DNA of 52,305 nucleotides, the filler included, from Squatina squatina (lineage: Eukaryota): NCBI GenBank assembly GCA_031763465.1. It is 3 parts of 3 records of this genome, joined end to end, with 100 filler letters (N's around TTAATTAATTAA, not from the genome) between each part and the next. Parts side by side here need not be neighbours in the genome. Positions count along the whole stretch, not along the records: positions 22,071 to 35,447 come from JARFOE010000004.1; 2 more parts are not named here. One strand, 5' to 3'. The notes under the pieces are model-generated. The model did not search any database. It was not told the origin of the DNA and saw only the letters and a program-made list of their open reading frames with translations. Below, piece after piece: positions 1 through 52,305 of the stretch (the stretch's first letter is position 1; each line of letters starts with the position of its first letter). The position numbers and the translations under genes are program-made.

Positions 1-3000
1 AAGAGAATTGTTATTCATCATTCTAGACCCTGTGCAATATGAAATAGTTTATTGAAAATGTGACCAAAACAGACATAAAACGCAGTCCTGGATTATTCTG
101 GTGCGCAGTTCAGTAAAAGAACTGTGAACAAACTGGGAAACGATATTGCTATCAGCAGATTTCTATTAATATTTTGAATGTAACACAAGCTGAGGTTTCT
201 CTCCTTAAAGGAGATAGCGCTAATTTTACCAATCCATCTCATCTGATCATTGTGCTCATTAATCAGCATTCCCCAACCATTATGGTAGAAATAATGTGAA
301 AACTGACAAATGGAAAAATTGATAAAAGTGTATGGCTAGGCATTTCAGTAAAAGGAAATTCTAACAGGTTTAAGCAGGTTGATGAAAAGAATGAGCTGAT
401 CAATTATCTTACTGTCAAGCTGTTCATTTGAAAAACAATTTTGTATCGAGCAGCACTGTGGAGTGCTTTGGAGTGCCAATATACTATGCCATAGAATTGT
501 AGGATGTAAATTGCTGATTCCTCATATATTGAATTGCTAATTGTTAATTATCATAATATGGGTAATATTTCTACTAGGTTTCTGGTAGCTGGGGTATCCA
601 ATGAAAAGAGCAGAGCTTCCAAATGTTTTGTGGAAATAAATGAGTAACTATTACAATTGACTTGTCCAAACGAGGGACCACAAGANNNNNNNNNNNNNNN
701 NNNNNNNNNNNNNNNNNNNNNNNNNNNNNNNNNNNNNNNNNNNNNNNNNNNNNNNNNNNNNNNNNNNNNNNNNNNNNNNNNNNNNCTCTATTTTTTGAGA
801 GCCTCCCAGCTAATCAGATAAGCAACAAAACAAGATCTGTTGTTAGCTGAATAGCAAAAGTAATTGCTGACTGCTGTCAGAATTTTCATGCTATGACTAT
901 TTGGCACCTGACACAAAAAGCAGAATATGAATCTGTTTCTTATTGCTAATAAATGTTATCGAAGTGACAGAGTCAGTGATACTGTAGGCGCTTTCAAATA
1001 TAATTGGCCTGCGAATATGCAAATGGAGTGCTGCACTGCATTAGTTTCAATTGAACTCTTACAAAGGTGACATAGTATCTCAAAGAATGTGAGGGCTGAT
1101 TATAAGGTCTCAGCGTCGTGTCAGTGGGATTGCTATGCATTGTGCGTATGGTATAGTCGTGTGGAGAGCTGACTTCATGTCATTATTATATTTAGAATAT
1201 ATTTGCTGCGCACATTGGTTTAAGTATAGAGAGCACACATTATGCATTTCCCGAGAACTAGAGCTAAGATTTCATGTAAATTCAGACCCAGTAGATCTGT
1301 GCCAACACGGGTAGGGGATTTTCTCTTGTTGCCAACATTTAATGAAACCCAAGCTTTGTATCTGTCTGTTTAAGCTACAGGGGACCTGAATATCGTTAAA
1401 CATGTAGACTCGCATACAAATACACGAGGCTTGAACTTAACCCTTTCTTGAAGGTTTGATAGCAGCAGATGGGANNNNNNNNNNNNNNNNNNNNNNNNNN
1501 NNNNNNNNNNNNNNNNNNNNNNNNNNNNNNNNNNNNNNNNNNNNNNNNNNNNNNNNNNNNNNNNNNNNNNNNNNTGTTCTGTCTTTTCAGGGCACCCAAG
1601 AAATTATGGAGGTTAATTTCCGCAGGGATTCTCCCACTTGTCTGTTGTAACTTCTGGCGAAATCCAGCAAGAATAGTGTGAATGGTGCTTACACTTTTTT
1701 CCCGGGATTTCCGTGACTCTTCTACCGAAGTTACGGCAGAAGAGCGAGAGAATTCATCCACTCCAATTTTATTTATTCTAACTAGACGGTGCCAATTTTC
1801 ATTTTATTATTTTAAACCTACCAGTGTTGGATGAGAGTGCAATACATTTGTAATAGCAACATCATCCAATTTCTATAAATCATTAATGAACAGCGCACTC
1901 AAACATTAGATCAACTGTAGAAATTGCACTCCTTTGTTCACTATTTATGGTTTTTAATATCCCAAAGATATTTGAATAGCTATCCTGCAGTGATGAATCT
2001 TCGTGGCTAATTTCAACCAATTAACCATGACAATGATCTATAACAAAAATCAAATCATTTGATGCTGAATTCAATTATGGTCTCTTGAGTCTAGATTAAG
2101 CATAATTAAAATCATCAATGTGCAAAAAATTTACCCAAAATATAGAAACAAAAAGCCTTGAAATATTTTCCAAGGCAGCTATATAGTCATAAGGGAAATA
2201 TTGCACATAAGAAGTGCAAGATGTATTTTAAAATTGCTCCATTTTCCATTGTAGCATGCAGTTGGGGAGCAGTTGTGGGTAATGCTACTGGAAGTCTCAA
2301 GATATATATTCCATTCCCTCAGATCAAGCTCCAGTGCAAAAGACTAGGCNNNNNNNNNNNNNNNNNNNNNNNNNNNNNNNNNNNNNNNNNNNNNNNNNNN
2401 NNNNNNNNNNNNNNNNNNNNNNNNNNNNNNNNNNNNNNNNNNNNNNNNNGAGGACAGCCTCCATTCTTTGGCCACAATCAGTGCCTCAAGAGCTACATCT
2501 GAGAATCTGCGGGCTCTCTCCCTGTGCTGTGGCTCCACCATTTGATTTTACTGCCGTCTTCTCCTGGCAGCTGCATTTGGAACTGGATTGATAATGAGGT
2601 GCTGTAGCAGCAATGCACCTCTCCTTTAAGTACTGAATAATCCCTGTGCTAATCATGATTGGGAATTAGATTGGACCCGATGTTAGCCCACCTGTTGAGC
2701 AATAAGCCAATGAGTGGCGGTTTTAGCACTGAGATCAAGACTACATTCATGTTAATGAGGACTGAACATGGATTTTGTGTGCTCTCTCGGCCATTTTGAC
2801 CTGGCGCAGCTTAACACCATTGGGCCTTAACACTGCCCATTTTGTGGCCTAATCCAATATTCAACCCACAGGATCTACATGGAATTAACAGTATTCAAGG
2901 AGGAATGCAGATGCTGCTGCACTTACCTTTTATTTTGCACAAAAGATCTTGCGACTGGCCCAAATTCTTTATTATGCCTGTATGAATCATCTTGCACTTT

Positions 3001-4880
3001 GTAGATGCACACTTATTATCTGTATTATACAACTGTCTGAGTTATACTAAGTAAGATGAGCTGTGAAGTGAATAAATAACCTACNNNNNNNNNNNNNNNN
3101 NNNNNNNNNNNNNNNNNNNNNNNNNNNNNNNNNNNNNNNNNNNNNNNNNNNNNNNNNNNNNNNNNNNNNNNNNNNNNNNNNNNNCGGTATAGAAGATTTA
3201 CAACCAATCCATGCTCCCTTTTCTCAGTGTTAGTCACATTCTATTCCCTCAATAACTTTGTGTATCATTTCTAGTTACTTGATCTCCCACTACTTGTCTC
3301 TATTTTAATTAGGTTATGACTGGCAGATAGGGATGTGCTCTGAACCTCATTTTGAGTCTGAATAAATTGAAGATGAAAAATATAGCCTAATTCGTTTTAG
3401 CAGACAGATCTGCCTCTCTAAGAAAATCAAGGTTTGCAGTGGGATCATTGGTTGATTTTCATCAGGTCAGTGATCGTGTAATACCATATTGCCAGTTGCA
3501 TGGCAAACCTTAACATAACTCCATGTTTCATAGATTTGTTGAAACCTGGGAGAGAGTGAGGTAAAGATTGGCATGTGTTTTGCAGGTGTAAAATGGGAGC
3601 AAAACTTCCCATTTTAGTAGTGGGGCAGTCTGCATTCAATTTGTGCAGGCATTGGTCCCACTGCTAAATTTGTAGAGTCCATTTTTTAGATGTCCCAGGC
3701 ATTCGGCCCCTTGAATATGTCACTTAAGGACCTAATACCCATTGAAGGACCTTTATGTAAAATTTGTACCCAATGGGCAGGTGTCAGGCCTGTGCCTAGT
3801 TAGATAATCTCAGCTGGAGCAATACAGCTGGTATTTGTACTCCTGAGTAAGGGAGAGGGACATCAGCTAGAGTTCCTACTCCTTATCAGTAGCCCATGAT
3901 TCCCATTGGAAGTGTACATGTGTACAAGTGAATACAGGACTTGGGTCAGCTGTGATATTCCTCAATGGTTAAGTAGCTTGCTGACTCAATGTCATGCCCA
4001 CACTTGGCAATGGCCTCTAGGCGAGGTACCAGTAAGTGGAACTATATTCGAGCAAGAAGTTAAGGTTTTCGTTTCACAACGGGAGAAGAGGGAAGAATAT
4101 TGGCAAGAGGGAAAATAAGCTAATTTGTCTTCTATCACTTTGATGTTGCTAGGATACAGGAGATTGACTGCTTGCAAGATACCTTTGTTTTCTGAGAATG
4201 TTTAGCAGAGTCGTACATGTCACCTTGATAGCTCTGTTACACGTTTTTGTCCTGATATTAGACTGAAGTCTTGAGAAGACCCTGAATTCCATTTTTCTCC
4301 ATCAGGTCAAATTATATTTGTGTGCAGATTGAAATTGATGAAGCATATAGTGACCAATTTATGGTTAACTGAGAACAATACATTTTCTGCAATAATACTG
4401 AATACTCAATGAGCAACATTTACTTTTTTTTAATTCACAGTGGTACATCAGTTTTGCATAAAATATGGATTAATAATGTAAGAAACTCATTTTGTTAATA
4501 TAACTCCAACGGTGTTTCAGAGAGAAGCTAAATTTTGTGATCTTCATAATANNNNNNNNNNNNNNNNNNNNNNNNNNNNNNNNNNNNNNNNNNNNNNNNN
4601 NNNNNNNNNNNNNNNNNNNNNNNNNNNNNNNNNNNNNNNNNNNNNNNNNNNCAGCACTAATATGTACTGCTCTGGAAATATGGCTTATAGAAATGGCTTG
4701 CCTCAGCTTGTTTTAACATGTTAAACAACAGATAGATAGCGCATTAATCATCAACACAAAGCCTAAACTACACCAATGCATTTGCTCAAGATTACATAAT
4801 ACTATACATATTAATATTACAGCAAAATATAGGGTAGGGAAAGCAAAGATTTGAATATTTTGAAAATGTAAATCTTAATT

Positions 4881-5577
4881 GGGCCAAATCTTGGTGGAGT
4901 GGGGCATCTCAAGGATGCACCATTCTATAAATTGTTTCCTGCACTCTTGAGCTCGAAATTTTTCAAGCGTAACTTGCTGGAAGTGTGAGCCGAGGGCAAT
5001 GGGGACCTTAGTGAGCGCTGGACCAACAGTCTATCTCCTTAATTTAAGAATTGAGAAAGAAACAGGAATGACTGATAAGGTGGGTGAATTAGAGTCAAAT
5101 CTGGTAGAGAAAGAGAAATTAAGAGAGGGAAAGAAAAAGAGACAGAGAGGAAGAATAGGAATAAAAATGTAAAATTTAAAAACCTCTAACAATAATTTAC
5201 TTACTACCTGTAACAATGAGACTCCTCAGTTTAAATTGTTCAATTTCTGGGCCATTGTATTCATTCTTGGCATTGTATTAATAATTATCACGTAGTTATA
5301 AGGTGCTTGTGCTGTTAATGACCAGATTTAACTTTCTGTGGCGAGGTTAATGGGCAATCAATGTGCAAATCCAGCAAGTTTTTAAAAATAATGGGGAGGC
5401 TAAGGCAGAGATGCTGTTTGTGCAAAGCAAGTAGCAGAGTGATGTAAATCGATCAGCAAGTTCTAGAGATTCACAATTCACGCGTAGCTCTTAATCCCCT
5501 GAACTTGCTGGCCGATTTATACATTAATAATGATGTTATTGTTACCCCGCCATTGTTTTTCCAGCAAAATCTGGGTC
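4881..5577. mobile_element. Probable non-autonomous DNA element with imperfect termini
   Basis: Left gggccaaatcttggtgga versus reverse complement of right end gacccagattttgctgga. Confidence 0.4.
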
Positions 5578-7264
5578 ATTATATAAACATAAGGACAGGA
5601 TAAGATAGGGACTGAATTATGTCAGTGTGCCTTGGCCCACCTATTCCCCGACATCTAACCCTGCTTTGCCTGAAACAATAGTTGGTTTCAGTTTTTAAGC
5701 ATGCTACAATAGCTCTATTCTTTTTATGGTCTGCCCTTTGATTACGCATCAACCTCCATCTGCTCTTCCTCTGTCATTGTCCCCAGGCAACTCCAAACTT
5801 ATCTCTCTCAGGAGAATATAGCAGATTATGTCAACTTCTGCCTCCAAGAATAGTCTGGGTTCAGTTGGTTTTGTGATCCAATGTCCCTCTACACTTGACT
5901 GCACATTACTACTCAGTTTTGCAACCCCTGGGGTTTTATTTCATTGGTACAGACACCACCATAACTGTCCTTAACTATCTGATGAAGGGCTTACTAGCTG
6001 AAGTTAGCTAACTGAACAAAAGCTTTTGTTACAGCATTTTTGCCATGTGACTAAGCTTAATGCACATTCAACCCTCAGAAAGATAATTAATACTCTTGTG
6101 TTGAATGTTTTTACCAGTTTGAGGAAGGCCTTGGCCAAATCTCATCAGAAGAACTAAGCTTTGCAACTGCCTCATTTGTATTCTCAGTCCAGTAATGTTA
6201 ACATCGGAAATACACTAAATACAGCAATTTTACAAAAAAAAAATCTAGCTTGAAGTGTAATTGCAAATTGTAAAATTGCAAAGTTACTAACACTTTGGTA
6301 TAAAGCATGTTAAGAAACAGGACCTTGATGCTTTCACTGGTTTATGAACATTCACAAGAATGAGGTAAATCCCAAATCATTTAGATTTTTGAAGCATTTT
6401 CTTTCAAACTTGCTTTCAATGTAGAAAAATTGGCTGTAGCTTGGCCTATGAAAATAAAAGCGGAGAAGCATGNNNNNNNNNNNNNNNNNNNNNNNNNNNN
6501 NNNNNNNNNNNNNNNNNNNNNNNNNNNNNNNNNNNNNNNNNNNNNNNNNNNNNNNNNNNNNNNNNNNNNNNNACACATGTATTCAGTTAAAATTCTGCAC
6601 AGGTCTTATTGAACAACCTGTATAAACCATATGGAATATAATCCCTTTAATTTGCAGCTTGCTGGAAGGAATAGAATAGCTTTGAGCTAGACAGCCATGT
6701 CTTCTGATCTTGTGAAAGGAGGAGTTATTTTGATGAGTTCTGTTTATCCATGGAAAGGTTATCAGAACTGCTGCATTTTCTCTCGGGAATCCCAACACCT
6801 CACACTGATAGCTTGTTAACACAACGTTATACACAGTCTGGAAACGCGTCAATGAATCATGGCTCCAGAAGAATCCAGCCTCAATCAACACGTGGTTTAA
6901 TATTTGCTGTAAATGATTATGGTGGACAGGATTACATATGTTCTCATGTTATAGAATGACTTTGTCCAAAGATTGTTTGGAAAAATGTGCAAACATTGCT
7001 GAAGAAGAAATATGACAGTCTGGCTCCAAGCTACTAGTCTCAGTCTGGTAATTCAAGAATCGATCTCAACCTGATAGAACCTGATTTATGTTGCCTGGCT
7101 CTGAATTGGCTTCTTAGAAGCAGGAGAGGATTCATTATTACATGTGTGCTTATGCATACGTGCACAATCTTAGGGAGTTTTTTTTTAAACAAATCTTCAA
7201 GTTTGTAATAAATTGGCAACAATCCTGGTTTTAGAGCTTATCGTAATCTCAACATGAGTTTAAA

Positions 7265-7464
7265 AGGGTAATTTGCTGACTCCACGCTTCCTGGCAGGGA
7301 GTCTCACCCACTGGAAATGCATATAACTGAGGATGTGTTGTGTATGATTTTATGGCTATTTAAATTAGTGATTGGAAAATTGCATGCAGTGCACACCTGA
7401 ATTCCTGATATGTGGCCCCAGTGCATACTTCCTGCCAGGAGTGCAACGTCAAAACATTACCCCT
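7265..7464. mobile_element. MITE-like element with about 40-bp imperfect terminal inverted repeats
   Basis: Left agggtaatttgctgactccacgcttcctggcaggga versus reverse complement of right end aggggtaatgttttgacgttgcactcctggcaggaa. Confidence 0.6.
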
Positions 7465-9099
7465 TAGAATTCAAACCCCTTTGTAGGCTCTCAACAAACT
7501 AGTTGCATGCCCATTTGCAGCTTGTTGGTATAAATTCTGAAAGAAATCAAAAGTATAAATACTAATAAGTTCTTAGCGTGGAACCAGAAAAATCAGGGGG
7601 CACGATTACAGATTATGGAAACTGTGACCTAAACATTTTTTAAGGCTTCACTTCTTCACATTCACCATCGTGAAATGTGTGAAAGAGATTGGGATTTAGT
7701 ACGAGGAATAATAATTTGACTGACAGATTCAAAACTGTCTTATTCATCACTGAGTGGAGAGCTATCAGCTTGGCACTAGGATGGGAATGAAATAAAGCAA
7801 GTTTGGTTTAAATCCCAATTGCTTATCTAAACGGCAGGGTAAATTGGATAGCTTATGGACCTCTTGTTCTTAGCTTCTGGTGTTATTTGCACTGTATTAT
7901 GGAGATTTCTATGCTGGAGCTTTATGTCTACGGTCTAATCCTAATAATTCGACATCATTTTTTCCACTAGAAAATGTAATTATCAAAATTTGAATTAAGC
8001 TACATAAATAACAAAGGAAAATAGTAATTTAGTGCTAAAAATAATTCTCAGATAATCTAAATGAAGTAATTTTGAATGAAGTGTAGTTATACTGGGAGGT
8101 GCGTTGAGACATTCACCTTAGAACACGAACAACCATCAGGGAGCAGGCATTCATCCCAAGAGCCTGGACTAGATTTAAACCCAAGGTGAAATTATATTTC
8201 TTAATCCTCTGTTGCTATTCTGTTCCCACAAGAGACAAATCAAATGTTTAAAAAAAATACAGTTGCCTAGAAATTGCTGTTAGCAATATTAACAAAGGAC
8301 TTCTTAACATGACTGTTTGATAGTCCTCTGTTATTTCAATACTAGCACGAAATTATTTATATAAATGGGTTAACTTCTCCATTAGAATAGTGTATAAAGA
8401 AATGTCATAAGAATATGTTCACTGTGTGTGTAAGTTTAACTGTGTCATCACCGCTGCTTACAAATTTATGTTTCCATCAGAATGAGATACAGGCCTCAAA
8501 AATTCCTTTACTACTTTTTTTGACATTTTGTAATGGCCATCATTTAGCCTCAAAACAGCCTTTGAACTAAGGGCCAAGGTTTAAAAACATCCCTGCACAC
8601 TATTCAAAAACAAATGGACCACAAGAAGTAGTAGATTGGCTAAACACGCATTAATGTATCAATAGGAAATGAAGAGACTCTATTATAGTTCAGCGTATCC
8701 ACGAGGGGAAGTATTGAGTGCTCACAGAGAGGATGGAAAGTAGACAAATTGTGACAATAAGAAAGAGGCAGGCAAAGAGACGGAAGTAGAGAAAGATCCA
8801 AACACAGGCAGGAGATTGATTTTCAGTCTACTTTCCTACCCAATCTGTAAATGCCAGACTATCCAGAAATAAACTGCATATAGTTCTCTGTATTACTAAA
8901 TGTCTAAAAAAAAATCTGCTACATTGCATATTATTTAATTTATGAGGTTGCTGGTTCCAAAGCTTTTTTCTAAAGAAAGTAGCAATCCTGTGTAATGATA
9001 ACTCTGAAATACTCTAATTGTAATGTAGACTGATTTGATTTTCTGGAAAGTCCAATTCAAGGATTCTACTTTTTGCTTTTTTTTAATAAGGGGAAGCTA

Positions 9100-9255
9100 A
9101 ATAAGTACATGAGGGGAAAAGGAATAGAAGGATATGGTGATAGGGTAAGATAAAGTAAGGTGGAGGAGGCTCGTATGGTGCATAAACACCGGTATAGACA
9201 AGTTAGGCTGAATGGCCTGTTTCTGTGCTATAAATTCTATGTAATTCCATGTAAT
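9100..9255 (+). mobile_element. CR1 LINE 3' end
   Basis: ggaggaggctcgtatggtgcataaacaccgg...ggctgaatggcctgtttctgtgctataaattctatgtaattc short-repeat tail. Confidence 0.7.
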
Positions 9256-10001
9256 AAGACTATAACAAAAATACATATTTATCACATAATAAATTTAGTA
9301 CCTGGGGTGCATATTTAATTGAAAGCTCATTGTAGGTACCTGCAGTACCTGTAATTCATGTAGGTGTCATTATAATAGGTATTTTCAACGTTCAAGGTGT
9401 CACACCGCGCGACTTGCAAAAGCAGCTATTTTATAGAGTATATCACCTTGTGATCACGCAATTTAGCAACATGACTTCCACAGTTCTCAACGTGGTTTCT
9501 GAATTTTTATTCAGCTACCAGTTGTTTTCTCAGCAATTCAAATTTTTAGGCCCTGGAATTCCAGGAAGCTTCTATTGACTATACCCTATTATTGTAGTGT
9601 GAGACCAGCAGATTCCCCAAGGAAACAGCATAACTGAAACTTCAGGGTCCTAAATCCCAAAATACGGCTTTACACAAACGTGAAAATTCAAAAATTACAG
9701 ACTNNNNNNNNNNNNNNNNNNNNNNNNNNNNNNNNNNNNNNNNNNNNNNNNNNNNNNNNNNNNNNNNNNNNNNNNNNNNNNNNNNNNNNNNNNNNNNNNN
9801 NNNTCCCTACATTTGGTTGAAACAGTTCTGAGAGTGCAGGACAGGCTTCAGAAGGGAGGAGGAAAAAATTTACAAAAAAAAATTCAGAAAGAACAGTAGG
9901 GAACACTCCTCTAAAGAAATTCTGGGAAATAATTTTTTTTTTTTAAAACATCAAGTTGTTCAAATTTCCTCTGCAATAATATGCTTAATACTTTGACCTG
10001 T

Positions 10002-10320
10002 AACAACAACTTGCATTTATTTACAGCCTTTACTGTAACGTCCCAAGCGCATCACAGGAATGTTATCAAACAAAATTCGACACCGAACCACATCAGAAAA
10101 TATTAGGACAGGTGATCAAAAGCTTGGTCAAAGAGGTAGGTTTTAAGAAGTGTCTTAAAGGATGAGAGAGAGGTAGAGAGGCAGAGAGGTTTAGGGAGGA
10201 AATTCCAGAGCTTAGGGAGGGAATTCCAGAGCTAGGACCCAGGCACAGCCACCAATGGTGGAGCGATGAAAATCGGGAATGTGCAAGAGGCCAGAATTGA
10301 AGAAGTACAGAGCTCTTGGA
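10002..10320 (-). mobile_element. L2 LINE 3' end
   Basis: aacaacaacttgcatttat tail and aggtgatcaaaagcttggtcaaagaggtaggttttaag; reverse complement of the 29666 and 33229 copies. Confidence 0.75.
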
Positions 10321-10739
10321 ACAGCACAAGAAATCTCTCTTGGATTTGCAATGAATGCCAGATGGCTATCCTATCCTACCTACCATACAATATGGTAATG
10401 ACTGAATGTGGATATGCATACTGTGGACTGTGTGACTGATATCAGGGCCAGGGTCGGGTGGGGGTTTGCTGCGGGTGGAACTCAAGCATGCTGATATTAC
10501 CCAATGGAACTTTTGCAGGGTAAAAAGTCCATGATGTGCACAGCAGGGATGGGAGCAGTGTGCAGCTGAGCATCCTGTCACTCCATTGCACATGGCCACA
10601 TATACCTGAGTCTTCAGGCCCCATCGTATTATCATAGTGAGCTCCCACTGGCAGCTCACATGTTGGAAGGAGGGATTTCCTGCACTGATGGTCTACTTAA
10701 AGGACGGCAGTGACCATATAAATGGAAGTGGTCATTGGA

Positions 10740-10980
10740 AGTGGAACAAACAATAACTAGCAAAAGAACTTCTTGTGCAACTGGTGGAATGCCCTCACCC
10801 ATTTTACAGATGGCAAAATGGAGGTGGGAACTTAGCATTCCATGGCAGACTCCCCAGAAGAGATAAGGGTAGCATGCCTGGTAGGAGATGCCAGCTAATG
10901 TCAATGCCATCTCTAGTGCCCACAGGAGCTGGAAACATGTGGAAAAATATGGCAGACCTTAAGGAAACTTCCACGGTAAG
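10740..10980 (+). mobile_element. Highly decayed Harbinger Myb/SANT-like remnant
   Basis: AW*EMPANVNAISSAHRSWKH... followed by a gtaag donor, in the same arrangement as the 42584 element. Confidence 0.45.
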
Positions 10981-13484
10981 GCTACCAAAATAAATGAGGT
11001 AGGTATACATGCCACAGTGTGTTGCTTGTCAACCTGTTGCACATTGATCACTACCTGTGCAATGCCCTCAAACAACCTTACAGCTCTTTCAATGTTTATT
11101 ATGCAAGCCTGCATGTCCAACCTGAAACTTGTAATTCAAGCTGTTATCATATTGACATCTTAAAGGGCTTCACGCAAACAATCAGCTTTAAAANNNNNNN
11201 NNNAATTGCTATTTTCCTGGATAATAATAAATGTTGGAAAAAGGCAATAACTTACGTTGTCCTACAAATTGCACTTTTATCCCAAATGGTTACTGAGATA
11301 AGATAGTGCCTTTAAATATTTGTCTTTAATTCTACATAACACAGGGATGTAATAGCCTTTAGCCATTTTTGTTTGCTTCTTTTTTGTATCCATGGTTTTG
11401 TATAATCTGTGCAGACAAACACTGATATACACTGGCAGCAGGGAAATACCTTGAGGAAACAATTGTGCATGTCTCTTTCAGTCAAAATCACAGGCAGTTC
11501 TACTTTTCCATTGCTCTGCCAGGAGCCAGGCATGTGTGCATACTCAGTGACCTTACACTAACAACTAAAGCAGTTATCAGGCTTCACACAGTGATTAGCT
11601 AGTGTCATCGCTTCATCAAATGCAACACCAAGTGAAGAAGGAAAGAATTGCAGCCTGTATTAGATATGCTTTTCAATGAACNNNNNNNNNNNNNNNNNNN
11701 NNNNNNNNNNNNNNNNNNNNNNNNNNNNNNNNNNNNNNNNNNNNNNNNNNNNNNNNNNNNNNNNNNNNNNNNNNNNNNNNNTAGATTACCTATACCCAAA
11801 ATGAGCACTGATGTCAGTGGCACCCAAAGTCATGGAAGACATTGCAAGTGATGGATTTATTCTGTCAGACAAATAACAGATGGTGACAGCTGAGACTTCA
11901 AATTGAGAGGCGGGAGGTGAGGGCTACTAGTCTATTATGAAGCCTCTATGGTGATGTCCTTAGACCAAAGCTGACTGAGAGGTGATGTTGTTGATGAGCC
12001 TGCCATACAAGTGAATTGCTTTGGGTTTTCTTACGACCACTGAAAATTGTAGCATTTGGAGAAATACATTATGATGTTTTAAGCCACGCATTGCTTCTGT
12101 AATCTATTGAAGAGATAGGGTGCTACTACATGAACAAATTCTGACCTGATCTTAGCTCAGAAGGCCAGTTATAACAAATTTTGCATTAATTCAACATGGT
12201 TTTCACATTATGACATTGCAGAATCCGTATTGTAACTTCTGCAGTTTAAGGTGGCCGTTCTCAGCTCAATTTTAATTTATCAGCACCAGCTTGAGACCAC
12301 CTATGAAAGTTGCAAAAATTCTCAATTGCTCGGATCAGTTTTAACGTCAGTAAAGATCTGACACTCATAGACTGCTTTTCAACAAAACAATTTCTAATGT
12401 ATTGAGACACTAGTGAAAGGAGCTCTGTGCATGCATTTAGATTCACATGTGCAAAGCTCAGCCATTCTGCTGAACCCGAGTCAAAAGTGTGGAGCACAAC
12501 ACATTCTGTCCCTTTGCACCACTTTTAAAGATAGGACTGGAGTCTGACTGTTGCTTAAAAGAGAACGCAAGCAGCCTTACCCACTGAGAGCCTCACATTA
12601 AATATATTGCACCATAAATATTTGAAAAAGGCTATANNNNNNNNNNNNNNNNNNNNNNNNNNNNNNNNNNNNNNNNNNNNNNNNNNNNNNNNNNNNNNNN
12701 NNNNNNNNNNNNNNNNNNNNNNNNNNNNNNNNNNNNNNNNNNNNNNNNNNNNNNNNNNNNNNNNNNNNNNNNNNNNNNNNNNNNNNNNNNNNNNNNNNNN
12801 NNNNNNNNNNNNNNNNNNNNNNNNNNNNNNNNNNNNNNNNNNNNNNNNNNNNNNNNNNNNNNNNNNNNNNNNNNNNNNNNNNNNNNNNNNNNNNNNNNNN
12901 NNNNNNNNNNNNNNNNNNNNNNNNNNNNNNNNNNNNNNNNNNNNNNNNNNNNNNNNNNNNNNNNNNNNNNNNNNNNNNNNNNNNNNNNNNNNNNNNNNNN
13001 NNGAGGTTTCCACTGCAAATACCCTGGATGGAAAGTTTCCAAACACTTTGTAGATTGTACACAGATGTCTCAGAAGATTAATTGTCATCGTTCATAGAAT
13101 TAGTCCCCTCTGATTTTACAGTCAATTTGGGCATTTTCTAACTGCTTATCAATTGATAGATGAAGAACTTTAATGTGAAGATATTTGAATGTGATCTTGA
13201 ACAATATTGAACAGGATCTTCTGATACAGGTCGATGCAGATTTTCAGTATTATTTGCAACAGGGTGTACTATAACAGTGATGGTTGTTAAGCTTTTAGTA
13301 TTCTGGGGATGATTTCAGTTCTTTTCTTAAAAGGAAACATATGGAGAGCCTGACGGGACTGATACGTTACGGTTCAGGATCACAAAACACACTCTGAGAA
13401 ACGGTTTAATCCAGTTGTGTATTTAACTATTATTTCTGATGATTTATGAATTACAACAACTAAAAGGGGAAAAATGATCTAAGA

Positions 13485-14090
13485 GGGGGAATTTCAACCC
13501 TCTGTGATAGAATGAGAGTAAAACTTCAAGCAGGCCATTCAGCACTCGTTTCCCAACCCCAGACCATTCTACTGCAGCACTTTTCTTGGATGGTTGAGGC
13601 GATCACTTGACTTGGGGTGGGGGCGCCTCACTAATAAATATAAATCAGGGTCTTATGTTGTTATTAGGAACCAAATGTAATTTCAACGGCCTATTAAGAC
13701 GCCCACAAGAGGTGTTCCACTCAGTAAAACCTGGTGAATTCCCAGCAAAGGCCCTGTCAGGTGAGTTTAAAACTTACCTTTGTGGGTCCAGGGGAAGCAG
13801 GACTGCTCCTTCCGGCCCTACAAAGAAAGGTTGGGCCACTGCCGTCCCGGGTTCCTCTGACCCTTATGACCCGCGAAAGTGCCCTGAAACAACCCACCAC
13901 TCCTGACTGTCACAGGGCCACCAGATTTTGACCAACAAGCTACACCTGGTTGTCCTTTCCAGGCAGGCATTTGGCCGCTGGAATGTTAATGAAGTCCAGC
14001 CACTAAAATGGACCAGGCTTCCTACTGCAGCTTCTAAGTGAGCGGCCCATGGGCCCTGCCGGGTTTCCACTCGTGTATTAAAATTCTCCC
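13485..14090. mobile_element. Non-autonomous DNA element with GGG(G/A)GAATTT termini
   Basis: gggggaattt at the left, aaattctccc at the right; GC-richer interior than the flanks. Confidence 0.5.
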
Positions 14091-14283
14091 TCAGGTATTT
14101 GCTTATTCTGATTCTGTACAACATCAATATTGTTACAACCAACAACAAACACTTCCATTTTTATAGCGCCTATCACAACCACCNNNNNNNNNNNNNNNNN
14201 NNNNNNNNNNNNNNNNNNNNNNNNNNNNNNNNNNNNNNNNNNNNNNNNNNNNNNNNNNNNNNNNNNNNNNNNNNNNNNNNNNN

Positions 14284-16373
14284 GTTATACAACCTGTCCG
14301 TTATACACCCGTCCGTTATACACTCTGTCCATTGTACACCCTGTCCTTTATACACCCGCCCGTTATACACCCTGTCCGTTATACACCCGACCGTATACAC
14401 CCCGCCCGTTATACAACCCGCCCATTATACACCCTGTCCGTTATACACCCTGTATGTTACACACCTTGTCCGTTATGCACCGGCCCGTTATACACTCTGT
14501 CCATTATACACCCTGTCCGTTATACACCCTGTATGTTACACACCTTGTCCTTTATACACCCGCCCGTTATACACCCTGTCCGTAATACACCCGTCCGTTA
14601 TACACTCTGTCCATTACACACCCTGTCCGTTATACACCCGCCCGTTATACAAACTGTCCGTTATACACCCTGCCTGTTATAAACCCTGTCCGTTATACAC
14701 CCCGTCCGTTATACACCCCGCCCATTATACACCCCGTCTGTTATACACCCCACCCGATACACACCCCGTCTGCTATGCAGCCCGTCTGTTATACACTCTG
14801 CCCGATATGTACCCTGTCCGTTATACACCGCGTCTGTTATACACCGCGTCCGTCATACACCCCGCCCATTATACACCCAGTCCGTTATACACCCCGCGCG
14901 TTGTACACCCGTCCGTTATACATCCCGCCCGTTATACACCCTGTCCATTTTACACCCGCCCGTTATACACCCTGTCTGTTATACACCGCGTCCGTCATAC
15001 ACCCCGCCGATTATACAACCAGTCCGTTATACACCCCGCCCGTTATACACCCATCCGTTATACACCCTGTCCATTCTACACCCGCCCGTTATACACCCTG
15101 CCCGTTATACACAGCGTCCGTTTTACACCTCGTCTGTTATACACCCTGCCCGTTATACACCCCGTCCTATATACACACCGCCCGTTATACACCCCGTCTG
15201 TTATACACCCCACCCGATACACACCCCGTCTGTTATACAGCCTGTCTGTTATACACCCTGTCTGTTATACACCCGCCCGTTATACACCCTGTCCGTTATG
15301 CACCCTGCCTGCTGTACACCCTCTCTGTTATACACCCCGTCCGTTATCCAACCTGTCCGTTACACACCCTTCCTTTATACACCCTGTCCCTTCTACACCC
15401 TGTCCGTTATACACCCACCCATTATACAAACTGTCCGTTATACACCCTGCCCGTTATACACCCGTCCGTGATACACCCTGTCCATCATACACCCGCCCGG
15501 TATACACCCCGCTCGTTATACAACCTGTCCGTTATACACCCGTCCGTTATACACTCTGTCCATTGTACACCCTGTCCTTTATACACCCGCCTGTTATACA
15601 CCCCGCCCATTATACAACCCGCCCATTATACACCCTGCCTGTTATAAACCCTGTCCGTTATACACCCCGCCCGTTATACACCCCGCCCGTTATACACCCA
15701 GTCCGTTATACACCCCGCCCGTTATACACCCGTCCGTTATACACCCTGTCCATTGTACACCCGCCCGTTATACACCCTGCCTGTTATACACCGCGTCCGT
15801 TATACACCCCGTCTTTTATACACCCTGCCCGTTATACACCCCGTCCGTTATACACCCCGTTCGTTATACACCCCGTCTGTTATACACCCCACCCAATACA
15901 CACCCCGTCTGTTATACAGCCTGTCTGTTATACACCCGCCCGTTATACACCCTGTCCGTTATGCACCCCGCCTGTTGTACGCCCTGTCCGTTATACACCC
16001 TGTCTGTTATACACCCCGCTCGTTATACACCCTGTCTGTTATACACCCTGTCCGTTATACACCGCGTCTGTTGTACACCGTCTGTTGCACACCCGCCCGT
16101 TATACACCCGCCCGTTATACACCCCGCCCGTTATACACCCTGTCCTTTATACATCCTGTCTGTTATACACCCCGCCCGTTATACACCATGTCCCTTATAC
16201 ACCCCGTCCGTTATACACCCCATCTGTTATACACCCTGTCCTTTATACACCCCGTCTGTTATACACCCCGCTCGTTATACACCCTGTCCTTATACACCCC
16301 GTCTGTTATACACCCTGTCCTTTATACACCCCGTCTGTTATACATCCTGTCCGTTATACACCCCGCTCGTTAT
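14284..16373. repeat. Minisatellite, 15-16 bp unit (consensus about GTTATACACCCYGYCC), roughly 130 copies, gap-bounded on both sides
   Basis: Continuous repeats of ttatacaccc(t/c)g(t/c)c(c/t)g; produces the spurious YTP/VIHP-rich ORFs. Confidence 0.97.
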
Positions 16374-17109
16374 NNNNNNNNNNNNNNNNNNNNNNNNNNN
16401 NNNNNNNNNNNNNNNNNNNNNNNNNNNNNNNNNNNNNNNNNNNNNNNNNNNNNNNNNNNNNNNNNNNNNNNNNTGACAGTTCCTTCATGTGGCTTGACAT
16501 AAAAATAGTGATGCTGATAGTGTTTCCAGCTACCTGTCTCATTCAATAGTAAATATGCATGTCATCAGACTGCTTAGCCAGCTAGTGGAGAACTGTTAGC
16601 ATTAATCGATCTTTTGCTCAGGAGAGCCAGACTGTCCACCACCTTGGCATCTCCAGACTGTGATGGATTTGAAGACAAAGTCAATATTGACAGTTGCAGC
16701 ACAGTGTGAAATTTTCGATGACAAGGCCGTCAGCTAAAACTATAGAAAGGCATCCTGTAAAATGCACCATCTGAAAATGACTGTGGGAAACAAAGCAATT
16801 AGAATGACTGATGAACTCATCTCCCAGTGAGGTAATGCCTGAGTAAAACAGTTGATTCTTTATACAGCCCTTTTGGGTTGAGGCGAATTTTCTAAAGTAA
16901 ACATTCCTCCTTCAATTGTGTACTGCTCCTTCATTTGATAAGTTAGAGGACTTAACAAATTACATAGGCCTGAAAGTAAAGATCAGAGGATACTGAAGAT
17001 AATCAGGAAGGGCATTTTTGGGAGTTGGCTACTATCACAGAAGAATTACGAAGTGAAAGTAGAATCAGGCAAACACAATACCTCAATTTAAAAAGGAAAA
17101 TAAACTTAT

Positions 17110-17370
17110 CCCAGAGGGTGATTTCAAATCTCACCATGTAAATTGTGAAATTAAATTCAATATAGACCCAGAAAAAATGGACATGAAAGTTGTTGTTTTG
17201 ATGCAAAAAGCCAACCGGTTCACTAATTTCTTCTCGGAAAGGGAAACTGCCACCCATAGCTGCTCTGGCCTATAACGTGATAGACTCATTACGCTCAGGG
17301 CAACTAGGGATCGACAATAAAATTTGTCTTTCCAGAGTCACCCATATCCCAAGAACAAATTAAAAAAATA
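17110..17370 (+). mobile_element. Degenerate copy of the second SINE family
   Basis: ggttcactaat...cagggcaactagggatcgacaataaa...cccatatcccaagaacaaattaaaaaa. Confidence 0.6.
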
Positions 17371-17649
17371 TAAGCAGCATGTTGAAAAAGTGCCTGTAAA
17401 AGAACAGCAATTTTACTTTAGTATAAAAGGGAAACAATCTGACAATCCTTCAAAACTTCTTTGAGAATGTTACAGAAAAAATAGAGAGTGGCACACCTCC
17501 GAAAAAGTTTATTTAGATTTCCCTTCCTGAGGGGGCCCAATTGGACAGCNNNNNNNNNNNNNNNNNNNNNNNNNNNNNNNNNNNNNNNNNNNNNNNNNNN
17601 NNNNNNNNNNNNNNNNNNNNNNNNNNNNNNNNNNNNNNNNNNNNNNNNN

Positions 17650-18090
17650 CTGCATTAGGGAGAAGGGGCCACCGCTACACTACTGTAGGCAGCAGCCTGG
17701 CGCTGAAACGGAGTGCTGGACTGCAATATTGCGGCACGGAACCCGTGATTTGAAGATGGCAAGGCTGCAACCGGTAAGTCGGCCATTTTTAATAATGTCA
17801 GCGCCACACTTCCCCTTTAATTGTCACCCCACGAGCGGCCTAAAGTCCAGTGTGCACTCCGGGGTGAAAACGGGTCACTGTGCATGGTGATGGTGTCATC
17901 ATCGCTGGTGCAGCGGCCTGGAGAACTACCGGCAGGAGCAGGGCATTACCGGTTAGCGCCGCTACTAAACTCCCCTGGAATTTCGCAGGAATTGGTATCG
18001 ACGCCATGCCCGGGCAAAAAGCTATTTGCGCCCCTTTAGGGCCCCCCGGGGGCACTAACGGGAGGCGCAAAGTACCCGAATTTCTTCCCC
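17650..18090. mobile_element. CpG-rich repeat fragment ending in a TIR-like GAATTTCTTCCCC
   Basis: Sharp GC/CpG-rich block truncated by a gap, with a terminus of the same class as the other GGG...AATT elements. Confidence 0.45.
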
Positions 18091-21000
18091 AATCTTTCCC
18101 TAAATAAATTAGTTCCGAGCTACAACATCATTTATAGGGTTTCCTCTCAAGAATATAGGAAGTCAGTGCTTTCTTCAGCAGCATACCTACTAACGTTTAT
18201 ACAATACTTAGAATATTACCATGGTCTCTATGAAAGGATGATATGCGCATTTGTGACATCTTTAATAGGTCTTCCTTCATTGTTCTGTATTCTAATATAA
18301 CTGAAAACATTTTTTAAAAACAATCAGAAACTTGTGGAAAATCAAATTGTAAACCGCATTAGCCTTTCTTAAGTGTATCCTTTCTTATTTAAAAATTGCT
18401 CACATTAATTTACACCTGCCTGCATCTGACCCATCAATCTTCACAGGTTCATTTCTGCAGTGAGTCAATGCTAGTATTTCCATGTAGCATTTAAGTTAAT
18501 TATTCTCTGACATGTAATGAAAAAGTCCAGCAGTTATAGTTTATAATTAAAGTGCTTCTGGACATGCTCTTGAATAGTAATTACGTCTGACTGACTGCTA
18601 GAGACATTCTGCAANNNNNNNNNNNNNNNNNNNNNNNNNNNNNNNNNNNNNNNNNNNNNNNNNNNNNNNNNNNNNNNNNNNNNNNNNNNNNNNNNNNNNN
18701 NNNNNNNNNNNNNNCAAGTTGTGTATGGATATTTGACTCCCAACTACTTCGGGCAGTAGCTCCGTGCCGCCTAAATCATTGCCCATTCACAAGCAGGCCT
18801 CGGGCACAAAATAAGCGCTATTTTGCTTTTCAAAGTTTGGAACATCCCAATTCCCAACTAAAGACAGGAGCAAAGTTTGCCCCCGTGATGTGGAGACCAA
18901 GGAAACCAGAAACATCACCTTAGTCCACTCTCATTCACCTCCTGACAACTGGGTACAGATTGATATCAGCAGAGCCCTGAGGACATATCACACGCTCACT
19001 CATTTGGCCACCAAGTGATATATGGTTCAGGAGAACTCCAAAAAAAGAGTGAATGAAAGAATATAAATCAACAAGATACAACTTTTAACATGCACAGTAG
19101 CAGAATTTTAACCAGCTCTAAATTTTGAAATGTAATACTTGTCATGTACTGGTAATCGCTGTGCTGTGACCTTATTCCAAAAAATATTTTTTAATATGAT
19201 GTAGCACTGGTGAGACAATGTTGAGCTGTATTAATGGAATGTGACTATTGTTAAATAACACCAATGCTCCCAGAAATACATAACTCTTGTTTAAAGTTTA
19301 GTGTCACTGAAAATCACAATCATTGTAAAAATGCTAGCCATGGTTTCTAGGATCCTTTTTTCCATAATTTTATCCCAGGTGCATAATAAATGATTAATCT
19401 ATTTCTTTACTTATCTTTTTAAGTAATATTTTATCTGCTTTCATTTGCAAGCTTCTTATGGCTGTACAATATCAAAGCTGAAGCTGCATATTTGCGAGAA
19501 TGCTAATACGATATTTTGTGATATGATTATTGTGTAAATAGGTAAGCTAATCAATATTACAAGGCACACTACACAGAACAGAGAACTATTCAAACCTCAT
19601 GGTTCACAGGTCCTCAACCATCTCGTATAGAGCATCTAACTTGTGATTGGGCAGTATAATTTATTCATGCCGTGACCGTTTTATGTAAATCAAGTGAGCT
19701 ACTTAAATAGTTTGCAAGGTCAGAGTCACGTTAGTAATTTCAGTTTGATTATATTACAGACCTGCAAGCCTGAGACTGTGAATCTTAAATATGTATTGTG
19801 GCCAAATGGTAAGTGTCCNNNNNNNNNNNNNNNNNNNNNNNNNNNNNNNNNNNNNNNNNNNNNNNNNNNNNNNNNNNNNNNNNNNNNNNNNNNNNNNNNN
19901 NNNNNNNNNNNNNNNNNNGAATCTATGTAAATCTCCTTAGTGTGGCACTAATTTACCTGCCTTGAGAAGAGCTGATAAAATCGCATTCCCCAACAAGGTA
20001 AGCATTAGTCAGACACGTATCATCTGTGCTGCCAAGCTACTCTAGCACAGTATTGTTTTCAAGAATTAGATCACCTGTTTTGGGTAACTGTTGTTTAGTG
20101 CAAATATCTGTTTACCACAATTTAATGCTGCTTGGGAATCCACTCTGAGCAAACTGGTACTTAGGGGAAATTTTATCCCCAAAAAATGGGTGGGTTGGGG
20201 TTGGGTGGGAGATTAAATAGTTAAAAAACTGAATCCCGACCCTAACCCACTCACTTCTGGATTTAACGGAGAAGGGATGGGGGATGAGCAGCCAACCCAT
20301 TCCTAGGAGGCGTTTGCACATTTATATATTGAGGCTCTTATCCTCATGGTGTTCAACCATCTCAAATTTAACTCTCTGGCTAGCCAGGTTTCCTCCGGCC
20401 TCACCCCTCCAGCACTGACCATCCTCCCTCTCCCAGTCTCCCCCTCCAGCCCTGATCCTCCTCTGACCCCGATCCTCCAGCCCCAATCCTACTCCGGCCC
20501 CGATCCTCCTCCGGCCTGTGAACTGCTCCCACCCCAATCCTTCCCTCCCTTCTCTCAGCAGCCTGGTGCCGCAGGCTTACCTGCCCCACATCCAGCCAGC
20601 CTCTCCAGGATGATGCCAGGAATGAGAAATTATTATTATGAGGACAAACTTGAGATATCGGACTATTTCCACTTCAGCGGAGAAGTTTAAGATACTGCCC
20701 AATCTACTGAGTGTCTGTAGCGTTTTCTGTTTTTATTAAAGTGGTTGGACCTAATTTTGACTTTGGAAATGAAATGAAGTGCATACCCCCATTCCTTGTT
20801 TTTTTTTCTCCCATAATGGAATTGAAAATCGAGAGCAATGTATAACGGGTGGCTGATCCGATATCACCCATTTTACAGTATCGCCAAAGTTTAAAATTAT
20901 CCCTGTTACTTTTAGTCAGTATTGTAAGTGATTGAGCCCAGCAGATATAGCATATCTCTTAACATGTCACCACTGGTGCAGTCAACACAGTGCAACAGCA

Positions 21001-21970
21001 TTGTTTCTGGAGCAGATTATTCCAGATTGCTTACTTTTGCAAACTGTAAACTTGGTCATGTCCATCTTTTAATGCATAGTGAAGATGCAATTCTAAGTGT
21101 CAATGAAAATCATTTTCTGAACAAGCTGAAAATACAATGACTAAATTCCCAAAGTAATCCTTCATTAATAATATAGCATAAAAAGATCAAATTTCCATTC
21201 ATGCACACTGGAACTGTGGGTATTGATTCTTTTATTTAAATTAATGTAAAATCAACCACCCTCTGAGGCAAATGAAAGGAATTATACATTGTTATCGCGA
21301 TTTCTTTTATACATGGAAAGGTTTTTTAAAATTTAGTTTTGAAACCTCAAACACAAAATATATTATATCAAGGACACCAATCAGTCAACCAACATTACAG
21401 GAGCTTTAAATTTTATTACTGGAAGAAAAAATGCAATGAAATTGCGTTAGGTGTTGTTTTGTTTCCACTATCATTAATCACACCTATCCTGACAAGACTC
21501 ACCTATAAACTAGCTGATTTCAATTCAACTGAGCAATGCTGTTAGTTGTTTTTCTTAAACTTTTATTCTCTTTTATTCTTTATTATTAATGTGTTGATAC
21601 TTTTCTAATGAAATACTAACAATTGGTAATCACATCTTTGACCATCTAGATCTCGCAAATGCAATTTACTTGACAAAGCGACAAGCATTTCTCAACAGCT
21701 AAATTTGTCTTTCAAGACAAGCAATATCATCTTAAGTTGTTTTGAATTCTTCAAATTAATTAAAATGAGATTGCAAGATCAACATCTGGATAATGAAATG
21801 TGATTTTCTGCAAAATGAAAGATTGAATTGCTCAAGCTTCATGTAACAGAGTCATAAGGTGAATTGTGCACCACCTTACTGCTCAGTAACAGCATGCGAC
21901 CAGAAGATCCTGGTAACAATAGTGTCTAACCTTGAACCCAAAGCGGCAGCTCAGATTTCTAAAAATAACA

Positions 21971-22070
21971 NNNNNNNNNNNNNNNNNNNNNNNNNNNNNN
22001 NNNNNNNNNNNNNNTTAATTAATTAANNNNNNNNNNNNNNNNNNNNNNNNNNNNNNNNNNNNNNNNNNNN
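21971..22070. other. Artificial scaffold-joining spacer (N44-TTAATTAATTAA-N44)
   Basis: Exactly 44 N + TTAATTAATTAA (22015-22026, stops in all six frames) + 44 N; gene content changes across it. Confidence 0.97.
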
Positions 22071-22445
22071 AAAGTCTTTAGACAAGCTGCAGAGGCATTT
22101 CAATCCTTTAGTAGCATTTATAATCACTGAAATAGCAGAAGAACAAGAGATTAAGCAGTGACTGAGAAAAATGTAGGGAAAATGTAGGCCTGCCTGTGGT
22201 GAATGCCTGACATGCCTCTTGAAACCTAGCAGTTATTATAAATTTTGAATTTATGCTATCACATCGTATTTTCTCTTTACTCCCTTTTTACACATTTGTT
22301 TTTCTTTGCGATAAAAATAAGTGGACTTAAACATCTCAATTAAAGGGCCAGATTGTCAATGCGTTTCATAAAGGCAATCTTTGCAGCAGCTGCTAAGTAT
22401 TTTTGGGCAGTACGAGGTCCCATCTGTTATGAAAGATGGACTTAC

Positions 22446-22679
22446 CTTACAGTTACACTGTCCACTGTATTCTGCACATGAACATGTTCCCACTTCATCA
22501 CAGGTTTGACTCTCTGTCCCTGCCAGACCACAGTCACAGTGCCTGCACTGTGGATAAGCCCAGTAACCTGCTCTGCATTGGTTGCATTTTTCCCCCGTGA
22601 ACTCTGGATGGCAGAAGCAGCAGCCTGTCACATCATCACACTGAAGGTTTAAAGATCCCACAGTAGTACAGTTACAGGG
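22446..22679 (-). CDS. LAMA2: Laminin alpha-2 exon (LE modules; homologue of human exon 23)
   Basis: poly-T tag|CCC...AAG|gtaagt, 234 bp; PCNCTTVGSLNLQCDDVTGCCFCHPEFTGEKCNQCRAGYWAYPQCRHCDCGLAGTESQTCDEVGTCSCAEYSGQCNCK is closer to recalled LAMA2 (ACNCSTVGSLDFQC...CHPKFSG...GHWNYPRC) than to LAMA1. Confidence 0.93.
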
Positions 22680-22829
22680 CTAAAAAAAAAACAAGAGAAG
22701 GCAATAAAAGAAATACACCTTTGCAAAATGTTGACCAAATGCTTACCATGTTTAACGTCTAAAACATCATGCAATCCTCAGCTAAGAATGAAACAAAAGA
22801 ATCAATCCAAAACAGCTGTTAAACTCATT

Positions 22830-23284
22830 GGCCACAATTTTCCTTACCAAGGAGATGTCGGTGGCGGGTCATGACCCCGCTCTGGTCTCTATCCTGGCCT
22901 CTGACATAACTTTCCATTGATTGGGCTTGTTAAGCTCACCCAGCAGGTTTCCCGGCCAATTGAAGGAAGCGAGTCTGATGACGTCATTTCATGATGCGTT
23001 ATCAACTGGTTTCCTTAAAGGGACCATGCACAAAGTTATTTGGACAGTTGTGGTGTCAGTGTTCTACAACACTGAAGTGCTGCAAACACTGACAAACACT
23101 GCACAGAGGTGAACTGCTGCATCCAGGCACTTCCATGGCTCCCTCCAAATGCTTATGGAGGGAGTCACAGCACACAGGGAGGTCCTCCTTCCTTCTCATG
23201 GGCAGAAGAGACCGCCCCAGGAGATCAACACAGCCTGGTTGCGCATTGCACAGGACGGCACACGCAGGGATGTGGTCAGGAGGA
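22830..23284 (+). mobile_element. Harbinger-type element fragment with Myb/SANT-like remnant, in LAMA2 intron
   Basis: LQMLMEGVTAHREVLLPSHGQKRPPQEINTAWLRIAQDGTRRDVVRR resembles the same Myb/SANT family; truncated by a gap. Confidence 0.6.
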
Positions 23285-23858
23285 NNNNNNNNNNNNNNNN
23301 NNNNNNNNNNNNNNNNNNNNNNNNNNNNNNNNNNNNNNNNNNNNNNNNNNNNNNNNNNNNNNNNNNNNNNNNNNNNNNNNNNNNAACAGGCAGATACAGA
23401 ATAAATATTCCATCTCTTGTGCCCAATCATGTGCCTTAACCTAATTTCAGAACACAATGCCCTACAGCATCAGAATAACAATTTATAACTGCCACAGTAT
23501 TTATTTAATACAAACAGTATTTATTTATCCTGGCAGCTTGGGTGTGCTACAAATCTGTGCCAAATTCTGGGCAGTTTTATGCTGGGCCCTTTGCCCATTA
23601 GACATTTAGCTAAGCCTGTCCAAATTTGTTTAATACAGTATCTTATAATCAGCAAAAGATAGAAAACTTTCACTGCATCATTCTGGATTGGATTCAAATC
23701 CAGATCTAAAATCTTTAACATTATATAACTCTATAAAAATGTGCAATGATATTTCAAAAATGTGACACACGTTTCTCAAAAGGGAAAGCAATCATTTTCC
23801 TTAATCCACACAATAATTATAAAGGAAGACACAGCACACAGGCAAAATGCACTTTTAC

Positions 23859-24140
23859 CCCTCTGGCAGAGGGTGTGGCAGGCTTGTATGCACCACGTGG
23901 ACAGCCGCCAATACCAGTTGCCCACCACTGTCGATGTTGGCTCTGAAGAGGTTTTGCCATCTGTGAATCCTTATGGTACTGCTGTTCATAGAGCTGCCTG
24001 CTGAGATCACAGCGTTTCCCCAAGAAGCCTGGCTTACAGATACAGTTCCCTGTTTTGTCACACCGAAGTGACATGGAACCGATGGGACTGCACTGACATG
24101 ACATACAGACCTTCTTTTCATGATCCCACCAGCAGTTAGG
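23859..24140 (-). CDS. LAMA2: Non-canonical laminin alpha-2 cassette exon (atypical LE module with insertion)
   Basis: gtaaag|CCT...GGG|gtaaaa, 282 bp, phase 0/0, open; PNCWWDHEKKVCMSCQCSPIGSMSLRCDKTGNCICKPGFLGKRCDLSRQLYEQQYHKDSQMAKPLQSQHRQWWATGIGGCPRGAYKPATPSARG. LE-type Cys spacing, same strand and between other LAMA2 exons. The donor position is less certain than the acceptor. Confidence 0.8.
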
Positions 24141-27100
24141 CTTTACAGTCCACAGAACAGAATATCAAAAAAAAAACACAAAAATCACGCTCAGTTTTCA
24201 GTTGGGAAATGATTCAAGTAGAAATCTGGCAATGGGAATACAACCAACCTGTATCGGGAAGCCTTTCCATGTTTCTCGCAAGTCATAAAACCAGGGTTTC
24301 TAAAAACAGAGAGAAACAGCAATTCGCATTAAAAAGGAAGAATTTGTAAGCATCAGGGGTGTGGGTGGGTGGGAGGCAGGCAAGGGAAAGAAATGGTTGA
24401 GTTGGGTGTAATAGGCCCCGTTACCAGGGTAACCGGGGCCTGCAACAGACTCTCGCCCTGAATCCCTGGGTTCCGTGTGCAAACAGAGGGGGCCAGTGTT
24501 CCGTGCAGCTCGATCTTGGCCCGGGCCATCAGATAACAAACGCACTTGGCTGGCATTCAGGGACTGTGAGTACACCACGTACTTATTAATGCAGCCGATC
24601 TGTTTAAAAGCAAAAAGTCACAGGGTGCGAGGGCGGCCATTTTAACAAAGGCCGTGTCCTCGGCCTCGGCCCCCCCCCCCTCATTAGTCTTTCGGCTCGC
24701 AAACGACAAAACTGTTAGGCGTTGGNNNNNNNNNNNNNNNNNNNNNNNNNNNNNNNNNNNNNNNNNNNNNNNNNNNNNNNNNNNNNNNNNNNNNNNNNNN
24801 NNNNNNNNNNNNNNNNNNNNNNNNNTTGCTTTTTATCATGGTGAAGTTCGGCCAGCGAGATTATGCAGCAGTAGGCAAAATTATTTTGAATAGGTCACTC
24901 AGGTTTTTTATGCAGCAATGGAGATGCTGATTGAACAAGTTAATAGCAGGAAGGAGGGAGGTGCTCTTTCCCTCTGGCGGGAGACAAGTGTGAAGTCAAC
25001 AGGCATGGAAAGAGGTGGCAAAAGATGTGCTGCTCAAAAGGAATCTGTATTTTTAATTTGCTGCTGGCACCTCGGTAAATAGTTTCAGACTTTTTGAGCT
25101 TCACAGTGGGTGGAATATAACCTCAGTTGTGGAAAGCCAGATTTTAGAAGTGCCATTGCACTGAACTTGCACAGGTTAAGATTGAAGTAGTTGAAAAGTG
25201 ATGATCATGACTCATTTGTTGAGCAAAGGCCTTCTCATTCCAGGGAGGCCTGTAGAAGCCATTGATAACATAACTACGGTGGTGGCCTATATATGTGAGT
25301 CTAGAAGTCAGGCTGTTATGGTTGGAGACAAATGGTGGCCTGTGGTGTCTAATGCAGTCATTTCTACCTGCTATTTATGACACTGCACCTTTAGTGGTAC
25401 TGGGCAAAAAGCACCTCTTTAGGTACAACTCCATTCAGTTGAAGCTATTAATACTCCCTGGTTAATATTACAGTGCTAACACCGTACTTGCATGAAAGAT
25501 TCGGTCGCAGAGCTGTAATATAAATGTGCCACCTCTAATTAGTTTTTTTAATCTGTATGTAAAACAAATGACTAGAACAAAATGCGAAAAATTAACAGTT
25601 GAGGTATGAGGGCCTCAGTATATCAAAGTAGTGCCCAGTTTCCATTCAATTACAAGATACTAGTACATGCTGTTAGTCCTTTAAATATTTTTCTCCTGGT
25701 AGATCATGTATGTTAAACTGCCAGGGCCATGCATCATACTTACTGAATTAACTACTGGCTAAAATGGACAGAAAAGATAGTTTCAACAGAATGATGACTA
25801 TCATGTGCTTTGAACAATTAGAGAATTTATACAATACAGTAAATGTGCACAATGCAAAATCTATTTCCCCACACTTCTGTCCCCATACATCAACCTGGAT
25901 ACATGTTTTGGCTTATTTACGTTATAGGTGTTCTCACTGCAAACAGCAAGTTATTCCTCTTTATACTCTCATTTGACATTGTAGCTGGACAGTTTTCAGC
26001 TTTCTTTTTTTAATACTTAAAATGTTATATTCTAGGTGGTCGTTATAAGGTTTTCAAAACAGTTAAAAAGAAATAACCTGCATTTACACCTTATTATGTC
26101 CTCAAGATGTCCCAAAGCATTTTATAACCAATTAATAACGTTTGAAATGCATTTATTGTTGTTATATCGGCAAATACGTGAAGGGTTTATCTTAAACTAT
26201 GGCAACTATATTTAAGCAAAAGTCATTGTGAACAACTGGAAGATGCAGTACCATGTATGAATCGTTGCTTGCTCTGGTGCTGCCAAGTTTTTTCCTGTAA
26301 GTCTGAAAGTTCTAACTCGTTTACTCAAAGAGAAGTATGGCATGTTGGAAGCAAAGTTACAACTGACTTCTGCGCATTCAGACTTATTTTATCTCTATTC
26401 TAATACCATGGATTTCTTCCAGCTTATGTCTGCTACACTTGACAGAGTAATATAATCAAAAGGAGACATGGGGCAATTTTCATTGCGTTTTTAATGTTCA
26501 TATTGCTACTATAATTAAAAATATAATAAAGGCAGTTTCTTTCAAACAGCTGTGGATCCTGCTGAGATTTGAATACAATAGAATTCTAGACAGTAAAAGT
26601 GTAGAAAAAGGACAGAAAATGAGCAATTTGGTTGCTGGTGTTTGGTTTCTTTTGTGGACTTTTTTTTGCAATTGACAGCTCTTTGAATTTTCCAACAATA
26701 GAGGGACTGGCACGTACACTAATGCNNNNNNNNNNATAGCTTTGAAAACATAACCTCAAACAATAGTGAAAGAACACATGAATGCTGCTCCATGTATTAA
26801 AGCATACTGATTTATCAGTATACAATAATACAAAAGAGAAAAGAGTGGTGGCATACTTTACTTTCAATTTTTAATTCTCCTGGACCACAGGCAATTTTTC
26901 ACATCTCGGTGTAAGCTCATTAATAGCCAGCCCAGATCCTGCATGTTTTGATGCTGAAAGATCACTACAGAGATTGGCCTAGTTGTGTCAACTTGTTGAG
27001 GGCAGCATTGTCATTCGAATGTGGCAGACAGATAGACCGGGGCTACAGAATCCACATGCTCAGCATGCCTTGGACTTGGCCCAAGCTTTATTAGCAGTAT

Positions 27101-27538
27101 TTTTTCTACAATCTCATAAAACACTTTCATACAAATATCATGCCAATTATTCTTTGAAGTTCTTTGGATCCTTCTCCAGTTAATAAGAAGTCAATTTTCA
27201 ATTGCCTACAGTCATTTAACTCCAAAGAAATTTAATGTATATAAAGTGATTTTAGAAAGTGCTTGAGACACATGATAAGGTGCATTGTTATAATTCTTAT
27301 TCTTTTATTTTTAAACTAAAAAATTACAACTGGATCTGGGAGGCATTGCAAAACAGGTAAGTAGTTCAAACTGAATACAGTCCCCACCACTTATAGCATT
27401 GGTGTCAATGAGATTTGCTCACTATATGCGGTAGCTGGNNNNNNNNNNNNNNNNNNNNNNNNNNNNNNNNNNNNNNNNNNNNNNNNNNNNNNNNNNNNNN
27501 NNNNNNNNNNNNNNNNNNNNNNNNNNNNNNNNNNNNNN

Positions 27539-27630
27539 ATGAGGTAGATCAGCCATCACCTTATTGAATGGCAGAGCAGGCTTGAACAGCCAAATGGCCG
27601 ACTCCTGTTCCTATTTCTTATGTTCTTATA
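27539..27630 (+). mobile_element. CR1 LINE 3' tail
   Basis: gatcagccat...attgaatggcagagcaggcttga...aatggccgactcctgttcctatttcttatgttcttat. Confidence 0.72.
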
Positions 27631-29150
27631 ATACTGCTGCAGGGGAGTTAAAGGCTGCAATTTTCAGCTGAATAAAATATTGGAAATGTAGTTTGATACT
27701 ATAATATTTTGCTTAAAATTAAGCAGTACATTTCAAATAATTTATACATAAAGAACCTTCCCTTCAAGGATAGGGTAACAGAAACAGAATCTAAAACCGC
27801 ATTGTAAATCCAATGTCCTTCCTCATTTTGGAACAGGGTAAGGATGGATAGAGTTTGGTCTCAAATTAAATTTATCCATAACTATCAACTAACAGACCAA
27901 AATATATTTCAACTATGAATAGACCCTGATATGTTTCAACCAGCTTATCACATTACTTACCAGCTATTTCTAATAACTCAATCATTTTTTCCTACTTGTT
28001 TTCATTTTTGTGACGTTTATTTGTCTCTACCTTTATTGCTCTTATGCCTGTATGCTCTCGTTTGTAGCATCATTGCTCCTTTGCTTCCAAAATAATATAA
28101 ACTGCAGCATATGTTACTTAGTGTAGCTCCCCCACTGACTAGTGTGATTAGTCTGACAGAAATAGCCCTCTGCAGTGACACATAATGACAGGTGTCTCTT
28201 TCAACTGTAACACTTGCAGACACTCCCAATATAACATGTTTTTCTTTACACGATTAGCAGTATATCAAAGAATACCCTTTAAATGAATCATCTCCTAATA
28301 TGGTGTGGACTTTCCAATTCTGTAATCACTTATGTTGTGTTTTTGCATTTCTGGGAAACTAAAATCTTATATTTAGAAATACTGGAACATCAATAAATGA
28401 TTGTGTTCTAACTATTGAGGAATCACCACGTTTTATTTTATTGTTTTACTAAGGTCAAAAAGCCAGTGAACTGAAAACACTGACATTTCAAAATATTAAT
28501 TTTCTGCAGGTGCAGAAAGCCATGAATTGTTTCTTTGGTAGAACACTTCATGGGTCAATCTATGTCAAATCAGTTTTATAAAGGCATAAGTACATCTTTA
28601 GAGAGAACATGAAGGTATTAGAGGTTAAATTTTCATAATGTGTCAGATTGAAGTACTGAAAAAGTTGATCTCAAGTAAACTAATCCTGTTTGAGAATATT
28701 TGGAAAGTTCAACTATATACAGTACAACTGGCCAGGTTTATTTATACTCTGTTCTCAATCACCCTGATAATATAAAGGGTGGGTTTTATTTTTAGTTTGA
28801 TGACTTTCAGGTAAATTGCATGTGTGTGTCAGATTCCAGTAGAATTACTTCAACATTTGAAGGACTATTTTTTAATAAGTTTCCATGAGGCTAATATGAT
28901 TGCCGTTATATATCACATTGTTTATAAAAAGATGTGCTATTACTATAAATTAATGTTACAGAACATGAGAAAAACAAAGTACATAGTCACAGAATGTGGA
29001 ATATAGTCTATTTCAAGAAACGGNNNNNNNNNNTAAGTCACAACCAACTTTTGTGCAACAAACTTTGGCTTTGAACTTTTTTCACCAGTTAAGCTTTTAA
29101 AAGTTCCCAATAGCTGTAGGAACAAAACAAAAAGACCAGAGAGTTCTTAC

Positions 29151-29237
29151 CTGTCACATCGAGGTCCTGCATAGCCAGGAGGGCACCGGTCACATATTAT
29201 CTCTCCCCGAGAATCCAGGTAACAGGTTGGACTAAAA
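29151..29237 (-). CDS. LAMA2: Laminin alpha-2 exon (LE module; homologue of human exon 18)
   Basis: catag|TTTTAGT...GACAG|gtaaga, 87 bp, phase 2/2; FSPTCYLDSRGEIICDRCPPGYAGPRCD(R) versus recalled LAMA2 FSPTCHLDRSLGLICDGCPVGYTGPRCER. Confidence 0.9.
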
Positions 29238-29665
29238 CTATGTTGTTCATGTTGTGCAGACACAGACACAAAAAGATAAACCAAAGAAAATTGTATTAGC
29301 TGCATAGCCGAGTACTCTTTACTGAAATCATCACTGTGAACCAGACAAGGTCTATTTCTTCTTTCCGGCACCAAAGATAGAGCAGGGATCTCATTCCAGC
29401 TAACAGTCTCTGGAATTACTATTGGGTATTTCGGCCGACACTGAGTATAGTAAAAGGATGTCAGCATCTCAATGGCATTTCAGTCTGAAATTCCCTGTAG
29501 TCTATAACACTGTACTATAAAAAAAGGAATGTACAGCTGCTTGCCTGTGCCCTGAAGAGCTTAGCNNNNNNNNNNNNNNNNNNNNNNNNNNNNNNNNNNN
29601 NNNNNNNNNNNNNNNNNNNNNNNNNNNNNNNNNNNNNNNNNNNNNNNNNNNNNNNNNNNNNNNNN

Positions 29666-29884
29666 CCATGCCTTCAGCTGCAGAGGCCCCAAGCTGTGGA
29701 ATTACCTCCCCAAACCTATTGATTCTCCTTCAACACGCTCCTTAAAGCCTACCTCTTTTTGGTCATCTGCCCTAATATCTCGTGTTGCTCGGTGTTAAAT
29801 TTTGGTTGATAATGCTCCCGTGAAGTGCCTTGGGACGTTTTGCTTCATTAAATATGCTATATAAATGCAAGTAGTTGTTGTTGC
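29666..29884 (+). mobile_element. L2 LINE 3' end
   Basis: gccttcagctg...ctccttaaagcctacctcttt...gtgaagtgccttgggacgttt...gctatataaatgcaagtagttgttgttg. Confidence 0.78.
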
Positions 29885-32123
29885 ATATTAACCATAAATC
29901 TGCTGAGATTTGGAAATGGAGGAACTGTTAACAACTCATGGAGAATAAAAGTAGGAAGAATTAAAAACTAAAGGGTTAAAAAATGTACAATCTTTGAAAC
30001 AAGTGCCATATATATATATAAATAAATGATAGTATTAAGACAATTAACCTGTGAAACCAACATGTGAGAAAAATATGCACCAAAACAACCTGTAAGTGAG
30101 CTTTTGGGAAGAGAGGGGGAATAAAGTCAGTGACAACCAATTCAAAAAATACCCATTACTATAAAGACAAGCAATACTTCTTTCTTCTTGGTTGGTTATA
30201 CTTCACGTTAAGAATAACTTCCGCTCTATTGTCCAGAGACAGGAGAAAGGGTCTGCCTGTCTGCAAGCAAAAGCCTATCGGTAAGCACCTATTACTGAAG
30301 TTTGAGCAGGATATTGTTATACACCATATGCTTACTGTGCCACAAAACATTGTTTATCTCTTCCTCCCTTTGCTGCCAGTTTTCTCCTTGCCACATTGTC
30401 CCTCTCTTCCAAGAAAGCATGAACTATGCGCAGTGCTGAGCAATAAATATTGCATTTCTAAAATAACATTTATGTGAAATGTCCTTCATTAATTACAGTT
30501 AACCTGTGGCATAAAGATAAAACACTCGCTCAAGAGAGAAGCAAATCATAAAAGCAATCATTAAGATGAAGAAAGCACCACAGTATAAAGCTAATTTCAT
30601 CATCCTTACACACTGGTAGCAATCCATCTAATATTATTGAAATAATAAAATGATAAAAGACTAGCAGAGAGTAAGAAAAATGAATTGTATTGAAGTGGTT
30701 AAAGGAGACCTTAGCAAGGTCGATCAGTTGCAAAGATTATTGTATACTCTGACCTACACCCAGGAATGGGTTTTGAGACAGCCCCGAGTCGACAACATAG
30801 CCTATCTGGGCCGTCTCCCTTTACAGCATGAGGGATTTTGCTAATAAGAAGCAGCTGTTTTCACAGTCTGATAGCTGTGAGAAACTGATGACAACCTGCT
30901 TGACCGGTGACCTTTGAACTTGACCTTCTTCCTAATACCTTCAGCTTCTGACACAGCCGCCTGGCAGGTCCTTTTCTCTTTCCCTGTTGATGTACTTCTT
31001 TTAACTGCTGTGCCCTGAACAGGATCACATGGTGCTGCAGATACAGAGGGGAGGGAGGGGGGGGGGGTGTGGTGGTGGAGAAANNNNNNNNNNNNNNNNN
31101 NNNNNNNNNNNNNNNNNNNNNNNNNNNNNNNNNNNNNNNNNNNNNNNNNNNNNNNNNNNNNNNNNNNNNNNNNNNNNNNNNNNCGAGCTTAGTACAAGGA
31201 AGATCCTATTTGAAGTTCGCCATGTCATTGCAGAAAAATAATGAAATAAATTTAAGATAACTACTGCTTTTGTTTTTAAAAAGGGTAGTCGTTTAAGTAA
31301 CAAGTATTCTCCCTAGACTTTCCTTTCCTCTTTTATAAATCATTAATAATGAAATGTATGGGTAAGGATGTATCTGCACAAGCGTGACAACTTGTTGCTT
31401 ATTTATACGGGACAAATTTATTNNNNNNNNNNAAATAGTGCATTATTTAAATGATGTAATTCAGCAATAATGGCAAATTAGCAGTAGCGTATTTCACAGC
31501 CTTCCTTGCCATGGCACAAGCAAATAACATATGTCTCCTTTGTAAGGGGAAAGTGTAGTCCCGTATCTCTTCTTTGGGCCGATTACGGTAGAAAATTAAC
31601 ATTGTGATTCTATTTGTGACAGCCGAGAAAAGAAATGAAAAACAGACGAGCTCTCTGTCATTTCAATTTTGGTAAGATCTATCTTCTCAACCAGCTTGTC
31701 CTGTTTTCCAAGAAACAATGGAAAAAGGTGTGATGGGCTGCCTCTCATGTATGTCACTGTGCTCAGTATGCCAGGGCTCATGCATATATGTACAACCACG
31801 CAAAGGGAGAGGTTTAAGCAAAATATTTTATTTTAATGCACGTGGCTAGCAGTTTGTCACAGGGGCAGACCTCTTGTCCATACCTTCCTACAGGATATTT
31901 AAATATGAAGCAAGAGGGCTTACAGTTAGCAGTGGTTAATTTAACTATTTTCACTGGCATTTAAGTCTTTGGTGTTCCTATCCTCTATGCCAGTGTAAAA
32001 TTCAATCATTAAAGCTTGCAGTCAATAAGCCTAACTACAGGAAGTGGGCTGAGCTTTTGAACTTCAATAAACTGTAATACTATTTGCTGTAAATGTATTG
32101 TAGTAAGGAAATCTCATTTCTAC

Positions 32124-32335
32124 CTATAGATGGCAGTCTGGTCGCTGCTATAGGTGGCCCTTATTAAAAGGCGGGTAATGTTTGCCAGAACAGTCATGAA
32201 GTCCTTTCTATTCACGGGTGTCTTAGTTGTATGAATGACAAAGTTCTCTGGTCGTAGTACTATCACTTCGGTGTGCTCTGTCAACGGATCAAGCTCAATT
32301 CCTTCAACACCACTGCTTATGTGGATACCATTACC
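32124..32335 (-). CDS. LAMA2: Laminin alpha-2 exon (L4a domain; homologue of human exon 14); absent from the ORF track
   Basis: tttattag|GGT...TATAG|gtagaa, 212 bp; GNGIHISSGVEGIELDPLTEHTEVIVLRPENFVIHTTKTPVNRKDFMTVLANITRLLIRATYSSDQTAIY(R) has the RKxFMTVLAN motif. Confidence 0.92.
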
Positions 32336-32502
32336 CTAATAAAGAAAACAAAAGACAAAATTAGCATGTTACATGCCCTAAGCTAATTCTTTGCTTGAAA
32401 TGAAAAGCTAGAGATGTTTTTGCTATCTGCCCGAGAGCGGTATGTCATGGCTTTCAGTAAATGAGTTGATAATCCTGTGAATCCTGTGAAACCTGCTTTG
32501 AT

Positions 32503-33128
32503 AACAAAACAGCTTGCATTTATATAGCACCTTTAATATAGTAAATGCCCCAAAGTGCTTCACACAGACGTAATCAGATAAAAACAGATACGGAGACAAT
32601 GGGCGAATATTAGAAAGGTGGCTTTGTCAAAGATATGGGTATTAAGGTGGCATTAAAGAAGCGGAGAGGAAAATGAGGAGGTGGAGGGGTTTTGGGTGGG
32701 AATTCCAGAAGGCCAAAGTCAGAGGAACAGAGAGTTTTGGGTGTTGTACGACTGGCGGAGTTTACCAAGATATGTTGAGGTATGGCCATGAAGGGTTCAA
32801 ACATGAGGATGAGAATTTTAAATTTAAGGCATTGGGGGACTGGGAATTAATGTAAGTCAGCAAGTACAGGAGTGATGAATGAGCTGGACTTATTGTGGGA
32901 TAGGATACAGGCAACAGAGTTTTAGATGAACTGTAGTTATGGAAGCTGGACAATGGGAGGTTGAACAGGAGAGCATTGGAATGCTCAAGTCTGGAGGTGA
33001 CTGTAATGTAATGAAAGTAATGGATGAGAGTTTCAGCAGCAGATAGTGTAAGGCAGCAGCGGCAGGCGATGTTACTGAGGTGGATATAGGCAATCTTTGT
33101 GATGGAGTGTGTAAGAAGTCAGAAGCTC
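32503..33128 (-). mobile_element. L2 LINE 3' fragment
   Basis: cttgcatttatatagcacctttaa...aaagtgcttcaca tail followed by purine-rich antisense ORF2 remnant. Confidence 0.75.
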
Positions 33129-33228
33129 NNNNNNNNNNNNNNNNNNNNNNNNNNNNNNNNNNNNNNNNNNNNNNNNNNNNNNNNNNNNNNNNNNNNNNNN
33201 NNNNNNNNNNNNNNNNNNNNNNNNNNNN

Positions 33229-33398
33229 CTTAACACTTTTTGACCAAGCTTTTGGTCACCTGCCCTAATTTGTCCTAGGTGGCATGGTGTCAAACTATTT
33301 GTCTTAAAATATTCCTGTGAAGCACCTTGGGAGGTTTTACTAGGTTAAAGGCGCCATATAAATACACGTTGTTGTTGTTGTTGTTGTTATTGTTGTTG
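33229..33398 (+). mobile_element. L2 LINE 3' end with (TTG)n tail
   Basis: tttgaccaagcttttggtcacctgccctaa...gtgaagcaccttggga...atataaata then about ten gtt units (33368-33398). Confidence 0.8.
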
Positions 33399-33519
33399 AA
33401 TGAATCAAATCCTGGAACCTTCATGATGACACCTTCATGCACAAATGCCTTTTCAATGTTGCAGCCAGTCAACAATTTTAATATATATATATATATAGAC
33501 ACCTTTTTAAGTTAGATAC

Positions 33520-33693
33520 CTTTTGGCCCAAATATGCACTTGGTGCACTCCAATAATACAGCGGTGGTAAAATCCTGCTGCCTCCATAGTCTTTAATACG
33601 CAGCTGCACAAGCCCATCCAAGGTCTCCTGCCTGGGCAGAATTTTTGAAATACCTTGCAAATCAGTGAGGAACCAATCAAACATATCTGTCAC
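33520..33693 (-). CDS. LAMA2: Laminin alpha-2 exon (start of L4a/laminin IV domain; homologue of human exon 12)
   Basis: cttttag|GTG...AAG|gtatct, 174 bp; VTDMFDWFLTDLQGISKILPRQETLDGLVQLRIKDYGGSRILPPLYYWSAPSAYLGQK contains the L4 motif YYWSAPxxYLGxK. Confidence 0.92.
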
Positions 33694-35258
33694 CTAAAAG
33701 ACAAAATTTTTTTAAAAATGCATTAATTTTCTATATCAAATAAACGAAGGGGGCCTAATTGGTGTGATTTCATACCCGGGTAGCGCTGATTAGTGGCGCT
33801 ACCCGGGCCTGAGATCAGCATTGAGTGAAAAAATTAGAAAGTGCTGAATTGGGCCTGGCACCCCAGTGGCGTACAGACCCTGCCACTGGGGATGCCGTTG
33901 GCGCCGGCACCGGACATGCAACAGCATTACATTGAGCGCTGATCCCTCTCCACCCACCTGTGCATCGCGGGGGAGCTGCCTCTGGAATTGGGGCCCAGCT
34001 GCCCCACTTTCCCATGGTCCGTTAAAAGTGCATGCCCTGAGCCANNNNNNNNNNNNNNNNNNNNNNNNNNNNNNNNNNNNNNNNNNNNNNNNNNNNNNNN
34101 NNNNNNNNNNNNNNNNNNNNNNNNNNNNNNNNNNNNNNNNNNNNTCTTGAAGCTTGATTCAGCACAAAGCATATAGGTGTGAAATCCATCGTGTACGATC
34201 AGCCAAGTCCCTGACAAAAAGCGACTGTCTGGAGCTAAGACCTACTTCTGAAAGAACATGGAAGGTGATTTAAAAATTATGAATGACTGCTTCCATACAC
34301 AATTATAGTATTCTAATTTAATCCAATAACACTGGGGCAGGAAACAAATTATTGGTGGAGGGCGCCCGCTGTGAAAAAGTTTGGAACAATAATTTTTAAG
34401 ATACATGTATTAACTTTGTTGCAAATCCATCAATTTATTACTGACTTTTAGTGCATCAGAGGAGCATGGCAATCATTCACCAATATCCTTTTTCTGATGC
34501 ATGCAGCTATTGGCACCTCTGCCTGTATATTATGGTGTTCGGATATGGGCGAGTGGTTGCCATGCTCCGCTAATGCTACCCCCACCGATCCTAGTCCTCT
34601 CCATATTCCAAACCAATATGTGGAATTTCTAAAGGAAACCCATTGTGCTTTGTCTGATATGAAGGTGGGAGGAGGAATGGCAATACCATGGCAAATGGCA
34701 GATGTCAACAGCAAAGAGCAACCATCTAAAAATGACGACTATTTTATATGGGAAAGGAGATGAAACAGAGCAAATGAGGCAAAATGAACACATAGAATGG
34801 CCCAAAATGGACCGGCGCTTCATGCAACTAACTGAAATGATGGTGGAATATGGGATGCGCAACTGGTCGAAGATCTAACATAATGGATCTCTGCTTTAAT
34901 TTCCAATTGGGTTCACCCAATTTGCCGGAGTTAATTGGACAAACCAAATTTCTTATGTTCTTATGAAAAGTGATAAGCTTCTCAAATATGTTCTATAACT
35001 ATGAGTTAAGAGAGAGAAGATTAAAGTGGTGCTTCTCCAAGAACAACTTCTGCCAGCCACACATATTAGGAAACCCTGGTCACACCACCCACAATTTTCC
35101 ATTCAGTTAATGAATGGAAAATTAAAAGAAGTACGGCTGTGATTTCTCAATAGGCGTGGCTAGTGGACGAGCTCTGTGCCTTTCCTGTAAACTCAGAAAA
35201 TTACCCCCAAGGCTGTAAAACATAAACACAAGTTATTTTGCCATTCAGTAATTCTTAC

Positions 35259-35399
35259 ATTATCATAGGTCCATTGAGAGCATTCACATTCATTGGATAC
35301 CCCTGAACAGAAACACTGATCACAGCCATAGTAGTTCTCTGCCTGCAGGTTGAAGAATCCTATTTTACATCGGTCGCAGTTCTCTCCTTCAGTATTGGC
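35259..35399 (-). CDS. LAMA2: Laminin alpha-2 exon (LE module; homologue of human exon 11)
   Basis: ttgcag|GCC...AAT|gtaaga, 141 bp, phase 0/0; ANTEGENCDRCKIGFFNLQAENYYGCDQCFCSGVSNECECSQWTYDN matches recalled LAMA2 ENVEGGDCSRCKSGFFNLQEDNWKGCDECFCSGVSNRCQSSYWTY. Confidence 0.92.
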
Positions 35400-35447
35400 C
35401 TGCAAATTGCACAAATGTAAATTATATTAACGGTTATGATTAATTTA

Positions 35448-35547
35448 NNNNNNNNNNNNNNNNNNNNNNNNNNNNNNNNNNNNNNNNNNNNTTAATTAAT
35501 TAANNNNNNNNNNNNNNNNNNNNNNNNNNNNNNNNNNNNNNNNNNNN
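35448..35547. other. Artificial scaffold-joining spacer (N44-TTAATTAATTAA-N44)
   Basis: Identical 100-bp construct with TTAATTAATTAA at 35492-35503. Confidence 0.97.
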
Positions 35548-36266
35548 TATTCTGCTCATTTCTTGTGTCTTCCCCCAACCCCACTGCCCCAAACTTGGAA
35601 GAGGGGTTATACAATGCAATGCTTTCATTTTTAGATATCTGCCAGAGGTATTAACAGTCCATTTCTCATGTTTGTGTGTGTTCTATAGGCAGCGCACGTT
35701 TTACACTGTATTTAATGTTTGTTTTGTGGACTATTTGACTTGCAAAGATTGAAAACAACAAAATGTGGTAAACCAGTTATTAAATGGGTTAGTCAGCCTT
35801 TTTTAATGTAAAATGAAATGATAGTGTCACTCATGTACTCGAGTGCCCGAGATCTCTAATTATGTTGACTATGAAAATGCTTGTATTAAACGCTTCTGAC
35901 ATTTGTAGAAAGAAATTACTAGATTTTTCCACTTGAATTCCTAAGGTTTTTGTGCAGTTATTGTTGAAATAAACATTTTTACTGAATATGGAATGAATGT
36001 AATTTCAGTTTGGAATTGTGCAACATGTAGTGGGGAAATCAAATAGAAACTTGGCAAAGGCTTATTTTGATTTTTCTGCAACCTCGATTTAAAATAAAGA
36101 AAAAGGCATTCCGCCACTTCAGAGGCATTACACTGGCTGATGGAAGTGGAAACTTCCTGATCCTTNNNNNNNNNNNNNNNNNNNNNNNNNNNNNNNNNNN
36201 NNNNNNNNNNNNNNNNNNNNNNNNNNNNNNNNNNNNNNNNNNNNNNNNNNNNNNNNNNNNNNNNNG

Positions 36267-36386
36267 TACGTACAGAACACCTTTTGGCTGAAAGTGGTGC
36301 CCGGGGCCAGTCACTGGGTCCAACAGGACCAACCCGACGTGGTCAACAAACTCATCTGGACCTTCCTGAAGGAAAGCAACAAGTAG
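36267..36386 (+). CDS. EPHX4: C-terminal part of last coding exon of an EPHX4/EPHX3-family alpha/beta-hydrolase epoxide hydrolase (5' end in gap)
   Basis: YVQNTFWLKVVPGASHWVQQDQPDVVNKLIWTFLKESNK* resembles the recalled EPHX4 C-terminus (ASHWLQQDQPDIVNKLIWTFLKE), including the catalytic His motif. EPHX4 versus EPHX3 orthology is unresolved. Confidence 0.85.
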   Translation, partial: YVQNTFWLKVVPGASHWVQQDQPDVVNKLIWTFLKESNK

Positions 36387-36855
36387 GCTCCTGAATCCAC
36401 ACCTGTGCATGTTGCATTTCTGCACGTGTGAAATTATATATATAAATATATCCTTACTGTGGGAAAAAAAAATCAAATTTATAAGTAAATATATTTTTGT
36501 AGTCTGGCAATTGAATGTTGTTAAATGCAGAAAATGCTAAGATTTACAGCGGCTGTCTGCCCCGTGGGTTACAGAACAAGTGTTTTGTTATTCTGTTCCT
36601 TCTTGTGGCCCAATATTGTGCTGTCAAATGTTTGAGCGAAGGTGGGGTGAAAAAAAACTACAAACATTGGGGGTGTACAGCACTTGGGAGGGAATTCGAT
36701 TTTGGATCTGCTGTTAATGTTCCCTTTAACGGACTGCTAGTTAACGCAAGCTGGCTTCCAGTGTTGCTAATTTGGGGTTGACTGTGTCTCGTGGGGTAAA
36801 CTGCGGGGAAGAGTGGAATAGTCCAGCCCAGAGTTGTGTGTTTTCTGCACATTGT

Positions 36856-37493
36856 CTGGCTAACCAGCGTCTGTGAGTGTGGAGCACTGGATAACCAGTG
36901 TCTGTGAGCGTGGGACACTGGGAATCCAGTGTCTGAGAGTGTGGAACACTGAGGATTCAGTGTCCGTGAGCTTGGTGCCCCGGGGAACCCATGTCTGTGA
37001 GCGCGGAGCGTTGGATAACTAGTGTCTGTGAGCGCGGAGCGTTGGATAACCAGTGTCTGAGCAAGGAGTGCTGGATAACCAGTGTCTGTGAGCAAGGAGC
37101 GCTGGATAACCAGTGTCTGAGCAAGGAGTGCTGGATAACCAGTGTCTGTGAGCAAGGAGCGCTGGAAAACCAGTGTCTGAGCAAGGAGTGCTGGATAACC
37201 AGTGTCTGTGAGCGTGGAGCGCTGGAAAACCAGTGTCTGTGAGCAAGGAGTGCTGGATAACCAGTGTCTGTGAGCTCGGAGCGCTGGATAACCAGCGTCT
37301 GTGAGCAAGGAGCGCTGGAGAACCAGTGTTTGTGAGCGCAGAGCTCTGGATAACCAGTGTCTGTGAGCAAGAAGCGCTGGATAACCAGTGTCTGTGAGCA
37401 AGAAGCGCTGGGGAACCAGTGTCTGTGAGCGCAGAGCACTGGATAACCAGTGTCTGTGAGCAAGAAGCACTGGGGAACCAGTGTCTGAGCGTG
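36856..37493. repeat. Minisatellite, 29/31-bp unit (GCTGGATAACCAGTGTCTGTGAGCAAGGAGC), about 20 copies
   Basis: Head-to-tail repeats with no unique spacers; degenerate at the left end, runs into a gap at the right. Confidence 0.95.
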
Positions 37494-37593
37494 NNNNNNN
37501 NNNNNNNNNNNNNNNNNNNNNNNNNNNNNNNNNNNNNNNNNNNNNNNNNNNNNNNNNNNNNNNNNNNNNNNNNNNNNNNNNNNNNNNNNNNNN

Positions 37594-37986
37594 TTCATAG
37601 TCGGCCGAAAGATCGCAGTCCTCGGCCGGATCAGGCCACCAACCTCTCATCTGGCCCACTGACTGGTCTGGTGACCAGGTCGCCAGTGTCCCTGGTGGCC
37701 CAGTATTGGGCCACGGGGCGCTGTCAGGATGGCTGGTGGCCCTCCCCTGGCTGTGCTGTTGATGTCAGCGCGCTGCGCGTTTCTGACGCCACTGGCGTGG
37801 CGCTGAACCCATGTCAGCGGCATCCAAGGCCAGCCGTCCCAGTTGCGACCTGGAGCATGCTGTGCCTCACAGGTGCCCCTGATCGCTGAATTCTGCGAGG
37901 GGCGGGGCGGGGCAGGTGCCGGCAAGAGAAACGCCGGCTCCCGCCCAGTGTGCAGCCACAACGGGACGCCAATCAATTTCTAGCCC
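37594..37986. mobile_element. CpG-rich repeat fragment ending in a TIR-like AATTTCTAGCCC
   Basis: GC-rich block from a gap to caatttctagccc, then an abrupt return to AT-rich sequence. Confidence 0.45.
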
Positions 37987-38423
37987 TGACACTTGTCGAA
38001 CTTTATTAAAAAAAAATTGTTGAGGAACTTAGGTGAAAGCCAATGTTCATTGTGCAGGGCACCACTAGGGCTGGAAAGAGCATAGTCGAACATGAGCAAA
38101 ACCAACAAATTGTGAGTAGGTGATGTGTATTAAGAGCCTGTGGATTGGAAGGGAGATGGTGGACCATTTTGCTATTATTTTCTCTGAACTACCTTTTTGG
38201 TGTGAACTTGACCTGATGGTGAAATAATCTGTCATGTGCGAAGTGTTACCTCTTGGGCAAATTTCAGTAAGAAGGTTGACTCCCGTGGGACTGTGGCCCT
38301 GGCAACTGATTCAACACCTCCAAGAGAGGAGAAGTATGGTAGGTGCTGACAAATCAGGAATGAAGACTGATAATCTACTGCCTTAAAATCGCAGTTACAC
38401 CAATGCGTTTTTTTTTTGTGTAG

Positions 38424-38592
38424 GATGGTGGCATTTAAAGCCATCGCGCAGGTGTTTATCCTGGGCTGTACCTGGATTCTTGGCTTATTCCACTTTGGGG
38501 AAGAAACCGGGGTGATGGCCTATTTATTCACCATCGTCAACAGTTTCCAGGGTACCTTCATCTTCCTCATCCTCTGTGTTTTGAACAAGCAG
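38424..38592 (+). CDS. Adhesion GPCR subfamily E (ADGRE/EMR/CD97-like) exon, TM6-TM7
   Basis: tgtgtag|GATG...CAG|gtaccg, 169 bp; [56 protein letters not shown] has the ADGRE-type motifs AQxFILGCxW and MAYLFTIxNSxQG. Confidence 0.92.
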
Positions 38593-38735
38593 GTACCGGA
38601 CATCATAAAGTCCATGTCACTGTTCTAAACCTACACGGTGAGGTGTGGGAATTATTTATTTTAGCTAAACTTAAAACAAAGTCGCCTTGGATTTTTAATT
38701 TTCCCCTTTATTTCTACCATTGGTCCTGTGCACAG

Positions 38736-38828
38736 GTGAGGAAAGAGTATCACAGATGCTTTGGCGGAATGAAGAAGTCAAGATTGTGGACTGAGTCAGC
38801 AAGCACGAGCGTGCCGACAGCAACGTTG
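38736..38828 (+). CDS. ADGRE-like exon, helix 8 and cytoplasmic tail
   Basis: cacag|GTG...TTG|gtgagt, 93 bp, in phase with the previous exon; VRKEYHRCFGGMKKSRLWTESASTSVPTATL (VRxEY motif). Confidence 0.85.
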
Positions 38829-38877
38829 GTGAGTTTAGATTAATTGGAACTGATCCCTGCCCTGCCTGATGCGAACT

Positions 38878-39320
38878 TGTCAGCCTTAACTCAGTGGCTA
38901 GCACTCTCACCTCTGAGTCAGAAGGTTGTGGGTTCAAAGTCCCACTCCAGAGACCTGAGCACAAAATCTAAGCTGAAACTCTAGTGCAGTACTGAGGGAG
39001 TGCTGTACTGTCTGAGATGCCATCATTCAGGTGAGATGTTAAACCTGCTCTCTCAGGTGGATGTAACAGCTTCTATAACACTATTTTGAAGAAGAGTAGG
39101 GGAGTTCTCCCCAGCATCCTGGCCAATGTTTATCCCTCAACTAATACCACTAAAAACTGATTATCTGGTCATTATCACGTTACTATGTGTGGGAGCTTGC
39201 TGTGTGCAAATTGGCTGCCGCATTTCCTAAGTTACAACAGTGACAAGACTTCAAAGCTATTTAATTGCTGTGGGATGTCAAGAGGTCATGAAAGCTGCTG
39301 GATAAATACAATTCCTTTTT
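38878..39320 (+). mobile_element. tRNA-derived Deu-domain SINE (SacSINE1-like), near full length
   Basis: A-box-like ctcagtgg and B-box-like gggttcaaagtccc head, central gtgcagtactgagggagtgctg and gcttgctgtgtgcaaattggctgccgc blocks; aligns with the copy at 43627-44044. Confidence 0.85.
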
Positions 39321-39327
39321 TCTTTAT

Positions 39328-39582
39328 GACACCGGGAGAACTCTCTGTTCTACTTTGAATAGTGCCATGAGTTTGTTCACATCCACCTAAACTGGTTGGG
39401 TTTTTTGCCCAGACAGACAGAAGGGAACATGGTTTAATGTCTCATCCAAGACACATCCAGTAACTCTGCCATCCCTCAGTACTCCATTGACGTGTCAGCC
39501 TAGATAATGTGTTCAAATTCATAAGAACACTTGACCCACAACCTTCTGACTTAAGGGATAAGATATGCTAACAACTGAGCCA
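39328..39582 (-). mobile_element. SacSINE1-like SINE, 5' half, degenerate
   Basis: Reverse complement of the head and centre of the adjacent SINE (ccctcagtact, gtgtcagcctagat, cccacaaccttctgact, actgagcca). Confidence 0.75.
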
Positions 39583-39585
39583 AAA

Positions 39586-39804
39586 TTGTTGCCAGGACTG
39601 GAGAATTTTAGTAATTAGTCAAGACTGAATAGGTTGGGGTTGTTTTCTTTGGAACAGAGGAGGCTGAGGGGAGATTTAATTAAAGTATATAAAATTATGA
39701 GGGGCCGAGATAGAGTGGATAGGGAGGATCCATTCCTTAGCAGAGAGGTCAATAACCAGGAGGCAGAGATTTAAAGTAATTGGTAGAAGGGTTATTATGG
39801 AGTT
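39586..39804 (+). mobile_element. CR1 LINE ORF2 C-terminal fragment
   Basis: Translates RLNRLGLFSLEQRRLRGDLIKVYKIMRG.DRVD, the CR1 ORF2 C-terminal motif. Confidence 0.85.
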
Positions 39805-40165
39805 NNNNNNNNNNNNNNNNNNNNNNNNNNNNNNNNNNNNNNNNNNNNNNNNNNNNNNNNNNNNNNNNNNNNNNNNNNNNNNNNNNNNNNNNNNNNNNNN
39901 NNNNAGGAGCTTCCCTAATGATAGAAAACTATCCAAGTCTGTGATCAAATATGTTTCCATGGTGAAATGTAAAGATTCAAACGTGTTACTGCTGTGCTTT
40001 TCTCCAACAAGATTATGGAATGATTGTAATGCAGTTGTGATGTGAACTTTTCATTGGATATTGTATAAAGAATAACTGGACAGAACGAAGTGTGAATTTT
40101 CTGCATTTTTGAAGAAAATATATTACATTTTAAAAACATGATGGAAAGTGTGTTCGAAAGACTAT

Positions 40166-40284
40166 GGGCAGAATTTCAACTTGGGTGGGAGTTTCAATGG
40201 AGCGAAAAATCAAGTGGGTGTATTATGGGCGGTCAATCCTCTACCGTCCATTTTACGCCCCCAGCCAAGTTAAAAGTTCTGCCC
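40166..40284. mobile_element. Mini-MITE (about 120 bp)
   Basis: gggcagaatttcaacttgggtggg versus reverse complement of right end gggcagaacttttaacttggctggg. Confidence 0.7.
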
Positions 40285-41218
40285 AATGAGTTCTCTTTAT
40301 TTATACTCGGTTTATTTCGGTTTGCCAGCTGCTTAAAAGGAAAAGGGAGTTGCAACAGTGTTTTTGCAATAGCTGACAAACAAATGACTGTGGAGAAATT
40401 TTCCAATACTGTTGTTGAATACTACATTACTTTTCCTAGAGAGCACAACCCTACTGCATATACTGCTGTTAAACTTTACTTCCACAACTCTCAAATGAAA
40501 AGCACTCCTGCTACCACATTAGGCCAGGCCAAGCAAGATTGATTACAGTCCCACTCAACTGCAACTTGACAGTTCCTAGACAATACATGATATCGTGATG
40601 CAACAGGATCGCAGTCTCATCTGTGGCTTCTACTGACTTAGAGACAGTGGACAACTTTCATCCAGGCTGAAAGTGCAAATTGGCCACCTATTATAGAAAC
40701 TGACGGATTTTAATTTTCATCACTGAGAGACCAATTGTGATTCAACCACCAGCTAAGACCAGAAAGATGACATCTGAATGCTAAAATATTTTAACCAACT
40801 AAATTCTCTACAAGCAGACATGTCCAAATGTTATTAATTTTCTTTGCTCCATCCAATTTTTTCCCCTTCTTTACTTTTTGTTGGTTTTCAATCAATTACT
40901 TAGTACAATGATCAGCATTAAACACTCCAAGGTCAAGCCGAGATATAGAATGCAGCTCTTTCTACATTTCAACAATGGGATAAAAAAAACGCACCTGTGA
41001 AGATTTCCTGTTTGGTAAATCTACCAAAATTGTAAACTCACTCTTTTAGAATGTTGACAATTTCATTAGAAACAACCAAAATTTTTCTATTCAATATTAA
41101 TATGCATTTCCTTAAACCCCAAGCATTTCCCACTTTGCACATTTTATCAGCAGCTGAATTGTGAATGGTATTAAATGTATGGATATTATGTAATCAAAAT
41201 GCNNNNNNNNNNAATATA

Positions 41219-41441
41219 TTGCAGATACTGGAAATCCAAAATAAAAATAGAAAATAATGAAAATTCGCTGCATGTCAGCTGGCATCTGTGGAGAGAAGAG
41301 AATTAATTTTTTGGGTGTGTCTCATTAGTCAAAGTAATTAAAGCAATTTTGACAAAGTTCATACTGGAAAATTCAACTCCTTTGTTCTCTGCACCAATAT
41401 TGCTTGTCCTGCTGAGTGTTCTCAGCCTTTCTGTTTGTTTC
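41219..41441. repeat. Degenerate inverted pair of Penelope-associated terminal repeat sequence
   Basis: Left arm gcagatactggaaatc...catctgtggagagaagag is roughly complementary to right arm ttctctgcaccaatattgc...ctgctgagtgttctcagcctttctgttt. Confidence 0.55.
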
Positions 41442-41662
41442 TGAAGTGATGTAATCCCACTAATATCAGCTCCTTAAATCAGATGGTTTTGCAGAAGCTC
41501 TGAGTCCAGTTAAGAAAATGTGCAAGTGGGAAAGGCATGGGGATTAAGGAGCTACTGAGCAATAGGAGATTTGAAGATTGATACTGGTCAACAAAATTTC
41601 AATTCAGAAAATCAGGTATTGGTATGCAAGATATTGGTTACCTATTACAAAGTAATTCAATG

Positions 41663-42123
41663 TCTCTTCTCACCTACATCCGCGACTCTTCCGATGCCCT
41701 CCGCCACTTTAATAGTTTCCAGTTTCCTGGCCCCAACCGTCTCCTCTTCATTTTGGACGTCCAATCCCTCTATACTTCCAGCCCCCACCAGGACGGCCTG
41801 AGGGCACTCCGCTTCTTCCTTGAATAGAGACTTGACCAGTCCCCAGCCACCACCACCCTCCCCCGTCTGGCTGAGCTTGTTCTCACATTGAAACAACTTC
41901 TCCTTCGACTCCACTCACTTCCTCCAAATTAAAGGAGTTGCTATGGGAATCCACATGGGTCCCAGCCTGCCTTTTTGTGGGATATGTGGAACATTCTGTG
42001 TTCGACTCCAACTCAAGTCCCCTCCCTAACCTCTTTTTCCAGTACACTGATGAATGTATTGGTGCCGTTTCCTGCTCTCGCCCTGAACTTGATCATTTCA
42101 TTCACTTTGCCTCCAATTTCCAC
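41663..42123 (+). mobile_element. Penelope-like element reverse transcriptase fragment (disrupted)
   Basis: TYIRDSSDAL...ILDVQSLYTS.PHQDGL...LAELVLTL...FLQIKGVAMG...LFVGYVE...FFQYTDECIG (degenerate YIDD); in-frame stop and frameshifts; truncated by a gap. Confidence 0.9.
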
Positions 42124-42583
42124 NNNNNNNNNNNNNNNNNNNNNNNNNNNNNNNNNNNNNNNNNNNNNNNNNNNNNNNNNNNNNNNNNNNNNNNNNNNNN
42201 NNNNNNNNNNNNNNNNNNNNNNNGGCAGAGGCCTAGGGACAAGTGATCAGAGAATGGTATGTTTGTGCATGTGGCCACTTGCATTTTTTTTTCCCCATGC
42301 CTACCTGTTTCCTCCACACCCCAAAGCACTGAACTCTTGCTGGATGGGACTTTATGGGCACTCCTTTGTATCTGAACTGCAACAGTGGCTGTTTGACTGT
42401 AGGCACGTCACAGTGAAGCTCAATGCTGCACTTCCAGCAGAGGTCTCCTGATACCGGTCATAAGTAGAATCCTTGGCTTCCCTTTCTCTCATCCCTAGCC
42501 CATGGGTTTTGAAAACAACTCTAATGTCTTATTTCCAATCTAGGTAAATCTAAATTCTGTTGAAGGGTCACAACTGAAACATC

Positions 42584-43526
42584 GGGCGTTGAATTAGATA
42601 ATCCGCGAAAAAGGACGTGGGTCGGTACGCAACTAACCAGCACACGTTCAATTCGTGCTGCATGTTGTTTTAAATGATTGCTGCGTGGAACCAAAGCTAC
42701 CCGTGCTGTTCATTGGATGCATGCACCAGCAGGGGTTTGATATCTGGAATGGCTAGTGTTACTTAAAGGCAGCTTGCAACTCTTAAAGGGGAGGTGCATT
42801 GTGGTTGCAAGAAGTGATGGGAGTCCTTTTGAAAAGTGAATCAATGCTGAACCTGCAAGAGAGTAAGCACCAACGTTTTCTGACCGTGCATTGGAGGTCT
42901 TGGTGCAAGACCTGGAGAGACAGAGATGTCCTATGACCGTGGGTGGGGAGTGGCGGTGAGGGTAGGAGACCCTACAGACATATGCTGAAGAGGAAGTAGG
43001 AAAAAGTAGCAGTGGAAGTCAATATTAGGAGTGTAGCTCCAAGAACATGGATGCAGTGCAGGAAGAAGTTTAACGATCTGACTGAATTTTCAAGGTGAGT
43101 GAGCTCAATCAGCAAATGGCATATCCTACCAACTTCACCACCAGTCTCGCCACTGCTCAATTCACTACACCCACCTTCCAACAATTTCTATCAATCAGTA
43201 CTCAACCCTTCAATTCATATGCTTTACCTTACCCTTGCAAACTTAGCATTATTGCAAGCCTTGCACTCACCGCTCATAAACACTGGCAGCTATTCGCCAT
43301 GACAGCCACATCACCTAAACATTTTGCAGAACACTCACTGGCACACTTCCCTCTCAGGAGAAGATGGAGCACAATATGAGGCAGCAGGAAAGAACTGTAT
43401 GAGGACAAGCATGCCTGCATGTTTTAAACCCATGGAGAAGACCGTGCTGGCCATCGCTGAGGTTGCAGCCACTGGTGGGACTGGAGGGATTGATGATGAG
43501 GGTATCTGCATATCTAACCCTCCTTC
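42584..43526 (+). mobile_element. PIF/Harbinger-derived element with decayed, intron-containing Myb/SANT-like ORF
   Basis: Starts gggcgttgaatt; encodes APTFSDRALEVLV...KRK*EKVAVEVNIRSVAPRTWMQCRKKFNDL, then donor gtgagt (43095) and acceptor ctcag|EKMEHNMRQQERT. Confidence 0.75.
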
Positions 43527-43626
43527 NNNNNNNNNNNNNNNNNNNNNNNNNNNNNNNNNNNNNNNNNNNNNNNNNNNNNNNNNNNNNNNNNNNNNNNNNN
43601 NNNNNNNNNNNNNNNNNNNNNNNNNN

Positions 43627-44044
43627 CCAAAGTGCTTTACAACCAATGAAGCACTTTTGAAGTGTAGTCACTGTCGTATTGTGGGAAACGCGGCAGCCAA
43701 TTTGCGCACAGCAAGCTCCCACAAACAACAATGTGATAACTGGCCAGATAACCTGTTTTTTTAGTGATGTGGATTGAGGGATAATTATTGGCCTCGGACA
43801 CCGGGGAGAATTCCCTTGCCTTCTTCGAAATAGTGCCGCAGGATCTTTTACGCCCACATGAGAGGGCAGACTTCAGTTTAACGTCTCACTTGAGAGACGG
43901 CACCTCCGACAGTGCAGCACTCCCTCAGTACTGCACTGGGAGTGTCAGCCTGGATTTTTGTGCTCAAGTCCCTGGAGTGGGACTTGAACCCACAACCTTG
44001 TGACCCAGAGGTGAGAGTGTGACCCACTGAGACACAGTTGCCAC
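43627..44044 (-). mobile_element. SacSINE1-like SINE, near full length
   Basis: ggagtgggacttgaacccacaacc (B box, reverse), cagtgcagcactccctcagtactgcac, ggcagccaatttgcgcacagcaagctcccac. Confidence 0.87.
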
Positions 44045-44201
44045 GTATGGAGACAGAGCCTTAAAGGAAAGAGGAGGAGGAAATTGGATCGAAAATATCA
44101 TCCACAGTGGGATTCCAACCAACGGGACAAATATTGTGACCACTTTTGCTTAACCTTTAATTCTCGGCAATCTATTTACAAGCCTGGACTGTGATACCTA
44201 C

Positions 44202-44422
44202 TGTTTGCTTGTCCCGTAGCCCTCCCTACGCACGGCAACTGATATTCCAACCACCAGGATAGGAAGCCCATAGCCAACTGGGAACATGTGCCGTTTCCCC
44301 AGGCACCCAGCGTTGAACACCTTCACCACCATGAGGTAGAGCTGTATCCCCTCCAGACACATCCAGGCAAACACGGTCAGGAAGAAGTAATGCAGGAACC
44401 CGGCGATGATTGCGCAGACAAC
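44202..44422 (-). CDS. ADGRE-like exon, TM3-TM4 (minus-strand paralogue)
   Basis: tttttcag|GTT...AAACA|gtaggt, 221 bp; VVCAIIAGFLHYFFLTVFAWMCLEGIQLYLMVVKVFNAGCLGKRHMFPVGYGLPILVVGISVAVRREGYGTSK. Confidence 0.92.
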
Positions 44423-44477
44423 CTGAAAAAGAACAATGCCGTCATGTATCGACTGTTGCCTTCGATATGTTCTTCCT

Positions 44478-44902
44478 TTTATCCATTCGTAGAATGTGGG
44501 CATCACTGGCAAGGTCGTCATTTATTGTCCACCCCGAGTTGCCCTTGAGAAGGTGGTGATAAGTCACCTCTTGAACTACTGCAGTTATTGCTTGCTGGGC
44601 CAATCCAGAGGGCAGATAAAAGCCAACAACATTACTGTGGGTCTGGAGTCACATGTAGGCCAGACCAGGTAAGGATGGTAGATTCCCTTCCCTAAAGGAC
44701 ATTAGTGAACCAGATGGGTTTTTAACAACAATCCAATAGTTTCATGGTCACCATTACTGACACTAGCTTTTTAATTCCAGCCTATTTTTTAATTAACTGA
44801 ATTTAAATTCCACAGCTGCCGTGGTGGGATTTGAACTCACATCTCTGGATCAACAGTCCAAGCCTCTGGATTACTAGTCCCGCAATTTAACCACTATGCT
44901 AC
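44478..44902 (-). mobile_element. Second tRNA-derived SINE family, probably with an RTE-type LINE tail
   Basis: Minus-strand head gtagcatagtggtt...gagttcaaatcccacc; body and tail shared with copies at 45877-46140 and 17110-17370. Confidence 0.8.
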
Positions 44903-44909
44903 TGAGTCT

Positions 44910-45600
44910 CCATATGCTCTCTGAAGTGCTCAGGGTATGGAGGAGTCTGCCTCCTGCATTGTGGAGAGCTGTGTGCACACCATGGAGCCTATCATTGCCA
45001 GTATGCAGTCAATATTAGACTTCCAGAGGAAGCGTGCAAATCCAGACATGAGGCCTGTCATGTGCAATTTGGCAGCCTCAATTGCGGCACAGGCACAAGG
45101 TTATGCAACAGCTTGTCGATGTCATGCAGTCTCACCTGCATGCCATGCAAACACGGACTGCTGCCATTGGCACTGGGTCCACCACGGTCCACCGGGGATC
45201 ACGGCAGCCCATCAGCCTGTGAGCCAGCAGATTCGTGGGGATGCTGAGGGGGAGTAGCAGTGTGTCGGTGGAGCAGGAGGCTGATGTCCTGTCTCAGGAT
45301 GACAGCACTTTTGATCCTGCCACTGACACTGCGTCATTGTCACTGGCCATGCCTGTCACCCAGGCAGACCAGACTGCCGCCCCGCAGCCTGAGGTGGTGC
45401 AGTCTGCAGCAGGCCCTTCCAGGGCCAGAGCTGGTCGAGGGCATCCCAGAGAGCCATCTGTAGTATTTGGTCATGACACACAGCAGCCTTCAACCAGCCA
45501 TGCTGCAGCCTCAGGGGAGTCACAGAGGAGAAGTGTAAGATTAGGACAAAGAAAAAGGAGTTCTCTGCACAAGGGTAACATTTCATAAATACATTCATTT
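44910..45600 (+). mobile_element. Probable distal part of a Harbinger accessory (Myb/SANT) ORF, decayed
   Basis: GC-rich, low-complexity AAGPSRARAGRGHPREPS...QQPSTSHAAASGESQRRSVR; no splice-bounded intact frame. Family assignment is an inference. Confidence 0.4.
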
Positions 45601-45746
45601 CTTTATTCCATGTGTAATGAAGATGTGATGTTATTCTTTATTCTGTNNNNNNNNNNNNNNNNNNNNNNNNNNNNNNNNNNNNNNNNNNNNNNNNNNNNNN
45701 NNNNNNNNNNNNNNNNNNNNNNNNNNNNNNNNNNNNNNNNNNNNNN

Positions 45747-45876
45747 GTCAGTTCTCCGCTCTCGGTCTCGAGAAACTGGGATATTTCAGCAATTTTCTGG
45801 CAAATGTCGGGACACCGGTACGTTTACTAAAATAAATGGGACTGTCCCGGTAAAACCGGGACATCTGGTCACCCTA
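45747..45876. mobile_element. Terminus of a hAT-Blackjack-like DNA transposon, abutting or inserted in a SINE
   Basis: Ends in cgggacatctggtcacccta (reverse complement TAGGGTGACCAGATGTCCCG, the Blackjack-type TIR as recalled), with internal gggac/gtccc subterminal repeats. Confidence 0.7.
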
Positions 45877-46140
45877 CCCATACCTGGTCTGGGCCTATAT
45901 GTGACTCCAGACCCACAGCAATGTGGTTGACTTTTAACTGCCTCTCTGAAATGGCCCAATGAGCCACTCAGTTCCACCAAACCCATGACCACAAAGTCAG
46001 CACTGTGGGAGCATCTTCACCACACGGACTGCAGCGGTTCAAGAAGGCGGCACATCACCACCTTCTCAAGGGCAACTAGGGATGGGCAATAAATGCCGGC
46101 CTTGCCAGCGACGCCCACATCCCTGGAACAAATAAATACA
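45877..46140 (+). mobile_element. 3' half of the second SINE family
   Basis: tacctggtctgg...gactccagacccacagcaatgtggttg...caccaccttctcaagggcaactagggatgggcaataaatgccggccttgccagcgacgcccacatccc plus A-rich end. Confidence 0.8.
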
Positions 46141-46320
46141 TTTTAAAAAATACCCTCCAGTCAGCCCCCTTTCAAAATGGCGGTGGCGGTAACAGGACGC
46201 TAAGTCCTCCATTTTGAGGCCTTTAATGCCAGGCGAAGGTCGCTCAAAATGGATCCCAATGCACGGGACAATTTAACTGTGACTGTTTGAGTGAGACTGA
46301 GAGGATTCCTTTATCCCCAG

Positions 46321-46541
46321 GCTATGTGTGGAATCATCGCTGGAATCCTTCATTACCTCTTCCTGGCGTGTTTCATGTGGATGCTTCTGGAAGGCGTCCA
46401 GCTTTACCTGATGGTGGTGAAGGTCTTCCTGGCCCAGAGTCTCCGAGGGAAGTACACCTACCCGGCTGCCTATGGTGTCCCAGCTCTGATCGTCATTCTG
46501 TCAGCGGCAATATACCCGAAGGGATACGGCACCAGAGAATA
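46321..46541 (+). CDS. ADGRE-like exon, TM3-TM4 (plus-strand paralogue)
   Basis: ccccag|GCT...GAATA|gtgagt, 221 bp; AMCGIIAGILHYLFLACFMWMLLEGVQLYLMVVKVFLAQSLRGKYTYPAAYGVPALIVILSAAIYPKGYGTRE; same size and phase as the 44202-44422 exon. Confidence 0.92.
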
Positions 46542-46674
46542 GTGAGTGAGCCGGCCATGGATTTTCCGTTGCGTGACCTCTTTCTGTCGTCCCTGGCCCT
46601 GGAGATTCCAACTGTGGTGGGTTCACGGTTCCCTGGGCCAGCTGCCCGCCCTTTACTGTTAAGCCTGGGCTAAG

Positions 46675-46800
46675 ACATCAAGGGGAATGGGAGGAAGCAG
46701 GAGATAGAGAATCAATCATGATCATAATGAGTGGCGGAGCAGGCTCGAAGGGTCAAATGGCCTACTCCTGTTCCTATTTTCTATGCTTCTATGTTTATAT
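46675..46800 (+). mobile_element. CR1 LINE 3' tail
   Basis: gtggcggagcaggctcgaagggtcaaatggcctactcctgttcctattttctatgcttctatg. Confidence 0.72.
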
Positions 46801-47109
46801 AGCAATACAGCTGGACACCACACACTGCAATGGACCTGGGCAACTCACAATGTACTACACCAGGGCATCACATATTGCAATAACCGGGGCAACAAACATT
46901 GAACTACACCTGGGCATTACTGAATGCAATACACCTGGGCATCACACATTGCAATACACCTGGGCAACACTGGCTGCAATACATCGGGGCACCACACACT
47001 GCAATACACATGGGCACTACACACTGCTATGGACCTGGGCAACTCACAATGTACTACACCTAAGCATCACATATTGCAATAACCGGGGCAACAAACCTTG
47101 AACTACACC
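46801..47109. repeat. Degenerate minisatellite, about 25-bp unit (TGCAATACACCTGGGCATCACACAT), about 12 copies
   Basis: Recurring gcaatacacctgggca core; starts immediately after a CR1 tail and ends at a gap. Confidence 0.88.
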
Positions 47110-49430
47110 NNNNNNNNNNNNNNNNNNNNNNNNNNNNNNNNNNNNNNNNNNNNNNNNNNNNNNNNNNNNNNNNNNNNNNNNNNNNNNNNNNNNNNNNNNN
47201 NNNNNNNNNAGGCCTCGGGCTTCTGGTTAGTTCTTGGTGGGCGTCGCTTTCTTTAGGTCCGAAAACGGGCCTAAACAAATTTACAGCCCGATTGTTTTAG
47301 GTTCACTGGCCTACATTCTTATTGATATTTTTAAACTGGCAGCCAACATGCTCAGTTGCTTGGTATGGGCTGTTTTCACATGCAGTGTCATTTTCAATAC
47401 ACGTCTATTTTTTTCACGACCCGGTCAATGGGGATTTTCCCTAATTGTGGTGAGTTGAGAGCCCACTCAAGCTTCACCGGACACTCAGCGACACCTGGAC
47501 TTTACTGCACAGAAAAGGAGTGGTGGTGAGGAGAGAAAAAAAAAAGCTCAGCCCTCCTGTTGTGGCATCTCATTATATCCTGGATACGGTTAAGACAATT
47601 GTGCCCATATTGCAGGTGCACCAATTACTGGTGAAAATCCCTCAGCATAATTTCATGCCTCTAATTGCTTGGCAAGGGCTACGTTCCAAAGATAATTCTC
47701 ATCCCATTAGCGCGAAAATTTAGTTGGGCTGCTTTTCCATGTTGACAAATTTCAGAGCGTTTAATCAAATGCGGATCCCACTTCCAACCTGTGCAGGTGC
47801 AGTCATTATCTTTTTAGGCCAGGGTATTAAGGGTTACGGAACCCAGGCGGGTCGTTGGAGTTAAGATACAGCACANNNNNNNNNNNNNNNNNNNNNNNNN
47901 NNNNNNNNNNNNNNNNNNNNNNNNNNNNNNNNNNNNNNNNNNNNNNNNNNNNNNNNNNNNNNNNNNNNNNNNNNNAAGGGAGTTGGACTTCGAGGCAGAA
48001 CATAGATCTGGCTGGGCTTTGCCACACTTGTTCCATTGTGGCCCTACAAAAAGCCCAAAAGTGTAAATCTGTGGAAGTAATTAATTCAAGATCGATTACC
48101 TTCATATGGTTAGCCAAAACTTCTCTGCAAGGGGGAGGTGAAAAAACAGTTTCTTTCTTTAATCCTTGGCTTGCTAAGTGCTGACCCACCCCTCTCCTCC
48201 AGATGGCACGCTAAGATTGCAGCTCTACAGGTGTGGGTCACCTGCCTCAATTAATCTAACGACCCTCACGATTTGGGACAGTTTCATGGTGAGGCCAAAG
48301 AGTTGAGCAGAATTACTTTTCCTCTGCCTGCTTACACTCGTATGCAGAAAACTGGACATTTTAGTTTTGTGAACTATTTCAAGTGAATTCTAGTTGATGA
48401 TCATTGAGCAGAGTCAAAGAAATGGATAGAAAACACATTAATCTGGATGGGGACCTTTCAATAATATTGCAGTTTTAAGTCATGCTCATTGCCTCCCTCA
48501 CAAATTGCTGCTTTTGTGTCTGTGAACATGATGGGATATAGTTCATCTGACCAAGAGTAACTTATTGGTTCTGTACTACTTTCACCTAACTAGAGCTGCT
48601 GCTTCACTAATGCTAAAATCTCAGAGTAAAACCTTTACAATGTTCCAGACGTGATGTTCTATCAATGGCAATTTGGGATATCCTAATAAAATACACGGGC
48701 ATTTTAAATCGCAAACTTTATTCAAATAAGGTGTTGACCTTGATTGCAGTTGGAAAACTCTTCCTATTACTGAATTTATTCAGTGACCTTGCACTGTACA
48801 ATAACATTTGTGTGCCTTTGATAACTGTAAGTGCGAACTGTGCAACCTTTGTGCATCAGGCAAAACATTTTGGGTCCTGCACAACAGAACAAGCCTTTTG
48901 CTTCGTGGTTCATTGCAGAGGGAGAGCTGAGTCAGCCAAGAATAAGAACAGTTATTACAATCTAGTACTTCTATTCAACCCACCTAGCTTGTTAGAACAA
49001 CCTGGATATCCTAACTTTAAGGATACAAGAAATGAAGTTACCAAAAATAAATTGGATATTAAAATACATATTTGATCATATGAATTGTGTATAAGAATAT
49101 AGGCAGGAAACTACTACAGCAGTAAACAATGAAATGCCAGCAGAATTTTCCTGATGGCTCAATATGAAGCAAATCTTCGGTGTTAGTCGGTTTTGGCCAG
49201 CACCCCCATCCCATGCCCAAAAGCAATGAGCAGCTTACTTTAGCACTCTACTGCTGGCCATGTAGTATATGTAATAATATACATGTATACATATTCTACA
49301 GCAATGCAGTAGTCATATTGCAATGCGATCTCTGAATGGATTGTTAAGCAGAATATATAAACTGTTGTAAAATAAGCTATTCAGTTGCACAGAAAATGAT
49401 ATTTTGTTAAGCAAAATCTGTACTGAACAG

Positions 49431-49558
49431 GATTGGTGACACCTCCAGTTCCACTTCCAAGGAAAAAGCCTCTCCCTCAACCTCGTTCTGTAGCTGCAGA
49501 TACATTTCACAATGCGGTGAAGCCTCCTGTTCCCAGACCCCGGAGTAAATTAGTAGAG
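49431..49558 (+). CDS. Candidate exon encoding proline-rich SH3-ligand motifs; gene unidentified
   Basis: gaacag|GA TTG...GAG|gtatgt, 128 bp; LVTPPVPLPRKKPLPQPRSVAADTFHNAVKPPVPRPRSKLVE with three PxPxPR motifs, a more GC-rich island in AT-rich flanks. Confidence 0.6.
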
Positions 49559-50241
49559 GTATGTCTTTCTGAGCCTTTTTATATTTCTAAAAATAAAAAA
49601 ATACGCGCATTCAAAAAAAATAATAAAATCACTGTTTTGCGTTTCAGGTACGTAACTCCATGAGCTTTAAGCAAATAAATTATTACTGGTAAAATTATAA
49701 ATAACCTACTGAGTCTTTCTGTGCTCGAGTGTGTGGCTGTTTTATTAATTGTGTCTGTTCATGTGGAACATTCCACCGATATTAATCTGGTTGGGGATTC
49801 AGGGGGAAAATAGCCTCATTTGTAATTAATCGTCTGCTATTCACAAAATGTTCACAAAATGGGGAGAAATGAGTTCGCTGAGTTATACCTTCTGTAGTGC
49901 TGCCTGTTTGGGTCTCCCTTGGTTCTGGCACAATGATGGCATCGATTTGTTTTAGAGATTTTTTAATTCTAATATGTTAACCGCCATCAGCACTGGAGAA
50001 TCAAAGTTAGTTTACTTTTTAGCTCCCAGGTCAGGTACACTGTAGCTGAGAGGCAAAGTAAAAATCTGTATATACATTCCCATCGAACACTCTCAGGGCA
50101 GGTACAGCACGGGTTAGATACAGAGTAAAGCTCCCTCTACANNNNNNNNNNNNNNNNNNNNNNNNNNNNNNNNNNNNNNNNNNNNNNNNNNNNNNNNNNN
50201 NNNNNNNNNNNNNNNNNNNNNNNNNNNNNNNNNNNNNNNNN

Positions 50242-50740
50242 TCACTAAGGATGTTATTGCCCTTGAGAGGTAGCGAGGGGAGACAAAAAGGATGATTTCC
50301 AGGTATCAGGAATTAAATTAAGAGGAAAAGACATAGAGGTTGGGCTTGATATCTTCAGAAAAGAGGAGACTTTGAGGTGACATAATTGAAGATTTCAAGG
50401 GTATGAAAAGAACTGACAACATTAATTCGACTAAATTGTCTGTGATGGTGAAAGGCTCGAATCCCAGGGGACACGAGTTACAAAATGAGGAAGTTAGGAA
50501 CCAGAGGGGAAGTCGATGGGAAACTTTTTCACCCAAAGTGTAACAGAGTTGTGAAAAAAAAGTGAATAAAGGAAGGACATTGCCGCAGGCATTACAGACG
50601 GGCCCTAGAAACAATTGGAATTATTGAGAGAGCGAGAAGGGATTGAGGGATGTGGTGGGAAGGATGATAGGGGGAATTTATCAAAAAAGGGACAGGATTT
50701 AAGGCTTTAATAGCCTGTTCCTGTTCATAAAAATTCTATA
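50242..50740 (+). mobile_element. Degenerate CR1 LINE 3' fragment
   Basis: LGLISSEKRRL*GDIIEDFKGMK-like remnant, aggggacac motif and agcctgttcctgttc tail. Confidence 0.6.
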
Positions 50741-51019
50741 GCTTCCAGAGAGGTGCGACGCAGTTTCAGAGTGGAGGCTTAATCCAGGTGTCAGCGTCAA
50801 TTGCATATTGGCAGCACAGGCCAATGATTACACTGACACATGGGTGAAATATCAAGTGAGGTTGCTGGTAAGAGACAGCAGCTCCATCAGCATTTGAAAA
50901 GGGAAAAGGCAGGATCGCATCTCGGGTGGGGATTCCTTTGCCACAAGGAACTTGTCTCCCACCCGAGGTGGCGACCTGTTTTTCCCTTCCCCTCTCTTTC
51001 TGGGCCTCCCAGGGAATAC

Positions 51020-51270
51020 TTGAATCTTACAGCACAGAAGGAGGCCATTGGGCCCATCGTGCCCGTGCCAGCTCTTTGAAAGAGCGACCCAATTANNNNN
51101 NNNNNGTCCTTCTGAGTAGCTACCCATCTCCCTTCGGAAAGTTACGATTGAATCTGCTTCCACCGCCCTTTCGGGCAGCGCGTTCCAGATCACAACTCGC
51201 TGCGTAAATAAGATATCTCCTCTTCTCCCCCCTCATTCTTTCGCTCATTATCTTAAATCTGTGTCCACTG
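51020..51270 (-). mobile_element. CR1 LINE 3' end
   Basis: acagcacagaaggaggccattgggcccatcgtgcccgtgccagctc; minus-strand translation IWNALPERAVEADSIVTFRREMG is CR1-type. Confidence 0.8.
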
Positions 51271-52305
51271 GCAGGACGGTGTAAATGCAGTGTGACCATC
51301 ATTCATAGGCCATTTCTATTCTAAATGTGGATATAGGAATTTATAATGTAATATATAAAGGACAGAACGTATTGTGACTGAATCATGGCTGCATGCCCTG
51401 AAGGCCGTGCTTGGGCTCGGATTTCCCTCAGTGCTGCTCCCACTTGGCCTCCGTAATTCCCCCGGAAGTGCAGCGGGAATCCCATTTGCGCGCCAAAACG
51501 TGGTGCCCGCCCTACTTCCAGCAAAGTTGTGGCGGTAGAACTTCTCTCCCCCATCCCCAGTGCCAGACGGACGGTTGACTTGTTCCATCAGGACGATGGC
51601 GGAGGAGCTATCTGGGGTGACCCCCAGCACTCGCTGAGTTTCATACTACGACGGTGCCTGAAGGTCACGTTTGNNNNNNNNNNNNNNNNNNNNNNNNNNN
51701 NNNNNNNNNNNNNNNNNNNNNNNNNNNNNNNNNNNNNNNNNNNNNNNNNNNNNNNNNNNNNNNNNNNNNNNNNTGTCTCAACCTGCTAACCATTGGGAGC
51801 TGAATCTGCGATACAGAAATAGGCCGAGTGGGGTTAAGACTCTGGAAGAGCGAGAGGTACTCAGTTCTGATATCTTAATCGGAAATCCTGGGCCAGAGAC
51901 AAAGGGGAAAAAAAAGACACTTGCAAGCAGTGTTGTTGTATTGGACAATTGATTCGATGGTGAGGTAGAATAGTGCCGTAGATTAATATTGATGAACCCA
52001 ATGTTCCCTGGCTCTGAACAGAACTTACTCAATCATACATTTTAGCCATTAGTAGATGGTTTGGTTTGAACCATTTTAAGAAGCTGTTCTTGTAGTTTTA
52101 ACCTTTGGATCCTTGAGAGAATGACGTAAAGTCAATGCTCTGGGAATGTGCGAGTCAGAGACTGACTGGGCAGTCAATCGCAATTTTATTTTGAACTCCA
52201 ACATGCACTGATCAGTAATAAAACCCTTTCTAATGAGGTTCATTCACTTCAATGCAGCTCATTCAGCTCTCATTTATCAGGAGAGTGACAGGGGACCCTC
52301 TGCAC

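Follow-up and report, generated by a model that had tools for sequence, protein, structure and literature searches.

The LAMA2 gene of the shark Squatina squatina contains a 282-bp segment, here called exon X, that is a spliced LAMA2 exon, as observed in a transcript of a related organism. Comparison with protein sequences of other species showed that it is conserved across jawed vertebrates, from sharks to mammals. We regard it as nearly certain that X is a cassette exon and that the module logic set out below is correct. The explanation towards which we lean is broader: an in-frame LAMA2 cassette between exons 20 and 21 would add an LE module whose loops serve as a regulated binding site. 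For the binding-site function itself, judged from the composition and conservation of the loops, the chances appear about even.

Exon X in the assembly and in transcripts

The window, i.e., the whole stretch of DNA that was analysed, comprises 52,305 nucleotides in three joined parts, with the LAMA2 part (positions 22071-35447) coming from JARFOE010000004.1 of S. squatina. Exon X denotes the candidate LAMA2 exon on its minus strand. Read from 24140 to 23859, X consists of stop-free codons throughout (282 bp, phase 0/0); the plus-strand frame of the same segment contains stops. The flanking sequences, ...GTAAAG before and GTAAAA after, give AG/GT borders, and these canonical splice sites, together with the frame-preserving length, are those of a cassette exon. 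With the exon numbers and lengths that we take to be canonical for LAMA2, X lies within intron 20 of the canonical transcript (Table 1).

Table 1 Features of exon X and neighbouring LAMA2 exons in the window.
Feature	Position	Strand	Remark
Cassette exon X of LAMA2, 94 codons, phase 0/0	23859..24140	-	between canonical exons 20 and 21
Residues 1-12: probably a different closing loop plus C8 (Cys12) of the exon-20 LE module; includes the extra Cys3	24105..24140	-	pairing judged from the Cys spacing of LE modules
Residues 15-44: first six Cys (C1-C6) of the new LE module	24009..24098	-	Pfam PF00053; pLDDT about 90 in the Heptranchias model
Residues 45-79: 35-residue C6-C7 insertion, ending in the conserved RW motif region	23904..24008	-	alignment; mostly predicted disordered
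Residues 80-94: C7, near-invariant RGA[YF] motif, start of the lengthened C7-C8 loop	23859..23903	-	C8 from exon 21, outside the window
3' splice site: T-rich tract, then purine-interrupted ...GACTGTAAAG acceptor	24141..24185	-	
5' splice site GTAAAA and UG-rich downstream intron segment, without GCATG in this shark	23800..23858	-	
LAMA2 exon-18 homologue, upstream anchor on the spliced contig carrying X	29151..29241	-	
LAMA2 exon-23 homologue, downstream anchor on the spliced contig carrying X	22446..22679	-	
Three further upstream LAMA2 exons, collinear with shark LAMA2	35402-35256, 33693-33514, 32335-32087	-	tblastn

Searching the window with four LAMA2 proteins (tblastn) located six exons in collinear order, and exons 19-22 were not found in the window by this search. 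The sequence is gappy (3602 N in 41 N-runs, mostly of exactly 100 N), and X stands alone on a 1341-bp piece flanked by 100-N gaps. Since the protein span would need about 14 exons and six are present, the assembly has lost exons in its gaps. With exons 19-22 outside the window and X on an isolated piece, the window alone is insufficient to prove the placement of X.

The placement was established from contigs of four of the nine runs listed, all four from related organisms and presumed to be RNA, aligned to positions 22071-30400. None of the nine is recorded as RNA or contains half of the sequence words of the stretch, which says nothing about expression. In run X6, a contig of 8507 nt (contig 24) carries the homologues of exon 18, X and exon 23 in this order, at contig positions 2583-2673, 2992-3274 and 3593-3828, respectively. 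Exactly 318 nt separate exon 18 from X, and another 318 nt separate X from exon 23; the LAMA2 protein of Heptranchias predicts 318 nt for each of these two intervals. This agreement on both sides, at exact borders, indicates that X is spliced at this place and is additional to exons 19-22. Compared with 23859-24141, the contig has 19 differing letters and no gaps. One of its joints at X has CT..AC ends, and the other was placed one base away, at the G of the acceptor AG. Thus, the open phase 0/0 exon with AG/GT borders that the original prediction placed between the exon-18 and exon-23 homologues was borne out, on the minus strand. Mis-scaffolding of a different laminin or netrin-like gene, which had been named as a result that would overturn the prediction, is ruled out for X because contig 24 joins it to LAMA2 exons 18 and 23. 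In runs X1, X3 and X4, contigs covering exon 23 do not align to X; in run X3, contig 8 extends 526 letters upstream of exon 23, and the depth at 23913, from one intron-spanning contig, is 3.6. The pattern in these three runs is weakly suggestive of skipping of X.

Several other features were recorded in the window. An intact AG/GT exon of a secretin/adhesion-family GPCR (44202-44422, minus strand; Pfam 7tm_2, 75.9 bits) lies on the LAMA2 strand, upstream of the LAMA2 exons detected, and may belong to a foreign contig or a nested gene. A 16-bp minisatellite of about 132 copies occupies 14284-16373, with strong GC skew and long Tyr/Pro/His-rich pseudo-ORFs; two more minisatellites are found at 36856-37487 (31 bp, about 21 copies) and 46802-47109 (25 bp, about 12 copies). 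Segments at about 22850-23250, 26000-26250, 27546-27631 and 29757-29884 show very high contig depth in three to four runs with many loose ends, and are probably interspersed repeats, such as SINE or LINE pieces. Eight other ORFs of the window gave nothing above the Pfam cut-off.

Orthology, isoforms and taxonomic range

The X peptide is 91.5% identical over all 94 residues to residues 940-1033 of Heptranchias LAMA2 isoform X2 (XP_067840660.1), and its identity to X within named shark LAMA2 isoforms is 80-91%. A search with X alone returned 25 matches, every one a named LAMA2 except for a single hypothetical protein. The best full-length matches are LAMA2, not other laminins or netrins; netrins and laminin beta-2 align with the LE core only. 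HMMER gave 442 matches to X at E <=0.001. The matches that cover the greater part of the peptide are X segments of vertebrate type, and they include a full-length LAMA2 isoform of Larimichthys from RefSeq. A word-index homologue search with the 94-residue peptide gave no match among proteins of up to 2000 residues, and the ESM Atlas returned generic LE clusters only.

The taxonomic range was set by region searches starting from the LAMA2 isoforms of Larimichthys and a caecilian. X-bearing LAMA2 was listed in sharks, a skate, bichir, sturgeon, gar, bowfin, many teleosts and the coelacanth, as well as in amphibians, a lizard, birds and rat, in line with the suggestion that the exon has been retained across the shark/bony-vertebrate split. 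In one of these searches, the insertion pattern is present in 115 of the 120 matches listed, a proportion that is not an inclusion rate because the query contained X; one of the other five is a ctenophore protein with Ig domains. Neither lamprey nor hagfish was among the matches listed in the region and X-only searches. A sturgeon gene model that resembles LAMA1 (P0102) lacks X. In this model, the exon-21-type unit is followed directly by an identical second copy, which probably reflects an error of assembly or annotation.

RefSeq contains pairs of LAMA2 isoforms with and without X in nine species: Scyliorhinus torazame, S. canicula, Mustelus, Amblyraja, Danio, Xenopus tropicalis, Latimeria and two Anas species. 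The members of each pair differ by exactly the X segment at the exon 20/21 junction, which supports the predicted position of the cassette after exon 20 and before exon 21. In zebrafish, the curated NP_001265728.1 lacks X and isoform X1 includes it. All four chicken LAMA2 models compared are without X, and both rat models compared are with X. The peptide that the original prediction named for mammalian isoforms, PNMW...GCPRGAYR, is indeed present in ORFs P0337 and P0025, and an ORF with this peptide occurs on 160 contigs. The predicted RefSeq isoforms (among them XP_067840660.1 of Heptranchias, XP_073788193.1 of Danio and XP_063120697.1 of Rattus) share the same X segment where exon 20 meets exon 21. 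All are computational predictions that come with no account of function, and the window adds one more shark orthologue to them.

Module anatomy, conservation and predicted structure

Exon X encodes nine Cys, at residues 3, 12, 15, 17, 27, 33, 35, 44 and 80. Residues 15-53 match Pfam PF00053 over profile positions 1-40 of 49 with 33.2 bits (cut-off 21). On the Cys pattern, we infer that Cys12 completes the module that starts in exon 20, that Cys15-44 represent C1-C6 of a new module, and that Cys80 is its C7. Exon 20 would end just after C7 of a module. When X is skipped, exon 21 would supply the closing loop and C8 of this exon-20 module. When X is included, X would instead supply the closing loop and C8 (Cys12), followed by C1-C7 of the new module, and the first Cys of exon 21 would become C8 of the latter. 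The isoform sequences agree with this scheme: in inclusion isoforms, C1-C7 come from X and C8 from the first Cys of exon 21, so that eight Cys are available. The stretch from exon 20 to the next module has 13-14 residues and one Cys without X, versus 99-111 residues and 9 or 10 Cys with X. On this scheme, the rod would grow from eight to nine full modules with the eight canonical Cys in place; inclusion thus probably adds exactly one LE module.

The added module is a variant rather than a canonical LE module. It shares with LE modules (PF00053; structures 1KLO and 1NPE) the C1-C6 spacing, the above-cut-off Pfam score, the G-aromatic motif after C7 and the Foldseek matches to LE arrays, but it has 35 rather than two residues between C6 and C7, 25 rather than about 11 between C7 and C8, and a ninth Cys in fish and amphibians. 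In the skipped form of Mustelus, all ten pattern-matched LE modules have a C6-C7 gap of two residues, with C7-C8 gaps of 9-19. The disulfides of LE modules are C1-C3, C2-C4, C5-C6 and C7-C8; the corresponding pairing in X is putative and follows the Cys pattern.

Conservation was assessed in an alignment of 54 chosen rows, rich in fish and amphibians and with one mammal. The C6-C7 insertion, 35 residues long in this shark, measures 32-42 residues in every row. The C7-C8 loop of X has 17-25 residues, versus 11 at this site without X. Arg48 is present in 50 of the 54 rows, Arg71 and Trp72 are present in 53, and Gly79, Cys80, Arg82 and Ala84 are present in all, making G79-C80-x-R82-G83-A84-[YF]85 nearly or fully invariant. 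The insertion is the least conserved part, with a mean modal frequency of 0.62 (gap columns counted) versus 0.66-0.79 for non-Cys columns elsewhere. Its net charge has a median of +4.5 and a range from 0 to +7, with +1 in this shark. RGD, the N-glycosylation sequon and RX[RK]R each occur in the insertion in 0 of 54 rows.

These data refine the layout first proposed from the sequence. The closing Cys, C1-C6, the 35 Cys-free residues and GCPRGAY were read correctly, but the extra Cys3 and the lengthened C7-C8 loop had been missed. The description of the insertion as Gln/His-rich holds for this shark, whose 35 residues include 7 Gln and 2 His; what is conserved, however, is richness in Arg.

Cys3 is the odd ninth Cys of most fish and amphibians and has no evident partner; Cys occupies position 3 in 44 of the 54 rows, whereas every amniote row and three teleosts have Tyr or Thr there. 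A second odd Cys is found in the LE module of the exon-23 homologue (22446-22679), where an extra Cys (GCCFC) occurs in the rows compared for shark, ray-finned fish, coelacanth, amphibian and bird and is replaced by Gln in rat; it is present in the skipped isoform too. Co-variation gives no support for pairing between these two Cys: in birds, the exon-23 Cys is kept and position 3 is Tyr.

AlphaFold2 modeling of the Heptranchias region gave a mean pLDDT of 78.6 and a pTM of 0.41. The core blocks reached pLDDT 90-92, and values fell below 50 at residues 87-112 and 125-138, the two long loops. The prediction is thus of a folded LE core with disordered C6-C7 and C7-C8 loops. The top Foldseek matches were LE arrays (perlecan, laminin gamma-1, beta-1 and netrins) and one CELSR1 chain, with TM-scores that were all low, as expected for a flexible rod. 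No solved structure covering the insertion was found.

Splicing, proposed function and alternatives

The exon has already been recorded outside gene models. PMC12925949 lists a skipped human exon, "LAMA2 exon 21 (LAMA2-206)", of 264 nt (chr6:129292803-129293066, GRCh38), annotated as Laminin EGF and Cys-rich. X is 88 residues long in six amniote-type ORFs, and 264 nt correspond to 88 codons; matched by length and exon number, the human LAMA2-206 exon 21 is therefore most likely X. Like X, it follows exon 20, is skipped and carries a Laminin EGF annotation; it is six codons shorter than the shark exon. In heart, its PSI is given as 0.18 at 1 month (embryonic) and 0.52 at 5 months (fetal). The figure legend and tables of PMC12925949, among the portions of that source at hand, name the human exon without discussing the insertion. 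Its Table S6 also has a pair of LAMA2 micro-exons, one of 6 nt (domain II) and one of 12 nt (an LG domain), whose inclusion increases from embryonic to fetal heart; that they rise together with this exon suggests a coordinated LAMA2 splicing switch. In addition, the available text of PMC13360135 reports a skipped 234-nt exon of catfish lama2 at Chr8:27,916,751-27,916,985, with a dPSI of 0.693 by RNA-seq and validation by RT-PCR. Translation of the RT-PCR primers gives one motif at the exon-19 position and another from exon 21, and from these positions the catfish exon is likely X, although its 78 codons are fewer than in any X measured. PMC10309041, as far as its accessible portion goes, concerns exon 53 and not X.

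The main text of the Diviner preprint does not mention LAMA2, and our literature search found no paper giving c.-numbered LAMA2 exon borders. Since X appears in gene models and in two surveys of splicing, its existence is not new. The same search, largely of openly accessible papers, found no study of the function of X, no description of its protein and no data from binding assays, mutants or proteomics. The consequence for the protein, an LE module with a long conserved C6-C7 insertion, thus appears undescribed in the literature searched. The earlier label of an uncharacterised isoform accordingly stands for protein function within this literature, but it does not stand for the isoform itself, which is recorded in RefSeq and most likely as human LAMA2-206.

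A purine-interrupted acceptor and a GTAAAA-type donor are typical of regulated exons. GCATG is absent from the 474 nt downstream of X in this shark. With a peptide proxy in related taxa, GCATG-compatible dipeptides were found in the downstream-intron read-through of 23 of 24 single-exon ORFs (mean 1.75), versus 21.5% of random window stretches (mean 0.25, an AT-rich null) and 0 of 19 upstream stretches. These counts hint that RBFOX-type GCAUG elements lie just downstream of X in other vertebrates.

Based on these findings, we propose a plausible mechanism for the included isoform. The C6-C7 insertion and the C7-C8 loop would be flexible, as modeled, and clamped around the RW...GCxRGA[YF][RK]P motif. 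The Arg-rich loop may bind a putative anionic matrix or cell-surface ligand, such as heparan sulfate, a sulfated lipid or a protein. Inclusion would rise with heart maturation, possibly via the RBFOX-type GCAUG elements downstream. The near-neutral insertion in sharks (+1 here) weakens a purely electrostatic role. Fibronectin EDA/EDB and the agrin inserts are in-frame developmental cassettes that add a module or loop and have established effects on ligands. In contrast to these systems, inclusion of X would increase, not decrease, as the heart develops, and its binding role is putative. A precedent for an LE module of the LEb rod as a ligand site is laminin gamma-1 LEb3, which binds nidogen (as covered in the available part of PMC11260871). 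That site is constitutive, has a short loop and belongs to another chain, whereas the site in X would be switchable and has no known ligand.

Among the alternatives, the one that survives best is a regulated spacer or hinge, by which X would make the alpha-2 short arm one module longer and give the LEb rod a flexible joint midway along it. With no specific ligand involved, this would tune how wide-meshed or how compliant the laminin-211 polymer is. LE modules are termed spacers in PMC11260871, in the portion at hand, both long loops are predicted to be disordered, and the loop sequence varies while its length stays within 32-42 residues. This alternative nonetheless seems unlikely to us: a pure spacer would need neither the near-invariant RW and GCxRGA[YF] motif nor the positive charge kept in bony vertebrates, and for added length alone an ordinary LE module would do, with no loop.

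It is improbable that the basic loop is a protease-sensitive site through which the included isoform sheds or loosens its N-terminal polymerising arm. The loop is disordered in the model and contains many Arg/Lys pairs, and short arms of other laminin chains are processed (PMC11260871, same portion), but the missing RX[RK]R in all 54 rows speaks against a cleavage site, and a cut between C6 and C7 would matter only with reduction-independent release.

The origin of the exon bears on a further alternative, that X is a tolerated relic with little function of its own, either a degenerate exon-21 duplicate or a leftover invertebrate LE module. Residues 1-46 of X have Cys spacing identical to the first 46 residues of exon 21, which suggests an old duplication, and against a profile of X, the exon-21 unit scores best within LAMA2 (44.9 and 40.5 bits; next, 38.2 and 37.8). 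Several invertebrate units from different positions score as high or higher, up to 49.7 bits, so that these scores do not set a duplication apart from other origins. Moreover, alpha-1,2-type chains of tick, weevil and nematode have two more modules in this array, and Drosophila Wing blister (laminin alpha-1,2) has ten full modules and a 45-residue insertion in its array (PMC2148222, from the part of the paper available). Wing blister thus resembles the X form in its extra modules and mid-array insertion; the insertions are likened by description, and the tick, weevil and nematode arrays have none. Nevertheless, a relic is very improbable, given that the open frame, the Cys and the motif are kept in every jawed-vertebrate group sampled, that non-Cys conservation of the X core equals that of exon 20 (0.70 versus 0.66), and that the probable human counterpart is developmentally regulated in heart. 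Finally, the isolated 1341-bp piece in a heavily gapped scaffold and the unrelated adhesion-GPCR exon in the same window would speak for X being a misplaced piece of another laminin or netrin-like gene or an unspliced intronic ORF, but this has next to no probability, since contig 24, the named shark isoforms, the isoform pairs and the X-only matches refute it.

Our preferred reading, a cassette whose module carries a regulated binding site, would have implications for laminin alpha-2 as a whole. In the available text of a 2024 review (PMC11260871), only alpha-3 splice forms are named, and LE modules are treated as spacers. It is possible, though somewhat short of probable, that X defines a second major form of laminin alpha-2, of jawed-vertebrate age and outside the canonical reference, which would make up about half of fetal-heart LAMA2 transcripts and carry a splice-switchable, Arg-rich ligand site under RBFOX-type control. 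If so, some LAMA2-related disease of muscle or heart could be due to, or modified by, variants in or near X. Should the loop bind a ligand, laminin-211/221 would gain a short-arm site that can be switched by tissue and stage. This would matter for recombinant laminin-211, for how replacement constructs are designed and for the reading of LAMA2 variants.
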